This document shows, in pieces, positions 1 through 55,996 of a stretch of 55,996 nucleotides of DNA. A program made the translations under genes and the position numbers. Positions within the stretch are counted from its first letter, which is position 1. Every line of letters starts with the position of its first letter. This stretch comes from Dehalococcoidales bacterium. Its GTDB lineage: Bacteria; Chloroflexota; Dehalococcoidia; Dehalococcoidales; BS750m-G39. The stretch is taken from contig JAGMCH010000044.1 of assembly GCA_023129255.1 (NCBI GenBank), positions 1 to 55,996 of the forward strand, read 5' to 3'. A model generated the notes under the pieces. The model did no database searches. It was given only the letters and a program-made list of their open reading frames with translations, and was not told the origin of the DNA.

Positions 1-603
1 GAGTGGCAATCGCTGGGGGCACCCAGACTGCACATCGTAGACCTTGATGGTGCCGCCAGGGGAGAGGTCTACAACCTGGATATTATCGCCGAGATAGCCG
101 AAGCAGTATTAGTCCCGACACAACTGGGCGGCGGCATCCGCCGGCTGGAAACCGTGGAGCAGATGCTCAAAGCCGGCATAGAGCGGGTCATTCTGGGTAC
201 CGCCGCCGTAGAAGACCCCGGGCTGATTGAACAGGCATGCCGTAAGTTCAGGGAGTCTATTATCGTTGGCATTGATGCCCGGGAAGGATATATTTCCATC
301 CATGGCTGGCGCCAGGACACGGAGCTAAGGGCGATAGAATTTGCCCAATCTATGGTGAAACTGGGGATAAAGCGCTTTATCTATACCGATATCAACCGTG
401 ACGGTACCCTCACCGAGCCCAACTTCTCCGCCATCGCTGAGCTGATAAACGCCATCAGACGGCCGGTCATCGCCGCCGGCGGCATATCATCGCTAAACCA
501 CCTCAAAATGCTCAAATCACTCGGCGCTGAGGGTGCTATAGTCGGCACAGCGCTCTATACCGGAGACATAGACCTGAAAAAAGCCCTAGACGCCGTTAGC
601 TAG
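1..603 (+). CDS. hisA: HisA, ProFAR isomerase; 5' end lies outside the window
   Basis: Frame 1 is open from base 1 (EWQSLGAPRLHIVDLDGAARGE...) and continuous with ORF-track piece 154..603. The blocks DLDGA, GGGIR, VILGTAA, DINRDGT and AAGGISS are typical of the HisA TIM barrel. hisI follows. Confidence 0.9.
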   Translation, partial: EWQSLGAPRLHIVDLDGAARGEVYNLDIIAEIAEAVLVPTQLGGGIRRLETVEQMLKAGIERVILGTAAVEDPGLIEQACRKFRESIIVGIDAREGYISIHGWRQDTELRAIEFAQSMVKLGIKRFIYTDINRDGTLTEPNFSAIAELINAIRRPVIAAGGISSLNHLKMLKSLGAEGAIVGTALYTGDIDLKKALDAVS

Positions 604-699
604 GCAGAGGGAAGGGGAGAGTCAAAGAGGGGCGTTAGCCCCCTCTTTTAAAAACCTTCCCCCTCTCCAAGAGTGGAGAGGGGGACACAGGGGGTAAGG

Positions 700-1032
700 T
701 TGATAAAAGATATAAAGTTCAACGAAAAGGGGCTTATCCCGGCGATAGCCCAGGATGCCGATACCGGCGAAGTGCTGATGATGGCTTATATGAACGAGGA
801 AGCGCTGCGCCGGACTCTGTCCAGCGGTGAAGCCTGGTTCTACAGTCGCAGCCGGCAGGAGCTGTGGCACAAAGGGGAGACCTCGGGCAGCACCATCAAG
901 GTACGTTCCATATGGAAGGACTGCGATAGCGATACCATCTTGATTAAAGGGAAAGCCAGCGGTCCGGTATGCCACACCGGCAACAAGACCTGCTTCTTTC
1001 AGGAGCTAACCGAAGCCGATGTGGAAGGCTGA
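700..1032 (+). CDS. hisI: phosphoribosyl-AMP cyclohydrolase HisI
   Basis: ORF 673..1032 carries GLIPAIAQD, MMAYMNEEAL, FYSRSRQELWHKGETSG, DCDSD and CHTG..TCF, as in PRA-CH. The GTG at 673 lies inside a repeat hairpin. The in-frame TTG at 700, preceded by GGGGGTAAGG, is the more plausible start. Confidence 0.85.
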   Translation: MIKDIKFNEKGLIPAIAQDADTGEVLMMAYMNEEALRRTLSSGEAWFYSRSRQELWHKGETSGSTIKVRSIWKDCDSDTILIKGKASGPVCHTGNKTCFFQELTEADVEG

Positions 1033-1910
1033 ACTGCTTCCTCAGTCTGGTCAAGCTCCACCACCTTCCTTAGTGCCGATAGGGCAACCTCAAGCTGAGT
1101 ATCATCGGGTTCCCTGGTGGTCAACCTCTGCAACCACCGTCCCGGGGCTAGAATAGCCCTGACCAAAGCGCTATCGGTATGTCGGCCGCCAAAATAGATA
1201 ACCTCATAGCCAAAGGCGGCAATAACCGGCAGCAGCAAAATCCGCGATAGCACCATCAGCCACAACGATGGTAAACCGACAAAGGCAAAAACTATAATGG
1301 CTATAATTATTATGGTAAACAGAAAACTAGTGCCACAGCGAACATGAGCCGTACTATATTTCCTGACGGCTTCTACCTCCAGCGGAACCCCAGCTTCATA
1401 GGCATTCACCGCCTTGTGCTCAGCACCATGATAGGCGAAATACCGTTTAATATCAGGCACCAAGCCTATCACTACAAGGTATAGAATAATAAGCGCCGCC
1501 CGGATAAAGCCCTCTATCAGGCTAAATACCAGAGACGAAGTGATATAAGGGTCAAGCAGCTTGGTAAGGAAAAGGGGTGCCATAAAGAAGAGGGCAACAG
1601 ATACCGCCAGGGAAACAGCTACCAGAAGCCAGACTAACCACCCTGAAATCTCCGCCTCTTCCTCCTCCAGAGAGACATTGGCTGAGTAGAGGAGGGTCTT
1701 AATACCCAGAACCATGACCTCAATCAGAACAATGACGCCCCGTATTAGCGGGGTTCTCCTCATCCAGCCAGAATAGATACCCCCCAGCAGCCGAGTATCC
1801 AGAGCCAGCCCACCGCCAGGACGACGCACTGCGGTTACCATTGCCTTCTGCCCCCGCATCATCACCCCCTCAATAACCGCCTGACCCCCATAATAGAATT
1901 TCTTAGCCAT
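999..1910 (-). CDS. DUF1385 family membrane protein
   Basis: N-terminus MAKKFYYGGQAVIEGVMMRG and the YHGAEHK motif are typical of DUF1385, with several hydrophobic helices. The gene is adjacent to rpmE. Its 3' end overlaps hisI convergently by 34 bp. Confidence 0.7.
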   Translation of the reverse strand: MAKKFYYGGQAVIEGVMMRGQKAMVTAVRRPGGGLALDTRLLGGIYSGWMRRTPLIRGVIVLIEVMVLGIKTLLYSANVSLEEEEAEISGWLVWLLVAVSLAVSVALFFMAPLFLTKLLDPYITSSLVFSLIEGFIRAALIILYLVVIGLVPDIKRYFAYHGAEHKAVNAYEAGVPLEVEAVRKYSTAHVRCGTSFLFTIIIIAIIVFAFVGLPSLWLMVLSRILLLPVIAAFGYEVIYFGGRHTDSALVRAILAPGRWLQRLTTREPDDTQLEVALSALRKVVELDQTEEAVQPSTSASVSS

Positions 1911-1962
1911 AATAAAAAAGAGCGGTTTACCAGCCCGCTCCTGCCCTCATGAAAATGCTTAT

Positions 1963-2169
1963 TTAATCCTCCAGCTTGTAGCGCCGCTTAAACCGCTCCA
2001 CCCGCCCCAATGTGTCCACCATCCTATGCTCCTTAGTGAAAAATGGATGGCACTTACTACACAGCTCGACCTTTAATATCTTCTTGGTGGAGCCGATGGT
2101 AAAGGTATTGCCACAGGCACAGGTTACCTTGGCATCGGTATAAAACTCGGGATGAATCTTGCCCTTCAT
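1963..2169 (-). CDS. rpmE: 50S ribosomal protein L31 (Zn-binding type)
   Basis: [11 protein letters not shown]-terminus, CxC...CxxC cysteines and [16 protein letters not shown], as in L31. Confidence 0.95.
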
Positions 2170-2174
2170 ATCAT

Positions 2175-2429
2175 TTAGCCAGCGTAAACGCTAACCTTCC
2201 TCCGGTCTTTGCTGGTCGGCCCGAAGGCGACCACACCGTCAATTAAGGCAAAGAGGGTATAATCCTTGCCCACGCCCACATTATCGCCGGGGTGAATGCG
2301 TGTGCCCCGCTGCCGAACCAGGATAGTCCCGGCATGCACCCTCTGACCAGCGTATTTCTTCACTCCCAGCCGCTTGGACTGGCTATCGCGACCGCAACGG
2401 CTGGTGCCGCCTGCTTTTTTATGCGCCAT
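2175..2429 (-). CDS. rpmA: 50S ribosomal protein L27
   Basis: [10 protein letters not shown]...[25 protein letters not shown] is the canonical L27 sequence. Confidence 0.95.
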
Positions 2430-2802
2430 CCTTAGTCACCTCTTTTTTACGCCGCCGAGCCTTCTTAACCGGCTTAGCTTGCGCCGCTCCTGGCTCAACT
2501 ATCTTATCTATAACCAGCCTGGTATAAAGCTGACGGTGCCCCGTCTTCTTGCGGTAGCGCACCTTTGGCTTATACTTAAAGACGATAATCTTCTCGCCTT
2601 TGCCCTCCCCCTGCGAGGTGGCAACTACCTTCGCCCCGTCAACAGTGGGCGCACCTACTGTTAGCCGTTTGCCGTCGGCAATAAGCAATACCCTGTCCAG
2701 GTCAACGGTATCGCCTTCAGCCACATCCAGGCGTTCCACATCTATAGTCTCACCGGGGCTCACTCTATACTGCTTGCCGCCGGTTTCAATAATAGCGTAA
2801 AT
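2419..2802 (-). CDS. rplU: 50S ribosomal protein L21; ATT start inferred
   Basis: ORF-track piece 2419..2763 lacks the conserved N-terminus. The same frame stays open upstream and reads (ATT)[13 protein letters not shown], the canonical L21 start. GGAGG lies 7 nt upstream of the ATT at 2802..2800. There is no ATG/GTG/TTG in frame between the upstream stop and 2763. Confidence 0.85.
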
Positions 2803-2852
2803 CTTTAAACCTCCGTTAAACAGGTTATTCTACCAATTGCTATAGCTAGGTG

Positions 2853-3455
2853 TCAAGCCGCCAGATTCCGCCACAGCTTCTTCACCCTGCTTTTTAATTC
2901 GTCAAGGCTGCAATCGGTATCTATTACCACATCGGCGTGTTTTATCTTCTCCTCCGGAGGCAGCTGGGAACGGATGCGAGCCAGAGATTCCGGCTCAGAA
3001 AGCCCGAGCTTCTTTTTAAGTCGCTTCAAGACGGTAGACTCAGGGGCGACCGTGACCCAGACCTCATCTACTTCATCTAGCAATGAAGGTCTGCCGGCTT
3101 CCAGCAAGACAGGGGCTTCCAGCACCACCACCCCCACCCCCTGCTGCCGATATTCCTCAATCAGAGCCTTCACCAGGGCATATATTCGGGGGTGCATTAT
3201 CTGGTTCAGCCGGGCTAGAGCCTCATTATTGGCAAAAACTATTTCCCCCAGCTTCCTGCGGTCAATATCGCCGTCGGGGGTGAGAATCTCTTTGCCAAAG
3301 GCAGCCACCACCTCACGCCAAGCCCCGCTATCGGGCTTAAGTACTTCATGCCCCACCCTATCGGCGTCAATGATGACCGCCCCCAGCTCCTTAAGGAAGC
3401 CGGAAACGGTGCTCTTGCCGCTACCAATGCCACCGGTAAGACCTATAACCTTCAT
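2853..3455 (-). CDS. coaE: dephospho-CoA kinase
   Basis: MKVIGLTGGIGSGKST P-loop at the N-terminus, 200 aa, CoaE-like throughout. Confidence 0.9.
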   Translation of the reverse strand: MKVIGLTGGIGSGKSTVSGFLKELGAVIIDADRVGHEVLKPDSGAWREVVAAFGKEILTPDGDIDRRKLGEIVFANNEALARLNQIMHPRIYALVKALIEEYRQQGVGVVVLEAPVLLEAGRPSLLDEVDEVWVTVAPESTVLKRLKKKLGLSEPESLARIRSQLPPEEKIKHADVVIDTDCSLDELKSRVKKLWRNLAA

Positions 3456-3498
3456 GCCAACAAGTCTAGCCTCTGGTAGCTATGTAGTCAAGGGACTC

Positions 3499-3625
3499 TT
3501 TATCTACCTCTCCCCCTCCCCCAAAATAAATAAAGGGTGTTTAAGAGGGGCGCTAGCGCCTATGGGGCGGGAGGGTGGGAAGAAAAACAAAAGTTAAAAC
3601 AGGGGAGGTGGGGGTGATAATAAAT
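3499..3625. repeat. mosaic intergenic repeat (partial reverse tail/H2 arm plus a forward G-type half unit)
   Basis: tttatctacctctccccctccccc is a reverse-complement tail plus hairpin arm. gggtgtttaagaggggcgctagcgcc, then GGGGCGGGAGGGTGGG, then aaaacaggggaggtgggggtgataa matches the other copies (see findings). Boundaries are approximate. Confidence 0.7.
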
Positions 3626-3749
3626 ATCAATATTGAGAGGTTATCTAGAGGCGTATCTACCATATCTAAGAGCTATAACTGGCAGTGGGCGAGTGATATA
3701 ATTAGGTTAAGGTGTTAACTATGCATGAGGTACTGCTGGAGGGATACTG

Positions 3750-4535
3750 ATGTTTAATTGGGCATTATTCTTATGCCTTGTAGGGGTATGCATACCTGGG
3801 GCACTAGTAACTATTCCCCAAGCACTTAGTACCATTGAGAAGACTATTCTAAGCAGACTACCAGCTGACAAGAAGATACCCTCAAAGCCTGTCCTTATCG
3901 TTCTTTCAGTAGCCCAGAGTTTGATTCTGGTTGCGATTGCTGCAGCAGTTGGGACAGCCCTTGCCTATCGTGTCGACCTGCAGGCACCATTCTTTGAAGC
4001 TTTAGTTTCTGATGGGCCACTATTGAGCGCTTTGCGACCCCAAATCGTTCCCGCGTTAACCGGAGGGGTCGGTGGAGCGATAATCTTCATTGCCGCTTAT
4101 TATCTCATCTTTAGGCCACGCCTGGATGCCCAAACGGTCAAAAGCATGGAAAAACTGAGAATGGGGTTGGGGATATGGAGTCGTCTTCTCTATGGCGGTA
4201 TATTTGAAGAAGTTTTGACCCGTTGGGGATTGCTGAGCCTCTTTGTCTGGTTGGGAGCGTTGTTGGCAGGAAGTCCAACCGCTGTAGTGGTATGGATAGC
4301 AATCGTGATTTCTGGAGTATTATTCGGACTCGGCCATTTTCCCAGCTATTTGGCGGCGGGATGCAAGAAAACTCCCGTCTTCTTTGGCCTGATGATTAGT
4401 TTGAACTTATGGGGTTCGCTAATCTTTGGTTGGTTATTCTGGCAATGCGGACTTGTTGCCGCCATGCTAGCTCACATGCTATTTCATATCGTCTGGCTGC
4501 CGTTCGACCTGTACTTTTATAAGCGTAGTACCTAA
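3750..4535 (+). CDS. CPBP family (CAAX/Abi-type) intramembrane glutamic protease
   Basis: Polytopic membrane protein carrying EEVLTRW (EExxxR), FGLGH (FxxxH) and HMLFH motifs. Confidence 0.75.
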   Translation: MFNWALFLCLVGVCIPGALVTIPQALSTIEKTILSRLPADKKIPSKPVLIVLSVAQSLILVAIAAAVGTALAYRVDLQAPFFEALVSDGPLLSALRPQIVPALTGGVGGAIIFIAAYYLIFRPRLDAQTVKSMEKLRMGLGIWSRLLYGGIFEEVLTRWGLLSLFVWLGALLAGSPTAVVVWIAIVISGVLFGLGHFPSYLAAGCKKTPVFFGLMISLNLWGSLIFGWLFWQCGLVAAMLAHMLFHIVWLPFDLYFYKRST

Positions 4536-4699
4536 TAGGGCATACCTTTGTCAGTCTTTTCCAATGTGCCAATCCAATTAACATTGAAATCTTAGTTGTT
4601 GTCCATTTTATGGAAAACTTCAATATTGCGCCTGTGCTCAGTTGCATACCAACACCACGTTCTTCTCAAAAATCGTAACCGCACTTCATAAGCGAGGGT

Positions 4700-4772
4700 A
4701 TCTAAGAGAGGCGGAAGCCCCTCTTTTTTATTATCCCTCCCCCTCTCCCTTGAGGGAGAGGGGGATTAAGGT
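4700..4772 (+). repeat. E-type intergenic repeat (H1 hairpin + T-tract, H2 hairpin, short tail)
   Basis: aagagaggcggaagcccctctttttt is followed by ccctccccctctcccttgagggagagggggattaagg. Confidence 0.75.
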
Positions 4773-4869
4773 CAAAGACTCTTCGAGGAATGAGGTAGAA
4801 TCATTAGACATGAAGTTCTGCCTTAAAGCTGCTATAGTATAAACTTAATTATGTTTTTTACCAGAGTGA

Positions 4870-5784
4870 GTGCTGATGCCAGGTGATTGGGTTAATATAG
4901 CTGTATTAAGTGCGGCTGTCCTCGGGCTAGTGAACATTATTGATAGTCACCTCATCTCCAAGCGAATGCCAAGCTTGCGGGCTTTCCTATTGCCGATAGG
5001 CATTATTCACTTAATTTATAGCTCAGTATTGTTTAATCTATTCCCCTTACCTGAGGGCACGGGCATATGGCCAGTACTGGTGGCGATAGCCTCAGGTATA
5101 CTCCGCACTGGCGCTGTCAGCATCATGCTTTATAGCCTTAAAAGGGAGGAAGTATCACGGGTTATTCCTGTAGTCTACACCTATCCTATTTTTGTGGCGA
5201 TTATGGCGGCACCGTTACTGGGGGAGACCATGCATTACCTGCAATGGATAGCAATAATTATTGTGGTGGCAGGGGCAGTAATGGTCTCGGTTAGAAGAAG
5301 CCCGGCTGGCTCTGCTACCTGGCTGGGCAAACCACTCCTCCTTCTTTTCGGCTCCAGCCTGCTTTTTGCCATGGCGGATATAGCCAGTAAGTATGCCCTT
5401 GCCTACATCTCATTCTGGAACATGTTCTGGATTAGCGCATTCTGCATGTCCGGTATCTTCTTGCTAGTCTCAATACGTCCTCACGTCATCAGACAGCTAA
5501 GTAACATGAAGCAAAGGAATTCGGCTATAGCTCTGCTTACTCTTAATGAGACATTGACACCGATAGGGATAGTGTTGTCATTCTGGGCACTAGCGAGGGG
5601 ACCGGTGTCTCTGGTTTCCACCATTGTCAGTAGCCGCCCCATATTTGTGGTTATATATGCTCTTATCCTTAGCCGTGTCTCGCCAATGTTTCTAGAGTGG
5701 CAAGCTGGCAAGGTAATGCTGGCGCTGCGGCTCATTGCCACTGCTATGATTGTCAGCGGGGCAGCTATTATCTATCTGACCTAG
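4870..5784 (+). CDS. EamA/DMT superfamily transporter
   Basis: 304 aa with about ten hydrophobic helices in two similar halves, as in EamA-domain permeases. The start may be the ATG at 4876. Confidence 0.7.
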   Translation: MLMPGDWVNIAVLSAAVLGLVNIIDSHLISKRMPSLRAFLLPIGIIHLIYSSVLFNLFPLPEGTGIWPVLVAIASGILRTGAVSIMLYSLKREEVSRVIPVVYTYPIFVAIMAAPLLGETMHYLQWIAIIIVVAGAVMVSVRRSPAGSATWLGKPLLLLFGSSLLFAMADIASKYALAYISFWNMFWISAFCMSGIFLLVSIRPHVIRQLSNMKQRNSAIALLTLNETLTPIGIVLSFWALARGPVSLVSTIVSSRPIFVVIYALILSRVSPMFLEWQAGKVMLALRLIATAMIVSGAAIIYLT

Positions 5785-5884
5785 AGGATTGATATTGCTT
5801 GTCAACCTCGCCCCCCTAATTTTATATTTATTAACTATTAACCCCATCCCCTTTGGTTCTTAATAGGGGGTAACTAAGTTTGTA

Positions 5885-6016
5885 GGGTGTTTAAGAGGGG
5901 CGCAAGCCCCTCTTTTTATTATCCTCCCCCTCCCCCTTGAGGGAGAGGGGGATTAAGTCGGGGTCCCCGAAAATCTTGATTTTTGGGGTAAATTAAGGGG
6001 GTGAGGGTGCTATGAT
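5885..6016 (+). repeat. E-type intergenic repeat carrying a 34-nt internal insertion
   Basis: gggtgtttaagaggggcgcaagcccctcttttt, then cctccccctcccccttgagggagagggggattaag, then a 34-nt insert, then attaagggggtgagggtg. Confidence 0.75.
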
Positions 6017-6026
6017 AACTAATGAG

Positions 6027-6035
6027 TGCTATAAT
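6027..6035 (+). promoter_or_regulatory. candidate extended -10 promoter element (TGcTATAAT) for the AmmeMemoRadiSam operon
   Basis: tgctataat at 6027..6035 lies about 17 nt upstream of the AAGGAG/ATG at 6052. No good -35 was seen. Confidence 0.35.
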
Positions 6036-6051
6036 TATACAAAGGAGCATT

Positions 6052-7086
6052 ATGCATGAGGCAATGCTCTATGAAAAGCTGCCTAACTCCAGGGTAAGGT
6101 GCGGTACCTGCCAGTGGCGCTGCAATATAGCTCCGGGCAAGTTTGGCGTCTGCCGTGTCTATCAGAACCGCGACGGCACCCTGTATAACCTGAACTATGC
6201 CAAGGCGTCATCGGTAGCCGCCGACCCTATTGAAAAGAAGCCGCTGTTTCACTTCTTCCCCGGCAGTCTGGCTTTCTCCATAGGGGGGTGGGGGTGCAAC
6301 TTCCACTGCCAGGACTGCCAGAACTGGGAAATCTCCTGCCCCGCGGATAATGAGCCGTGGCTCGGCTCTCAAGAAGTCTCACCTCAAGCAGCCATAGAAC
6401 TGGCAAAACGCTATCAATGCCAGGGCATCGCCTGGACATACAATGAGCCGAGCATCTGGTTTGAATATACCTTTGACTCGGCCAAGCTGGCTAAGGAGAA
6501 TAACCTTTATACCGTTTATGTGACCAACGGCTTTCTCACCCCTGAGGCGCTGGACACCATCGGGCCTTACCTTGATGCCTGGCGGGTTGATATTAAGGGT
6601 TTCACCGACTCCCTCTACCGTGAGCTGGCCAAGATAAACCGCTGGCGAGGAATACTTGAGGTCGCCAAGCGAGCTAAGGATAAGTGGAATATGCATGTTG
6701 AGGTGGTAACCAACATCATACCCACCATGAATGATGATGACCAGCAGCTTGAGAGCATTGCCAACTGGATAAGGGATGAGCTGGGGGAGCTAACCCCGTG
6801 GCATGTGACCAGGTTCTACCCCCACCACCATATGATGCACTTGCCCCCCACGCCGGTATCCACCCTGGAGCATGCATGCGAAATTGGGAAAAAGGCTGGA
6901 CTTAAGTTTGTCTATGCCGGTAACGTTCCCGGACATAGCAGCGAAAGTACCGTCTGCTACAACTGTGGTAAGCCTATTATAAACAGGTTCGGTTACCAAG
7001 CCGAGGTAGTCGGGCTGGAGGACTCAAGGTGCAAGTTCTGCGGGGCAGAGCTTAACTTCAGGACTCCCGGGCAGAGAGGAGAGTAA
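6052..7086 (+). CDS. amrS: AmmeMemoRadiSam system radical SAM enzyme
   Basis: CNFHCQDC (CxxxCxxC) radical SAM motif, and an N-terminal Cys cluster RCGTCQWRC...GVC typical of this family. The Memo-like and AMMECR1-like genes follow directly. ORF-track start is 6022, but the ATG at 6052 has AAGGAG upstream. Confidence 0.85.
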   Translation: MHEAMLYEKLPNSRVRCGTCQWRCNIAPGKFGVCRVYQNRDGTLYNLNYAKASSVAADPIEKKPLFHFFPGSLAFSIGGWGCNFHCQDCQNWEISCPADNEPWLGSQEVSPQAAIELAKRYQCQGIAWTYNEPSIWFEYTFDSAKLAKENNLYTVYVTNGFLTPEALDTIGPYLDAWRVDIKGFTDSLYRELAKINRWRGILEVAKRAKDKWNMHVEVVTNIIPTMNDDDQQLESIANWIRDELGELTPWHVTRFYPHHHMMHLPPTPVSTLEHACEIGKKAGLKFVYAGNVPGHSSESTVCYNCGKPIINRFGYQAEVVGLEDSRCKFCGAELNFRTPGQRGE

Positions 7087-7087
7087 G

Positions 7088-7888
7088 ATGATTAGAAATC
7101 CGGTTGTCGCCGGGCAATTCTACCCGGCATCAGCTTCAGAGCTTAAGGCAATGATTGAGGGGATGGTTAAAGAAGAGGTGATTGGTCTGATTGCGCCCCA
7201 TGCTGGCTATATCTATTCCGGGCCAGTAACGGCAGCCGTTATATCCAGAATCAAATTTAAGGACACCTTCATCATCATGGGGCCCAACCACACCGGCAGC
7301 GGCAAGCCCCTCAGCATCATGACTGAAGGCACATGGAAAACACCACTGGGAAAAGTAGAAATTGACTCGGAACTGGGCAAAAAGATTCTAGCCACCTCCA
7401 AACATCTGCAGGAGGACAAGACAGCCCATCTCTACGAGCACTCCATTGAGGTTCAGCTCCCGTTTTTACAATATTTCAAGCCCGATTTTAAGCTAGTCCC
7501 CATCGTGCTCGCCTATGCCAGCGGCGACGTCTACAAGGAAATCGGCAAAGAAATAGCCAAAGCGGTTAAGGAACTGGGCAAAAAGGTGGTAATCATCGCC
7601 TCCAGCGACATGACCCACTACGAGTCACAGGAGTCGGCTCAGAAGAAGGATAGTCAAGCTATAGAAGCCATACTGGATTTGAATGAGGATGAACTATTAA
7701 AAAGGGTTGATGAGCTCAATATCACCATGTGCGGCTATGCCCCGGCGGTCAGCCTTATCGTTGCCGCCAAGGAATTAGGCGCCACCGGCACAGAACTGGT
7801 TAAATACCAGACCAGCGGAGATGTCACCGGCGATTATTCAGCCGTGGTGGGCTACGCCGGTATAATAATAAAAGGTAGAGGGGGATGA
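7088..7888 (+). CDS. amrB: AmmeMemoRadiSam system protein B (MEMO1-like)
   Basis: AGQFYP, APHAGYIYSG and HSIEVQLPFLQ motifs of the Memo family. The gene is tightly packed between its two partner genes. Confidence 0.85.
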   Translation: MIRNPVVAGQFYPASASELKAMIEGMVKEEVIGLIAPHAGYIYSGPVTAAVISRIKFKDTFIIMGPNHTGSGKPLSIMTEGTWKTPLGKVEIDSELGKKILATSKHLQEDKTAHLYEHSIEVQLPFLQYFKPDFKLVPIVLAYASGDVYKEIGKEIAKAVKELGKKVVIIASSDMTHYESQESAQKKDSQAIEAILDLNEDELLKRVDELNITMCGYAPAVSLIVAAKELGATGTELVKYQTSGDVTGDYSAVVGYAGIIIKGRGG

Positions 7889-7889
7889 G

Positions 7890-8393
7890 ATGCATCCGCT
7901 GGCGGCACTAGCCAAGATAACAGTAGAGACCTTTATCACGGAAGGTAAAGTCTTTCAGCTGCAAGAGCTTACCCCCGAGATGGGGGGGAGGGCTGGCGTC
8001 TTTGTTTCCATTCACAAGGGTGGCGAACTAAGAGGCTGCATCGGCACCTTTGAGCCCCAGAAGGCTAATGTGGCTGAGGAGGTTATCGCCAATGCCATTA
8101 GCTCGGCAACGAGAGACCCCCGCTTTCTGCGCATCCGCCCCGATGAGCTTGAAGACCTTAAATACAGCGTGGACGTCCTCACCACCCCCCAGCCAATTCC
8201 CAGCAAAGACCATCTAGACCCCAAGAGGTATGGGGTTATCGTGGAGGCGGGTTTCAAGAAGGGCTTGCTCCTCCCCGACCTTGAGGGAGTGGATACGGTG
8301 GACTATCAGATTGACATCTGCCGCCAGAAGGCGGGCATATTGCCCGACGAGCCAGTAAGGCTATACAGATTTGAGGTGAGGAGGTATAAATAA
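7890..8393 (+). CDS. amrA: AmmeMemoRadiSam system protein A (AMMECR1 domain)
   Basis: GVFVSIHKGGELRGCIGTFEP and RDPRF motifs of the AMMECR1 domain. Its last 15 codons are duplicated at 10202..10249. Confidence 0.85.
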   Translation: MHPLAALAKITVETFITEGKVFQLQELTPEMGGRAGVFVSIHKGGELRGCIGTFEPQKANVAEEVIANAISSATRDPRFLRIRPDELEDLKYSVDVLTTPQPIPSKDHLDPKRYGVIVEAGFKKGLLLPDLEGVDTVDYQIDICRQKAGILPDEPVRLYRFEVRRYK

Positions 8394-8396
8394 AGG
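8349..8396 (+). repeat. 48-bp direct repeat, copy 1 (functional 3' end of amrA)
   Basis: gagccagtaaggctatacagatttgaggtgaggaggtataaataaagg. 45/48 identical to 10202..10249. Confidence 0.9.
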
Positions 8397-8402
8397 AGTG
8401 GG

Positions 8403-9689
8403 ATGATAGAGAAAATACAAAACTTCAAGGGAGAGAGAATGATTCAAAAAGCCGAGAGATTAGATACTTCCTGGGCGTATAACACGAAGGATTTACCCAA
8501 AGACAGAGAACTAAGACTCCTAGATAATGCCCAGTTCATTTACGAATTGGCGTTAGCTCAGCTTGAGCTCCAATCTCTTGGAGCGAGGTTTGAATTAACT
8601 AATGGACTTAGAGAATTTAAGTTGTTAGAAATAGAGGATGAGAAGGCCCTCAGAAGAAGATTGGCATATTTCAAGTTTGTTAAAGGCAAGTATACAGACT
8701 ACTTTCAAATCATACGGAAGAATAGAACCAGGTCGGTAAACCAATACCTTACTCATTGGATCTATCCTTATAAGGGGAAATTCCATCCCCAAATGATTAG
8801 AGGGCTTCTCAATATTATCGGGCTTGAAGAAGGTGACACTGTTCTTGACCCGTTCATTGGCAGCGGCACAACAGCGGTTGAAGCACAATTATTGGGAATA
8901 AATTGTATCGGTATTGATGTTTCTCCTCTTTGTGTTCTTCAGAGTAAGGTAAAAACAGAGTCTATAGATGTGTTACCACAAATCATGAAATTGAAAGAGG
9001 AAATAACAAATAGGTTAAGACCTTCTTTGTCTAATCTCAAAGGAGAAACTCTTGATGATATGATTAACTTAATTCCTGAGAAGAAGACAGAAAACTTCTA
9101 TAAAATGGCAAAGCTTGTTGCTATAAGCGATAACGCTAGAAGGCGAAGGGAATTCTCCAACGCATTCTTGAAGAATTTAGAACTGATGATTTTCTCAGTT
9201 AGCGATTATGTCCAAATAGTTGAGAAACTTAAGCTAAGATTAGGCATCATGGATATAAAGACGGGAGACTCAAGAGCATTACCCTTAGATGATGAAAGCG
9301 TAGACGGCATAATCACTTCCCCTCCATATTCAATTGCCTTAGATTATGTTTCCAATGACGCTCATGCTTTAAAAGAACTAGGCTACGGTATTTCAGAGAT
9401 TAGAGAGGAATTTATCGGGGTGAGAGGAAAGGGTCAAGCAAGAGTTGACCTATATAACAAAGACATGAGAATCAGCTTGCAAGAAATGTTCAGAGTCCTT
9501 AAACCACAAAAATATGCCGTCATAGTTATTGGAAATGCAACGTATCTGGGGCAGGAAGTAAAGACAGTTGAATTCACTATAGACCACGCAGAGAAGACTG
9601 GTTTTAAGCTAATCAAGAATATAGATAAGATTATCTTTGGGCTCTACAATGTGATGCGAAAGGAAAATATATTGATTTTTATGAAATGA
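8403..9689 (+). CDS. SAM-dependent DNA amino-methyltransferase (SPPY motif, probably N4-cytosine)
   Basis: YPYKGKFHPQM....VLDPFIGSGTTAVEAQLLGINCIGIDVSP (motif X/I/II block) lies at aa 121-175. DGIITSPPYS (motif IV) is at aa 301-310. The coding sequence is visibly AT-richer than its neighbours. A small nuclease-like gene follows. Confidence 0.75.
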   Translation: MIEKIQNFKGERMIQKAERLDTSWAYNTKDLPKDRELRLLDNAQFIYELALAQLELQSLGARFELTNGLREFKLLEIEDEKALRRRLAYFKFVKGKYTDYFQIIRKNRTRSVNQYLTHWIYPYKGKFHPQMIRGLLNIIGLEEGDTVLDPFIGSGTTAVEAQLLGINCIGIDVSPLCVLQSKVKTESIDVLPQIMKLKEEITNRLRPSLSNLKGETLDDMINLIPEKKTENFYKMAKLVAISDNARRRREFSNAFLKNLELMIFSVSDYVQIVEKLKLRLGIMDIKTGDSRALPLDDESVDGIITSPPYSIALDYVSNDAHALKELGYGISEIREEFIGVRGKGQARVDLYNKDMRISLQEMFRVLKPQKYAVIVIGNATYLGQEVKTVEFTIDHAEKTGFKLIKNIDKIIFGLYNVMRKENILIFMK

Positions 9690-9714
9690 ACCTGAATACA
9701 ACAAGGAGAATCAA

Positions 9715-10203
9715 ATGAGTAAAGAACCAAACGGAAGTCTCATGTGGGACATAGAAGAGATTGCGCGAGCGCTGAAAATAAGCGGAAAAGATGTTCGAGA
9801 GTATTTTACAGACGGTCGTCGAGTATCATTTATTTTAGAGAGACGGATTGCCAGAGAAATTTTAAAGGGGACTCTAGCTCCCACCGAAGGGGCTGGTTTT
9901 GATTTAATAGACCCCGAAGGTGGCAAATGGGAAGTTCGTAGTATTTCAAAAGTGGGCGTATATTTTTGTCCTAGCTATATGGTTGGTTCGGGCCGGCATT
10001 TCGAAGAAGCCGGTTTCATAAGCAAACTCTCAGAGATTAGGGGATACATTATTGCTGATATAGAATCATTCCCTAATATACCATTTTGGATTATCACAGC
10101 AGACCAGGTCCGAAATTGGTGGAATGAGCGAAAGCTAGGAACAACAAGCAAAATATCACGTGAGCGGGCGTTGGAACTCCTCCGCAAGTCAAAGTCCCAA
10201 TGA
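9715..10203 (+). CDS. putative type II restriction endonuclease (PvuII-like PD-(D/E)xK core)
   Basis: 162 aa. GFDLIDPEGGKWEVRSIS aligns without gaps to my recollection of the R.PvuII catalytic segment [24 protein letters not shown] precedes the ATG. The gene is paired with the methyltransferase. Confidence 0.55.
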   Translation: MSKEPNGSLMWDIEEIARALKISGKDVREYFTDGRRVSFILERRIAREILKGTLAPTEGAGFDLIDPEGGKWEVRSISKVGVYFCPSYMVGSGRHFEEAGFISKLSEIRGYIIADIESFPNIPFWIITADQVRNWWNERKLGTTSKISRERALELLRKSKSQ

Positions 10204-10249
10204 GCCAGTAAGGCTCTACCGGTTTGAGGTGAGGAGGTATAAATAAAGG
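10202..10249 (+). repeat. 48-bp direct repeat, copy 2 (orphan relic of the amrA 3' end)
   Basis: gagccagtaaggctctaccggtttgaggtgaggaggtataaataaagg still reads EPVRLYRFEVRRYK-stop but has no upstream ORF. The TGA of the nuclease ORF straddles its left edge. Confidence 0.9.
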
Positions 10250-10336
10250 GGATAGATTGAAGGGGCGAAGCCCCTCTTACCAAATAATTCCCCCTCTCCT
10301 TTGAAGGAGAGGGGGACACAGGGGGTGAGGATGATT
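10250..10336 (+). repeat. E-type intergenic repeat
   Basis: ggatagattgaaggggcgaagcccctctt, then ccccctctcctttgaaggagaggggg, then acacagggggtgagg, ending 2 nt before the rarA ATG region. Confidence 0.8.
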
Positions 10337-10337
10337 T

Positions 10338-11702
10338 ATGGATTTATTTGAATACCAGTTTCAGCAAGAGAAAAACCAGGAGGCACCGCTGGCAGCCAGG
10401 ATGAGACCGGGCGCCCTGCACGAGTTCGTGGGACAGGAGCACCTGATAGGTGAAGGGCATGTGTTAAGAAAGGCTATTGAAGCCGGCAAGGTGCCGTCTA
10501 TTATCCTGTGGGGTCCCACCGGCAGCGGCAAAACTACCATGGCGTACATCATCGCCAATACCACCGAGTCGCACTTCAGCCCGGTAAGTGCCGTCAGCGC
10601 TGGCGTGGCTGACCTGCGCCGGATAATTGAGGAGGCAAAAGAACGCCGTAAACTTTATCAGCAGACAACAATCCTCTTTATAGACGAGATTCATCGCTTC
10701 AACAAGGCGCAGCAGGATGCCGTTCTGCCCTTCGTTGAGGACGGAACCATCACCCTTATCGGTGCTACCACCGAAAACCCCTCGTTTGAGGTTATCTCCC
10801 CCCTCCTCTCCCGCTGCCAGGTTCTCGCCCTGAATCCCCTCACCGAGGATGAAATTCAGATCATCATCATGAGAGCCTTAAAGGACGAACTGAAGGGTCT
10901 GGGCAAACTGAATGTAGAGCTGGACGATGATGCCATGCTCCGCCTTATTATGATGTCAAACAAGGATGCCCGGGTTGCCCTCAATGCCCTGGAGATAGCC
11001 GCTACCACTACGCCGCCTGACGCCGAGGGGAAGCGCCGTATCTCACTAACCACCATTGAGGATGCCATCCAGCACCGGGCTTTGCCCTACGACAAAGGGG
11101 GAGAGCGCCACTACGACATTATCTCCGCCCTGCACAAGTCGATGCGAGGCTCAGACCCCGATGCTTCCCTTTACTGGCTGGCAAGGATGCTGGAGGCGGG
11201 GGAAAGCCCCCTCTACATTGCCCGCCGCCTGGTTCGCTTCGCCTCAGAGGATATAGGCATGGCTGACCCCCAGGCACTGGTGTTAGCTATGGCTGCCCAG
11301 CAAGCCGTCCACTTCATCGGCATGCCTGAGGGCAATCTGGCTCTGGCTGAGGCAGTGGTCTACCTGGCTACCGCCCCTAAAAGCAACTCGCTGTATCAGG
11401 CCTACTCTCAGGTCCAGGAGGAAATCGAACAAGGACCCGACGAGCAGGTGCCTATGCACCTTCGCAATCCGGTGACGCCGCTAATGAAAGAAATGGGTTA
11501 TGGCAAGGGATATAAACATGCTCACGACTACCCAGAGCACTTCGCCGGGCAGCAGAACCTGCCCGATTCCCTTAAAGGCAAACATTATTATACCCCCGGT
11601 GACCAAGGATATGAGAAGCAGGTCGCCGAGCGGCTCAAAGCCTGGTGGCAAGGCATCAAGCAACCAAAAAAAGCTAAAAGAAAGAAGAAGGCTTCAAGCT
11701 AA
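10338..11702 (+). CDS. rarA: replication-associated recombination protein A (MgsA/RarA AAA+ ATPase)
   Basis: Walker A GPTGSGKTT, FIDEIHRFNK, and a C-terminal HYD.ISALHKSMRGSDPDASLYWLARMLEAGE block typical of RarA. Confidence 0.9.
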   Translation: MDLFEYQFQQEKNQEAPLAARMRPGALHEFVGQEHLIGEGHVLRKAIEAGKVPSIILWGPTGSGKTTMAYIIANTTESHFSPVSAVSAGVADLRRIIEEAKERRKLYQQTTILFIDEIHRFNKAQQDAVLPFVEDGTITLIGATTENPSFEVISPLLSRCQVLALNPLTEDEIQIIIMRALKDELKGLGKLNVELDDDAMLRLIMMSNKDARVALNALEIAATTTPPDAEGKRRISLTTIEDAIQHRALPYDKGGERHYDIISALHKSMRGSDPDASLYWLARMLEAGESPLYIARRLVRFASEDIGMADPQALVLAMAAQQAVHFIGMPEGNLALAEAVVYLATAPKSNSLYQAYSQVQEEIEQGPDEQVPMHLRNPVTPLMKEMGYGKGYKHAHDYPEHFAGQQNLPDSLKGKHYYTPGDQGYEKQVAERLKAWWQGIKQPKKAKRKKKASS

Positions 11703-11712
11703 TTAAAACGCC

Positions 11713-11742
11713 TTGACAGGCTATCCCGGCAAACATTATACT
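11713..11742 (+). promoter_or_regulatory. candidate sigma70-type promoter (TTGACA-18-TATACT)
   Basis: ttgaca at 11713..11718 and tatact at 11737..11742, about 38 nt upstream of the GYD gene ATG, with GGGGAGG as the SD. Confidence 0.45.
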
Positions 11743-11779
11743 AAAAGATCCATAGGTCAATAAATTTAAGGGGAGGAAA

Positions 11780-12067
11780 ATGGCTGTCTTTGTTGCCCTG
11801 GGAACGATAACCGATGACGGAATAAAGAATCTGGAAGCGATGGGTGCCCGCCATAAGCGAGCCTTGGAGCGCGCCGAGCAGCGCGGGGGCAAGATTCTGG
11901 GTAGCTATGCTCTGCTCGGGCAGTATGATTACCTGGTCATCCTTGAAGCCCCCGATATCAAGACGGCGATGTATGTTTTGACCAGGGAAGCCCATGGAGG
12001 CAATGTTCGCTATCAGACAATGGCAGCAATACCGATGGCGGAATTTGCTGAACTTGTCCAGGACTAA
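11780..12067 (+). CDS. GYD domain protein
   Basis: 95 aa. The LGQYDYLVILEAPD block and overall pattern match the GYD family. Confidence 0.7.
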   Translation: MAVFVALGTITDDGIKNLEAMGARHKRALERAEQRGGKILGSYALLGQYDYLVILEAPDIKTAMYVLTREAHGGNVRYQTMAAIPMAEFAELVQD

Positions 12068-12098
12068 GCTGAGGGTTCGCCCGTTATAAAAAGAGCGG

Positions 12099-12173
<75 letters not shown>

Positions 12174-12184
12174 AGGAATCAAAA

Positions 12185-12216
12185 AGGCAGGATAACGATT
12201 ATGGCCTGCCTTTTCT
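12185..12216 (+). terminator. Rho-independent terminator after tRNA-fMet
   Basis: AGGCAGG-13 nt-CCTGCCT followed by TTTTCT. Confidence 0.6.
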
Positions 12217-12279
12217 ATTTGTGCCGCAGGGGTCTTGGGGTCATCAGTTAGGTGAAGGTGTAAAAAGGTCGAGGCACTG

Positions 12280-12681
12280 CTATCTGATGACAAAGGGTAC
12301 AACAACAGCTATCACGCCTATAAAAACGACCGCCAGAATGAAGAGATTGTATCTAGTATTGTAATTGCTCAAAAGAGATGCATCATAATACCCTTCTACA
12401 CCCTGGTCTTTGTACATCTTCAGTAGCCCATTTATCAGCTTCAATCTTGTTTGCTTTCCTTTTAGCAACCCAAATATTACCACGAGATTGACCACTACCA
12501 ACAGACCGACAAACAGGAACATCACGATGGTCATAGTAACACTCTCATCTTCAGCAGCGATTATAGAATTGACAGCGAGAACCACTAGGTTAAGAAGAAT
12601 GGCAGTGACGATAAAAATCGTGTCCGTGCGTGCATTCTGTTGGAGTTCTGTAATAATATGCTCATGAACGCGCTCAATCAT
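12280..12681 (-). CDS. hypothetical small membrane protein (3 predicted TM helices)
   Basis: 133-aa AT-rich ORF with three long hydrophobic segments. It has its own TTGACA-17-TAGAAT promoter upstream and lies inside the tRNA-bracketed islet. No family recognised. Confidence 0.55.
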   Translation of the reverse strand: MIERVHEHIITELQQNARTDTIFIVTAILLNLVVLAVNSIIAAEDESVTMTIVMFLFVGLLVVVNLVVIFGLLKGKQTRLKLINGLLKMYKDQGVEGYYDASLLSNYNTRYNLFILAVVFIGVIAVVVPFVIR

Positions 12682-12749
12682 GTCCCCTCCTTATGGTCTA
12701 AAAGCATTTCAAAAGCTGAAATCGCCTAACGCTACTCCCAGATTGTGGA

Positions 12750-12778
12750 ATTCTACAGCCTGCCCAAGTAGTTGTCAA
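12750..12778 (-). promoter_or_regulatory. candidate sigma70-type promoter (TTGACA-17-TAGAAT) for ORF 12280..12681
   Basis: On the minus strand, ttgaca at 12778..12773 and tagaat at 12755..12750. Confidence 0.45.
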
Positions 12779-12790
12779 GGCTACTACACC

Positions 12791-12830
12791 CCCAAAGGTC
12801 GTTGGTTCGAATCCTGCCCCCGCTACCAAG
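12791..12830 (+). pseudogene. duplicated 3' half of tRNA-fMet (att-like relic)
   Basis: cccaaaggtcgttggttcgaatcctgcccccgctaccaag is 38/40 identical to 12136..12175. The two changes disrupt the T stem, and no 5' half is present. Confidence 0.85.
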
Positions 12831-12838
12831 AATGTGAT

Positions 12839-12872
12839 GGGCTAGGCTACATAAGCCTAGCCCTTATTATTT
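12839..12872 (+). terminator. Rho-independent terminator following the tRNA fragment
   Basis: GGGCTAGGCT-5 nt-AGCCTAGCCC followed by TTATTATTT. The T-tract is present only in the plus orientation. Confidence 0.55.
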
Positions 12873-12888
12873 CGGACAGCTTATATCG

Positions 12889-13254
12889 TCAAAAGGTCGC
12901 CACCTCTTCCACGGCGACCTTCACCAGGTGCTTGACCTCCATCTTCCTGGCGGCAAACTCAGCCGAGATGGTATCAAACAGGTTGCCGCTATCCACAATC
13001 TCCGCCTTTCCCCAGATTCGGCAGCCCTTGCCAGTAGCCGGGTCAAAGACTATGGCCGAAAGTTGCGGGTTCTCCCTCAGGTTAGCTAAAGTGTATAGTC
13101 GGCCTCCCTCAACAAAGGCAACATGCTCATCATCAAGAACCCGAAATGACCCCTTGACCGAGACATTGGGCTTCCCCTGCTTGCTGGCGGTAGCTATCAG
13201 CGCCGGCCCATGCTCAGCAATTATCTTCTTAGTCTCCTCAGTTAGCTTCGCCAT
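12889..13254 (-). CDS. pyridoxamine 5'-phosphate oxidase-like FMN-binding protein
   Basis: 121 aa. The pattern ALIATASKQGKPNVSVKGSFRVLDDEHVAF...NLRENPQLSAIVFD is typical of the PNPOx-like split-barrel family. Confidence 0.6.
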   Translation of the reverse strand: MAKLTEETKKIIAEHGPALIATASKQGKPNVSVKGSFRVLDDEHVAFVEGGRLYTLANLRENPQLSAIVFDPATGKGCRIWGKAEIVDSGNLFDTISAEFAARKMEVKHLVKVAVEEVATF

Positions 13255-13334
13255 ATTAACGCCTCCTCACATTATTAACTGGATTGTAGTATAGGCTGGT
13301 CAAAAGGGCAAGGTATTCATGCTATAATAAACCT

Positions 13335-13517
13335 ATGAAAAAGGAGTTGATGGATATCCTTGCCTGTCCGGTTTGCAAGGGGAAGCTGGAATTAACCGTG
13401 GAGGAGGAGAAAGAGGGGGAGGTGATTAGCGGCTCCCTATACTGCCCCAAGTGCGGGGTGAATTACCCCATCGTGGATAGCATCCCCAATCTGCTGCCGC
13501 CGGAGCAGCGCGGTTAG
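13335..13517 (+). CDS. Trm112 family protein
   Basis: 60 aa. LACPVCKG...L.CPKCGV.YPI.D.IPNLL is the Trm112/UPF0434 zinc-ribbon signature. Confidence 0.8.
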   Translation: MKKELMDILACPVCKGKLELTVEEEKEGEVISGSLYCPKCGVNYPIVDSIPNLLPPEQRG

Positions 13518-13891
13518 TCAGGGCTATAGACCACCCCGGTCTGGGGGGACTCCCACACCTCCACGCCGACGATTGACACTCCGGTCAGCTTGGGCTTGAG
13601 CTCTTCATAGATGGTAGCGGCGATATTCTCTGAAGAAGGATTTATCTGGTCAAACGGTGGCACATCATTTACGCAGGTATGGTCAAACCTTGATATAACC
13701 TCGGCCAGGTGTTGCTTCAGCTCACTGAAATCGTAGGCTAAGCCGATGTCATCAAGACCGGAGGATTCTATCCTGACCACTACCCGGAAGCGATGCCCGT
13801 GCAGTGCCTCGCACTTGCCCCGATAACCCCTCAAGAAATGAGCGGCATCAAAATGCTGCTCTACCGATATCTGATACACCCCTTCAGCCAC
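13514..13891 (-). CDS. 6-pyruvoyl-tetrahydropterin synthase family protein (PTPS-III-like, possible FolB bypass; QueD family)
   Basis: FDAAHFL and GKCEALHGHRF (Cys-Glu-x-x-HGH) motifs. The start overlaps the folK stop by 8 nt. Confidence 0.8.
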   Translation of the reverse strand: MAEGVYQISVEQHFDAAHFLRGYRGKCEALHGHRFRVVVRIESSGLDDIGLAYDFSELKQHLAEVISRFDHTCVNDVPPFDQINPSSENIAATIYEELKPKLTGVSIVGVEVWESPQTGVVYSPD

Positions 13892-14381
13892 CCTCCCACT
13901 TAAATACGCCCTGAACCTCTTTCACCGCCTTGAGCAGCTCCTTGGCTGTTTTGCCACTTACCGGATGCACCACGTCAGGGGCAATCTCCGCCAAAGGGAC
14001 GAGGACAAAGGCTCTCTTAGTCATCCTGGGGTGGGGGATAACCAGCTCCGGGGTTTTAACAACCTGGTCGCCATAGAGCAGGATATCTATATCAATAGTG
14101 CGGGGGGCATCAGAGGCGCCACCCCACCTGCCCAACTTGTTCTCAATGCCCTTGACCAGGGCAAGCAATGCCGTCGGGGACAGGTTGGTGTTGACCTGGC
14201 ACACCAGGTTAAGAAAACGAGGCTGCTCAACATTGCCCACTGGCTCAGAATCGTACACGGAAGAAACCTTTTCTGCCCGCAGCCTTTGCGATAGAAAGGC
14301 TAACGCCCGGTCCAGGTTAGCCTGACGGTCTCCCAGATTTGAGCCAAGACCGAGGTATGCTGTTATCGTTTCAACCCCCAC
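13884..14381 (-). CDS. folK: 2-amino-4-hydroxy-6-hydroxymethyldihydropteridine diphosphokinase
   Basis: AYLGLGSNLGD, EPVG, PRTIDIDILLYG and IPHPRM motifs. ORF-track start is 14408, but the GTG at 14381 has GGAGG 7 nt upstream and overlaps the folP end by only 11 nt. Confidence 0.85.
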   Translation of the reverse strand: MGVETITAYLGLGSNLGDRQANLDRALAFLSQRLRAEKVSSVYDSEPVGNVEQPRFLNLVCQVNTNLSPTALLALVKGIENKLGRWGGASDAPRTIDIDILLYGDQVVKTPELVIPHPRMTKRAFVLVPLAEIAPDVVHPVSGKTAKELLKAVKEVQGVFKWEGG

Positions 14382-15201
14382 TTTGTCGCCTCCGAATAAT
14401 AAAATCACTCATGCGGCAGACTTGCACCATCTGCCGAACATCGTGAACCCGCACCATGTCAGCACCATTGGCAATGCCAATAGCCACAGTGGCGGCTGTC
14501 GCCTCCAGGCGCTGGTCAGGCGGCTGATTAAGCATAAACTTACGAGAGGCTCCCAACAAAATAGGTCTATTCAGAGACCTGAGTTCAGTCAAACGGCGAA
14601 TAATATCCAGATTCTGCTCGGCACTCTTGCCAAAGCCAATGCCGGGGTCAATGATAATGTTCTGCCAAGCTACCCCAGCCTCCATAGCCTGCTCGATGCT
14701 TTTCTCCAAACTGGAAACAACCTCAGCCATTATATCATATCGGACGCTATCTTGCAGGTAGCTCACCAGGATAATGGGCACGCCTGCCTCAGCAGCTACC
14801 CGAGCTAACCGGGGGTCTCGCTTTAAGCCCCAGACATCGTTTATCATCATGACGCCTGCCTTCACTGCCCGACTGGCTACCGCCGATTTATAGGTGTCTA
14901 TGCTCATTGGCACCGATAGCTCACCGGCTAACCTTTCAATAACTGGCATTACTCGCCGCAGCTCATCATCAGCCGATACCGGTTTTGAGTCAGGTCGGGT
15001 GGACTCACCACCGATATCTATAATATCTGCCCCATCATCAACCAAACGCTTTGCCTGGGCCACAGCAGCTTCAATATCATCACCCAGCCCATCCCCGGAG
15101 AAGGAATCCGGAGTGAGGTTCAGGATTCCCATAACATAGGTTCGCTCCCCCCACCTGAACTCAACCCCCCCACAGCGGGTAGTGGCAAACTTAATTTCCA
15201 C
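14371..15201 (-). CDS. folP: dihydropteroate synthase
   Basis: VMGILNLTPDSFSGDG, DIGGESTRP, and a GASRK block. GTG start. Confidence 0.9.
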   Translation of the reverse strand: MEIKFATTRCGGVEFRWGERTYVMGILNLTPDSFSGDGLGDDIEAAVAQAKRLVDDGADIIDIGGESTRPDSKPVSADDELRRVMPVIERLAGELSVPMSIDTYKSAVASRAVKAGVMMINDVWGLKRDPRLARVAAEAGVPIILVSYLQDSVRYDIMAEVVSSLEKSIEQAMEAGVAWQNIIIDPGIGFGKSAEQNLDIIRRLTELRSLNRPILLGASRKFMLNQPPDQRLEATAATVAIGIANGADMVRVHDVRQMVQVCRMSDFIIRRRQSGG

Positions 15202-15270
15202 AGCTCAAACCTTACTGATATTGTAGCACCCTTTTATCACTGTTACTAGATAGATTGGCTTTCTTCAGCG

Positions 15271-15484
15271 TTGACCTCACCCCCCTCTCCCTGTTTTTAA
15301 CCTAGCTCTTATTTCCCACCCAAACCCACCCTACAGGGGCTAGCCCCCTTAACTTCAAGGAGGAGTAAAGCCCCCATATACTTTTTGGAAGGGGGAGTCT
15401 TAGAGGGGCGTCAGCCCCTCTTTTCTATCCCTCCCCCTCTCCCTTGAGGGAGAGGGGGATTAAGGGGGTGAGGGTGATAAAATA
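15271..15484. repeat. composite intergenic repeat: reverse G-type half unit (15271..15350) plus forward E-type unit (15398..15484)
   Basis: ttgacctcacccccctctccctgtttttaa...tttcccacccaaacccaccctacaggggctagccccc is followed by agaggggcgtcagcccctctttt, ccccctctcccttgagggagaggggg and attaagggggtgagggtgataaaat. Confidence 0.8.
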
Positions 15485-15583
15485 AAGATAAACCCTCACC
15501 AGATAGACTTGCCTATGTGATTGGCAATATGCTATGATAAATAGCACTTATACTCAAATCTGGTTTACAGGTTCGGTACTCCA

Positions 15584-17137
15584 ATGACAATGAAGGATAA
15601 ACTGGCAAAATTAGCCGAGCTGGAAAAGCAGGCAAGGGCTGGAGGTGGAGAAAAGCGCATCCAGCAACAGCACGCCAAGGGCAAGCTAACCGCCAGGGAG
15701 AGGATTGACCTTCTCCTTGACCCGGGCAGCTTTGAAGAGCTAGACCCCTTTATTACCCACCGAGCTACCGGATTTGGATTAGCTGAGCGGCAATACCTGG
15801 GTGATGCCGTAGTTGCTGGCTTCGGTAAGATAGATGGCAGAGTTGTTTTCATCTATGCCCAGGACTTCACCGTCTTTGGCGGGACAATATCCGAAGTCTC
15901 AGCCCAGAAGGCTTGCAAGGTTATTGATTTAGCCCTTAGAAAGGGAGCGCCTATAATTGCCATATGGGACTCCGGCGGAGCCCGCATCCAGGAAGGCGTG
16001 ATGAGCCTCTATGGCGTCGGCGAAATACTGCTGCGCAATACCCTATGCTCCGGGGTTATCCCCCAACTATCAGTAGTAATGGGACCCTCTGCCGGGGGGG
16101 CGGTCTACTCACCGGCTATAACCGATTTCGTCTTTATGGTCAAAGGAACCAGTCAGATGTATATCACCGGTCCCGATGTAATCAAGGCAGTTATCAGTAT
16201 CGACATCACTCATGAAGAGCTGGGAGGAGCTAAGACTCATGCCGAGAAGAGCGGGGTGGCTCACTTCATCTCAGAGAGTGAGCCGGACTGCCTGCAGAGC
16301 GTGCGCCGTCTCTTAAGCTTTCTGCCCCAGAACAACAGGGAGACTCCACCAACGATAGCGCCTACTGATGACCCCACCCGAACAGATGAGAACCTGCTCA
16401 ACATCATCCCCGACGAGCCGACCAAGTCTTACGATATGAAACAGATAATCACCAGCGTGGCTGATAATGGTGACTTTATGGAGGTGCACCAGAGCTTTGC
16501 TCCCAACCTGATTACCGGTTTTGCCCGCTTAAATGGCAAAGTGGTAGGGATTGTCGCCCAGCAGCCGGCTTACATGGCGGGCATTATTGATATCAACGCC
16601 TCGGTCAAAGGGGCTAGATTCGTCCGCTTTTGCGATGCCTTCAACATCCCCCTGGTCAGCTTCGTTGACGTCCCCGGCTTCATGCCCGGACCCAAGGAGG
16701 AGCAGGGTGGTATCATCAGGCACGGGGCTAAGTTTATCTACGCCTATGCCGAGTCCACCGTACCCAAGGTTACCGTTATCACCCGCAAGGCTTACGGGGG
16801 CGCCTACATCGTGATGAGCAGTAAACACCTGCGCGGCGATATTAACTATGCCTGGCCTACCGCTGAGATTGCCGTCATGGGCCCGGAGGGGGCAGTAAAT
16901 GTCATCTACCGGGAGGCTATAGCTAAAGCTAAAGACGGAGATAAAACAAGGCAAAAACTGGTCGCTGAATATAAAGAGGGGTTTGCTCACCCTTATCTGG
17001 CAGCAGCCAGGGGTTATATTGATGATGTCATCGACCCGCGGGTAACCCGCCCTAAGCTGATTAGGGCGCTGGAGACGCTTGAGAACCCCAGTGATAGCAC
17101 CCGCCCGCAGAAAAAACACGGGAATATTCCACTGTAA
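15584..17137 (+). CDS. acyl-CoA carboxyltransferase (methylmalonyl-CoA carboxyltransferase 12S / propionyl-CoA carboxylase beta family)
   Basis: 517 aa. N-terminus ...GGGEKRIQQQHAKGKLTARERIDLLLDPGSF.E, with two crotonase-like carboxyltransferase halves typical of the family. Confidence 0.9.
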   Translation: MTMKDKLAKLAELEKQARAGGGEKRIQQQHAKGKLTARERIDLLLDPGSFEELDPFITHRATGFGLAERQYLGDAVVAGFGKIDGRVVFIYAQDFTVFGGTISEVSAQKACKVIDLALRKGAPIIAIWDSGGARIQEGVMSLYGVGEILLRNTLCSGVIPQLSVVMGPSAGGAVYSPAITDFVFMVKGTSQMYITGPDVIKAVISIDITHEELGGAKTHAEKSGVAHFISESEPDCLQSVRRLLSFLPQNNRETPPTIAPTDDPTRTDENLLNIIPDEPTKSYDMKQIITSVADNGDFMEVHQSFAPNLITGFARLNGKVVGIVAQQPAYMAGIIDINASVKGARFVRFCDAFNIPLVSFVDVPGFMPGPKEEQGGIIRHGAKFIYAYAESTVPKVTVITRKAYGGAYIVMSSKHLRGDINYAWPTAEIAVMGPEGAVNVIYREAIAKAKDGDKTRQKLVAEYKEGFAHPYLAAARGYIDDVIDPRVTRPKLIRALETLENPSDSTRPQKKHGNIPL

Positions 17138-17152
17138 AGCGGCAGGGATGAC

Positions 17153-17302
17153 ATGGAGGATAAAAGGAAGTTAACCGCCGCTATTATAGGTGCTATCACT
17201 GCCTACATCCAGATGGAGCAGCCACCTCCTCCGGCATTTCCCAGGGTGAAGCCAGAACCAAAGCCAATCAGTAGAAAATTCCCCGAAGGCGGGAGTAAAT
17301 AA
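17153..17302 (+). CDS. hypothetical 49-aa protein, OadG-like small subunit candidate
   Basis: Not in the ORF track because it is under 60 aa: MEDKRKLTAAIIGAITAYIQMEQPPPPAFPRVKPEPKPISRKFPEGGSK. Its TAA overlaps the ATG of the next gene (TAATG). The N-terminal amphipathic segment resembles small subunits of biotin decarboxylase/transcarboxylase complexes. Confidence 0.45.
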   Translation: MEDKRKLTAAIIGAITAYIQMEQPPPPAFPRVKPEPKPISRKFPEGGSK

Positions 17303-19206
17303 TGGCAAGGGAAAAGACAAAAAAACCGTTAAAAATAACCGACGTTACCTTCCGCGATGGACACCAGTCCTCACTGGCAACGCGAATGCGAACTGAGGAT
17401 ATGGAAGGCATCGCCGAGGAGATGAACAAAGCAGGGTTCTATTCCATGGAGGTCTGGGGTGGTGCCACCTTTGACGTCCCCACCAGATTCCTCAATGAGG
17501 ACCCCTGGGAGAGACCTCGCATCCTTAAAAGGCTGATGCCCGATACCCCCCTCATGATGCTGCTCAGAGGACAGAACCTGGTGGGCTACCGCAACTACGC
17601 CGACGATGTGGTTACTGCCTTCGTGCATCATGCCGCCGAGGTGGGTATTGACATCTTCAGGGTATTTGACGCCGTGAACGACGAGCGTAATTTTGAGACC
17701 AGCCTCAAGGCAATTAAAGAATGCGGTAAGCACGCCCAGCTTTCACTATGCTACTCCCTTACCGAGCCCAAAATGGGGGGGGCGGTATATAACATTGATT
17801 ATTATGTCAATAAAGCGCTTATCCTGGAGAAGATGGGGGCTGACAGCCTGTGCATCAAGGACATGGCCGGGCTTATCTCCCCCGACGATGCCTATAAGCT
17901 GATTACAGCACTTAAAGCAGCGCTAAAGATACCGGTGCACTTGCATACCCACTACACCAGTGGTATGGCATCAATGAGCTGCCTCAAGGCTGTTGAAGCC
18001 GGGGTAGATGTTATTGATACCGCCTTAGCTCCCTTCGCCCTGCGCTCGTCCCACCCGGCTGTTGAACCTATTGTGGTCGCCCTTCAGGGAACTCCCCGAG
18101 ACACCGGGCTTGACCTGGCTCACCTATCTAAATTAGGGCAATACTTTGAATCTATAGCCCCCAAATATCGGGACTTTATGGACACCACCCGGATGGCGGT
18201 CATTGATACCGGGGTGCTGATGCACCAGATTCCGGGAGGTATGATTACCAACCTAGTGGCTCAGCTAAGAGAGGCTGGTGCTCTGGATAGAATTGAAGAG
18301 GTCTATGCTGAATTGCCCCGGGTAAGAAAGGAACTGGGCTACCCACCCCTGGTTACCCCCACCAGCCAGATTGTAGGCATTCAAGCCGTCCAGAATGTCC
18401 TCTTCGGCCGATATAAGATGATATCAGACCAGGTAAAGGACTACTGCTATGGGTTATACGGCAAGTCCCCAGCCCCCATTGACCCCGAGGTGCAGAAGAT
18501 AGTGCTTAAAGGCTATGAACGGGGGGGGACACCCATTACCTGCCGGGCTGCAGATATACTGGAGCCAGAGTTAGACAAAGCCAAAGAGGCGACCAAAGAC
18601 ATTGCTAAGGATATAGGTGATGTGCTCATCTATGCCCTCTATCCCACCACCGGGATGCGCTTCCTGAGGTGGAAATATGGTCTGGAGGACCCACCCCCCG
18701 AGACAAAACCGAAGACCTTGGAGGATGTAAAGCGCGAAGACGAGCTCATCGCCAAGCTGAAAGCTGGTAAGTTGGCGGAGAAAGAAGCTCCACCCAAGAG
18801 GCCAGGCGTTAGAACGTTTAATGTCTATGTTGGCGATGAGGTCTATAGTGTCGGCGTGGAAGCAACCGATGGGCCACCGCCAACTGCGCCACCACCAACT
18901 GCGCCCCCGGTGGCGCCCCCGCCGGCTAAGCCAGCGGAAGAAGTTAAGAAAGTTAAGGAAAAAGCACCACCGCCAGCCGTCGCCAAAGCCAAAGAGACAG
19001 CTATTATCGCCCCCATGCCAGGGATAATAATACGCTATGAGGTAAAGGTGGGCGACGAGGTCAAGGCTAACGATGTGGTGGTTATCCTGGAAGCAATGAA
19101 AATGGCTAACGCCATAACCACCCCGGTTGGCGGACGGGTTAAAGCCATAAATTTCGCCACCGGCGATAAAGTAGCTAGAGACGATGTCCTGGCAGTAATC
19201 GGCTAG
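17302..19206 (+). CDS. oxaloacetate decarboxylase alpha / pyruvate carboxylase subunit B / transcarboxylase 5S type carboxyltransferase fused to a biotinyl carrier domain
   Basis: FRDGHQS (HMGL-like TIM barrel), a conserved PYC_OADA region, a Pro/Ala linker PPPTAPPPTAPPVAPPPAKP, and a C-terminal biotinylation motif EAMKM. Confidence 0.9.
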   Translation: MAREKTKKPLKITDVTFRDGHQSSLATRMRTEDMEGIAEEMNKAGFYSMEVWGGATFDVPTRFLNEDPWERPRILKRLMPDTPLMMLLRGQNLVGYRNYADDVVTAFVHHAAEVGIDIFRVFDAVNDERNFETSLKAIKECGKHAQLSLCYSLTEPKMGGAVYNIDYYVNKALILEKMGADSLCIKDMAGLISPDDAYKLITALKAALKIPVHLHTHYTSGMASMSCLKAVEAGVDVIDTALAPFALRSSHPAVEPIVVALQGTPRDTGLDLAHLSKLGQYFESIAPKYRDFMDTTRMAVIDTGVLMHQIPGGMITNLVAQLREAGALDRIEEVYAELPRVRKELGYPPLVTPTSQIVGIQAVQNVLFGRYKMISDQVKDYCYGLYGKSPAPIDPEVQKIVLKGYERGGTPITCRAADILEPELDKAKEATKDIAKDIGDVLIYALYPTTGMRFLRWKYGLEDPPPETKPKTLEDVKREDELIAKLKAGKLAEKEAPPKRPGVRTFNVYVGDEVYSVGVEATDGPPPTAPPPTAPPVAPPPAKPAEEVKKVKEKAPPPAVAKAKETAIIAPMPGIIIRYEVKVGDEVKANDVVVILEAMKMANAITTPVGGRVKAINFATGDKVARDDVLAVIG

Positions 19207-19247
19207 CCATCTAACCGAGCACAAATAGTCCATTTAGCAAGGCTTAC

Positions 19248-20501
19248 GTGGGTAAAACATTAGCTGAGAAAATCTTAAGCCAGAAGTCGGGAAGTGACGC
19301 CCGGTCAGGAGATATTATCATTGCCCGGGTGGACCTGGCTTTTGCCCAGGATACTACCGGGCCACTGACGGTAAGGCAATTTCAAGCCTGTAATTTAAAG
19401 CGCCTGGCTGACCCGAAGAAGACCGCCTTGTTCCTTGACCATGCTGCTCCCAGCCCCAACCGCCAGATTTCAAACGACCACCGGCTACTACGCCAGTTTG
19501 CCGGGGAGACCGGCTGCCTTATCTATGATGTTGGCGGTGGCATCTGCCACCAAATTGTGGCTGAAACCCTGGCTAAGCCCGGGGATGTCATCGTCGGTGC
19601 CGATTCCCATACGGTAACCGCCGGCGGTCTGGGGGCTTTTGCCACCGGAATGGGCTCCTCGGATGTGGCTATTGCCTTCGGTCTGGGCAAGACCTGGTTC
19701 CGAGTGCCGGAGAGCATCAAGATAGTGCTCTCAGGGAAATTTAGCCGTGGCGTGGGGGCTAAAGACCTTATCCTCTACCTCATTGGAAACATCGGGGCTG
19801 ACGGCGCTACATACAAAGCGCTGGAGTTCGGCGGCGATGGAGTGAAAAACCTGACCATGTCACAGCGCTTTACCATAGCTAACATGGCGGTAGAAGCCGG
19901 GGCTAAGGTGGGGCTTTTCCCCACCGATAGCACCACCCACGATTATCTGAAGTCACAGGGGCGGGGCGACCACTACCAGCCTTTGTCTGCTGATGATGAC
20001 GCTAGCTATGAAAGGACTATCAATATCGATTTAGCTACTGTTGAACCTTTAGTAGCCAAGCCCCATAATGTAGATAACATCGCTCCGGCAAGAGAGCTTA
20101 AAGGGACTAAAATCCAGCAGGTATTTATTGGCACCTGCACCAACGGACGGCTGGAGGATATAGCTATAGTGGCCGATATGTTGAAGGGGAAAAGACGCCA
20201 TCCAGAAACCAGACTTATAGTTGCCCCGGCTTCGCCGCAGGTTCTGCTGGCGGCTATCAGGGCGGGCTATATCTATAGCCTGGTTGAAGCTGAAGCCATT
20301 ATCCTGCCCCCAGGCTGTGGGGCCTGCCTTGGCCTCCACCAGGGGGTGCTGGCTGATGGTGAATCCTGCCTGTCCACGGCTAACCGAAACTTTAAGGGTC
20401 GGATGGGCAGCCCTGAAGCCTTCATCTATCTGGGCAGCCCGGCTACGGCGGCGGCTACGGCACTAGCCGGCGAAATCACCGACCCCAGAGAGGTAGCTTA
20501 G
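19248..20501 (+). CDS. aconitase-family dehydratase large subunit (LeuC/HacA type)
   Basis: 417 aa, GTG start. GADSHT, CTNGR and GCGACLG cluster-ligand motifs. Confidence 0.85.
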   Translation: MGKTLAEKILSQKSGSDARSGDIIIARVDLAFAQDTTGPLTVRQFQACNLKRLADPKKTALFLDHAAPSPNRQISNDHRLLRQFAGETGCLIYDVGGGICHQIVAETLAKPGDVIVGADSHTVTAGGLGAFATGMGSSDVAIAFGLGKTWFRVPESIKIVLSGKFSRGVGAKDLILYLIGNIGADGATYKALEFGGDGVKNLTMSQRFTIANMAVEAGAKVGLFPTDSTTHDYLKSQGRGDHYQPLSADDDASYERTINIDLATVEPLVAKPHNVDNIAPARELKGTKIQQVFIGTCTNGRLEDIAIVADMLKGKRRHPETRLIVAPASPQVLLAAIRAGYIYSLVEAEAIILPPGCGACLGLHQGVLADGESCLSTANRNFKGRMGSPEAFIYLGSPATAAATALAGEITDPREVA

Positions 20502-20996
20502 ATGATTAGAGGAAGAGCCTCCAAATTTGGCGATAACATCTCAACCGACCATATTACGCCCGGGCGCCTGGCTCACCTGAGAAGCAATCTCCCTGAGCTG
20601 GCAAAACACGTTCTGGAAGATGCCGACCCCACCTTTGCTTCCAGGGTAGAGAAGGGGGACTTCATCGTCGCCGGTAGTAATTTCGGTCTCGGCTCCAGTC
20701 GGGAGCACGCCCCTTTGGTGATAAAAATGGCTGGGGTAAGTGCTATACTGGCTAAATCGGTAGCCCGAATATTTTTTAGAAACGCTATCAACCTGGGACT
20801 GCCGGTGTTAATATGTGATACCGATAACATTGATGACGGGGATGAGCTAGAGGTAGACCTGGCAACGGGTACAGTCAATAATATAACCAAGGCAAACCAG
20901 CTCACCTTCGGCAAGCTCCCCGAGGTCATGCTTCGTATTCTGGATGAAGGTGGGCTCGTCCCCTATATCCAGAAGTATGGCGACTTTAAACTATAA
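20502..20996 (+). CDS. aconitase-family dehydratase small subunit (LeuD/HacB type)
   Basis: 164 aa. GSNFGLGSSREHAP motif. The start abuts the large-subunit stop. Confidence 0.85.
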   Translation: MIRGRASKFGDNISTDHITPGRLAHLRSNLPELAKHVLEDADPTFASRVEKGDFIVAGSNFGLGSSREHAPLVIKMAGVSAILAKSVARIFFRNAINLGLPVLICDTDNIDDGDELEVDLATGTVNNITKANQLTFGKLPEVMLRILDEGGLVPYIQKYGDFKL

Positions 20997-21023
20997 CCCT
21001 GAACTAGGTAAGGAGATAAGTTT

Positions 21024-22118
21024 ATGGCTTACAAGGTCACCCTTATCCCGGGCGATGGAATAGGACCAGAGGTCACTGAAGCTGCCAGGCGGGTTCTGGA
21101 AGCCACCGGCGTCGCTTTCCACTGGGATTTGGCTTATGCCGGTGATGGCGCCCAGGATTTGTTTGGCACGCCTCTCCCTGATTACGTATTTAAGTCTATC
21201 AGGGAAAACAAGGTCGCCCTCAAGGGACCGGTTACCACCCCGGTAGGCTCCGGTTTTAGAAGCGTTAACGTTGCCCTGCGCAAGACGTTAGACCTTTATG
21301 CCTGCCTCCGCCCCTGTAAAACTTACCCCGGAGCCCCCTCCCTATATAAAGATGTAGATATCGTAGTGGTGAGAGAGAACACCGAAGACCTCTACAGTGG
21401 CATTGAGTTTGAGGAGGGGACCCCAGAGGCGGCAAGGTTGCTAGAACTAATCGCTGAGACAACAGGAGACGCAGTCAGAGAGGATTCCGGCTTCAGCCTA
21501 AAAATGATTTCGGAGACATGCAGTCAGAGGATTGTCAGGTTTGCCTTTGATTACGCCCGTGCTCACCAGAGAAAAAGGGTAACCGCAGTGCATAAAGCCA
21601 ATATCATGAAATTCTCCGACGGGCTATTCCTGGCTATCGCCAGAGAGGTTGCCAAAGAATATAAGGACATTGAATTTGATGATGTAATTGTGGATACCCT
21701 GTGTATGCGATTGGTGCGAAGACCGCAGCAATTTGATGTGCTGGTTCTGCCCAATCTTTACGGCGACTTTATCTCTGAGCTATGCGCTGGATTGGTGGGT
21801 GGGCTGGGGCTAGCCCCGGGGGCTAATCTGGGGAATGACATAGTTGTCTTTGAGCCAACTCATGGCAGTGCTCCCAAATATACCGGGCAAAATAAGGTCA
21901 ACCCGATGGCAATGATGCTCTCCGGGGTAATGATGCTGCGCCACCTTGGCGAGACCAAAGCTGCCGATAAGCTGGAGAAAACCATAGCCCAGGTTATCGC
22001 CGAAGGCAAGAACGTCACCTATGATATGAAGCCGAACATACCCAATGCCAAAGTGGTGGGCACCTCACAGGTAGCTGATGCGGTAATTGAAAGACTGAGG
22101 GAGCTAAAAAATACCTAG
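21024..22118 (+). CDS. icd: isocitrate dehydrogenase (short beta-decarboxylating dehydrogenase type)
   Basis: LIPGDGIGPEV and GFRSVNVALRKTLDLYACLRP (the ICDH Ser-x-Asn substrate loop). 364 aa. Confidence 0.8.
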   Translation: MAYKVTLIPGDGIGPEVTEAARRVLEATGVAFHWDLAYAGDGAQDLFGTPLPDYVFKSIRENKVALKGPVTTPVGSGFRSVNVALRKTLDLYACLRPCKTYPGAPSLYKDVDIVVVRENTEDLYSGIEFEEGTPEAARLLELIAETTGDAVREDSGFSLKMISETCSQRIVRFAFDYARAHQRKRVTAVHKANIMKFSDGLFLAIAREVAKEYKDIEFDDVIVDTLCMRLVRRPQQFDVLVLPNLYGDFISELCAGLVGGLGLAPGANLGNDIVVFEPTHGSAPKYTGQNKVNPMAMMLSGVMMLRHLGETKAADKLEKTIAQVIAEGKNVTYDMKPNIPNAKVVGTSQVADAVIERLRELKNT

Positions 22119-23052
22119 CAAAATCAGCATCATTGGCGCTGGAAATGTCGGCGCCTCCTGCGCTCAGCGAATCGCCGAGAGAGGCTATGCTGATATCGTC
22201 CTGGTGGACATCGTCCCCGGCCTGCCTCAGGGCAAAGCGCTGGATATTCTGCAATCGGCGCCTACCCTCAACTTTGATACCAGCATCATGGGAACCAATA
22301 GCTACCAGGAAACCGCCGGCTCCGAGGTAGTCATCATCACCGCCGGCCTGTTCAGAACACCGGGCATGACCCGCGATGAGCTTCTGCTGGCTAATATGAA
22401 AATCGTCGCCGAGGTCACCAGTAACGTAGTCAGCTATTCGCCAGAGTGCATTATCATTATGGTCACCAACCCGCTAGATGCCATGACCTATCTGGCTATT
22501 CAGACCAGTAAGTTCCCCCGAAACAGGGTAATTGGCTTATCTGGCGTCCTGGATGGCGCCCGACTCAGCAGCTTTATCGCCGCCGAGCTTAAGGTATCGG
22601 TGGCAGACATCTCTGCCTGTGTCCTGGGAGCGCATGGCAGAGATATGGTGGTTATCCCCAGGCTGACCACGGTTAAGGGCACACCGCTCACCAAGCTCCT
22701 GCCCCAAGAGACTATTGATAAGCTGGTGGAGCACACCATACTGGGCGGAAGAGAGATTGTAGACCTGCTTAAAACCGGGAGCGCTTTCTATGCCCCGTCG
22801 GCAGCCGTTGCCCGGATGGCGGAGGCTATAGTCCTGGATAAAAAGGAAATCCTGCCCTGCGCCGCTTACCTTCAGGGGGAATACGGTATTAAGGACACCG
22901 TCATCGGTGTGCCGGTAAGGCTGGGCAAAAGTGGCATTGAGCAGATAATAGAATTAGAGCTAACCACCGAGGAAAAGCAAGCCCTGAATAACTCGGCCGA
23001 GGCGGTAAGGAAGCTGGTTAAGGCTATGAAATTGGACCAAAAGGAGGTTTAG
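22111..23052 (+). CDS. mdh: malate dehydrogenase (LDH-like family); non-canonical ATA start inferred
   Basis: ORF-track piece starts at 22204 (an internal Val). The frame is open from 22108 and encodes (ATA)PSKISIIGAGNVGASCAQRIAERGYADIVLVD, the obligatory Rossmann motif. There is no ATG/GTG/TTG in frame in 22108..22203. GAGGGAG lies about 8 nt upstream of the ATA. Confidence 0.8.
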   Translation: MPSKISIIGAGNVGASCAQRIAERGYADIVLVDIVPGLPQGKALDILQSAPTLNFDTSIMGTNSYQETAGSEVVIITAGLFRTPGMTRDELLLANMKIVAEVTSNVVSYSPECIIIMVTNPLDAMTYLAIQTSKFPRNRVIGLSGVLDGARLSSFIAAELKVSVADISACVLGAHGRDMVVIPRLTTVKGTPLTKLLPQETIDKLVEHTILGGREIVDLLKTGSAFYAPSAAVARMAEAIVLDKKEILPCAAYLQGEYGIKDTVIGVPVRLGKSGIEQIIELELTTEEKQALNNSAEAVRKLVKAMKLDQKEV

Positions 23053-23055
23053 AGA

Positions 23056-23400
23056 ATGGAAAGTCAATTGGAGCTTCTTGGCGATATAACGAAATATGCA
23101 ACTGGTTATAATAAGGAAGCACAACCCGATATAATGGCTGCTTATTCAGCACACAGGGATGAGGTATATAAGGCAGGTGCCCTCAGTCACAAGATTAAAC
23201 GACTAATAGCTCTTGGCATAGCACTCCGAGCCGGGTGTACTGCCTGTATTCTATTTCAGACTAAGATGGCGGTGGAAGCCGGGGCAACCAAAGACGAGAT
23301 TACGGAAGCCGTTTCAGTAGCTGTGGCTATGGCTGGTAGTACTGCTCTTGGCTGGTCATGGAGGGTAGGTAGGTTACTAGAGGAGCTAGACGTGCGCTAG
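23056..23400 (+). CDS. carboxymuconolactone decarboxylase (AhpD-like) family protein
   Basis: 114 aa. The pattern KRLIALGIALRAGCTACILFQTKMAVEAGATKDEITEAV is typical of the CMD family with a CxxC. Confidence 0.7.
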   Translation: MESQLELLGDITKYATGYNKEAQPDIMAAYSAHRDEVYKAGALSHKIKRLIALGIALRAGCTACILFQTKMAVEAGATKDEITEAVSVAVAMAGSTALGWSWRVGRLLEELDVR

Positions 23401-23404
23401 TCAC

Positions 23405-23522
23405 AGAGAGTCAAAGAGAGGCTTCGCCTCTCTTATACAACTACTTCCCCCTCCCTTACAAGGGAGGGGGATAAAGGGGGAGGGTTGCTAAGTAAAATAT
23501 CCAAGGCGGTGAGGTAGATAAA
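23405..23522 (+). repeat. E-type intergenic repeat with a second tail copy
   Basis: gagagtcaaagagaggcttcgcctctctt, then ccccctcccttacaagggaggggg, then ataaagggggaggg, then ggcggtgaggtagataaa, ending 4 nt before the ATG at 23527. Confidence 0.75.
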
Positions 23523-23526
23523 CCCC

Positions 23527-24372
23527 ATGAAAGAAATTAAAACCAGCGCCATCACCCAAGCCATAGCCCGCCTCTGCCAGGAGGCGAACTTCGGGCTGGG
23601 AGAGGACGTACTTTCAGCCCTCAAGCAAGCTCAGAAAACCGAGCAGTCGCCGCTGGGAAGAGAGGTCTTAAGCCAGCTTATAGAGAACGCCCGCATTGCC
23701 CAAGAGGAGCGTCGGCCACTGTGTCAGGACTGTGGCACAGCGGTGGTCTTCCTGGAAATAGGTCAGGAAATTCACATTACCGGCGGCGACCTAAACGCCG
23801 CCGTTAAAGAAGGGGTGCGCCAGGGCTATGCTGAAGGCTACCTTAGAAAAGCAATGGTCAGCCAGCCCTTTTCATCCCGAATAAATACCAAAGATAACAC
23901 TCCCCCCGTTATCCACGCTGAGATAGTCGCCGGCGACAAGCTGAAAATTACTGTCATGCCCAAGGGAGGCGGGGCTGAGAATATGAGCCGGCTGGCTATG
24001 CTCATGCCCAGTGATGGAAGGCAAGGCATCATCGACCTGGTGGTGAAAACTGTTGATGACGCCGGCGGTAACTCCTGCCCCCCGCTGATTATCGGGATGG
24101 GCATTGGGGGGACAGCAGAAAAGGCAATGCTGCTGGCCAAGAAGGCACTGCTGAGAAAGGTAGCCCAGCCCAACCCCGACCCCGAGATTGCCGAGCTGGA
24201 GAAGGAGATTCTAGCCCAAGTAAATGCTCTGGGCATCGGGCCGATGGGCTTTGGCGGTAACACCACCGCCCTGGCCGTCCATGCCGAGGTCATGCCCACC
24301 CATATCACCAGCCTGCCAGTAGCGGTCAACCTCCAGTGCCACAGCGCCCGCCATAAGGAGGCTATACTATAA
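23527..24372 (+). CDS. class I (Fe-S) fumarate hydratase, alpha subunit (N-terminal domain type)
   Basis: 281 aa. PLCQDCGTAVVF, MPKGGGAEN and GGTAEKA motifs of the Fe-S hydro-lyase alpha family (FumA/TtdA type). Confidence 0.85.
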   Translation: MKEIKTSAITQAIARLCQEANFGLGEDVLSALKQAQKTEQSPLGREVLSQLIENARIAQEERRPLCQDCGTAVVFLEIGQEIHITGGDLNAAVKEGVRQGYAEGYLRKAMVSQPFSSRINTKDNTPPVIHAEIVAGDKLKITVMPKGGGAENMSRLAMLMPSDGRQGIIDLVVKTVDDAGGNSCPPLIIGMGIGGTAEKAMLLAKKALLRKVAQPNPDPEIAELEKEILAQVNALGIGPMGFGGNTTALAVHAEVMPTHITSLPVAVNLQCHSARHKEAIL

Positions 24373-24545
24373 GGGGTAGATTGAAGGGGCGAAGCCCCCT
24401 CCCCTATCCCTTTTATATCTTTTCCCGCCCGCCACCCTTAAGGAGGGGGATAAAGGGAGAGTTGAAGAGAGGCGAAGCCTCTTTTGGGAGGGTGGGTGGG
24501 AAGAAAGACATAAATTAAAAGCGGGGTGGGGGAAAGGCAACTAAA
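24371..24545. repeat. composite intergenic repeat separating the two fumarase subunit genes
   Basis: aaggggtagattgaaggggcgaagcccc, then a reverse G arm cttttcccgcccgccaccctt, then gaagagaggcgaagcctctttt, then GGGAGGGTGGGTGGGaagaaag, then aaaagcggggtggggg. Confidence 0.8.
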
Positions 24546-24548
24546 AAA

Positions 24549-25100
24549 ATGAATATTCTATCACCGATTAAAGAAGAAGTAATAGAAAAGCTGACCGTCG
24601 GCACCAGGGTTCTGATTTCCGGCGTTATCTATACCGCCCGGGACGCCGCCCACTACCGGCTTATCCAAGCCCTGGATAAAGGGGGGAAACTGCCCTTCGA
24701 CCTTGAGGGGCAAACGCTATACTATATGGGACCGTCTCCAGCCCGACCGGGGCAGGTCATTGGCTCAGCCGGTCCCACCACCAGCAGCCGCATGGATATT
24801 TATACCCCCCGCCTCCTCGCCGCCGGCATTAGAGCCATGATTGGCAAGGGAAGCCGCTCACCGGAAGTAAGAGAGGCTATCAAGAAGTATAAAGCCGTTT
24901 ATCTGGTTACTATAGGCGGCGCCGGCGCTTTGCTAGCCAAATCCATCAAACAGGCAGAGGTCATCGCCTATGAGGATTTGGGCGCTGAGGCTATCATGCG
25001 ACTTACTGTGGAGAACTTCCCGGCTATCGTCGCCAACGATATTTACGGGCAAGACCTTTTTGAGCAGGGCAAAGCTAAATATCAAAAGGGGAGGAAATAA
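24549..25100 (+). CDS. class I (Fe-S) fumarate hydratase, beta subunit (C-terminal domain type)
   Basis: 183 aa. SGVIYTARDAAH, GPTTSSRMD and IGKG motifs of the Fe-S hydro-lyase beta family. Confidence 0.85.
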   Translation: MNILSPIKEEVIEKLTVGTRVLISGVIYTARDAAHYRLIQALDKGGKLPFDLEGQTLYYMGPSPARPGQVIGSAGPTTSSRMDIYTPRLLAAGIRAMIGKGSRSPEVREAIKKYKAVYLVTIGGAGALLAKSIKQAEVIAYEDLGAEAIMRLTVENFPAIVANDIYGQDLFEQGKAKYQKGRK

Positions 25101-25441
25101 TGGCCTGCATTTTCTGCCAGATTGTATCAGGCAGAATCCCCAGCGACATCGTCTATCAGGATGAAGAGGTAATCGCCTTCCGCGATATTAAGCCACAGGC
25201 GCCGGTACACCTGATTATTATCCCCAGAAAGCATATCCTCTCCCTAGCCCATCTATCTGAAGTCGACTCAGCCCTTGTCGGGCGCATGGTGGCTATTGCC
25301 AATCAACTGGCGAAAAAGGAAGGCGCGGCTCAAAACGGCTATCGGCTGGTGATAAACTGCGGTGAGCAGGGGGGACAGCTGGTGCCTCACCTCCATATGC
25401 ATCTTCTCGGCGGGCGAGGGCTCTCAGACACTCTTGGCTGA
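25100..25441 (+). CDS. HIT family (histidine triad) nucleotide-binding protein
   Basis: CIFCQI...D..P.APVH.LIIPRKH and HLHMHLLGG. The ATG overlaps the preceding stop. Confidence 0.9.
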   Translation: MACIFCQIVSGRIPSDIVYQDEEVIAFRDIKPQAPVHLIIIPRKHILSLAHLSEVDSALVGRMVAIANQLAKKEGAAQNGYRLVINCGEQGGQLVPHLHMHLLGGRGLSDTLG

Positions 25442-25969
25442 TTTCCGATACTCTAAAAAGGTGAGCAAGCCGGCAATGCTCTTGGCATCACAGATAGAGC
25501 CCGAGGCAATCAAACCGGAAATCTGAGCCAGCGGCACCCGGTCTAACCTGATACTCTCACTATCCTCAGCCTGAAGCGGACTGGGAACAAGGTCGGTAGC
25601 CAGATAAAGATGGAGGTATTCGGTGCAGTAGCCGGGAGAGGAGTAAAATCCACCCAGCCTCTCCACCTTCCGGGGGAGAAAGCCAGCCTCCTCACGCAAC
25701 TCACGACGAACACAATCCACCGGGTCTTCGCCAGGTTCAATACCGCCGGCCGGTATCTCCAGTAGCTCCTTCTCCACCGACTTGCGAAATTGACTTACCA
25801 GCAGGATGTTGTCCTTATCGTCAACGGCAATAATAGCTACACAATCGCTATGCTCCACAATCTCCCGCATGGTCTCCCGGCCACTGGGCATCCTGACGGT
25901 ATCAACCCGCAACTTTACCGCCCGCCCATCGTAGACCATTCGGCTGGATAGCGTCTCTTCCTCAGCCAA
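25424..25969 (-). CDS. ADP-ribose pyrophosphatase-type NUDIX hydrolase
   Basis: Nudix box GGIEPGEDPVDCVRRELREEAGF, and N-terminus EETLSSRMVYDGRAVKLRVDTVRMPSG typical of NudF. ORF-track start is 26008, but the TTG at 25969 has GGAGG 6 nt upstream and follows the GNAT stop. Confidence 0.8.
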   Translation of the reverse strand: MAEEETLSSRMVYDGRAVKLRVDTVRMPSGRETMREIVEHSDCVAIIAVDDKDNILLVSQFRKSVEKELLEIPAGGIEPGEDPVDCVRRELREEAGFLPRKVERLGGFYSSPGYCTEYLHLYLATDLVPSPLQAEDSESIRLDRVPLAQISGLIASGSICDAKSIAGLLTFLEYRKSAKSV

Positions 25970-25970
25970 G

Positions 25971-26429
25971 CTAGACCTCCGGGTGATAGACAAGAGCCAC
26001 CTCATCACAATCGGGGAATTTGGGGCAGCGGTAGCACTCAGTCCACACCTTTCTTGGCAGCTCCATCCTATCTACTTGAGAAAAGCCAAATTTCTCAAAA
26101 AGGGCTGGCTTGTAAGTCAGGCAAAAGACGGTGGTAATACCAAGTTCCTCAGCTTCTTTAAGGCAAGCCTCAACTAATTGGGCGCCAATGCCCTGCTCCT
26201 GGCTACCCTCAGCTACCGCCAGCGACCTTATCTCAGCCAGGTCTGACCAGAAAACATGCAGTACCACACAGGCAACCACCCGCTCACCCTGTCTGACCAC
26301 AAAACAATCCCTTATGTTCTCATACAACTCGCTCAACGAGCGAGGTAGCATCTCATCCTTATCAGCAAAGTAGTTAATTAGCTGCTGCATCTGAGGGACA
26401 TCGCTGATTCTGGCTTTTTCTACCTTCAA
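25971..26429 (-). CDS. GNAT family N-acetyltransferase
   Basis: 152 aa. The acetyl-CoA binding block LAVAEGSQEQGIGAQLVEA matches the R/Q-x-x-G-x-G/A pattern. TTG start. Confidence 0.75.
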   Translation of the reverse strand: MKVEKARISDVPQMQQLINYFADKDEMLPRSLSELYENIRDCFVVRQGERVVACVVLHVFWSDLAEIRSLAVAEGSQEQGIGAQLVEACLKEAEELGITTVFCLTYKPALFEKFGFSQVDRMELPRKVWTECYRCPKFPDCDEVALVYHPEV

Positions 26430-26430
26430 C

Positions 26431-27264
26431 TTACTGCTTCCCTTTCAACTTTTGCTCCAGAGAGCTATAGAAAGCGGCTTCAGGGTGAATTCTTAAAAAA
26501 CGAGCGGTATTAGAGCTATGCTTTACGGTGATAACGGCACCACTCTCCAGTGGTAAATTTATATGACCATCAACACTCAGCGCTGCCTGATGGGTGGTAG
26601 CCAGGCGCAGCCTGACCACTGCCGTAGCTGGTAATACCACGGTGTAAGCTGGACTGAGATGGGGCAATATAGGCGTCAGCAAAAACTCCTTAGCCTGGGG
26701 ATGGAGGATAGGACCACCGGCAGCCAGCGAATAGCCAGTGCTGCCAGTGGCGGTAGCCACAATAACGCCGTCACCTTTATAGGTAGTCAGCGGCTCGTCG
26801 TCAATGCTGGCTTCCACATAGACCACCCGGGCTACTGCCCCCCGCGCCACCACCACATCGTTTAAGGCATAGAAGGTACGAGGCGGCTCAAGTTCGGTGG
26901 CACCAAGCTCAGCCTCAAGCATAGCCCGTTCGTCAAGCCAACCCTTCCCCTCGAGCAAAGCGGGCAGCTTATCCTTGGCTTCCTCAGCACTGAGCTCAGT
27001 CATAAAGCCCAGCTTGCCCAGATTAATCCCGGTAATAGGCGTTTGACCGGGAACCACTACCTGAGCCGCCCGCAGGATAGTGCCATCGCCGCCGATACTA
27101 AGAATTAGCTCGGTGTCATCCACCTGAGACTTAGCCTTCTCCCCCTCCCAGGCAGAGCATAGCCATACCGATACCCCCCTGGCGGTTAAAAAATCCTTCA
27201 TTTCCTCAGCCAGGGTATGGGCGACCTCAATCTTGGGGTGATAAAGAATGCCAATTTTTTTCAT
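26431..27264 (-). CDS. nadK: NAD kinase
   Basis: GGDGTILRAA, NLGKLGFM and ATATGSTGYSLAAGGPI motifs. Confidence 0.9.
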   Translation of the reverse strand: MKKIGILYHPKIEVAHTLAEEMKDFLTARGVSVWLCSAWEGEKAKSQVDDTELILSIGGDGTILRAAQVVVPGQTPITGINLGKLGFMTELSAEEAKDKLPALLEGKGWLDERAMLEAELGATELEPPRTFYALNDVVVARGAVARVVYVEASIDDEPLTTYKGDGVIVATATGSTGYSLAAGGPILHPQAKEFLLTPILPHLSPAYTVVLPATAVVRLRLATTHQAALSVDGHINLPLESGAVITVKHSSNTARFLRIHPEAAFYSSLEQKLKGKQ

Positions 27265-27368
27265 AGGTTAGACCCGCTTTGTAATAACGTGAAAATTTCG
27301 CTTCTGAAGGCAAGGGAAGTGTAGCATTGCCCCTTTGAGGTGTCAAGGCTAGAATTTGAGTGGCTATG

Positions 27369-27818
27369 TTACCGTGGGCTGGGGGCTGATTTTTTCGCCG
27401 GCCTAAGGCTCTTGATGCTAAGGACTATACTGCCCACCATCCCGACCAAAAACCCCAATGGGCAGACAAATATTGCCATGATAAAGAAGAAAGGCTCGTC
27501 TCCCCCGTTCCAAAAGCCTTCGCCAAAAAAGTAGATAAACAGACCATAAACCAGATTGTGCAACAAAACAAAGACAAAAAATCCTGTGGCGGAAGCTCCG
27601 GTCAATAGAAAGAACTTTTTAAGCGTTCCTCCAATTTTTTCCTTCAGGGTTAAAACTAGCAGGGCAATGCCCAACAGGAAGAAGACAGCAAACGGCATCA
27701 AAAACAACTCAGAACCCCTGAGTAAGTCTCTGAATGCTGGAATTGAGAAGAGACAGACTATGACAACGAAAACCCCTACTAACGCCCAAAATATGGGCCA
27801 ACTAAACTTCCCCTTCAT
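27369..27818 (-). CDS. hypothetical membrane protein (4 predicted TM helices)
   Basis: 149-aa hydrophobic, AT-rich ORF. No family recognised. Confidence 0.5.
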   Translation of the reverse strand: MKGKFSWPIFWALVGVFVVIVCLFSIPAFRDLLRGSELFLMPFAVFFLLGIALLVLTLKEKIGGTLKKFFLLTGASATGFFVFVLLHNLVYGLFIYFFGEGFWNGGDEPFFFIMAIFVCPLGFLVGMVGSIVLSIKSLRPAKKSAPSPR

Positions 27819-27961
27819 TTCCTGGCCCCTTTTTTGCGCCTGCCAGGTGCCGTCTTGCTGAGCTTTTTAATCGCCCTGCCCGACTTAAACCGGTTCAGAT
27901 TAACAAAGCCCCGGGTTCGGTTCACATCTACTCCGCCTTTTTGCTGAAAGCAAAGCCCTGG

Positions 27962-28807
27962 TTAATAAGGTATCTCCTCAGCATCCAGCGCCTCTGGGGG
28001 TAGTTCAATGGAGACTGGCTCATTGTAGTCGTAGAAGCTCTCCACTATCTTAATATCCATGGTCATCTTATCAAAATCATCCGCAGTGGCACCTACATCG
28101 CTGGCACTCATTTCCAGAACCATTTCAATCTCTACCTTCATAAGCAAGTAGCTATCTTTGGCTATCCATTCTTTAACCGACAACTCCTTATAAAGGTCAG
28201 CCAGGTCAAACTGGCTGAAGTCCATGATTCCCATACCAGATGTCTCCTGAGACAACAGTTCGCCCAATGCTTCCATACTTGGCACTATCTCGAAAAGATA
28301 GCATTCGGTACCACTTACCGTCTCGCTGCCCAAATAATCAATCTCGACGGCTGTTCTCAAGAACTCCAGTAGCGGCTCAATCTGGCCCTGCTGCTGCCAC
28401 ATCTCCTCAGTTACCGCCATCTTCATCCATTGTTCGCCTATCTCAGGGATGTCCACCTTGGTATACAGCCACCCGCCAACGATGTAAACTTCCGCTGCCA
28501 TCTCTTGTTCACCAATTCCCGGTATGTCCATCGCCATACTCATTGTCATTTGCATTTCTTCATTGGCCATGTCCATAACACCTGTGCCATCAACCGAAAT
28601 GCTCGCTTTACCCGGCTCAGACCCACCAACCACCTCCATGGTCATTGGCATCTCCACATCGAACTTGACGGTATCATATTCGGCAGAGGTGACATTGGCG
28701 ATTATCTGGTCTATCTCCTCTTGAGGAAGTCCTCCAACGCAACCGACAAGGGTAAAAGACAGGATTAGCGCCAGAGATAAGGCTAATATCCTCTTTACTG
28801 CTGACAT
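27962..28807 (-). CDS. hypothetical acidic lipoprotein
   Basis: Signal peptide with lipobox LVGC (MSAVKRILALSLALILSFTLVGC). The mature part is Met/Glu/Asp-rich, with an internal DIP(G/E)IGEQ.M duplication. Confidence 0.6.
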   Translation of the reverse strand: MSAVKRILALSLALILSFTLVGCVGGLPQEEIDQIIANVTSAEYDTVKFDVEMPMTMEVVGGSEPGKASISVDGTGVMDMANEEMQMTMSMAMDIPGIGEQEMAAEVYIVGGWLYTKVDIPEIGEQWMKMAVTEEMWQQQGQIEPLLEFLRTAVEIDYLGSETVSGTECYLFEIVPSMEALGELLSQETSGMGIMDFSQFDLADLYKELSVKEWIAKDSYLLMKVEIEMVLEMSASDVGATADDFDKMTMDIKIVESFYDYNEPVSIELPPEALDAEEIPY

Positions 28808-28931
28808 TTTTCCCCTCCTTCATCTAAAGCTGTCATTTCTATCTCCTTATTATGACTATCATAACATATTGAGGAATCAGTGAACAAAGCCCTCCAAATT
28901 CGCCTAGCTTGGTTGAATCTAGTAGTATCAA

Positions 28932-29408
28932 CTAGCGCTTAACGAAGCTAGCTATCCGCTCACCAAACTGCCTGCATTCAGCCAGACGCTTCTCATCCGG
29001 CGCCCCAATTGAAACTGCTCCGCTGAAGCCCGATTGGTGACCAACTATCACCATCCCATGCCACAGCATGGCTCGGATAAGGCTAAGCAAGGTCGTCTCA
29101 TTTCCACCTTCTCCACCCCCACAGGAGGTAAAAGCAGCGCCAATTTTGTCCTTCAGTTTGCCAGGTTTGCCAGGCCAGAGGCCAATAGACTTATCAAAAA
29201 ACGCCTTCATCTTGCCCGACATGGTGCTGAAATAGGTTGGCGAACCCAGAACTATAGCCTCAGCAGCAGCAAGGTCACCCAAGCTGGTATTGTCCACATG
29301 CTTAACCTCGACATCAAGCCCAGCCGCCTTTATTCCATCACCGATAGCTCTTGCCATCTTCTCAGTATTACCTGTTTCAGAATCATAGACCACTAACGCC
29401 TTAGGCAT
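28932..29408 (-). CDS. flavodoxin-fold FMN protein (WrbA/flavodoxin-like)
   Basis: ALVVYDSETGNTEKMA and LGSPTYFSTMSGKMKAFFD motifs. Confidence 0.75.
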   Translation of the reverse strand: MPKALVVYDSETGNTEKMARAIGDGIKAAGLDVEVKHVDNTSLGDLAAAEAIVLGSPTYFSTMSGKMKAFFDKSIGLWPGKPGKLKDKIGAAFTSCGGGEGGNETTLLSLIRAMLWHGMVIVGHQSGFSGAVSIGAPDEKRLAECRQFGERIASFVKR

Positions 29409-29480
29409 TCTACCACCTCCAATATTTAATTCCGTTATTGACCATTATACATGATAAATCAACTAGAAAAGAAGCCATTT

Positions 29481-29576
29481 GTCAGAGGGAGTTTGAGAGG
29501 GGCTTCGCCCCTCTTTTTTAATTATCTCCCCCTCTCCTTTGAAGGAGAGGGGGATTAAGGGGGTGAGGTAGATAAA
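29481..29576 (+). repeat. E-type intergenic repeat
   Basis: gtcagagggagtttgagaggggcttcgcccctctttttt, then ccccctctcctttgaaggagaggggg, then attaagggggtgaggtagataaag. Confidence 0.8.
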
Positions 29577-29585
29577 GAATCCCAG

Positions 29586-31049
29586 CTAAAAAGCGAACAT
29601 CTTAGCTGCCATTTCGGCGAGCTTCATTATATAGCCGGGGATAACACCAAGTAGCAACACGCCGAGGCAGGAAAGGGATAGCGCCAACCTCAGCGCCCCG
29701 GAAGAGGGCACCTTCTCCTCAGAGGCTGGCTCGCCCAGCCACATTACCTTTACCACCCTGAGATAGTAGTAGGCGGATATTACGCTGTTTATTACGGCAA
29801 TAACCACCAGCCACAGCAAGCCGTGCTGCACCGCCCCGCTGAAGATGTAGAACTTAGCCATAAATCCGGCGGCTGGCGGCATGCCAATCAAGGAAATTAA
29901 ACACAGGGTCAGGGCTAAAGCCAGCAGTGGCGCCCGCCGGCCCATGCCCGAATAGTCTTGAATTAAGTCGCTGTCAACCTTGTTGGAGATGGCGATGATG
30001 GCAGTAAAAGCGCCCAGGTTGGTCAGGGCATAGCTGGCGAGGAAGAAGAGGAGACTGCTTCTACCCACAACTTCTGCCGCCGGCGAGAACCCCACCACGG
30101 CCAGCCCCACCATGAGGTAGCCAGCCTGAGCGATGCTGGAATAACCCAGCATACGCTTGATATTGGTCTGAGGAATGGCAATTACATTGCCCAGGGTCAT
30201 ACCGATAGCCGCCAGCACGGCAAATATGAAACCCCAGTCCAGACTCAGCCAGGATGGAAGGCCAAAGGCGGAATAGAACACCCTGAGGATGATGGCAAAG
30301 CCGGCAGCCTTGCTGGCTACCGAGAGATAGGCGGTTATCGGCGTTGGCGCCCCCTCATAAACATCGGGCACCCACATATGGAAGGGGATGGCGGCAATCT
30401 TAAAGCCGAAGCCAGCCACCATCAGCACCATGCCCAGGATAAGTCCGGGACTGTCTAGAACACCTGATAACGACAGCCCCTGGATAGCCTGGGCAATCTC
30501 ACCTAGCTGCGTCTGGCCGGTAAAGCCAAAGACCAGCGCCATGCCAAAGAGCAGCACTGCCGAGGCGACCGCCCCCAGCAAAAGATATTTGAGCGAGGCT
30601 TCGGTTGATTTGGGGTCTTTGAGAAAACCGACCAGAACATATAGAGATATGCTGGCCAGCTCCAGCGCAATATAGATGGAGATTAGCTCGGCGGTGGCTG
30701 CCATCAGCATCATGCCCAGGGCAGACAGAAGCACCAGAGCATAGTATTCGCCCTGAAAGCGGGAAAACTTGGAGACATAGTCCACTGAGGCGAGAATAAC
30801 CAGGGCGGCGATGGCTAGGAACAGCAGCTTGAAGAAGAGGGCAAAGTTATCCACCGCCAGCATATTGTTGAAGATAGCCTGTGAGCTGCCTCCCCACATA
30901 GCTATGGTGAAACCGGCGGCTACCACCACACCAGCCAGACTGACCACCACCAGCCATCCCTTGCGCGGTATTACCAGGTCAAGCAGGATGACCACTATGG
31001 CCGTGGCAGCCAGAGTCAGCTCAGGCGTAAATAGCTCAAGATTCAACAT
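29586..31049 (-). CDS. nuoN: NADH-quinone oxidoreductase subunit N
   Basis: 487-aa antiporter-like polytopic protein, the last gene of the nuo cluster. Confidence 0.9.
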   Translation of the reverse strand: MLNLELFTPELTLAATAIVVILLDLVIPRKGWLVVVSLAGVVVAAGFTIAMWGGSSQAIFNNMLAVDNFALFFKLLFLAIAALVILASVDYVSKFSRFQGEYYALVLLSALGMMLMAATAELISIYIALELASISLYVLVGFLKDPKSTEASLKYLLLGAVASAVLLFGMALVFGFTGQTQLGEIAQAIQGLSLSGVLDSPGLILGMVLMVAGFGFKIAAIPFHMWVPDVYEGAPTPITAYLSVASKAAGFAIILRVFYSAFGLPSWLSLDWGFIFAVLAAIGMTLGNVIAIPQTNIKRMLGYSSIAQAGYLMVGLAVVGFSPAAEVVGRSSLLFFLASYALTNLGAFTAIIAISNKVDSDLIQDYSGMGRRAPLLALALTLCLISLIGMPPAAGFMAKFYIFSGAVQHGLLWLVVIAVINSVISAYYYLRVVKVMWLGEPASEEKVPSSGALRLALSLSCLGVLLLGVIPGYIMKLAEMAAKMFAF

Positions 31050-31052
31050 GCT

Positions 31053-32537
31053 TTAACCACCTAATAACCCCATTATGGGCATAATGCCCGTTTTAATAAC
31101 ATCGGTCAGGATTGCCGGGTAGATGCCGACCAGCATAATTACGGCCACAAAAACAAACATATATACCCGTTCCAGAATATCGGCGTCCTTCACTCCATTG
31201 AACTTCTCCAGCGCTGGACCATAGAATACCCTTTGTAGCATCCACAGAATATAGCCGGCGGTGATAACGATACCCAGCACACCAAGGATAGTGTAAACCT
31301 GAATTCCAGAAACGACGGTGCTGGAAAAGCTACCGACAAAGACCAGAAACTCGGCGGCAAAGCCGCTGGTGGTGGGCAGTCCCAGGGCACCTAAACCGGC
31401 TACCGAGAAGATAACAGCAATAATCGGCATCTGCCTCACCAGACCGCCAAGCTTCCTTAAGTCTCGCTCCCCAGCATTGTGCATCACCAGACCTGCCATA
31501 GCAAACAGCAGCCCGGTGATAATGCCGTGGCTGAACATCTGCAGGCTAGCCCCAACCAGACTCACCTGACCCAAGGCGAAAATGCCCAGAAGCACATAGC
31601 CCATATGGCTGATACTACTATATGCAATCAGCCTCTTTAAGTCGGCCTGCCTCAAGGTTACCGCCGCCCCATAGAGCACACTAACCACGGCAAATGCCAC
31701 CAGTAAGGGCGCATATTGTTGGGCGACCTGTGGAAAGATGGTTACGCACAGGCGAATCATCCCGTAGCCACCCATCTTAAGTAGCGCCCCGGCCAGCACC
31801 ACACTCACTGCCGTTGGGGCATCGGTGTGGGCGTCGGGCAACCAGGTATGCAGGGGGAAAACCGGCAGCTTGACGGCGAAGCCAATAAGCAAGAGAAAGA
31901 AAATGGCAGTCACCGGCATAACCGACTGCACCATGACCAGCCCGCCCTGAGCTATATCCACCATACTGAGGCTGCCGGTGGCGAAGTAGAGGCTGAGGAT
32001 GCCAGCCAGCATCATGGCACTGCCAAATAAAGTATATACAACATACTTTATCGCTGAGTATTCCTTCCTGCCCGTGCCCCAGATGGAGATGAGGAAATAC
32101 ATGGGGATGACCTCTATCTCCCAGAAGAGGAAGAACAAAAGCAGGTCAAGGGAGCAGAATACCCCCAGAATGCTTGTTTCCAGAAGTAGCAGCCAGGCAA
32201 AATACTCCCTGGGTCTCAAGTCAATCTTCCACGAGATGAGCACCACCAGAAAGCCGAGGAGAGCCATCAGTATCACCAGGGGCAGGCTCAAGCCATCGAC
32301 GCCAAGGTGGTAGTGAGCATTGATGGCCGGAATCCAGGAAAACTTCTCCTCAAACTGGATTGCAGAGCCTGAGCGGTCAAAGATGGCGAAGAGATAGATA
32401 GACAGGGCTAGCGGCACAAAGGTAAACAGGGCGGCTAGCCGCTTAATCAGCCTGCCAGAAAGCCCAGGGATAAAGGCAATCAGAATTGCCCCCACCACCG
32501 GCAGGAAGATTATGGTTGTCAGGTAATTAAAGTCCAA
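31053..32537 (-). CDS. nuoM: NADH-quinone oxidoreductase subunit M
   Basis: 494 aa with the HTWLPDAHTDAPTAVSVVLAG motif. TTG start. Confidence 0.9.
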   Translation of the reverse strand: MDFNYLTTIIFLPVVGAILIAFIPGLSGRLIKRLAALFTFVPLALSIYLFAIFDRSGSAIQFEEKFSWIPAINAHYHLGVDGLSLPLVILMALLGFLVVLISWKIDLRPREYFAWLLLLETSILGVFCSLDLLLFFLFWEIEVIPMYFLISIWGTGRKEYSAIKYVVYTLFGSAMMLAGILSLYFATGSLSMVDIAQGGLVMVQSVMPVTAIFFLLLIGFAVKLPVFPLHTWLPDAHTDAPTAVSVVLAGALLKMGGYGMIRLCVTIFPQVAQQYAPLLVAFAVVSVLYGAAVTLRQADLKRLIAYSSISHMGYVLLGIFALGQVSLVGASLQMFSHGIITGLLFAMAGLVMHNAGERDLRKLGGLVRQMPIIAVIFSVAGLGALGLPTTSGFAAEFLVFVGSFSSTVVSGIQVYTILGVLGIVITAGYILWMLQRVFYGPALEKFNGVKDADILERVYMFVFVAVIMLVGIYPAILTDVIKTGIMPIMGLLGG

Positions 32538-32599
32538 CTATGCTAACCCCCATTTGATTTATCAACCCAATTTCACCTGTTTGTGATGACGCTATGTAC

Positions 32600-32980
32600 T
32601 TAAAGTCCCCAAAAACCCCCGTCTTTCTTCTTCCTTTTAGCCTTCTTATCTGCAATCTCTTTGGTTTTCTTCTCAAAATAGCTTTGAGGTATTGCCTTTG
32701 CTGGAGGGCCTTTGGCTTTTGTGGCAGGAGTCAGACCATACTTGCGTCTAAACTCACCGTCAGTCATACTGCCCTTTCGGGTGTTGCAAGGCCCACATAT
32801 GAGTTGAAGGTTGCGTATTTTATTCGACCCATCACGACTAATCGGCGTTTTATGGTCAACATGCAAATAAGCTAGACCAAGCTTTCTACCACAGTACATA
32901 CATCGCCCTTTCTGAGAGTCAAACAACAATTTTTGCTCTGTGGTTCCAACATGCTTTCGCCGTGTCTCCCCAAATATCAT
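32600..32980 (-). CDS. HNH endonuclease (small, zinc-finger type)
   Basis: CMYCGRKL...HVDHKTP...N...LICGPCNTRKG (CxxC...HxDH...N...CxxCN). Lys-rich C-terminal tail. AT-richer than the flanking nuo genes. Confidence 0.85.
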   Translation of the reverse strand: MIFGETRRKHVGTTEQKLLFDSQKGRCMYCGRKLGLAYLHVDHKTPISRDGSNKIRNLQLICGPCNTRKGSMTDGEFRRKYGLTPATKAKGPPAKAIPQSYFEKKTKEIADKKAKRKKKDGGFWGL

Positions 32981-33197
32981 ATCTACCTCACCCCCTGTAT
33001 CCCCCTCTCCTTCAAAGGAGAGGGGGAGGGATTTTTTGTAAGAGGGGCTTCGCCTCTCTCTAACTCTCCTTTAACCTTTTCTCCCCCCCCAAGGAGAAGA
33101 GTCTTTAGAGAAGGGGCTTCGCCCCCTCTCTTCCCTTCACTCCCCCTTCCCTTGGTAAGGGAAGGGGGTCAGGGGGATAGGTTGCTAGATAATCTCC
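32981..33197. repeat. two E-type repeats in inverted, tail-out orientation between nuoL and the HNH gene
   Basis: The reverse unit at 32981..33062 has its tail ggtgaggtagat abutting the HNH ATG. The forward unit at 33100..33195 reads agagaaggggcttcgccccctctct, ctcccccttcccttggtaagggaaggggg, tcagggggataggttgctagataa. Confidence 0.8.
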
Positions 33198-35093
33198 TTA
33201 CCCAAAGAAATACAAACAGATAACGATAGCTAAAATACCTATGCCAATAAATAGCCCGTAGAGCTGCAGTTGCCCGGTATGTGCCCGGCGTATGGCTCTA
33301 CCTGTAGCTATAGCCCCACTGGCTACACCATTAACTGCCCCGTCAACACCATAGGTATCAAAACCCTGCAAGCCGGCGAAGAACCCGCCGACCAAAACCT
33401 TGCCCACAAAGACCCTCTCATAGAGTTCGTCAAACCAGTATTTCCTGTAGAACAGGGTATATAGCGGCTTGAATAGACCACCGATGCGCTCCGCCGATAG
33501 CCACTTAGCGCTATACATGGCGTAGGCAAACAGGATGCCCAAGCCAGCCAGTATCAGCGAGAGCCAGGGGAGGGAGTGAGTCAGTATGCCAAAAAAGCCC
33601 TCGGCGAAGCTATGGGTTTCGCCATGACCCATAAAGGCACCGAACTGTCCGGTAACATTCCAGAAACCGGAGACCACCGCCAAGATAGCCAGCACTACCA
33701 TAGGCATAACCATAACCGATGGCGATTCGTGGGGCTTGCCGTGAGCCTCAGCCCCACCCCCGCGATACTCGCCGCCAAAGGTCATAAAGACCACTCGGAA
33801 CATATAGAAGGCGGTCATAAATACCGTTATCATCGCCAGATAGAACAATATCGGCTGATTTTGCAGCGCCGACGCCAGAATCTCGTCCTTGCTCCAGAAT
33901 CCAGCCAGTGGCCAGATTCCGGAAATACTCAACGCAGCAATAAGAAAGGTGGCATAGGTCCAGGGCATAAACTTGCGCAGTCCGCCCATCTCTCGCATAT
34001 CAAATGTCCCCGTGGCATGATTAACACTGCCAGCGCCGAGAAACAGCAGCGCCTTGAAGAAGGCGTGATTGAACAGGTGAAAGATACCAATGGCTATGCC
34101 CCCCGCCCCTAGCCCCAGCATCATATAGCCCAGCTGGCTGATGGTGGAATAAGCCAGCACCCGCTTGATATCGGTCATTACCAGACCCATGGAGGCGGCA
34201 AAGATAGCGGTAAAGCCACCGATGATAGCCACTGTGGTTACTGCCTCAACCGAGTGGGAAAACAGGGGGAAGGTTCTGGCGACCAGAAACACGCCGGCAG
34301 CGACCATGGTGGCGGCATGGATTAGAGCGCTGACCGGGGTCGGACCCTCCATGGCATCGGGCAGCCAGGTATGGAGGGGGAACTGGGCTGACTTGCCCAC
34401 GGCGCCGGCAAAGATACCGATAGCCGCCCAGGTTAAAGTGGTGCCAGCTAGCGCCCCAGTTATTGCCAGTGAATGAAGCTGGCCGATGTCAAAGGTGCCG
34501 GTGTTGAAGTACAGGAGCAATATTGCCGCCAGGAAGCCGAAGTCGCCGAGCCGGGTAACGATAAACGCCTTCTTAGCCGCATCAGCCACCGCCGGACGGT
34601 GGAACCAGAAGCCGATGAGAAGGTAAGAGCATAAGCCGACCATTTCCCAGAAGACATAGACGAAGAGCAGATTGTCGGCCAGAACCAGTCCCAGCATTGA
34701 GGCGGTGAACAGCGACATAAAGGCGAAGTAGCGGTGATAGCCGGGGTCGCCGTGCATATAGCCCTGGGAATAAATCTGTACCATCAGGCTGACCACGGTG
34801 ACCACGATGAGCATCACCACCGTCAGTGAATCAACAATCAGCCCCAGATGGATGGTAATTCCTCCCTCAATAATCACCCAGTTGATATCGGGCACCAGTA
34901 ATGAGTGGCCGGGGGCAGCCATCACCTCCAATAGCGCCCAGACCGAAAGACCAAGGGAGCCGAGCAGCGAGGCGATGGTGATATAGCCACCCAGCTTGGG
35001 CTTATGATTGAGGAAAGGTCTGAGGAATAGCGATATTATGGCAAAGGAGAAAAGTGGTAGTAGAAAAATAAGCCAGACCAACTGATACGGCAT
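33198..35093 (-). CDS. nuoL: NADH-quinone oxidoreductase subunit L
   Basis: 631 aa with the HTWLPDAMEGPTPVSALIHAATMV motif and a long C-terminal extension typical of NuoL. Confidence 0.9.
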   Translation of the reverse strand: MPYQLVWLIFLLPLFSFAIISLFLRPFLNHKPKLGGYITIASLLGSLGLSVWALLEVMAAPGHSLLVPDINWVIIEGGITIHLGLIVDSLTVVMLIVVTVVSLMVQIYSQGYMHGDPGYHRYFAFMSLFTASMLGLVLADNLLFVYVFWEMVGLCSYLLIGFWFHRPAVADAAKKAFIVTRLGDFGFLAAILLLYFNTGTFDIGQLHSLAITGALAGTTLTWAAIGIFAGAVGKSAQFPLHTWLPDAMEGPTPVSALIHAATMVAAGVFLVARTFPLFSHSVEAVTTVAIIGGFTAIFAASMGLVMTDIKRVLAYSTISQLGYMMLGLGAGGIAIGIFHLFNHAFFKALLFLGAGSVNHATGTFDMREMGGLRKFMPWTYATFLIAALSISGIWPLAGFWSKDEILASALQNQPILFYLAMITVFMTAFYMFRVVFMTFGGEYRGGGAEAHGKPHESPSVMVMPMVVLAILAVVSGFWNVTGQFGAFMGHGETHSFAEGFFGILTHSLPWLSLILAGLGILFAYAMYSAKWLSAERIGGLFKPLYTLFYRKYWFDELYERVFVGKVLVGGFFAGLQGFDTYGVDGAVNGVASGAIATGRAIRRAHTGQLQLYGLFIGIGILAIVICLYFFG

Positions 35094-35287
35094 TACAGCT
35101 TCCTCAATACCTCCTGTATCACGTGCTCCTTATCCTGGGGCACCAGGATAGAATAGGTAGCCATTTCCCTGTCCCGGGGCTCACCGGAGGCGGGCAGGAT
35201 GCGGGCGGGTATTCCCTCACCCTCAAACATTTCCTTCCACATCTCAGCCATCATCAGGCTATTTGCTTTTTTAACCTCTATCCACAT
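35093..35287 (-). CDS. DUF2007-like small protein embedded in the nuo operon
   Basis: 64 aa. The pattern (N..MAEMWKEMFEGEGIPARIL...ILVPQDKEHVIQEVL) resembles the putative signal-transducing DUF2007 fold. Its TAA overlaps the nuoL ATG (TAATG). Confidence 0.5.
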   Translation of the reverse strand: MWIEVKKANSLMMAEMWKEMFEGEGIPARILPASGEPRDREMATYSILVPQDKEHVIQEVLRKL

Positions 35288-35307
35288 CTTGGGTCTCCTA
35301 TATTCTT

Positions 35308-35432
35308 TACCACCTCACCCCCTGTATCCCCCGTTTTCAGTTGTCTTTCTTCCCACTCCAGCCCACCCTCATAGGCTTCTCACCCCTCCTAATACACCTC
35401 TAAGGGTGGCGGGTGGGAAAAGATTTAAAATG
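35308..35432. repeat. G-type repeat unit with inverted arms (degenerate)
   Basis: A reverse tail cacctcaccccctgtatcccccgttttcag, then ttcttcccactccagcccaccctcatagg, a centre, and ctaagggtggcgggtgggaaaagattt. Confidence 0.7.
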
Positions 35433-35439
35433 CCCGATT

Positions 35440-35586
35440 TTAGCTCAAGGCCCAACCTAAATATAGCGGCCAAACCACGATGCCCAGAATGATCTTCCAC
35501 CAGACCAGACCGGCAAAGCTGATGGTGAAGAGCCAGCCCATGAACCAGATCATTGCACCCGTTGCACCCGCTGTACCCTTGTTCAT
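35440..35586 (-). CDS. hypothetical 48-aa membrane protein
   Basis: Not in the ORF track because it is under 60 aa: MNKGTAGATGAMIWFMGWLFTISFAGLVWWKIILGIVVWPLYLGWALS. GGAGG lies 7 nt upstream. It starts 13 nt after the nuoK stop. Confidence 0.5.
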   Translation of the reverse strand: MNKGTAGATGAMIWFMGWLFTISFAGLVWWKIILGIVVWPLYLGWALS

Positions 35587-35599
35587 AGTTTTGCCTCCT

Positions 35600-35908
35600 T
35601 TACCATTTCATCAGGTCGATTTTGGTGGCGTCTATAGTCTCGCGGTGGCGATAGATGGCAATTATTATGGCCAAGCCGACGGCTACCTCGGCTGCCGCCA
35701 CCACCATAATGAAAATAACAAACACCTGCCCCGTCAGCAGCAAGGGCACAATATAGCGGGAGAAGGCAACCATGGCGATGTTGACCGCATTGAGCATCAG
35801 CTCGATAGACATCAGGATAACTATGGCGTTGCGCTTAGCCAGGGCGCCATACAGCCCGATGGAGAACAGGACGGCTGATAATATCAGATAGTGCTCCAGA
35901 CCTACCAT
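35600..35908 (-). CDS. nuoK: NADH-quinone oxidoreductase subunit K
   Basis: 102 aa, 3 TM helices, [12 protein letters not shown]...E.M.NA.N motif. Confidence 0.9.
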
Positions 35909-35912
35909 AAAT

Positions 35913-36404
35913 CTACTTCTCCCTCACCAGAACAATAGCCCCTATAATAGCGGCCAGCAAAAGAATGGGGGCAATCTCCACCGGCAGGATAAAACCCCCC
36001 TCACTGAAAAGCAGCCTAGCAATGGCCGGGGTGGTCGGCTCCAGGGGCGGGGTTGACGATACCTGCCAGGTGGTATTAAGCAGGGCATAAGCCACCCCGC
36101 CGAAGAATAATATGGCGACCAAGAAAGCGGGGAGGCGGAGCCGGTTAGACGGGCTACCCCGCTGGACATCCCGGGTCAGCATAATAGCCAGAATAATCAA
36201 CACCGATATGGCGCCGACATAAATCAGAATCTGCACTGCCGCCAGAAAGTCGGCACTGAGGGTGATATAGATTCCAGCCACCGTCAGGAAGCAAAGAACC
36301 AGAGACAGGGCGGCTCGGAAAACATCACCCAGCAAGACCACGGCTAAAGCAGCTATTACACCTACTACCGCCAGTATCCAGAAGGCAATGTCAAGTCCTA
36401 TCAC
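35913..36404 (-). CDS. nuoJ: NADH-quinone oxidoreductase subunit J
   Basis: 163-aa hydrophobic protein, positioned between nuoI and nuoK. Confidence 0.85.
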
Positions 36405-36898
36405 CTTTTCCCCCTATCCTTATCCAGAAGCAGGGTCTGCTTAGGCAGGGTGGCTGCAATTTCAGGATGGGCATAGCCGCTTGGTTTCCTCTCATCCGAT
36501 GCCAACAAACCCTCCTCAGCCAGTACCAGTTCACCTCGCCGATACCTGGCTCGCTCGTAGGCATAGCCCATAAACAAAGCCTCGTAAGGGCAAGCCTCAA
36601 CGCACAAGCCACAAAAGATGCAGTAGCCGGTATCCACCTCAAATTTCTCTACCTTGTATTTATTCTCCTCGATACTAACCGAAGTGACAATGTGAATAAC
36701 ACCCTGAGGGCAGGTCTTGGCACAGGTAGCACAACCAGTGCACTTCTCCCTGTCCCAGATAAGCTCATTACCCCGAATCCGGCGTGAAGTATTAAGCCTC
36801 TGCTCGGGATATTGGGTGGTTACCGGACGCCTGAGCAGGTGCCTTATCGTCACCGATAAGCCCTTGGCGATGCCTATTCCGTAACGCTCAAACTTCAA
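36401..36898 (-). CDS. nuoI: NADH-quinone oxidoreductase subunit I
   Basis: Two 4Fe-4S motifs, CTGCATCAKTCP and CIFCGLCVEACP. Confidence 0.9.
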   Translation of the reverse strand: MKFERYGIGIAKGLSVTIRHLLRRPVTTQYPEQRLNTSRRIRGNELIWDREKCTGCATCAKTCPQGVIHIVTSVSIEENKYKVEKFEVDTGYCIFCGLCVEACPYEALFMGYAYERARYRRGELVLAEEGLLASDERKPSGYAHPEIAATLPKQTLLLDKDRGKR

Positions 36899-37976
36899 CT
36901 TTACCCCAGCCTAACTTAAAGAATCTTGACCACAAAAGCACCAGGACTATCATGACAGCGATGTTAATCGGCACCAGCACCCAGAGTGAACCCGCCGGCC
37001 AGACCAGTATCTCCACGGCGGTGATAATCAGATTTATCAGGGCTAAGGGAAAGAGGAATTTCCAGGCCAGCGCCATTAACTGGTCAATCCTAATCCGGGG
37101 TACCGTGGTTCTTATCCAGACTATGACAAAGAATACCAAGATGACCTTAATCAAAAACCAGAGCCACGGAAGCAATAGTGGACCTCTCCAGCCGCCGAGA
37201 AAGAGGGTGGTGACAATGGCCGAAATAGCCAGAGCTTCACCGTATTCTACCAGATAGAACAGGGCAAATTTCATTCCCGAGTATTCAGTGTGAAAGCCGG
37301 CGACAATCTCAGAGTCAGCCTCCATGAGGTCAAAGGGGGCGCGGTTAATCTCAGCCAGGGCGCCGATGAAGAAGAGTAAAAAGCCCAGCGGCTGTAACAG
37401 GATGAAGGGGATATCCTGAGCCATCACTATCTGCTGCATGGATAACGAGCCAGCCAGCAGAACCACACCGACAATTGATAATACCACTGGAATCTCGTAG
37501 CTCACCACCGAGGCTACCTGGCGCATGGCGCCAAGGAGGGAATACTTGTTATTGGAAGCCCACCCCGCCATAAATACCCCCACCGTCGTCACCGAGCTGA
37601 TGGCCACTATATAAAGGATGCCGATATTGAGGTCAGCCAGTATTGCCCCACCCTGGAAGGGCACTACAGCAAAAATCATCAATGCCGGGACAAAGGCAAC
37701 CACCGGTGCCAGCCAGTGAACCACTTTATCACCTTTCGCCGGAACAATGTCTTCCTTGAGCATTACCTTAATGCCATCGGCTACCGGCTGGAGAACACCG
37801 AAGGGACCGGCGCGGTTGGGTCCGAGCCGCGCCTGCATAATCGCCATCGCCCGGCGCTCAAACCAGATAAACCCCATTATCGTAGCCATAACAAAAACAA
37901 AGATGACGACGACAAATACCCCCCAGTGGAGCCAGAAACCACCGGGCCAGTCAGGAGGTAACGCTGCCATGGTCAT
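36888..37976 (-). CDS. nuoH: NADH-quinone oxidoreductase subunit H
   Basis: FERRAMAIMQARLGPNRAGPFGVLQPVADGIK motif, 8 TM helices. Confidence 0.9.
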   Translation of the reverse strand: MTMAALPPDWPGGFWLHWGVFVVVIFVFVMATIMGFIWFERRAMAIMQARLGPNRAGPFGVLQPVADGIKVMLKEDIVPAKGDKVVHWLAPVVAFVPALMIFAVVPFQGGAILADLNIGILYIVAISSVTTVGVFMAGWASNNKYSLLGAMRQVASVVSYEIPVVLSIVGVVLLAGSLSMQQIVMAQDIPFILLQPLGFLLFFIGALAEINRAPFDLMEADSEIVAGFHTEYSGMKFALFYLVEYGEALAISAIVTTLFLGGWRGPLLLPWLWFLIKVILVFFVIVWIRTTVPRIRIDQLMALAWKFLFPLALINLIITAVEILVWPAGSLWVLVPINIAVMIVLVLLWSRFFKLGWGKVEV

Positions 37977-39079
37977 TATCTATCTACCTCACCCATACAG
38001 ATATCAATGCTGCCGAAGATGATTATAAGGTCGGCTACCTTCCACCCCACCATCATATCGCGGAGAGCCGTCAGGTTAATCAGGGTCGGCGCCCGAACAT
38101 GGAAGCGGTAGGGGGCAATGGAGTTATCCGAAACCAGATAGAAGCCCAGCTCTCCCTTGGGGGCTTCAATATGCCCGTAGGCTTCCCCTACTGGCGGGCG
38201 AATTAGATGAGGCACATCGCTCCTTACTTCGCCCTTAGGCAACTGCTCCATTGCCTGCTTTAAGATGCGCAGGCTCTGCTGCATCTCTTCAATCCTAACC
38301 CGGTAGCGGTCATAACAATCGCCCACGCTGCCGGTGGGGATATCAAATTCAAAGCGGTCATAAATGGAGTACGGGTCGGCGCGGCGGATGTCCCACTTAA
38401 CCCCGCTGGCCCGAAACACCGGACCGCTGGCGGAAGTATTGACGGCTAATTCTCTGGGCAGGATGCCAACACCCTTGGACCGCGCCAGCAGTATCTCGTT
38501 TTCTTTGAGCAGACGGTCATACTCGTCAATCCAGCCCGGCATCTCCTTGAGGAATTTATCCAGAGCAGGTAAGAATTCATCGGGAATATCCTGGCTAACT
38601 CCACCCACCCGCATATAGTTATAGGTCAGGCGCTGACCGCAGACCATCTCAAACAGGTCTAAAATCTTCTCCCTTTCCCGAATCATATACAGGATAGGAG
38701 TCATAAAGGCACCACAATCATTTAAGAAAGAACCCACCGCTATCAGGTGACTGGCGATGCGCTGCAGTTCGGCCATAATCACCCGGATGTATTCCGCCCG
38801 CTCCGGGACCGGAATCCCGGCCAGCTTCTCCACGGCTAAGCAATAAGCCAGGTTGTTGCTCATTGAAGCCAGATAGTCCAGCCGGTCGGTAAGCGGAATG
38901 CAGCCGGTATAGGTCCGCTCCTCAGCCAGCTTCTCAATCCCGCGGTGGAGATAACCAAAGACGGGCTCCATATCCACAATGACTTCCCCGTCAAGGGTGG
39001 TCCTCATCCGGAACACCCCGTGGGTGCTGGGGTGGGCCGGACCGATATTAACGACAAAGGGTTCAGTTTTAATTACCAT
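37976..39079 (-). CDS. nuoD: NADH-quinone oxidoreductase subunit D
   Basis: [12 protein letters not shown] near the N-terminus and a C-terminal [12 protein letters not shown]. Confidence 0.9.
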
Positions 39080-39519
39080 CGCCGATAATCCTTGCGTAGT
39101 GGATGCCCCTCAAACCCCTCCCAGAGGACAATGCGCTTTAGATTGGGGTGCCCGTCAAAACTAATCCCCATAAGGTCGTAAATCTCCCTCTCCTGAAAAT
39201 CGGCTCCCCGCCACAGGCTGACCACCGAGGGCAGGGTGGGGTTATCCCGACCATAACATCGGGTCTTTACCACCAGACTGTGGTTATGCTTAATTGAGGT
39301 TAGCTGATAGACCACCTCAAAGTAGTCATAGTAATCAACAGCGGTAATGGCGGTGAGGTAATCAAAATCAAGCCCGGCGGTGGTCTTTAAGTAACTGGCT
39401 ATCTCCAGCCATGATCCACTTTTGACCAGCAGGCTATCTGCTCCCGATTCGACAACGCTCCCCGGGAATTTCTCCTCTAGTCTGGCGGCTATTTCCTCAC
39501 CAGAAAGGGCTACCGTCAT
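39073..39519 (-). CDS. nuoC: NADH-quinone oxidoreductase subunit C
   Basis: 148 aa. [19 protein letters not shown] motif. Confidence 0.9.
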
Positions 39520-39522
39520 CCT

Positions 39523-40113
39523 CTACTTACCTTCCGCAGCGATACTCATTTTGGATATCTTATGATGCAGCATCCTTATGCCGTAAACCAGGGCTTCGGG
39601 GCGGGGGGGACACCCAGGGATATAGACATCAACCGGGATTATGCGGTTATATCCCGGAACCACACTATAAGACGAACGGAAAATGCCGCCGCTGATAGCG
39701 CACGCCCCCATGGCTATCACCCACTTCGGCTCCGCCATCTGGTCGTAGATTCGTTTTACCTGGGGCGCCATCTTCCAGGTCAAGGTGCCGGCGGTAATCA
39801 TCAGGTCAGCCTGGCGCGGCGAGGCACGGACGATTTCCATACCGAAGCGGGAGAGGTCAAACCGAGATGCCTCGGTAGTGATAAATTCAAAGGCGCAGCA
39901 GGCAGGAAAACAAACCACCGGCCAGAGGGAAGAGCGCCGTGCCCAGTCAAGCATGGCATCCACCGAGGTCAGCAGAATATTGCGCTTGAGTTCCTCATCC
40001 AGCCACTGGTCGGGGTCGGGAATAGGCTCTTGAGAGCGGGCGATAAGCTCGTTTATCGCTTTGCCCTCTTTCCTATCAAGCTCGCTACTGGAATAAACCT
40101 CTTCTACTTCCAT
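39523..40113 (-). CDS. nuoB: NADH-quinone oxidoreductase subunit B (with about a 45-aa N-terminal extension)
   Basis: SLWP..F..ACC..E, GACAISGG and PGCPPRPE cluster-N2 ligand motifs. Confidence 0.9.
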   Translation of the reverse strand: MEVEEVYSSSELDRKEGKAINELIARSQEPIPDPDQWLDEELKRNILLTSVDAMLDWARRSSLWPVVCFPACCAFEFITTEASRFDLSRFGMEIVRASPRQADLMITAGTLTWKMAPQVKRIYDQMAEPKWVIAMGACAISGGIFRSSYSVVPGYNRIIPVDVYIPGCPPRPEALVYGIRMLHHKISKMSIAAEGK

Positions 40114-40580
40114 TCCAGGACCTTCTTCCTCCAGGCATAGATATAGCCGATAACAATAATGAAGATAAAAACCAACGCCGCTATAAGGCCGAAAAGACCC
40201 AGCCCTCTCAGTTCAACCGCCCACGGGTAGAGGAAAACAACCAGCACGTCAAGGGCGATAAAGACCAGAGCATAAAAATAATAGCGGAAATTAAACCGAA
40301 CCCACGCCGTGCCTATGGTCTCCATGCCACACTCAAAGGTGGAGCTTTTCACCGGATTGGGGTTATAGGGAACAACCTGCATGAATCTGGGGAATTTGGG
40401 GAGGGGGGGGATGAATCTGACCAGGAAGGGATAATGAGTCTCAAGATACTGGGTAAAGCGGCGGAAATATATAACCAGACGGCTCGGGAAACTGAGAAAA
40501 AAGGGGAGAAGAAGAGTGGTAACGGCAAAAAAAATGGCAACTACCAGAAGTAAGCCGATGTAGCCATAGTCTGCCAGCAA
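40104..40580 (-). CDS. nuoA: NADH-quinone oxidoreductase subunit A (long loop variant)
   Basis: FECG motif and 3 TM helices. 158 aa, about 35 aa longer than typical in the loop after TM1. TTG start. Confidence 0.85.
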   Translation of the reverse strand: MLADYGYIGLLLVVAIFFAVTTLLLPFFLSFPSRLVIYFRRFTQYLETHYPFLVRFIPPLPKFPRFMQVVPYNPNPVKSSTFECGMETIGTAWVRFNFRYYFYALVFIALDVLVVFLYPWAVELRGLGLFGLIAALVFIFIIVIGYIYAWRKKVLEWK

Positions 40581-40614
40581 GTATCTGCCTCCCTATCTCA
40601 CAATGACGGCTATC

Positions 40615-40644
40615 AGTATATCACAGTTGACTTTTTCAGGGCAA
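40615..40644 (-). promoter_or_regulatory. candidate promoter of the nuo operon (TTGCCC-18-TGaTATACT)
   Basis: On the minus strand, ttgccc at 40644..40639 and an extended -10 tgatatact ending at 40615. GGGAGG SD and TTG start about 30 nt downstream. Confidence 0.35.
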
Positions 40645-40685
40645 GAGGTTTGGACATTGGAAAGTAAGTTTTGACTTAAGTAATT

Positions 40686-40822
40686 TCACCCTATAGGGGT
40701 TGGCACCCCTCTTAAACATCCCCTAAGGTGGAGATAAAAGCAAAGCCTTATAGAGCGGGAGGAAAACTTAATGGGTGGGAGGGTGGGAAAAAAGAGATAA
40801 TTTAAAAGTGGGGGGTGGGGAC
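40686..40822 (+). repeat. G-type repeat unit (left arm truncated) with tail
   Basis: tttcaccctataggggttggcacccctcttaaacatcccc...caaagccttatagagcggga...GGGTGGGAGGGTGGGaaaaaag...aaaagtggggggtgggg is homologous to 46793..46907. Confidence 0.8.
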
Positions 40823-40915
40823 AATGCCGCCCATATTGACCTTATCCCAATAACCAAATATCATAATGAATTGACAATATAGGCTAAAACTGGCTATTAT
40901 CCAGGAGCAAGATAG

Positions 40916-41473
40916 ATGATACGAGTCATTGCTGGCAGGGCAAAAGGACACCGACTTAAAGTACCCAAGGGGACTCCCACCCGCCCGGCGACAGATTTAG
41001 TCCGGGGGGCAATCTTCTCCATCCTGGAAACTGCCACCAGCGATTGGTTACGAGTGCTCGACCTGTTCGCTGGTAGCGGAGCCCTGGGTATTGAGGCTTT
41101 GTCTCGTGGTGCCGATTGGGTTGACTTTGTTGAACAGGAGCCGCGATGTTGTAGTATAATCAGGCAAAATTTGGAAAAGACAAAGCTTGCCGACCAAGCT
41201 CACGTTTATTGCTGTAGCGTGGCTAAAGCGCTCTCCTTTCTTGAGGAGGAGTATAGCATTATACTGATAGACCCGCCATATTCTGATGCGTCTATAGGCA
41301 GCCTGGTACAGCAACTGGCAACCTCTAAACTGGTCGGGAAAGAGTCAATCGTAGTGGTGACGCACTCCCCCCACCTCTCCCTAGAACCAACCTATGCCCC
41401 ATTACATAGGCTAAAGGAGCGTCGCCATGGCGATAGTTGCATCGCAATATACCAAAAGGAGGACAAGTCTTGA
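40916..41473 (+). CDS. rsmD: 16S rRNA (guanine966-N2)-methyltransferase
   Basis: RVIAGRAKG..L......TRPATDLVRGAIFSIL, LDLFAGSGALGIEALSRGA and IDPPY motifs. Confidence 0.85.
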   Translation: MIRVIAGRAKGHRLKVPKGTPTRPATDLVRGAIFSILETATSDWLRVLDLFAGSGALGIEALSRGADWVDFVEQEPRCCSIIRQNLEKTKLADQAHVYCCSVAKALSFLEEEYSIILIDPPYSDASIGSLVQQLATSKLVGKESIVVVTHSPHLSLEPTYAPLHRLKERRHGDSCIAIYQKEDKS

Positions 41474-41955
41474 GCATTGCTATCTACCCGGGCAGCTTCG
41501 ACCCAATGACCAACGGGCATCTTGATATCGCCACCAGGGCAGCCAAGCTCTTTGACAAGCTAATCATCGGTGTCTATGAAAACCCAAATAAGCCCATTCT
41601 ATTCTCTACCGAAGAGAGGGCGGAACTAATCAGGCAAGCCGTAGCCCACCTGCCCAATGTTGAAGTGCAGTCCTTCGGCAGGCTGACCGTTGATTTTGCC
41701 AAGAAGGTAAAGGCAAAGGCTATGGTGCGGGGCTTAAGAATGAGTGCCGACTTTGAGCGGGAATTTGATATGGCAATGATGACCAAGAAGCTATACCCTG
41801 AACTGGAGTTCGTCTGCCTGATGTCAAGGGTGGAATACCAGTTTCTCAGCTCCAGCCTGCTCAAGGAGGCAGCTAGCCTGGGCGGCGATATTGACGACCT
41901 CGTCCCCAAGCCGGTGGCTTCAGCCTTAAAGAAGAAGTTTCAGAGCCAAGCCTAA
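41470..41955 (+). CDS. coaD: phosphopantetheine adenylyltransferase
   Basis: IAIYPGSFDPMTNGHLDI motif. ORF-track start is 41437, but the TTG at 41470 has GGAGG 9 nt upstream and overlaps the rsmD TGA. Confidence 0.9.
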   Translation: MSIAIYPGSFDPMTNGHLDIATRAAKLFDKLIIGVYENPNKPILFSTEERAELIRQAVAHLPNVEVQSFGRLTVDFAKKVKAKAMVRGLRMSADFEREFDMAMMTKKLYPELEFVCLMSRVEYQFLSSSLLKEAASLGGDIDDLVPKPVASALKKKFQSQA

Positions 41956-41958
41956 CCC

Positions 41959-42447
41959 TCACTGGAAGAAAGAGCGCACGGCGTCAAACTCAGCGGGAAG
42001 TAGCGCCAGCACCATAGGGAAGCGGTCCAGTAATATTGGGGCCAGGGTTGACCCAATAATAGCCCCGCCAGCACCTAAAAACTTGGCCCACATGGCTAAA
42101 AGGGCGCCACAGAATATAGCCCCCAGCACCAGACCAAAGACAGCGCCACCGATGTGATTGACCCAGCCCAGCTTCACCAGCGAGAAAGCCCACTTCAACA
42201 ACACCGTCAGCAGAATAGCAATTGCCATCACCCCAACCAGGATGATGGCAAAGGCAACAACCTCAGCTACACCCTCCCCAGGAATGAAGGACAGCAGCTG
42301 GGAAAAGGGGATATAGTAGCGCCCGGCCAGGATTACGCCAACGATTATCCCCGCCAGGGACAAGGCAGCTCCAATAAGCCCAACCGTTAGTCCCAGGAAG
42401 GTGGAAACAGCTATTACTACCAGAATAACGATATCAAGCCAGTTCAT
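41959..42447 (-). CDS. cvpA: CvpA family membrane protein
   Basis: MNWLDIVILVVIAVSTFLGL..G N-terminus, 4 TM helices. Confidence 0.75.
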   Translation of the reverse strand: MNWLDIVILVVIAVSTFLGLTVGLIGAALSLAGIIVGVILAGRYYIPFSQLLSFIPGEGVAEVVAFAIILVGVMAIAILLTVLLKWAFSLVKLGWVNHIGGAVFGLVLGAIFCGALLAMWAKFLGAGGAIIGSTLAPILLDRFPMVLALLPAEFDAVRSFFQ

Positions 42448-42494
42448 AAATCTACGTCATCCATAGTGCGAGGATGGCAACTAGGCGCTACTAC

Positions 42495-43295
42495 CTAACC
42501 CCCTAACCTCTTGGCTTTATCATAGGCAGCCTTGACCGCCCGCTTAACCAGGTCGGTGAACCCCTCCTTTTCAAACTGAAGCAGAGCCTCAGCAGTGGTG
42601 CCACCGGGGGAGGTAACCTTTCTTCGCAGCTCAGCCGGCTCTTCGCCCGACTTCTGAATGAGGCGACCTGAGCCCAGCATGGTCTGCAACACCAACTCCC
42701 GAGCCATGTCTCGGGGAAGACCAATTTCTACCGCGGCATCAACCAGCGACTCCACGACCAGGAAGAAATAAGCCGGACCGCTGCCGCTCACCGCCGTCGC
42801 CATATCGATATACTTCTCGTCATCAACATAGAGCTCCCTGCCCATAGCGCCGAGGATAGCACCAACCAATCCCCTTTGCTGCTCGGTTACCTCAGGGGTA
42901 GCCGTCCACACGCTCATCCCCTCCCCAATCTGGGCCGGGGTATTGGGCATAACCCGAGCGATACAGCCGTGCTTCAATCCAAGACGCAAAGTACCGATTC
43001 TTGCCCCAGCGATAATGGACAGCACCAATTGCGTGGATTTGAGCTGACCGCCAAGCTCGGTCATTACCTCAGCCAGATTCAGCGGTTTAACCGCCAGAAC
43101 CACGACATCTTTTCCAGAAATAGCCTCTAAATTGCTCTCCGTTACCGCCACCCCATATTTTTGCTTTAGATACTTGAGCCGAGCCTGGCTAACATCGCTA
43201 GCCCAGACAGCCTCTGGCTTGGCTAAGCCTTTATCTAGAATAGCTGATACCATCGCCTCCCCCATAACCCCACCGCCGATAAATGCTATTTTCAT
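42495..43295 (-). CDS. proC: pyrroline-5-carboxylate reductase
   Basis: IAFIGGGVMGEA Rossmann motif, MPNTPA, and a C-terminal VTSPGGTT motif. Confidence 0.9.
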   Translation of the reverse strand: MKIAFIGGGVMGEAMVSAILDKGLAKPEAVWASDVSQARLKYLKQKYGVAVTESNLEAISGKDVVVLAVKPLNLAEVMTELGGQLKSTQLVLSIIAGARIGTLRLGLKHGCIARVMPNTPAQIGEGMSVWTATPEVTEQQRGLVGAILGAMGRELYVDDEKYIDMATAVSGSGPAYFFLVVESLVDAAVEIGLPRDMARELVLQTMLGSGRLIQKSGEEPAELRRKVTSPGGTTAEALLQFEKEGFTDLVKRAVKAAYDKAKRLGG

Positions 43296-43349
43296 AGAAC
43301 CTCACCCTTTAGGTATTTACTTAACACCCTATAATATACTATTTCTTTA

Positions 43350-44252
43350 TTATTCTAACCCATAGACCTGCTTCGGGGTAAGGTACTGGGGAAACCTGTC
43401 CAATAACTTCAAGCGAACGACATAGCAGAAATGACAGGCATCAACATACTTATCCTCATGCTCAACCTGGTATTCTTTAGCCAAGAGAGCGGGACCACCT
43501 CTGACCAAGGGACTACATATTGGGTGCGAACCAGCATCATAGTCCTTAACCATCTTCGATAGAGGTTTTCCCCATGCATTACCCATGCTTAGCCCCTGAC
43601 AGAGATGAACATTACCGTAAGGGTCAAGATGTACTCTCTTTGGAGATTCAAGGTCTTCATAAGGGCATTCGGTAAATTCTTGCCAATATCTTAGTGGAAG
43701 ACCGGCTATTAATTTCTCCACGGCTCTCCCTCTAAGCATAGTGCTGCCACCAATGACTGGCTCTCCTTTAGCCTGCTTTTCACCTGCACCTTTTGTAACC
43801 AAAGGCTTTTCAATGTGAATTTCGGCAACCGGCATGTTTAACTTCCTGGCCACGTTTCGGGCGCGTATGGCTGGATTTTCCCTTTCATCCTCATAATGAT
43901 ACGAGTCATTGCTTATGCTGAGGTCGGCGATTCCCAGCTTATAGAGAGGTTTCAGCCAGATCTCGATATCCTCCTCAGCGGTGGCAAAATAGGCATTAGT
44001 TACCACACCTACCTGGAACCCCATACCACGAGCCATCTTAATTCCCTCAAGCATTATGGGATAGTATAGAAATGGCTCGCCTCCTTCAAAGTATATCCGC
44101 TCTACCGTGCCAATTTTAATTGCTTCATCAAGAAGCTGCTGTATCTGGTTTAAAGTGAAAGTGCCCTGAGCTTTTGGACCGCTGTATAGGAAACAATGGT
44201 CACATTCCAAATTACACGTGTAAGTTATTAGAAAATGTAGCCCCGTCAACAT
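43350..44252 (-). CDS. radical SAM protein with a Cys-rich C-terminal region (function unknown)
   Basis: CNLECDHC (CxxxCxxC) at residues 13-20, and a GGEPFLY block. Five further Cys lie in the last 110 aa. AT-richer than the neighbours. Confidence 0.7.
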   Translation of the reverse strand: MLTGLHFLITYTCNLECDHCFLYSGPKAQGTFTLNQIQQLLDEAIKIGTVERIYFEGGEPFLYYPIMLEGIKMARGMGFQVGVVTNAYFATAEEDIEIWLKPLYKLGIADLSISNDSYHYEDERENPAIRARNVARKLNMPVAEIHIEKPLVTKGAGEKQAKGEPVIGGSTMLRGRAVEKLIAGLPLRYWQEFTECPYEDLESPKRVHLDPYGNVHLCQGLSMGNAWGKPLSKMVKDYDAGSHPICSPLVRGGPALLAKEYQVEHEDKYVDACHFCYVVRLKLLDRFPQYLTPKQVYGLE

Positions 44253-44277
44253 GGTACTCTCCTTTAAGCATACCTTA

Positions 44278-46737
44278 TTACCTGACCACCAGGTTTACCA
44301 GCCTGCCGGGGACATATATTGTCTTTAAGACCTTCTTGCCCCCGATATAAGACTTAACCCTTTGTCTATTCAATGCCGTATTCTTGGCTTCATCTTCAGT
44401 GATGGACGCCGGCACCACCATTCGGTCGCGCAGCTTGCCATTGACCTGGACCACCAGGGTGAGCTCTTCATCTTTAGCCAGTTCCTCATCCCACTTGGGC
44501 CAGCTCTGATTATGGATGCTATAGCCGTGACCCGTCTGCTGCCACAGCTCCTCAGCCAGATGGGGGGCGGTGGGGGCTAAAAGCAGGAGCAGGGTATCTG
44601 AAGCCTCCTTCCAGGCGGAAACACTGACCGCCCCTTCCTCCTTCTTGACTTTAGCCAGGTAGTTGGTAAACTCCATAAGGGCGGCTATCATGGTATTGAG
44701 GCGGAGTTTCTCCAGGTCTTGGGTAACCTTCCTGATAGTCTGGTGAGCGATGCGGGATAATGCCCGCTGCGCTTTCTGCTTCTCTTCAGAGCTAACTTCC
44801 ACACCTTGGTCATATCCCTCCAGCACCAGTCTCCACACCCGATTGAGCCAGCGGCTTATGCCGCTGATGCCACTATCATCCCACTCGCCACCCTGCTCCC
44901 AGGGGGCAACAAACATGAGATAGGCGCGCACAGCATCGGCACCCAGCTCAGAAACATACTCATCGGGGGTAATCACGTTGCCCCGCGATTTACTCATCTT
45001 CTGCCGCTCAACAATAATAACCCCCTGGTTAAACAGGCGGCTAAAAGGCTCGTCAAAGTCAACCAGCCCCATGTCCCGCAGCGCCTTAATAAAGAAGCGG
45101 GCATAAAAAAGATGCATGACGGCATGCTCAGCACCGCCGGTATACAGGTCTACCGGCAACCAATACTTCACCCGTTCAGCATCAAAGGCAGCATTATCAC
45201 AATCGGGGCTGGCATAGCGCAGGAAATACCACGAGGAACACATAAAGGTATCCATGGTGTCGGTCTCCCGCTTGGCTGGGGCTGAGCAGCGCGGGCAGGT
45301 GGTATTGACAAACTGCTCGTGATACTTTAACGGGGACTCGCCGGTGGGCTTAAACTCAGCGTCCTCGGGTAGCAATACCGGCAGGTCCTCCTCAGGGACG
45401 GGGACAATGCCGCAGTTTGGACAGTAAATCATAGGGATAGGCGCCCCCCAGTAGCGCTGGCGGGAGATAAGCCAGTCGCGGAGGCGGTAGGTTACGGCTC
45501 GCTTGCCCCAACCTTTCTCCTCCAGAAAATCAGAGACCGCCTCAATGCCCTGCTGGCTGGGCAGCCCGTTGAAATTTCCCGAATTGACCATAATGCCCGG
45601 CTCAGTATACGCCTCCTCCAGCTCTCCTCTCTGCCACCCCGGTGGGGCTACCACCACTCTAATCAGCAGGTTATACCTCTGGGCAAAGGCAAAATCACGC
45701 TCGTCATGGGCGGGCACTCCCATTACTGCCCCGGTGCCATAGCTTAAAAGCACATAGTCAGCAATCCAGATAGGGACCCTCTCACCATTAAGTCGGTTAG
45801 TCACATAAGCCCCGATAAATACCCCGTCCTTCTCCCTCTCCGCTGATAGCCTCTCTATCTCAGTCTGGCGGCGGGAGCGAGCCACGTATTCTTCAACCTC
45901 AGCCTTCTTCTCCGGCGAGGTGAGCTTATCTACCAGCGGGTGCTCCGGGGCTAAAACCATAAAGGTAACGCCAAAGGTGGTATCGGGGCGGGTGGTAAAG
46001 ACCCTCATTTCCTTTTCCTCCACGCCGGGGTGGTCAAGGGCGAAGGAAATCTCGGTGCCGGTGCTCTTACCCACCCAGTTCCTCTGCATTATCTTGATGC
46101 GCTCCGGCCAGTCAATACCATTGTGCTCCATAAGCTCATCGGCGTATTTGGTGATGCGGAAGAACCACTGCTCCAAATCTCGCCTGATGACCGCCGCCCC
46201 ACAGCGCTCACAAAAGCCATCCACCACCTGTTCATTAGCCAGCACTGTCTGGCAGCGGGGACACCAGTTGACCTGAGCCTTCCCCCGATAAGCCAGACCT
46301 TTCTCATATAGTTTCAAGAAGAACCACTGTGTCCACTTATAGTAGTCGGGCAGGCAGGTAATGACCTCACGGCTCCAGTCATAGATAGCGCCGATGCTCT
46401 TGAGCTGACGGCGCATATTGTCTACGTTCTGCATCGTCCAGACAAAGGGGTGAATGCCACGGCTGATAGCCGCATTCTCGGCGGGAAGCCCGAAGGCGTC
46501 AAAGCCCATGGGGTGGAGCACATTATAGCCCTGCATCCGCTTAAATCGGGCGTGAACATCGGAGGGAGCCATAGCATACCAGTGCCCGATGTGGAGGTCG
46601 CCCGAGGTATAGGGGAACATGGTCAGGGCATACCACTTGGGCTTGGCGCTAGTCTCGCTGACCCCATACAGCCAATCTTCAGCCCACCGCTGCTGCCACT
46701 TCTTCTCTATTTCCTGGGGATTATAACTAGCTGTCAT
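44278..46737 (-). CDS. leuS: leucine--tRNA ligase
   Basis: MTASYNPQEIEKKWQQRW N-terminus, HIGH motif (GDLHIGHW), KMSKS motif (KMSKSRGN). The ORF-track start at 46800 adds 21 unconserved residues that run into a repeat. Confidence 0.9.
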   Translation of the reverse strand: MTASYNPQEIEKKWQQRWAEDWLYGVSETSAKPKWYALTMFPYTSGDLHIGHWYAMAPSDVHARFKRMQGYNVLHPMGFDAFGLPAENAAISRGIHPFVWTMQNVDNMRRQLKSIGAIYDWSREVITCLPDYYKWTQWFFLKLYEKGLAYRGKAQVNWCPRCQTVLANEQVVDGFCERCGAAVIRRDLEQWFFRITKYADELMEHNGIDWPERIKIMQRNWVGKSTGTEISFALDHPGVEEKEMRVFTTRPDTTFGVTFMVLAPEHPLVDKLTSPEKKAEVEEYVARSRRQTEIERLSAEREKDGVFIGAYVTNRLNGERVPIWIADYVLLSYGTGAVMGVPAHDERDFAFAQRYNLLIRVVVAPPGWQRGELEEAYTEPGIMVNSGNFNGLPSQQGIEAVSDFLEEKGWGKRAVTYRLRDWLISRQRYWGAPIPMIYCPNCGIVPVPEEDLPVLLPEDAEFKPTGESPLKYHEQFVNTTCPRCSAPAKRETDTMDTFMCSSWYFLRYASPDCDNAAFDAERVKYWLPVDLYTGGAEHAVMHLFYARFFIKALRDMGLVDFDEPFSRLFNQGVIIVERQKMSKSRGNVITPDEYVSELGADAVRAYLMFVAPWEQGGEWDDSGISGISRWLNRVWRLVLEGYDQGVEVSSEEKQKAQRALSRIAHQTIRKVTQDLEKLRLNTMIAALMEFTNYLAKVKKEEGAVSVSAWKEASDTLLLLLAPTAPHLAEELWQQTGHGYSIHNQSWPKWDEELAKDEELTLVVQVNGKLRDRMVVPASITEDEAKNTALNRQRVKSYIGGKKVLKTIYVPGRLVNLVVR

Positions 46738-46792
46738 TCTACTGAAGGTAATTGTAACAAGATTGGCACTGGGGCGCAATCTTTGGGTCTTA

Positions 46793-46907
46793 CTTCCCAC
46801 CCTCCCACCCTAAAGGGGTTAGCACCCTCTTACACACTCCCTTAAAACAGGGGGTTAAGGACAAAGCCTTTGAGGGCGGGTTGGGTGGGAAAAAAACTTA
46901 ATGGGGG
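46793..46907 (+). repeat. complete G-type repeat unit bounded by inverted G4-type arms
   Basis: cttCCCACCCTCCCACCCtaaaggggttagcaccctcttacacactcccttaaaacagggggttaaggacaaagcctttgaGGGCGGGTTGGGTGGGaaaaaaacttaatggggg. It abuts the 3' end of tRNA-Ala. Confidence 0.85.
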
Positions 46908-46983
46908 TGGTGGAGCTGGGGGGATTCGAACCCCCTACCTTTTGACTGCCAGTCAAACGTTCTCCCAATTGAACTACAGCCCC
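46908..46983 (-). tRNA. tRNA-Ala (GGC)
   Basis: Hand-folded from the reverse complement: GGGGCTG acceptor with a G3-U70 pair, CTGGCAG anticodon loop, GGGGG/CCCCC T stem with TTCGAAT, and an encoded CCA. Confidence 0.9.
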
Positions 46984-47119
46984 ATAAAGACACTATCTAA
47001 TCTAGCAAAAAATGGCGGGGAGCGCAAGTCTAAAGTGAATACACCTGGCAGCTAACACTTGGCGCCAAAATTGACCTTTGGCAAAGCTGTCTTCCTTCCC
47101 CGAATCTTTCCCTGCTGAT

Positions 47120-47695
47120 TTAACCATGACAGGCTTCCACCTTCTTACCAGCTGACTTACCCCTCTGCCTGAGGTAGGTTATATTACCCTTCTGCCAGAC
47201 CCAGAGGTGGTGGCCTGGCGTAAGCCAGCCGGCAAAAGATTGCCTCGAGGGAGAAACAATAAAAACAGCCTCAGCTACCCTGTTGAGTTCGCCCAGGGCT
47301 TGCTTAGCATCATCAACGGTTGGCAGGTGTTCCAGCAGGTGACTGGCGAAAGCAGCCCCAAAGCTTTTATCCGAGAACGGAATATGAGTAACACTGGCAA
47401 TTACTCCCTTGGGGTGGTCCCAAAAGGCACGCGGGTTAATGTCAAAACAAACATCACCGCTACCATGAGCTGGTTTGTTGAGCCGGCGGCGAGTTTGGGT
47501 AACACCCCACGGTCCGCCGGCGACAAGGAGTTGCTTGCCTCTCTCTTTAGCATAAGTACAGGCTGCTTTATATTTTCTGTTTTTGTCTCGAGTTTCAACC
47601 ACCCAAACCGCCAGCTGCCAGCCTCCTACCCCGAGGAATATTCCCAAGCCTAAGAACAAGGCAAGGTACCCCATATCGCTCTCCTTATCCCCCAA
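47120..47695 (-). CDS. membrane-anchored class I SAM-dependent methyltransferase-like protein
   Basis: N-terminal TM helix, then LLVAGGPWG, GDVCFDINP and IPFSDKSFGAAFASHLLEHLP, which resemble Methyltransf_11 motifs I, II and post-III. Confidence 0.5.
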   Translation of the reverse strand: MGDKESDMGYLALFLGLGIFLGVGGWQLAVWVVETRDKNRKYKAACTYAKERGKQLLVAGGPWGVTQTRRRLNKPAHGSGDVCFDINPRAFWDHPKGVIASVTHIPFSDKSFGAAFASHLLEHLPTVDDAKQALGELNRVAEAVFIVSPSRQSFAGWLTPGHHLWVWQKGNITYLRQRGKSAGKKVEACHG

Positions 47696-48335
47696 AGAAC
47701 TGGAATAGTGAAGTCAGTCCAAAATAGCCGCAAAAGGCTATGAATAAGCTCTTAATTAAATTGCCGAGTAAGGAGAAAACAAAGAATTTGAGGGGCGGAA
47801 AACGGAGTGCCGCTATAGCAATAGTCATAGGTAAATGCAGGGGATTGAATAGAGCCGACATAAGAAAGACAGCCCATGAACCGTGTCGCTGGGCCCAGCC
47901 CATAGCTCTATTATAGAAGTTGCTACTAGTACTAACTTTAAGTTTGCGATAGAGACCGCTGCCTCCATAGCCAACCATGAAAGTGAGCAACTGGCCCGAA
48001 CTGGCACCTACGGCTGAGACCAGCCCTACCCATAGCGGCGCGAATACTCCCCACGTAGGAGCTAATATTGACGGCAAAGTGAAAACCAGAAGCCAATAGG
48101 GGACTGGTGTCGCCACAAAATTTACAATGCTCCCGGCGAGAAAGGCAAAAATAAAGACACCGAGAAGGCCATACTGCTCCATATATGCCCAGCCTATCAG
48201 GGTATCTCTATAGTAAATGACAGCCACACAAAGAGCGATGGTAACTACTATGGCGAGGACAGCTAAAAGAATTGCCTTTGTGTGCCGGTGTCGTTCAACT
48301 TCTTCGGGCTGAGATGGCTTAACTTCCTGGCTCAT
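47685..48335 (-). CDS. YqaA/DedA-like (VTT domain) membrane protein
   Basis: 216 aa, polytopic, with a pattern resembling the YqaA family. Overlaps the downstream gene by 11 nt. Confidence 0.45.
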   Translation of the reverse strand: MSQEVKPSQPEEVERHRHTKAILLAVLAIVVTIALCVAVIYYRDTLIGWAYMEQYGLLGVFIFAFLAGSIVNFVATPVPYWLLVFTLPSILAPTWGVFAPLWVGLVSAVGASSGQLLTFMVGYGGSGLYRKLKVSTSSNFYNRAMGWAQRHGSWAVFLMSALFNPLHLPMTIAIAALRFPPLKFFVFSLLGNLIKSLFIAFCGYFGLTSLFQFFGG

Positions 48336-48449
48336 GCTTTTAAGCTCCGCTTCACTGGTCTTACTCCTTAGTCGTTTTATACTTTACCACAACAAAAGTC
48401 GTTACCACAAAATGGGCTTTCCCTGCCTCAATCTGGTAACACCGAATTA

Positions 48450-50915
48450 CTAGCCTCTTGAGCGCTGCTTGACTGCCTCAGCCTCCTTAGCGGTAAAGGT
48501 TAAGCCCTTATCACCAAGGTCAACCGTAACCGTATCACCCTCGCCGAATTCACCGCTCAATAGCTTGGCTGACAGGGGATTCTCAACATACCGCTCAATG
48601 GCTCGTCTTAAGGGGCGAGCTCCATATACCGGGTCATAGCCTTCCTCGGCCAACCATGCTTTCGCCTTATCACTTAGCTCAATGTTCAGCTTACGGTCAG
48701 CCAGACGTTCCTGCAAATCCTTCACCAGCAAATCGACAATTTGCCTCAGCTGCTCCACGGTTAGCTGATGGAAAACTATTGTCTCATCTATGCGATTGAT
48801 GAACTCAGGGCGGAAGGTCTTCTTCATCTCGGCCAGTATCCTCTCCTTCATGGTGTCGTAGTCCAGTTTCTGACCCTTAGCCTCCCCCTTCTTGGTGGCG
48901 AAACCGATGCTCATCTGGCGCCTGATAAGCTCAGCACCGACATTGCTGGTCATAATGACCACCGTATTCTTAAAATCCACCGTGCGCCCGTGACCATCGG
49001 TAAGCCGCCCGTCATCAAGTATCTGGAGCAGGCTGTTAAATACCTCGGGGTGCGCCTTTTCCACCTCGTCCAGCAGAATCACCCGATAGGGGCGCCGTCT
49101 CACCGCCTCAGTAAGCTGTCCCCCCTCCTCATAGCCAACATATCCCGGTGGGGCGCCAATAAGGCGGGATACGGTGTGCCTCTCCTGATACTCCGACATA
49201 TCCAGGCGCACCATAGCATTCTCATCATCGAACAAAAACCGGGCTAGAGTTCGAGCCAGCTCGGTCTTGCCGACACCGGTGGGACCGAGGAAGATAAAGC
49301 TACCAATAGGTCGCCCTGGGTCCTTAAGCCCGGCTCGGCTCCGCCTGATCGCCTCACAAATGACAGTAACCGCTTCATCTTGATTTACCAGCCGTTCGTG
49401 AATCCGCTCCTCCATATGAAGTAGCTTCTCGGCTTCACCTTCCAGCATCTGGGATATCGGGATACCCGTCCACTTGGAGATTAGCTGGGCAATATCCTCA
49501 CCATCCACCACCCCATCAATCTTCTCTTCTTTAAGCCACTTGCTTTTAGCCTGGTTATACTCCTCCTCCAGTCGCAACCGCTCACTCTTAAGCTGGGCAC
49601 TACGCTCATATTCCTGCCTTTGTGAGGCTGCCTCCTCCTCATTGACTAACTGCTTAAGCTTCTGCTCCAAGGATTTAACCTCGGGCGGTGCGCTCTCAGT
49701 ATCAATGCGCAGCTTTGAGGCGGCCTCATCAATGAGGTCAATCGCCTTATCCGGCAGGTACCTATCTGAAATATAGCGCTGACTGAGCCTAGCCGCCGCC
49801 TCCAGAGCCTCATCCTCAATCTTAATCTTATGGTGCGCCTCATACCGGGGGCGGAGCCCCTTGAGCATCTCAATCGTCGCCTCAATGCTAGGCTCACTGA
49901 TGAATACCGGCTGAAGGCGCCGCTCCAGCGCCCTGTCCTTCTCAATGAACCTGCGGTATTCGTCCAGGGTGGTGGCTCCCACACACTGCAACTCGCCATG
50001 AGCTAGGGCAGGTTTGAGCATGTTGCTGGCATCAATTGCCCCCTCAGCCGCTCCAGCCCCGACTACAGTATGAAACTCATCAATGAACAAAATGATTTCG
50101 CCCTGTGCCTGCCGTACCTCATCCATTACCGCTTTAAGTCGCTCCTCAAACTCGCCGCGGAACTTGCTCCCCGCCACCAGCGACCCCATATCCAGAGCCA
50201 CTACCTTGCGCCCTTTGAGAGAATCAGGGACATCGTCAGCCACAATCTTTTGTGCCAGTCCCTCGGCAATAGCCGTTTTGCCCACCCCGGCATCGCCAAC
50301 AATCACCGGATTATTCTTGGTGCGCCGGGTAAGTATCTGCATCACCCGCTTAATCTCCTCATCCCGGCCAATAACCGGGTCAAGCTTGCCCTGGCCAGCC
50401 ATCTCGGTCAGGTCACGGCCGTACTTTGCCAGAGAACGGTATTTGCTCTCCGCCCTGGCATCGGTAACGCGGTGCCCGCCACGGAGCTTCTGCAGAGCCT
50501 GAAGTGCCTTCTCCCGGTCAATGCCAAAGCCCTTGAGAATTCTGGCGGCTTCACCCTTTTCTTCTTCAACTATAGCCAGCAACAGGTGTTCGGTGCTGAT
50601 GAACTCGTCCTTGAAGTCGTTTGCCTTATCATCAGCCCTCTTTACCAGTTGAGCAACACGCGGTGTAGCATAAATCTGCGTCGTCTCATAGGTAACCTTG
50701 GGCGTTTTCTGCAGAGCAGCTTCTACCTCACCTCGCACTGCGTCCACACTGGCGCCAAGTTCGGTTAAGATTTCCCCCACCAGCCCTTCCTCCTGCACCA
50801 GGAGGGCTAGCAGAATATGCTCCACATCCCATTGGCTATGTTTGAACTGCGTAGCTATCTGCTGGGAGGCAGCTAATGCCTCCTGCGCCTGTTCGGTAAA
50901 TCTTTCTTGCTTCAT
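48450..50915 (-). CDS. clpC: Clp/Hsp100 class I AAA+ chaperone, ClpC type
   Basis: Two Walker A motifs ([16 protein letters not shown]) and Clp_N repeats. The middle region is short and UVR-like (LEQKLKQL...[21 protein letters not shown]). An SIGF loop in D2 is like the ClpP-docking loop of ClpC, not ClpB. 821 aa. Confidence 0.8.
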
Positions 50916-50963
50916 AGCTTATATACCCTTACATCTTAATATATTATCAACGGCTAGACCAGC

Positions 50964-51296
50964 CTAACGCTCTGCCTGCTTTAAATCGTCTATCTCCGAT
51001 TCCAGCTCCTGCACCTGGTTTTGAAGTTCCAGCATTTGCTGCATTATCTTGATAATAACCTCCACCCCAGCCAGGTTAACCCCCATGTCATCCACCAGGG
51101 TCTTCACCCGTCTCAGGCGGGCTATATCCCCCTCCGAATATAGCCGGATATTGCCCCGAGACCGGGACGGCTCTATTATGCCAACCCGCTCATAGTAGCG
51201 CAAGGTGTAAGTCTGCACGCCCACCATTCTGGCGGCTATACTTATCACATAACGCGGTTCAGTATCACCAACATTCATAATAACCCTTCCTTTCAA
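50964..51296 (-). CDS. hspR: MerR-family heat-shock regulator HspR
   Basis: [43 protein letters not shown] helix-turn-helix, between a DnaJ-like gene and a Clp gene. The TTG at 51296 overlaps the cbpA TGA; an alternative ATG at 51278 has an AGGAAGG SD. Confidence 0.8.
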
Positions 51297-52189
51297 CTTA
51301 GCCGAAGCTCACCAAGCTGCCTAAAAAGCTCCTTCTCCTGCGGAGTCAGCTTGGTAGGTAATACCACCTTGACCTTAGCCAACAGGTCACCGCGGGTAGA
51401 ATTACCCAGATGGGGCATACCCTGCCCTTTAAGGCGAAAAGAACGCCCATTCTGAGTCTCTGGCGGAATCTTCAACGCCAGCTTGCCCTTAAGCGTGGGC
51501 ACCTGAACCTCGCCACCGAGCATGGCTACCACCAGTGGCACCGCCACCCCAACATACAGGTCATCGCCCCGCCGCTCAAACAAGCGGTGTGGCTTAACCG
51601 AAGTCACCAGGTAAAGGTCTCCTTTCACCCCACCATAACCCTCATCCCCTTTACCGACAAGGCGAACCCGAGAGCCATCCTTAACTCCGGGCGGAATCTT
51701 GACCTCAAGACGTTTGCCATCGGCCAGTCCAATAGTGCGGGTTGCCCCGTGATAGGCTTCTTCCAGAGTTACTTCCACCGGAAATTCCATATCTCGACCC
51801 CGCCTTGGCTGAACCCGACGGCCGGAAGCTCCGGTGGTAAAACCACGGAGCAAATCATCAAACAGGCTGTCAAAACCACCCTGGCTAAAGTGAATCCTGG
51901 TGCCGCCCCGGCTGAAATCCCAGCCTGGCGCCTGCTGCCCCCCCGCCTGGGCAAACTGGTCAGCATACTGCCACTGGTCGCCAAACTGGTCATACTTCTG
52001 CCGTTTCTCCTTGTCGGACAGAACTTCGAATGCCTCGTTTATCTGCTTAAACCTTGCCTCTGCCGACTTGTCGCCGGGATTAACGTCAGGGTGATACTGG
52101 CGCGCCAGCCGCCGGTAAGCCTGCTTTATCTCACGCTCACTGGCACCCCGACTGACCCCTAATATCTTGTAGTAATCCTTGCCTGCCAT
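51293..52189 (-). CDS. cbpA: DnaJ-class co-chaperone lacking the zinc finger (CbpA type)
   Basis: J domain [33 protein letters not shown], a G/F-like linker, two C-terminal beta domains, and no CxxCxGxG repeats. Confidence 0.85.
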
Positions 52190-52213
52190 CTTCCTTACCT
52201 ATACACACAGACC

Positions 52214-52242
52214 ATTGTAAACCATTTTATAAAATATGTCAA
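52214..52242 (-). promoter_or_regulatory. near-consensus sigma70 promoter (TTGACA-17-TACAAT) of the cbpA-hspR-clpC operon
   Basis: On the minus strand, ttgaca at 52242..52237 and tacaat at 52219..52214. The spacer contains the 12-bp palindrome ATTTTATAAAAT. The ATG lies 25 nt downstream of the -10. Confidence 0.6.
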
Positions 52243-52304
52243 TAGTTTGCGAGGAAAGTTAATAAAATTTTCTAAACTGCCAGGGGGTGGAGCGGAGTAA
52301 CTTC

Positions 52305-52910
52305 TTAGCCTTCCATGGCTCGGGTAAAGATTCCCAGGAACTGGTGTAGTATCCTGGCGGTTGCCCCCCAGATTATCTTCCCCTGATAGTGATAAAAGTA
52401 TGAGGTAACTGCCCGACCGCCGATAATCTCAGTCTCCTGACGCCGAGAGTCCTTATCCATCAGCGCCGAAATCGGGACTTCAATAATCTCCTCAGTCTCC
52501 CACCCATCCACCTTGAACTGATAGGGCCAGGGGATAAGACCGACAAAGGGAGAGATAACATAATTGGAAGTGGCGGTGAGGGTATCGTCCAACTCCCCCA
52601 ATACCTCAACCTCACTAGGGGCTAAGCCTATTTCTTCAGCAGACTCACGCAGGGCGGTATCCAGCAGCGTCTTATCCCCCTCCTGGCGGGCTCCACCGGG
52701 AAAGGATATCTGCCCCTTATGCTCCTTCACCCGCTCTGTCCGCTGAGTAAACAGGACGCAATACTGCCCATCCCGGCGGTAGATAGGCACCAGCACCGCC
52801 GACGGCACCAGCCCGGCGTCAGTGATACGCTGTTTCTGTCTACGGGAAAGGGCTTGCTTAAGCCTTGGCTCCATAGCCCTCATAATAACACCGCCCCGTA
52901 GCCAAGACAA
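52305..52910 (-). CDS. CoA pyrophosphatase-type NUDIX hydrolase
   Basis: Nudix box FPGGARQEGDKTLLDTALRESAEEIGL, preceded by the RT.....H.GQISFPGG motif typical of NudL-like enzymes. The start may be an internal Met (MRAMEP). Confidence 0.75.
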   Translation of the reverse strand: MSWLRGGVIMRAMEPRLKQALSRRQKQRITDAGLVPSAVLVPIYRRDGQYCVLFTQRTERVKEHKGQISFPGGARQEGDKTLLDTALRESAEEIGLAPSEVEVLGELDDTLTATSNYVISPFVGLIPWPYQFKVDGWETEEIIEVPISALMDKDSRRQETEIIGGRAVTSYFYHYQGKIIWGATARILHQFLGIFTRAMEG

Positions 52911-52911
52911 A

Positions 52912-53050
52912 TTGACCCCACACCCTCCCTGTTTTTAGTCGTCTTTTTCCCCTACCCACCCACCCTCAAAGGCTTTGCCCCTAAATTCCTATCTTTATTG
53001 GGTGAAGAGGGGCACCAGCCCCTATAGGGCGGGAGGGTGGGAAGGGGTTA
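52912..53050 (-). repeat. complete G-type repeat unit, inverted relative to 46793..46907, with a reverse tail
   Basis: ttgaccccacaccctccctgtttttag...tttttCCCCTACCCACCCACCCtcaaaggctttgcccc...gaagaggggcaccagcccctataGGGCGGGAGGGTGGGaagg. Confidence 0.85.
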
Positions 53051-53075
53051 ATAAACAATTCGTGCCAACACAGAC

Positions 53076-53104
53076 TTGACAATTAATATCTGCTTCATTA
53101 TAAT
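53076..53104 (+). promoter_or_regulatory. consensus sigma70 promoter (TTGACA-17-TATAAT) upstream of pyrG
   Basis: ttgaca at 53076..53081, a 17-nt spacer, and tataat at 53099..53104. The pyrG ATG lies about 92 nt downstream. Confidence 0.6.
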
Positions 53105-53196
53105 ACTTAATAATACTTTAAAACCTACTCCCCACCCTCAATAAACCTAATGCAAGTTTGCTTCTGGATTGAATCCTTAGAGTTTGGTTTTCCCAG

Positions 53197-54837
53197 ATGT
53201 CAAAGTATATCTTTGTTACTGGTGGTGTAGTTAGTTCAGTTGGCAAAGGCATCACCGTCGCTTCTATCGGCACCATTCTGAAGAGTCGCCAAATCGCTGT
53301 GTCGGTGCAAAAGCTGGACCCTTATCTCAATGTTGACCCAGGGACGATGTCTCCCTACCAGCATGGCGAGGTATTTGTCACTCAGGATGGAGCTGAGACT
53401 GACCTTGATTTGGGCAATTACGAGCGCTTCATTGATGTCGAGCTTACCGCTGAGTCCAGCGTTACCTCAGGTCAAATCTATAGCGCAGTTATCACCAAGG
53501 AGAGACGGGGCGATTTCCTGGGAGGAACCATCCAGGTGGTGCCCCATGTTACCACCGAGATAAAGGAGCGCTTCAGGCAATTAGCCCAGAAATCAAAGGC
53601 TGAGGTGGTTATTATAGAAGTAGGCGGCACAGTGGGTGATATTGAAGGACAGCCCTTCCTGGAAGCCATCAGACAGATGCGAAACGATGTGGGACGGGAT
53701 AATGTGCTCTATGTCCATGTTACCCTTCTCCCCTATCTCAATTCTACCCAGGAGGTAAAGACCAAGCCCACTCAGCACAGCGTTAATGAGCTACGCCGTA
53801 TAGGTATCCAGCCTGATATTATCGTCTGCCGCAGTGATTACCCCATCTCGGAAGAGATAAGGGATAAAATATCCCTGTTCTGCGATGTGGAACGACAGGC
53901 GGTCATCCCCCTGCCCACGGTGTCTACTATCTATGAGGTGCCGCTCGTCCTGGAGGAGGAAGGATTGGGGCAACTAATTGTGGGCAAGCTGGGACTTAAC
54001 CCTCGCCAAACGGACCTGAGCCAGTGGCAGGAACTGGTCAACCTTATCAAAACACCCCGTGAGCTGGTTAATATCGCTCTGGTGGGGGAATACGTAGAAT
54101 TGAAGGATGCTTACTTCTCAGTTCGGGAGGCACTACAACACGCCGCCCTATATCATGGAAGAGATATTGAGCTTACCTGGGTTCCAGAGGAGGCTCTGGA
54201 GGCTGATGGGGGCGATTCTGTGTTGCGCTCAGCCCAGGGCATCATAGTCACTGGCGGCTTAGGCGTTAAAAGGATAGAGGGCATGATAAAGGCAGCAACT
54301 TATGCCCGGGAGAACGAGGTCCCCTACCTGGGGCTGTGCCTGGGAATGCATGCCATGGCAATTGAGTTTGCCCGCCATGTCCTGGGCTCAGCCGAGCCCA
54401 ACTCCACCGAGTTTGATGCCTCTACTCGCTATCCGGTCATCGACCTCCTCCCCGAACAGAAGGACAAGAAGAACAAAGGAGGCACTATGCGCCTGGGTAA
54501 CTACCCCTGTCAATTGGTTGATGGCAGCCATGCTGCCAGTGCCTATGGGCAGAATCTGGTCTATGAGCGCCATAGACATCGCTACGAATTTAATAATCAA
54601 TACCGCGAGCAGCTAGAGAAGGCAGGAATGGTTTATAGCGGGCTATCCCCCGACGAGCGGCTGGTTGAAGTCTGCGAGCTAGCCGACCACCCGTGGATGG
54701 TGAGCTGCCAGTTCCACCCTGAATTTGGCTCCCGCCCCGGCCGCCCCCATCCCCTGTTCCGCGATTTTATCGGCGCCGCCAAGGACGTATTACGGGAGGG
54801 GGCACAACCGCCCCTCCCCTTATCATCTCAATCTTAG
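53197..54837 (+). CDS. pyrG: CTP synthase
   Basis: [19 protein letters not shown]-terminus, and the glutaminase domain with the GLCLGMH nucleophile motif and HPEF. Confidence 0.95.
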
Positions 54838-54846
54838 AGGTTAGAA

Positions 54847-55497
54847 ATGCAAATCTTTCTGGATACAGCCAATATTGACCAAATCAGGCAAGCCGCCAAG
54901 CTGGGCATCATCAGCGGCGTTACCACCAACCCCAGCCTGGTGTCCAAAGAGGGCACGGCTGACTATGAGGCGGTGGTCAAGGAAATCTGCTCTATTATCC
55001 CCGGACCTATCTCAGTTGAGGTGCTGGTTGAAGGGACTCAAGCCATGACCCAGCAGGCAAAGCTCATCTCTTCCTGGGCACCCAATATCGTGGTTAAAAT
55101 CCCAGCCACCAGCGACGGTCTGGAGGCGACATCAGCCCTGGCCAGGGAGAAGATAAAGGTGAACTTTACCCTGTGCTTCTCGCTAAATCAAGCCCTCCTC
55201 GGCGCCCTGGCTGGCGCCACCTATGTCAGCCTCTTTGTCGGCAGACTGGATGATGCCGGCCACAACGGTATGGAGGTGGTCAAGGATATTGTTGATGTCT
55301 TTGCTCATTACCAGCTAGCCACCCAGGTGATTGCCGCCAGCATTCGTCATCCCCAGCACTGTGTGGCTGCGGCTAAGGCAGGGGCTCACATTGCCACCGT
55401 TCCCTATAAGGTTCTGATGCAGATGATTCAACACCCGCTTACTGATGTCGGTGTCACCCGCTTCCTCGGCGACTGGCAACGCATCTCAAAGCAATAA
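54847..55497 (+). CDS. transaldolase / fructose-6-phosphate aldolase (short type 3B)
   Basis: MQIFLDTANIDQI, GVTTNPSL and VVKIPAT (Schiff-base Lys) motifs. 216 aa. Confidence 0.9.
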   Translation: MQIFLDTANIDQIRQAAKLGIISGVTTNPSLVSKEGTADYEAVVKEICSIIPGPISVEVLVEGTQAMTQQAKLISSWAPNIVVKIPATSDGLEATSALAREKIKVNFTLCFSLNQALLGALAGATYVSLFVGRLDDAGHNGMEVVKDIVDVFAHYQLATQVIAASIRHPQHCVAAAKAGAHIATVPYKVLMQMIQHPLTDVGVTRFLGDWQRISKQ

Positions 55498-55528
55498 GAC
55501 AAATAACCATAGAAGGTGAGGCTATACT

Positions 55529-55996
55529 ATGAATATCAGCGACTTAGAAAACAAAAGCAGAGAGGAGCTAATTGAGCTAGCCAAGGAGATGGGCATCTCC
55601 AGCTATACTAACCTCAAGAAGCAAGACCTGGTCATGCGCCTGCTCCAGGCAAATGCTGAGCAACAGGGCTACAGCTTCGCCGGCGGCATCCTTGAGGTTA
55701 TCGGAGAGGGCTATGGATTCCTAAGGCAAAACAGCCTGCTGCCCAGCTCGGCTGATGTCTATGTCTCCCAGTCTCAAATCCGCCGCTTTGGTCTGCGCAC
55801 TGGTGATGTGGTTGCCGGTCAGGTCAGACCACCCAAAAATAGCGAGAAATACTACGGCCTGGTCAGGGTTGAGACAATTAACGACATGAACCCCGAGCTA
55901 GTCAAGAAGCGCGTCCCCTTCGGCTCACTCACCCCCACCTTCCCCGATAAATTAATCGACCTGGAGACCAGACCCGATGACCTGTCCACCCGACTT
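55529..55996 (+). CDS. rho: transcription termination factor Rho, N-terminal part (3' end outside window)
   Basis: The ATG at 55529 is preceded by GAAGGTGAGG. MNISDLENKSREELIELAKEMGI, the GYGFLR RNA-binding motif and YVSQSQIRRFGLRTGD are present. The frame is open to the window end. Confidence 0.9.
   Translation, partial: MNISDLENKSREELIELAKEMGISSYTNLKKQDLVMRLLQANAEQQGYSFAGGILEVIGEGYGFLRQNSLLPSSADVYVSQSQIRRFGLRTGDVVAGQVRPPKNSEKYYGLVRVETINDMNPELVKKRVPFGSLTPTFPDKLIDLETRPDDLSTRL

Follow-up and report, generated by a model that had tools for sequence, protein, structure and literature searches.

The closest described relative of the repeat analysed here is an Escherichia coli element called BoxC, PIT element or TMECO, reportedly described as a triplex motif by Hoyne, Maher and co-workers in 2000. 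It is a class II purine-motif intrastrand triplex motif, stable as a triplex by CD and NMR, with 18 imino signals that fit a triplex and not a quadruplex (Holder 2015, PMC4666352). A stable triplex was not shown by in vivo DMS footprinting, RNA does not form purine-motif triplexes, the motif was found to act neither as promoter nor as terminator nor in any other role, and no mobile-element association is reported; instability has been reported around TMECO (PMC4666352). A G-quadruplex/hairpin switch has also been proposed for BoxC (bioRxiv 10.1101/032615). Using a BoxC sequence as the query, we found matches in 5409 of 5426 E. coli genomes, at a median of 18 places per genome. Near fabI, the RefSeq table of MG1655 lists CDS only and no curated repeat features.

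In the window, the whole 55,996-nt stretch of DNA that we analysed, we identified a non-coding, structure-defined DNA repeat of ~95 bp that is probably a lineage-specific, two-module version of the BoxC/PIT/TMECO intrastrand triplex motifs. The core of this unit has the same strand order as the E. coli motif (C-rich arm, short loop, complementary G-rich arm, 3-nt loop and G-rich mirror strand) and the same triad alphabet, and the two share the core words CCCTCTCCC / GGGAGAGGG / GGGTGAGGG, down to the T followed by A in the third strand. By inspection, the TMECO pattern as published, CCCTCNCCC-N3-6-GGGNGAGGG-N3-GGGNGAGGG, was unmatched, though the copy at 15432 has the 9-nt core words, because three extra triads lengthen the stems and the N3 second loop then fails. 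In most copies, the outer position is A/T rather than TMECO's G/C.

An earlier note on this DNA had not recognised the repeat as a described family. Given that the core module is of the BoxC/PIT/TMECO kind (PMC4666352), this holds for the composite unit only. The Rfam search that the note had called for matched no family to the repeat: with Rfam 15 at gathering thresholds, two tRNAs alone reached gathering in the window, and a permissive scan of 15340-15540 gave nothing near a gathering score (best, PyrR, 27 bits versus 54). A literature search on Dehalococcoidia repeats gave nothing relevant.

Anatomy and copies of the composite unit

A de novo repeat search of the window recovered the family as D1 (8 copies of 65 nt, overlapped by D2-D4), and the hairpin-B pattern CCCCCTCTCC-N6-GGAGAGGGGG, with at most 2 mismatches, occurred 7 times against 0.00 expected from 100 dinucleotide-preserving shuffles. 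We then scanned the window, with filters off, using a covariance model for which 9 of the 10 seeds came from other genomes and the tenth was the window copy 29483-29576. This returned 9 full-length copies (53-105 bits, E 5e-14 to 1e-29), 1 degenerate copy and 1 weak fragment, all of them intergenic; no copy was found past 33.2 kb in the 55,996 nt. The dispersed repeat is therefore real, with a copy wherever the earlier note had placed one, and its count of at least 10 is fair when the degenerate copy 24370-24472 is included. The copies also bear out its description of a modular, mosaic intergenic repeat. Conservation runs from a G-rich stretch 5' of hairpin A to T-W-G-M-TAAA past the tail and falls to background outside both ends, giving a sharp-ended unit of ~95 nt where ~85 nt had been estimated by eye.

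Along the G-rich strand, the unit reads H1-R1-Y1, a spacer of ~10 nt, Y2-R2-H2 and GATAAA (Table 1). Hairpin B, previously put at 10-11 bp, has 12 bp including its T-A end pairs. By sequence, hairpin B (TCCCCCTCTCCT-n4-AGGAGAGGGGGA) and the G-rich tail (AGGGGGTGAGGT) together are a class II purine-motif intrastrand triplex motif. The tail is more than an appendix: it mirrors the 3' purine arm of hairpin B with G·G, A·A and T·A, and co-varies with it like a purine-motif third strand. Hairpin A and its 5' G-rich flank read, with weaker support, as a class I triplex motif, so that a single strand of the unit would carry both triplex motifs, followed by the GATAAA trailer. The last base of the focal H2 is a G that matches the first base of R2, also G; where R2 begins with A, the final base of H2 is A or T. 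Folded as single-stranded DNA with ViennaRNA, a calculation that shows only the two hairpins, the focal unit has an MFE of -25 kcal/mol (z = -3.65).

Table 1. Parts of the focal unit and copies of the repeat in the window (CM, covariance model).
Feature	Coordinates	Strand	Evidence or score
H1 GGGGAGT, proposed reverse-Hoogsteen strand of class I motif	15392..15398	+	mirrors R1, 7/7 allowed triads, 3-nt loop
Hairpin A: R1 AGAGGGG 15402-15408, loop CGTCAG, Y1 CCCCTCT 15415-15421	15402..15421	+	covariation, helix 1
Inter-hairpin spacer TTTCTATCCC	15422..15431	+	family mode 10 nt, range 8-13 nt
Hairpin B: Y2 TCCCCCTCTCCC 15432-15443, loop TTGA, R2 GGGAGAGGGGGA 15448-15459	15432..15459	+	12 bp, 0 mismatches
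H2 ('G-rich tail') AGGGGGTGAGGG, proposed class II reverse-Hoogsteen third strand	15463..15474	+	12/12 triads against R2 after 3-nt loop TTA
3' trailer TGATAAA	15475..15481	+	model positions 88-94 conserved; background by about position 97
Focal unit, full composite copy	15389..15481	+	CM R1 87.7 bits, E 1.6e-24
Full unit after hisA, between convergent genes	613..707	+	CM 72.7 bits; H1 8/9, H2 10/12 allowed triads
Fragment, tail and trailer only	3499..3535	-	CM 13.4 bits, E 0.06
Unit with 16-nt palindrome GTCAAAGACTCTTCGA between R2 and degenerate H2 (about 4787-4800)	4692..4779	+	CM 58.1 bits
Unit with 34-nt hairpin inserted in loop 2	5881..6014	+	CM 61.4 bits (5881-5971) and 14.8 bits (tail 5982-6014)
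Full unit directly upstream of rarA-like start codon (10338)	10246..10338	+	CM 87.1 bits; H2 12/12
Variant unit (R2 AGGGAGGGGGAT, H2 AAGGGGGAGGGT) with second tail-like piece 23493-23522	23402..23522	+	CM 71.8 bits (23402-23492)
Degenerate unit between fumarate hydratase alpha and beta genes	24370..24472	+	CM 28.7 bits, E 1.3e-6
Full unit downstream of nuoN, antisense to both flanking genes	29483..29576	+	CM 104.6 bits
Full unit, nuo sense orientation	32978..33072	-	CM 91.9 bits; H1 7/7, H2 12/12
Variant unit (R2 AAGGGAAGGGGG, H2 GGGGGATAGGTT)	33097..33189	+	CM 53.2 bits; H1 9/10, H2 11/12

In the copy at 5881..6014, the loop-2 insert is flanked by ATTAAG repeats and H2 (AGGGGGTGAGGG) is kept downstream; this displaced H2 scores 12/12 allowed triads 43 nt downstream (also seen as L124:342). 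The copy at 23402..23522 lies upstream of the fumarate hydratase alpha gene and has an H2 of 11/12, its A position shifted in step with R2. The degenerate copy abuts a G4-type unit, and its two class I motifs reach 7/7 (24383) and 8/8 (24465). In the copy at 32978..33072, 4 nt separate the end of the H2 tail from the start codon (ATG) of an inserted HNH gene; the copy at 33097..33189 stands back to back with it, just past the nuoL stop. A palindrome insert of the type found in the copy at 4692..4779 also occurs at locus L053.

Covariation of arms and third strands

Watson-Crick covariation in the family preserves the polarity of the arms. Across 109 copies in an alignment fitted to the covariance model, which favours pairing, 96.9% of cells pair and 241 cells are changed on both sides, a result that 0 of 500 shuffles reached; in helix 3 (hairpin B), 99.2% of cells pair. 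Structure-preserving stem changes had been claimed earlier from a few compensatory examples, and real ones do exist (AAAGAGAGGC/GCCTCTCTT at 23413), although the cited gagaggcggaagcccctc has an A.C mismatch and is not one of them. Outside the loop-closing pair, 58 of 60 double changes in hairpin B are CG<->UA and so keep the homopurine arm. A plain hairpin needs no homopurine arm.

We next scored the window copies against the rules for class II motifs. The hairpin (stem 6-15 nt, loop 1-6 nt, at most 1 mismatch) is present in 9 copies as a 12-nt Y2/R2 stem with a 4-nt loop and 0-1 mismatch. The antiparallel third strand, 1-6 nt downstream and limited to G·G-C, A·A-T and T·A-T triads, scores 10-12/12: after a 3-nt loop, R2 and H2 give 12/12 allowed triads in four copies and 10-11/12 in the others. 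For class I, the G-rich mirror strand 1-6 nt upstream of the hairpin-A purine arm scores 7/7, 8/9, 7/8, 9/10 and 7/7, and H1 against R1 reaches 7/7 to 9/10 in most copies.

Across the wider family, third strands changed together with their purine arms. Distinct class II (R,H) pairs contained 251/273 allowed triads against a mean of 176 with H permuted (0/5000 permutations reached this), and distinct class I pairs 261/301 against a permuted mean of 230 (0/5000); copies within a subfamily are related by descent and these tests ignore kinship, so they overstate the number of independent events. In the distinct class II pairs, R=A faces H=A/T in 80 of 85 cases. Held in the fixed model register, class II gave 89.8% allowed triads versus 42-54% when slid, and class I 66.7% versus 36-58%. 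With the register optimised, and with controls that used 167 and 179 distinct copies for class II and class I, respectively, class II scored 0.871 versus 0.755 when the flank came from a copy with another R, and class I 0.784 versus 0.681 for such flanks (controls overall, 0.60-0.69); wrong-side controls scored 0.33-0.36. Class II also scored above its shuffled controls.

Each of at least 7 purine-arm variants is matched by a third strand of its own. Of 181 distinct units, 133 have an adjacent H2 in which no more than one triad is disallowed, leaving about a quarter without one, and for class I 93 of 179 distinct copies stay within the same limit. Of the two third strands, that of class I is the weaker (67-78% allowed triads), many copies having C or A opposite G. 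We also looked for third strands displaced by an insertion in loop 2; two cases clearly reach 12/12, but the total of 3 of 48 does not exceed the 2 of the reversed-flank control. H positions 6-8 read TGA in 108 of 119 cases, where AGA, TGT and AGT would equally satisfy the triplex rules, a preference that implies a constraint past the simple triad rule, be it descent, a protein or stacking preferences.

Turnover and distribution

The spacer between nuoL and nuoM captures the turnover of these units. Among 58 relatives, 22 have an empty spacer (5-29 nt), 24 have at least one unit and one has a remnant. Non-empty sites hold one to three units, differing cargo genes, or both, and the same site holds different cargo ORFs in different relatives, a turnover reminiscent of the instability around TMECO; cargo near units includes HNH, NUDIX, a methyltransferase-like membrane protein and unknown ORFs. 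Minus-strand units lie just past nuoN in the related nuo loci L128, L133, L143, L146, L156, L158, L168, L175 and others, in a position like that of the antisense window copy 29483..29576. At the strain level, no polymorphism was seen in a second sample contig and an NCBI MAG contig with identical proteins, neither of which differed at the units (L122 and L123, the same unit locus). The hisA-downstream site in L111 was set aside as an orthologous empty site; its neighbouring gene differs, so the comparison is not clean. The family thus has the placement expected of the purine-motif class II kind: intergenic, with no orientation bias and variable among relatives.

A scan of other genomes, as the earlier note had proposed, showed that the repeat is not confined to the window. 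The matches listed place the composite unit in many Dehalococcoidia-type MAGs and in a single phage fragment, which contains capsid genes. Three MAGs labelled Deltaproteobacteria have it too, through either mis-binning or transfer. Counted by itself, the class II module is found, T-G-A detail included, in at least 16 phylum-level groups in a sample of at least 120 stretches chosen by an exact hairpin-B stem, and the exact hairpin-B-plus-tail module is also present in Oscillatoria and Aerosakkonema. Units are paired back to back in inverted orientation in the window (32978-33189) as well as in L011, L046 and L105, and the class II module forms inverted doublets in Hymenobacter and in other phyla. 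A contig from a phage collection, L266, ends in units. The window also holds a companion family of canonical G3-N1-2 x4 motifs (8 versus 0.19 expected), and a G4-type member of it occupies the nuoL-nuoM site of L126, where L127 has a triplex-type unit.

Interpretation and comparison with known systems

Triplex formation by the unit is suggested by the physical work on its E. coli relative. Whenever the G-rich strand becomes single-stranded, in replication, in a transcription bubble or during repair, R1/Y1 and Y2/R2 would form Watson-Crick hairpins. H1 and H2 would then fold back antiparallel onto the purine arms via reverse-Hoogsteen G·G-C, A·A-T and T·A-T triads, placing class I and class II purine-motif triplexes side by side. 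Such folds could stall polymerases or draw repair or recombination and so make the neighbourhood a hot spot, which would explain the gain, loss and truncation of units and the small genes inserted with them. One may go further and suppose that the two-triplex fold is a selected functional state, recognised by a single-strand-specific mobilisation or recombination machinery that plants units and captures small promoterless genes in operon spacers of Dehalococcoidia and phages; we regard this extension as unlikely.

Action in RNA appears doubtful to us. Here, the unit would be an intercistronic element in which hairpin A ends or stabilises the upstream transcript, as intrinsic terminators or REP/BIME stabilisers do, and the next gene has its Shine-Dalgarno sequence controlled or provided by hairpin B with the tail. 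Consistent with this, GGGGGUGA could base-pair to the anti-SD CCUCCACU through a single G.U, four start codons (6022, 10338, 23527 and 32980) are 4-15 nt away from the tail, inserted ORFs (NUDIX in L189/L168, a 115-aa ORF in L131) begin right after an H2-like tail, and single-unit insertions upstream of nuoM are all in sense orientation, although these sites probably descend from one or a few events. A simple terminator scan flags hairpin A at 629, 4704, 5893 and 15402, yet a T-tract follows it in just 25 of 185 distinct copies (14%), and crude ORF calls place units sense to both flanking genes in 17 cases and antisense to both in 13, with no clear sense bias. Units also sit between divergent and convergent genes and inside the nuo and fumarate hydratase operons, and unit 29483 is antisense to both neighbours. 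The 'terminator-like' label of the earlier note thus fails as a family trait, the orientation not being tied to the upstream gene. A Shine-Dalgarno donor role for the tail suits four window copies and some cargo ORFs, but is contradicted by the antisense, divergent and convergent placements and by the native nuoM AGGAG, which filled nuoL-nuoM sites keep downstream of the unit. An RNA hairpin, moreover, needs neither homopurine/homopyrimidine arms nor a co-varying mirror third strand. Any use of H2 as an RBS by ORFs downstream, or of hairpin A to terminate transcripts, looks like co-option at individual sites, not the family's purpose; the sense-only nuoM insertions and the several ORFs that start right after H2 leave room for an RNA-level role. 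The orientation counts, together with the failure of purine-motif triplexes to form in RNA, point to action at the level of DNA rather than RNA.

It is similarly improbable that the unit is a miniature mobile element of REP/REPIN or MITE type, with hairpins recognised by a trans-acting ssDNA transposase (RAYT or IS200-IS605-like) and mirror symmetry as a by-product. Many sharp-ended copies, orthologous sites that are filled in some relatives and empty in others (in L176 the insertion lies between TAA...TAA), the inverted pairs and doublets, and the copies in the phage fragment are what such an element would give. Terminal inverted repeats are absent, however, the H1 region and the GATAAA trailer not being inverted repeats of each other, and filled versus empty nuoL-nuoM and nuoM-nuoN sites show no consistent target-site duplication (TAA...TAA occurs in L176 alone); a MITE would have both. 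The REP/BIME style proposed earlier also fails, as no conserved GTAG-type tetranucleotide tag appears on reading the consensus and the conservation profile. No transposase, RAYT included, was found among the 24 scanned of 96 ORFs in the 56-kb window, and the E. coli relative lacks a reported mobile-element association. This reading is compatible with, not opposed to, a triplex/hairpin fold as the recognised structure. Far less probable still is a switch in which the G-runs of R2+H2 (and H1+R1) form quadruplexes that compete with the hairpins. The strands are G-rich, the G3-N1-2 x4 companion family is in excess and shares the nuoL-nuoM site, and the idea has a precedent in E. coli; but A/T in H follows A in R in mirror register, a correspondence for which a quadruplex has no need, the C-rich arm keeps strict complementarity and co-varies, and the imino signals of the E. 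coli motif fit a triplex.

This repeat family bears on whether intrastrand DNA triplexes have any role in bacteria. The E. coli motif is almost invariant and so cannot show covariation; here, the third strand changes in step with the purine arm in at least 7 variants, which argues for the fold on evolutionary grounds and supplies natural mutants that are ready for biophysical study. If the two-triplex fold is indeed selected, the coupled changes of R and third strand would, as evolutionary covariation, be evidence for the importance of intramolecular DNA triplexes in living bacteria. As units mark spacers that gain, lose and truncate repeats and acquire small genes, they may serve as practical genome-plasticity markers in an uncultured, environmentally important lineage. 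Annotation could misread them as terminators, small RNAs or Shine-Dalgarno sequences, and they may cause contig breaks (compare L266). The occurrence of one module, with the same T-G-A detail, across at least 16 phylum-level groups calls for explanation.

Similar to the unit, REP, BIME and REPIN elements are short, abundant, intergenic, hairpin-forming, mosaic, strain-variable and sometimes arranged as inverted doublets. The unit differs in its homopurine/homopyrimidine arms and mirror third strand, which REPs lack, and in the absence of a BIME-type alternation of Y and Z REPs. Integron attC sites are defined by structure, act as folded single strands and adjoin small, variable, promoterless ORFs. 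The unit is likewise structure-defined, would also act as a folded single strand and is found beside small, variable, promoterless ORFs, an analogy of mechanism only: unlike attC, most units have no cargo, the proposed fold is a triplex and not an imperfect hairpin with extrahelical bases, no integrase was found among the 24 window ORFs scanned and no recombination was observed in the comparisons. ITxF motifs are of the same structural class and are likewise more frequent than in shuffled genomes. ITxF catalogues single motifs, whereas the unit is a fixed class I plus class II composite; the main text of the ITxF paper does not mention such a unit, nor do 'Chloroflexi' or 'Dehalococcoides' occur in it.

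BoxC/PIT/TMECO is closest, as both it and the unit are intergenic, have no orientation bias, form occasional inverted pairs and show local presence/absence and truncation between relatives. In contrast to the E. coli motif, the unit has stems of 12 triads rather than 9, fuses a second, class I motif (hairpin A and its 5' third strand) and a GATAAA trailer into ~95 nt, and has several subfamilies with coupled R/H changes. Its hosts here are Dehalococcoidia-type Chloroflexota and a phage, versus Proteobacteria for BoxC/PIT/TMECO, and it reaches a density of ~1 unit per 6 kb in the window, compared with 23 BoxC/PIT/TMECO copies in the 4.6 Mb of MG1655.

Architecture of the composite unit

The dispersed repeat reported in an earlier note at 15398-15484 proved real. 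A repeat search of the window grouped a 65-nt core in 8 copies with overlapping families, and the pattern CCCCCTCTCC-N6-GGAGAGGGGG (≤2 mismatches) occurred 7 times in the window, against 0.00 expected from shuffles. A covariance model built on 10 seed copies free of gaps, nine of which came from other genomes, and run on the window with filters off found nine full-length copies scoring 53-105 bits, recovering the copy coordinates of that note; zero copies lay beyond 33.2 kb. In a conservation profile, the conserved span runs from within the G-rich sequence ahead of the first hairpin (hairpin A) to just past T-W-G-M-TAAA, and because conservation begins and ends there, we take the unit to be ~95 nt with sharp ends. 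The copies sit among ordinary housekeeping genes: hisA, a radical SAM / AMMECR1 / Memo operon, rarA, folP, methylmalonyl-CoA carboxyltransferase, fumarate hydratase and nuoL-M-N. The window lies within a metagenome scaffold of 264.5 kb (ENA ERZ23498859, ZHAN22-2 scaffold_4). Its hisA shares 82% DNA identity with a contig of an uncultured Dehalococcoidales MAG, and its PyrG is identical to that on NCBI MAG GCA_030629395.1. Given this hisA match, and since composite units elsewhere fell almost entirely in MAGs with Dehalococcoidia-type or Chloroflexi labels among the matches listed, the host is most likely one of the Dehalococcoidia.

The G-rich tail is complementary to neither arm of the second hairpin (hairpin B); it reads as the 3' purine arm in mirror image, as a purine-motif (reverse-Hoogsteen) triple helix demands. 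In such a helix the third strand runs antiparallel to the purine strand and makes the triads G*G-C, A*A-T and T*A-T. In the window this register spans 12 positions: pyrimidine arm Y2 TCCCCCTCTCCT, loop TTGA, purine arm R2 AGGAGAGGGGGA, a 3-nt loop and the proposed third strand H2 AGGGGGTGAGGT, with 12/12 allowed triads in four copies and 10-11/12 in the others. A one-genome-per-species scan for the exact hairpin B stem returned at least 120 stretches, and in most matches listed GGGGGTGAGG follows hairpin B after 2-5 nt, or its complement precedes it.

In hairpin A the 5' arm is purine (AAGAGGGG) and the 3' arm pyrimidine; the G-rich stretch upstream, given as (GGGTGTT) in the earlier note, is a mirror of the purine arm. 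H1-loop-R1 combinations include GGGGTGT-cta-AGAGGGG, GGGGAGT-ctt-AGAGGGG, GGGGTAG-ctt-GAAGGGG and GGAGAGT-tag-AGAGAGG. Hairpin A and its 5' flank thus stand in class I order (third strand, purine strand, pyrimidine strand), and the unit reads H1-R1-Y1, spacer (mode 10 nt), Y2-R2-H2 (class II), GATAAA, with both putative triplexes on one strand.

Palindromic inserts sit exactly in loop 2, between R2 and H2, and the third strand is kept downstream of them. In copy 5881 the insert is a 34-nt hairpin with ATTAAG repeats on either side, a type also present in IMG/VR contig L266 (158) and genome stretch L006; in copy 4692 it is the 16-nt palindrome GTCAAAGACTCTTCGA, also seen in stretch L053. In the focal copy alone, tail GGTGAGGGT can pair with ACCCTCACC ~15 nt downstream (15492-15500), and the third hairpin that this may form would be a competitor of the triplex; downstream lies a promoter-like sequence.

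Coordinates of repeat copies and associated features (window unless a contig is named)
Feature	Position	Strand	Basis or detail
Full-length copy	613-707	+	covariance model
Full-length copy	4692-4779	+	covariance model
Full-length copy	5881-5971	+	covariance model
Full-length copy	10246-10338	+	covariance model
Full-length copy (focal)	15389-15481	+	covariance model
Full-length copy	23402-23492	+	covariance model
Full-length copy	29483-29576	+	covariance model
Full-length copy	33097-33189	+	covariance model
Full-length copy	32978-33072	-	covariance model
Degenerate copy	24370-24472		covariance model
Weak fragment	3499-3535		covariance model
Loop-2 insert, copy 5881	5958-5996		34-nt hairpin
Loop-2 insert, copy 4692	4770-4786		16-nt palindrome
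Possible third hairpin, focal copy	15467-15500		tail pairing
Promoter-like sequence	15509-15538		TTGCCT-18-TATGAT
nuoL-nuoM spacer	32538-33197		
HNH endonuclease gene, free-standing, 126 aa	32600-32980	-	Pfam HNH 4.9e-14; weak IscB/Cas9 HNH-domain matches
Second-family units	3530-3625, 24455-24545, 40745-40825, 46855-46900, 52995-53050	+	
Further G4 motifs	52949, 46796, 24164	-	
Composite units, contig L272	4312-4406, 4731-4826, 5309-5402, 7406-7499, 7644-7738		
Tandem array, stretch L056	1470-2391		209-bp units

Agreement between purine arms and proposed third strands

In an alignment of 109 copies, which is biased toward the covariance model, 96.9% of cells kept Watson-Crick pairing and 241 cells were changed on both sides; none of 500 shuffles matched this. 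Outside the loop-closing pair, 58 of 60 double changes in hairpin B exchanged CG and UA with one arm staying all-purine, and 65 of 82 in hairpin A kept purine/pyrimidine polarity, which a plain hairpin does not require. In the fixed model register, where the same bias applies, the share of allowed triads between R2 and H2 was 89.8%; sliding by 1-3 positions lowered it to 42-54%, and the highest of 1000 column permutations reached 87.2%. For R1 and H1 the share was 66.7%, compared with 36-58% after sliding and a permutation maximum of 61.9%. Among distinct (R,H) pairs, whose changes are not independent events because copies share descent, 251 of 273 class II positions were allowed (permuted mean 176) and 261 of 301 class I positions (permuted mean 230), values reached by 0 of 5000 permutations in either class.

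A further comparison, in which the controls had the same free choice of register, covered 167 distinct copies for class II and 179 for class I, drawn from 2 Mb of DNA. A copy's own flank read in mirror orientation scored 0.871 (class II) and 0.784 (class I), compared with 0.722 and 0.689 for the parallel reading, 0.755 and 0.681 for flanks borrowed from copies whose purine arm differs, and 0.600 and 0.602 for shuffled flanks; wrong-side flanks scored 0.33-0.36. At least seven purine-arm variants, which shared descent likewise keeps from being independent events, each carry their own matching third strand, for example (R / H, H reversed) AGGGGAAGGGGA / TGGGGTAGGGGA, AAGGGAGGGGGA / TTGGGAGGGGGA and GGGGAAGGGGGA / GGGGTAGGGGGA. 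The class I signal is clearly weaker than that of class II, and one subfamily keeps a systematic mismatch (GAAG opposite GATAG).

Turnover at nuo spacers and wider distribution

We compared 58 relatives whose nuoL-nuoM junction is intact (NuoM 80-94% identical): in 22 the spacer was 5-29 nt without a unit, and in 24 it held one to three units. In six, the spacer measures 117-157 nt and amounts essentially to one unit, which sits after the nuoL stop and ahead of nuoM's native ribosome-binding site, and one relative (L178) retains just the R2 3' end, H2 and trailer. Longer spacers contain unrelated small genes. With lengths of 5 to 1444 nt among close relatives (metagenome contigs L126-L205) and at least six unrelated small cargo genes, the spacer is a gene-insertion hot spot. 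Cargo in relatives includes a 115-aa ORF with no family assigned, a PEMT/ICMT-like membrane protein, a Bles03-like protein and a 50-aa hydrophobic peptide; the window's HNH gene was missing from all 58 related junctions. Two back-to-back units lie upstream of that gene and a remnant tail, GGGTTGATAAA, downstream. The nuoM-nuoN spacer was empty in 61 of 65 relatives, held one unit in L176 and, in three others, a unit followed directly by a NUDIX gene. The nuo spacers therefore show gain or loss of units.

The window also holds a second repeat family, with a hairpin-A-like stem, a canonical G-quadruplex motif (1-2-nt loops, e.g. GGGGCGGGAGGGTGGG), an A-rich AAGAAAAACAAAAGTTAAAA and a G-rich tail; its G4 motifs number 8 in the window against 0.19 expected. 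Contigs L126 and L127, each at ~94% NuoM identity to the window, have different repeat types at the same nuoL-nuoM site, the G4 type in L126 and the triplex type in L127.

Composite units scoring ≥50 bits occurred in 29 of the 120 species-representative loci listed, all labelled Dehalococcoidia, Dehalococcoidales, Dehalococcoidaceae or Chloroflexi except three Deltaproteobacteria (among matches listed); nearly all 65 such matches listed fall in those loci, the remainder coming from the window. Units were also found in many of 80 metagenome contigs encoding close NuoM relatives and in ~14 IMG/VR contigs, among them a phage fragment (L272, 3300033150_002971) with a major capsid protein, an SU10-type adaptor and five units between genes. 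Contig L266 has units at each end.

By itself, the class II module reaches much further: the exact hairpin B with its third strand spans at least 16 phylum-level groups (L001-L120), including Armatimonadota, Bacteroidota, Gemmatimonadota, Planctomycetota, Desulfobacterota, Gammaproteobacteria, Cyanobacteria, Acidobacteriota and others. Outside Chloroflexota, 61 of 74 exact hairpin matches listed have a third strand with ≥9/10 allowed triads. The informative third-strand positions read T-G-A in 108 of 119 matches listed, and because T-G-A prevails over the equally allowed A-G-A, T-G-T and A-G-T, more than the triad rule is conserved, pointing to descent, horizontal spread or a binding partner. 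The module forms inverted doublets in Hymenobacter and several other taxa, and an Anaerolineae MAG (L056) carries a tandem array with hairpin B nested in each unit within a longer stem, ACCTCACCCC...GGGGTGAGGT.

Alternative readings and the BoxC/PIT/TMECO kind

An RNA-level punctuation element is possible, at lower probability. Start codons at 6022, 10338, 23527 and 32980 lie 4-15 nt beyond the tail, and inserted ORFs in relatives also follow it; we regard this as local co-option. Where the nuoL-nuoM site is filled, nuoM keeps its native AGGAG downstream of the unit. A T-tract follows 25 of 185 distinct first hairpins and the tail mirrors R2 as a triplex third strand would, so the earlier description of a terminator plus tail did not stand. 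By crude ORF calls, units are sense to both neighbours in 17 cases, antisense to both in 13, between divergent genes in 12 and convergent in 5, with unit 29483 running antisense to nuoN. According to PMC4666352, RNA does not form purine-motif triplexes. Given the few T-tracts, the mixed orientations, the antisense unit and this property of RNA, we read the family as acting in DNA.

A REPIN/MITE-like mobile element, also possible but less probable, is compatible with the triplex fold as the recognised structure; the unit ends show no terminal inverted repeats in the conservation profile, and no consistent target-site duplication was found in the nuo spacers of relatives. We give similarly lower probability to a G-quadruplex switch. 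A two-module intrastrand-triplex repeat is the description that fits the element best, and in its favour we dropped a REP/BIME identity; of the earlier picture of a mosaic, structure-constrained REP/BIME-style repeat, the dispersed, mosaic and structure-constrained character stood. We infer triplex folding, any effect on replication or recombination and the mode of copy multiplication.

A similar sequence is known from enterobacteria: 5409 of 5426 complete E. coli genomes carry it, at a median of 18 places per genome. This E. coli sequence is BoxC, alias PIT element or TMECO (Holder et al. 2015, PMC4666352), a class II intrastrand triplex motif that forms a stable triplex as single-stranded DNA by CD and NMR, lacks promoter or terminator activity and orientation bias, and is tied to local genomic variability (PMC4666352). 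From the mirror third strand and this likeness, hairpin B with its G-rich tail is a lengthened form of an established motif type, and the unit fits the BoxC/PIT/TMECO kind better than REP/BIME. The T-G-A detail is common to BoxC and the L001-L120 module, and turnover of units at the nuo spacers matches the TMECO 'variable neighbourhood' (PMC4666352). Paired BoxC copies in E. coli lie on opposite strands, whereas both putative triplexes of the unit lie on the same strand.

Follow-up and report, generated by a model that had tools for sequence, protein, structure and literature searches.

The repeat unit lying between the tRNA-Ala and leuS genes of a Dehalococcoidales bacterium belongs, with a probability of roughly 0.6, to a family of mosaic palindromic, non-coding intergenic repeats of the REP/BIME/BoxC-like kind that is carried by certain Dehalococcoidia lineages, and within which this focal unit is a head-to-head pair of modules. 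The window, as used below, is the whole stretch of DNA analysed, 55,996 nt in length. Expansion of the family has taken place in only some of these lineages, and whole modules or composites have been gained or lost at orthologous intergenic sites with no target-site duplication. An earlier note, made from the sequence alone, had described the focal, G-type, unit as a MITE-like, non-autonomous mobile element. Copy number, occurrence in both orientations, insertion polymorphism and lineage-specific density all agree with that description, whereas size, target-site duplication, terminal inverted repeats (TIRs) and a parent IS do not.

The focal unit (46794..46891, no strand assigned) consists of two half-units positioned head-to-head, so that the hairpins are internal and the G-run arms point away from each other, and occupies the region between the tRNA-Ala 3' end and the leuS promoter. 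On the plus strand, 46793-46895 runs from CTTCCCACCCTCCCACCC through a small hairpin, a variable core and a second, degenerate hairpin to GGGCGGGTTGGGTGGGAAAAAAAC, the left arm being TTCCCACCCTCCCACCC (46794-46810) and the right arm GGGCGGGTTGGGTGGGAA (46874-46891). The alpha half-unit (46783..46833, minus strand; nhmmer E=5e-11) is composed of the hairpin GGGT-gcta-ACCC, the arm GGGTGGGAGGGTGGGAA (46794-46810 read on the minus strand) and GTAAGAC. The beta half-unit (46852..46901, plus strand; nhmmer E=7e-7) is composed of the degenerate hairpin AAGGacaaagCCTT, the right arm given above and AAAAAC..GGGGGTGG, the last of these adjoining the tRNA-Ala CCA end. The gene for tRNA-Ala(GGC) is located at 46908..46983 on the minus strand, its 3' CCA end lying at a distance of 6 nt from the last position matched by the profile in the beta half-unit (46901) and of 16 nt from the beta G-run arm. 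At its other side the focal unit stops about 4-8 nt upstream of the -35 box of a leuS promoter-like site, TTGCGC-N17-TACAAT (46751..46779, minus strand), a site read from the sequence and kept in relatives both with and without an adjoining unit; a consensus promoter scan called no promoter there. A T-box leader 5' of leuS in relatives was considered and rejected, there being no Rfam match.

The G-type repeat is present in multiple copies, as the earlier note had claimed. The 17-nt arm GGGNGGGNGGGTGGGAA, with up to two mismatches, has 7 matches in the window where 0.35 would be expected; this number is reached in 0 of 100 shuffles, and an nhmmer profile built from 83 half-units detects 11 half-units at exactly the seven loci that had been named. 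These comprise four head-to-head units, including the focal one, and three solitary or truncated copies. The second complete unit (52947..53043; profile matches 52950-52985, minus, and 53006-53044, plus) has the orientation opposite to that of the focal unit, in agreement with the homologue previously placed near 52949..53041, and contains a beta-like arm (52947-52965), an alpha arm (53027-53043) and the hairpin GAGGGGCaccaGCCCCT (53007-53023). It is flanked by a promoter-like site of a NUDIX gene (52910-52882, minus strand) and by a perfect pyrG promoter (53076-53104), the latter 32 nt past the unit. Between the genes for the alpha and beta subunits of fumarase, the unit at 24407..24518 (matches 24407-24446, minus, and 24460-24518, plus) joins a gamma arm (24421-24436, minus sense) to an alpha-like arm (24486-24502). 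The unit at 35338..35429 (matches 35338-35378, minus, and 35393-35429, plus), which lies between two small minus-strand ORFs, joins a degenerate beta arm to a gamma arm (35403-35419), and the entire 309-nt block holding it is missing from the relative L200. The remaining copies are a unit at 40686..40820 (plus; match 40767-40805) with its left arm reduced to TTTCACCC and its internal hairpin, alpha arm (40773-40789) and tail TTTAAAAGTGGGGGGTGGGG kept; a solitary alpha half-unit with tail at 3540..3615 (plus; match 3540-3597), in which the hairpin GAGGGGCGCTAGCGCC and the arm (3565-3581) are followed by GAAAAAC..GTTAAAACAGGGGAGGTGGGGGTGA; and a solitary beta half-unit with tail at 15277..15352 (minus; match 15297-15352), consisting of CCTCACCCCCCTCTCCCTGTTTTTAAC..TTTCCCACCCAAACCCACCC and a hairpin, which adjoins an E-type unit. 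Every half-unit in the window lies outside called genes and, as noncoding DNA makes up only about one tenth of the window, this placement is not due to chance.

The E-type unit is a relative of the G-type repeat. In the example at 15391..15485 (plus strand) a terminator-like hairpin is followed by CCCTCTCCC-TTGA-GGGAGAGGGGG-ATTAA-GGGGGTGAGG; further copies are located at 616-705, 4697-4773, 5884-6018, 10248-10335, 23414-23520, 29486-29580 and 33101-33190, and at 32975-33069 on the minus strand. As had been noted, the GAGGGGC-loop-GCCCCTC hairpin is common to both types and the AAAAC(A/G)GGGG..GGGGGTGA tails are present.

Alignment of 83 arms with their flanks indicated that the repeated module is a half-unit of ~75-95 nt with a conserved order of parts: a GC-rich hairpin, N2-3, a four-G-run arm followed by AA, GAAAAAC, N6, TAAAA and finally GGGG..GGGGGTGA. 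The arm is 15-19 nt long, contains four G-runs in the form (G3N1-3)4 and occurs as three subtypes: alpha, GGGYGGGAGGGTGGGAA; beta, in which the central loop is 2-3 nt (TT, CT or TCA); and gamma, GGGYGGYGGGYGGGAA followed by AAGATAT. G-runs are kept while loops vary across the aligned arms, an apparent invariance that is inflated because the collection was partly ascertained by regular expression. A stem of at least 6 bp adjoins the arm in 57% of half-units compared with 13% of shuffles in a per-sequence stem search, whereas RNAalifold returned no structure from the MAFFT half-unit alignment because the hairpins are out of register in it. In many stem variants the two sides remain complementary to each other (GAGGT/ACCTC, GAAGT/ACTTC, GGGGC/GCCCC, AGGGC/GCCCT), with G-T pairs among the compensatory changes.

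Neighbouring arms no more than 260 nt apart are arranged head-to-head (C-arm then G-arm) in 18 cases and directly, with a period of 72-96 nt, in 15; tail-to-tail pairs were not observed (0 cases). G-type half-units also combine with E-type modules. The ends of a unit had been described as reverse complements over 20-25 nt; the complementarity is instead a G-run/C-run core of 15-17 nt, interrupted at the loop positions. Nor is the size fixed at about 100 nt, the 18 head-to-head units measuring 81-177 nt except for one of 282 nt. The two arms of one unit are never of the same subtype, and an identical central loop is found in 0 of 18 units against 2.6 expected under random pairing. Thus, the 'inverted repeat' is two different G-run modules facing each other and not one terminus present twice. 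Since half-units with an arm are also found singly and as direct tandems, the arms are the ends of modules and the earlier identification of them as the TIRs of one transposon does not hold. In a classical MITE the arms would be the TIRs of a deleted DDE-type IS, moved in trans by cut-and-paste with target-site duplication. Inverted arms, both orientations and many copies are what such an origin predicts, but the variable length, the constant pairing of unlike subtypes and the single and tandem arms make it improbable.

At the level of sequence the arms match the canonical G-quadruplex motif (four runs of at least three G, loops of 1-7 nt), with G4Hunter values of 2.1-2.5 over the arms and of 2.2-2.4 for GGGTGGGAGGGTGGG and GGGCGGGTTGGGTGGG; they are thus predicted to be a quadruplex-type motif. 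In single-strand folding, performed on one or both strands of the units, the arms of a unit pair with each other (z-scores of -2.3 to -3.5). Such folds could reflect an element acting at the RNA level, the transcribed long stem serving as a terminator, a small RNA or a stabiliser of mRNA 3' ends of the kind formed by REP sequences in the mal operon. Strong folds on both strands and compensatory stem changes including G-T pairs are consistent with this possibility, as is the position of the focal unit after a tRNA gene, and the fumarase-intergenic unit must be transcribed if the two fumarase genes form an operon. However, the long stem has a T-run 5' and an A-run 3', the reverse of an intrinsic terminator, so that it is not one, and a terminator scan found none within the focal unit. 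There is no orientation bias with respect to genes, most copies in the window, being located 5' of promoters, would escape transcription, and no Rfam family corresponds to the repeat, with only two tRNAs reaching the gathering score in the window and no match on any G-type unit at E<=5. We therefore consider a function in RNA very unlikely. At E<=5, chance-level Rfam matches were seen elsewhere, to two miRNA models at E-type units and to the radC RNA at 12729-12867.

Comparison of orthologous regions revealed both filled and empty sites, the latter having been proposed as a check in the earlier note. In the rsmD/ndhC region the window is filled (40658-40824, ~165 nt of unit), 12-13 unrelated nt separate the conserved flanks in L122 (90% nucleotide identity) and L200, and a full unit is present at the same place in L020 (about 77-78% identity). 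At a site with 5 nt in L039, L108 has a composite of 216 nt that comprises both tails. The leuS-proC spacer of L139 holds a gamma half-unit plus an E-type unit, compared with 7-18 nt in seven other loci; in L159 it holds the E-type part only, indicating that the 82-nt gamma half-unit was gained or lost by itself. The focal site is filled in the window, L207 (92% LeuRS identity) and L126 (87%) and empty in L121 (92%). At none of the filled/empty junctions was the target-site duplication expected of a transposon seen, at flank identities of 75-91%, which limit resolution and are too diverged to tell insertion from deletion. A CCCAAAGA duplication in L126 was considered as a target-site duplication and rejected, as it is the scar of a deleted radical-SAM gene, which L207 and L121 retain. 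In L121 this gene, beside the focal site, is inverted relative to L207. Presence/absence polymorphism is what a classical MITE would produce, but the lack of target-site duplication at these junctions is not.

A mobilising enzyme was sought in several ways. No transposase domain was detected by Pfam in ~58 ORFs of the window, in accordance with what the first reading had reported, and an IS or transposase with ends matching the arms, for which it had suggested a search, was not found in 1.7 Mb of related DNA. ORFs situated between arms 350-3500 nt apart were considered as autonomous elements and rejected, being either housekeeping genes or a gene for a 195-aa protein that has no Pfam match and is present once; thus no arm-bounded ORF encodes a transposase, which also argues against the MITE origin. 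In a weak test, tblastn of the 1.7 Mb with approximate sequences of IS608 TnpA and E. coli RAYT as queries yielded no match with an E-value under 1. The nuo operon contains a small HNH endonuclease gene (32600-32980) that directly adjoins an E-type tail and is missing from L200; it was rejected as the mobilising enzyme because its homologues elsewhere have no such repeats nearby.

The positions of the copies relative to genes bear on whether they are cis-elements of host DNA, in which the arms would act as quadruplex, i-motif or cruciform under supercoiling, or as sites for a nucleoid or gyrase-like protein, and the units as promoter spacers or insulators. There is a BIME precedent, as BIMEs in E. 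coli carry gyrase and IHF sites, and Pol I also counts among the proteins that bind BIMEs. Such a function is consistent with the canonical arms, their high G4Hunter scores and the retention of G-runs, and with three window copies that stop 4-17 nt upstream of a -35 box, those of leuS, the NUDIX gene and rsmD. Divergent intergenic regions hold 4 of the 7 window loci, but over all loci the context equals background (22 divergent, 32 co-directional and 16 convergent), one 'divergent' case being an artefact of ORF calls, and arms point toward gene starts in 40 cases and toward gene ends in 30. A promoter-element interpretation of the divergent enrichment in the window was rejected on these grounds. 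In addition, close relatives lack copies at the same promoters with the promoter sequence unchanged, and the invariance of the G-runs is in part a matter of ascertainment. A host cis-element is accordingly doubtful, and the distribution of the family among relatives weighs against it as well.

Further copies elsewhere, as a mobile family should have, are abundant across numerous Dehalococcoidia assemblies that are independent of one another. When 185,579 species-representative genomes (596 Gb) were scanned with the arm query TTCCCACCCTCCCRCCC, at least 119 loci were obtained. About 75 of the 119 listed are in Dehalococcoidia-type MAGs, several with 3-9 matches each; the other matches listed are isolated single loci, many of them in genomes of high GC content, for example Streptomyces, and about 140 such matches are expected by chance in 596 Gb. 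Included in the ~75 are three MAGs labelled "Deltaproteobacteria" that bear the same repeats, one of which (via L057) can be aligned over 6.6 kb, with 76% identity, to window housekeeping genes (16217-23022). The window's pyrG is encoded on ZHAN22-2_SAMN18200504 scaffold_4, an ENA metagenome scaffold of 264.5 kb. The closest LeuRS relatives (83-92% identity) are very numerous in sediment metagenomes, and those that are named are Dehalococcoidales/Chloroflexota. In leuS-anchored loci, selected independently of the repeats, half-unit density falls from 19.6 per 100 kb in the window to 9.7 in relatives of at least 86% LeuRS identity, 0.5 at 79-85% and 0 below 79%; other Dehalococcoidales MAGs are nonetheless rich in near-identical copies. 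The unevenness of this distribution, which resembles expansion, favours selfish or neutral proliferation over a universal host signal, and a lineage-specific expansion would also be in keeping with a MITE.

Two observations may point toward the host. The window and L020, about 77-78% identical, share a copy at one site, and such long persistence could mean selection for a host function. In addition, a second composite repeat ("class II") is found in other Dehalococcoidia (N6_292, SPRUCE 186 and MFD03726), with different hairpins and the same alpha arm plus GAAAGAC, so that members of the class have retained one arm in two distinct composite repeats. This near-identity could be explained equally well by a conserved host factor and by a conserved transposase. 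Class II copies are mostly single or tandem, which again is not expected of TIRs. A gene start at an ATG following the class II arm was considered and rejected, since it opens short ORFs only. It is conceivable, if a long shot, that the four-G-run arms and their C-rich complements form the core of a new structure-specific system in which a quadruplex or i-motif arising in single-stranded or supercoiled DNA is read by a dedicated mobilising enzyme, making the family a G4-dependent class of non-autonomous mobile DNA, or by a host protein for which the units serve as supercoil-sensitive insulators 5' of promoters. In that event, the near-identical alpha arm in two unrelated composite repeats would mark a conserved binding site.

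Combined, these results suggest that the family, like REP/BIME/REPIN/BoxC repeats, behaves as non-autonomous DNA that is selfish or neutral. It would probably spread via structures that single-stranded DNA adopts, such as a hairpin, a long stem, a G-quadruplex or an i-motif; an unlinked enzyme may recognise these, or replication slippage or recombination may resolve them. Copies would then persist only at sites where they are harmless, such as those directly 5' of -35 boxes, those following tRNA genes or terminators, and the spacers that separate cistrons. Dehalococcoidia are abundant, mostly uncultured subsurface bacteria and, to our knowledge, their non-coding DNA is essentially undescribed; a full-text literature search combining Dehalococcoidia with repetitive extragenic elements or G-quadruplex found no papers. 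The family provides a marker for strain typing and is a likely cause of assembly breaks in these MAGs. It also offers a natural system for investigating how REP/BoxC-like repeats spread without a transposase and whether quadruplex DNA matters in bacteria.

Among known systems, bacterial MITEs such as Correia, ERIC, RUP and Nezha are elements of about 100-200 nt with TIRs, intergenic and non-coding, found in both orientations and polymorphic for insertion. The G-type family resembles them in being intergenic and non-coding, in its two orientations and in its insertion polymorphism. It differs in lacking target-site duplication, in its variable length and heterotypic ends, in the occurrence of half-elements and tandem arrays and in having no known parent IS; thus three of the four MITE features assessed (matching TIRs, target-site duplication and homogeneous length) are absent from the family and one, insertion polymorphism, is present.

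Quadruplex-forming simple repeats, in the form of tandem heptamers, are enriched in Xanthomonas and Nostoc (PMC4692102). These also represent genome-wide, quadruplex-capable repeat DNA enriched in particular bacterial lineages; in the G-type family, by contrast, one four-run motif is carried by each dispersed composite module.

A REP is an imperfect palindrome of 20-40 bp with a GTAG (or CGTC) tag at one end (PMC3733652). In the REP/BIME/REPIN systems associated with RAYT transposases, REPs are found alone, in clusters or as inverted dimers whose spacers measure 20-100 bp, and in BIMEs heterotypic REPs are paired in alternating orientation (PMC3733652, PMC2817692, PMC3116915). The G-type family shares modular palindromes, the absence of target-site duplication, patchy copy number and complementary stem changes with these systems, and exhibits a BIME-like mosaic of singles, direct tandems, heterotypic head-to-head pairs and combinations with E-type modules. 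Unlike REPs, it has no GTAG/CGTC tag, GTAG occurring in 13 of 83 half-units at the hairpin-arm junction, 3' and not 5' of the stem. Its arm is a G-run tract outside the stem-loop, tail-to-tail dimers are absent, and the copies in the window show no preference for sites downstream of genes.

The BoxC/PIT/TMECO repeats are intrastrand-triplex repeats of E. coli and other Proteobacteria, described from 262 proteobacterial genomes (Holder et al. 2015, PMC4666352). They follow the pattern CCCTCNCCC-N3-6-GGGNGAGGG-N3-GGGNGAGGG, in which a pyrimidine stem, a purine stem and a mirror third strand are separated by short loops; they are always intergenic, without orientation bias and unlinked to transposons or mobile elements, often form inverted pairs, in every case of two unlike subtypes (A+B), and occupy loci unusually variable among strains (PMC4666352). 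Likewise, the G-type family consists of G-run/C-run intergenic repeats (35-60 nt being the length at which the two are alike) with no orientation bias and no transposon linkage, and it too displays heterotypic inverted pairs and variable loci. The G-type unit does not fit the TMECO motif. Its arms are 50-130 nt apart, compared with 3-6 nt in TMECO, its host belongs to the Chloroflexota, and its G-rich strand carries T (GGGTGGG) whereas a purine-motif triplex needs a purine strand, for which reason a triplex interpretation of the arms was rejected. The E-type unit does fit a relaxed form of the motif, with 5 matches to the relaxed pattern at E-type units against 0 expected, and an exact 22-mer, CCCTCTCCCTTGAGGGAGAGGG, is common to it and TMECO no. 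2 (PMC4666352). Judged by its motif, the E-type unit is an extended BoxC/TMECO intrastrand-triplex repeat with longer stems, and its predicted third strand is the tail GGGGGTGA of the G-type module. On this analysis the G-type family is best filed as a G-quadruplex-armed variant of the REP/BIME/BoxC-like mosaic repeats rather than as a MITE defined by TIRs and target-site duplication. Quadruplex-type and BoxC/TMECO-like repeats in Chloroflexota would thereby extend the phenomenon of non-B-DNA repeats from Proteobacteria and Cyanobacteria.

The tRNA-Ala/leuS intergenic region, the focal site at which the window carries a G-type unit (a head-to-head pair of half-units, each a hairpin with a four-G-run arm), differs between two relatives, L121 (1369-3001) and L207 (866-2501), which are loci from sister samples that each share 92% LeuRS identity with the window. 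The radical-SAM gene located between tRNA-Ala and leuS is inverted in L121 with respect to L207, the two also differ in presence or absence of the G-type unit, and in the window the radical-SAM gene is lost entirely. In many relatives (L127-L146) a conserved terminator-like hairpin, GCTCTTCGCC..GGCGGAGGGCTTTTATTTAG, precedes leuS, often immediately 3' of tRNA-Ala, while in the window, L121, L122 and L207 its place is taken by a promoter-like sequence ∼13 nt from the leuS ATG. Neither a T-box nor any other Rfam family matched the sequence upstream of leuS.

Repeats also occupy other spacers in the window. The 176-nt spacer (24373-24548) between the fumarase alpha- and beta-subunit genes, which would be expected to be co-transcribed, is filled by a composite of an E-type hairpin, from the sister repeat, and a G-type unit. 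Upstream of the nuoL-like gene lie two unannotated minus-strand ORFs, one of 68 aa (35094-35299) and one of about 50 aa (about 35440-35592), the product of the latter appearing to be membrane-embedded. A 309-nt block containing the about 50-aa ORF and a G-type unit is absent from the relative L200. Within the NADH dehydrogenase operon, between its nuoL-like and nuoM-like genes, lies a minus-strand gene for a 126-aa HNH endonuclease (32600-32980), immediately preceded by an E-type tail and absent from the corresponding place in L200. HNH homologues, 45-68% identical, occur in varied contexts, adjoining an integrase in L213 and DDE transposases in L218.

The final 38 nt of tRNA-Met (12099-12173), CCCAAAGGTCG..GGTTCGAATCCTGCCCCCGCTACCAAG, recur ∼655 bp downstream (12790-12830), and a terminator hairpin follows this second copy. 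The repeat pair looks as if a small element had integrated here and left an attL/attR scar. An unannotated 133-aa ORF lies between the repeats on the minus strand.

The Dehalococcoidales repeat family is also present in MAGs labelled 'Deltaproteobacteria bacterium' (bin.571, CSMAG_2238 and CSMAG_1231), the source of loci L011, L013, L022, L027, L034, L035, L039, L045, L046, L054, L057, L064, L076, L087, L095, L102 and L111. L057 (CSMAG_1231) is 76% identical over 6.6 kb to the housekeeping genes at 16217-23022 of the window, and the label of these repeat-carrying MAGs is probably wrong. A second composite repeat, frequently in direct arrays, is observed in other Dehalococcoidia (L005, L023, L029, L030, L072, L075, L094, L107 and L113), consisting in order of hairpins CAGAGGGGG..CCCCCTCTG and CAGGGGGTGTCCCCCTG, an alpha arm with GAAAGAC, and a third hairpin, GGCGACAACGCC. 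Its alpha arm is the same as that of G-type units, in which alpha is one of three arm subtypes.

E-type units are located at 616-705, 4697-4773, 5884-6018, 10248-10335, 15391-15485, 23414-23520, 29486-29580 and 33101-33190, with another on the minus strand at 32975-33069. Their tail, GGGGGTGAGGTAGATAA, is similar to a Shine-Dalgarno sequence and often abuts start codons (706, 6022, 10338, 23527 and 32980). The unit is bipartite, its first part, GAGGGGC-loop-GCCCCTC followed by a T-run, being a terminator-like hairpin. The second part, CCCTCTCC-loop-GGAGAGGGGG-loop-GGGGGTGAGG, corresponds to the BoxC/PIT/TMECO intrastrand-triplex motif described in Proteobacteria, but in extended form.
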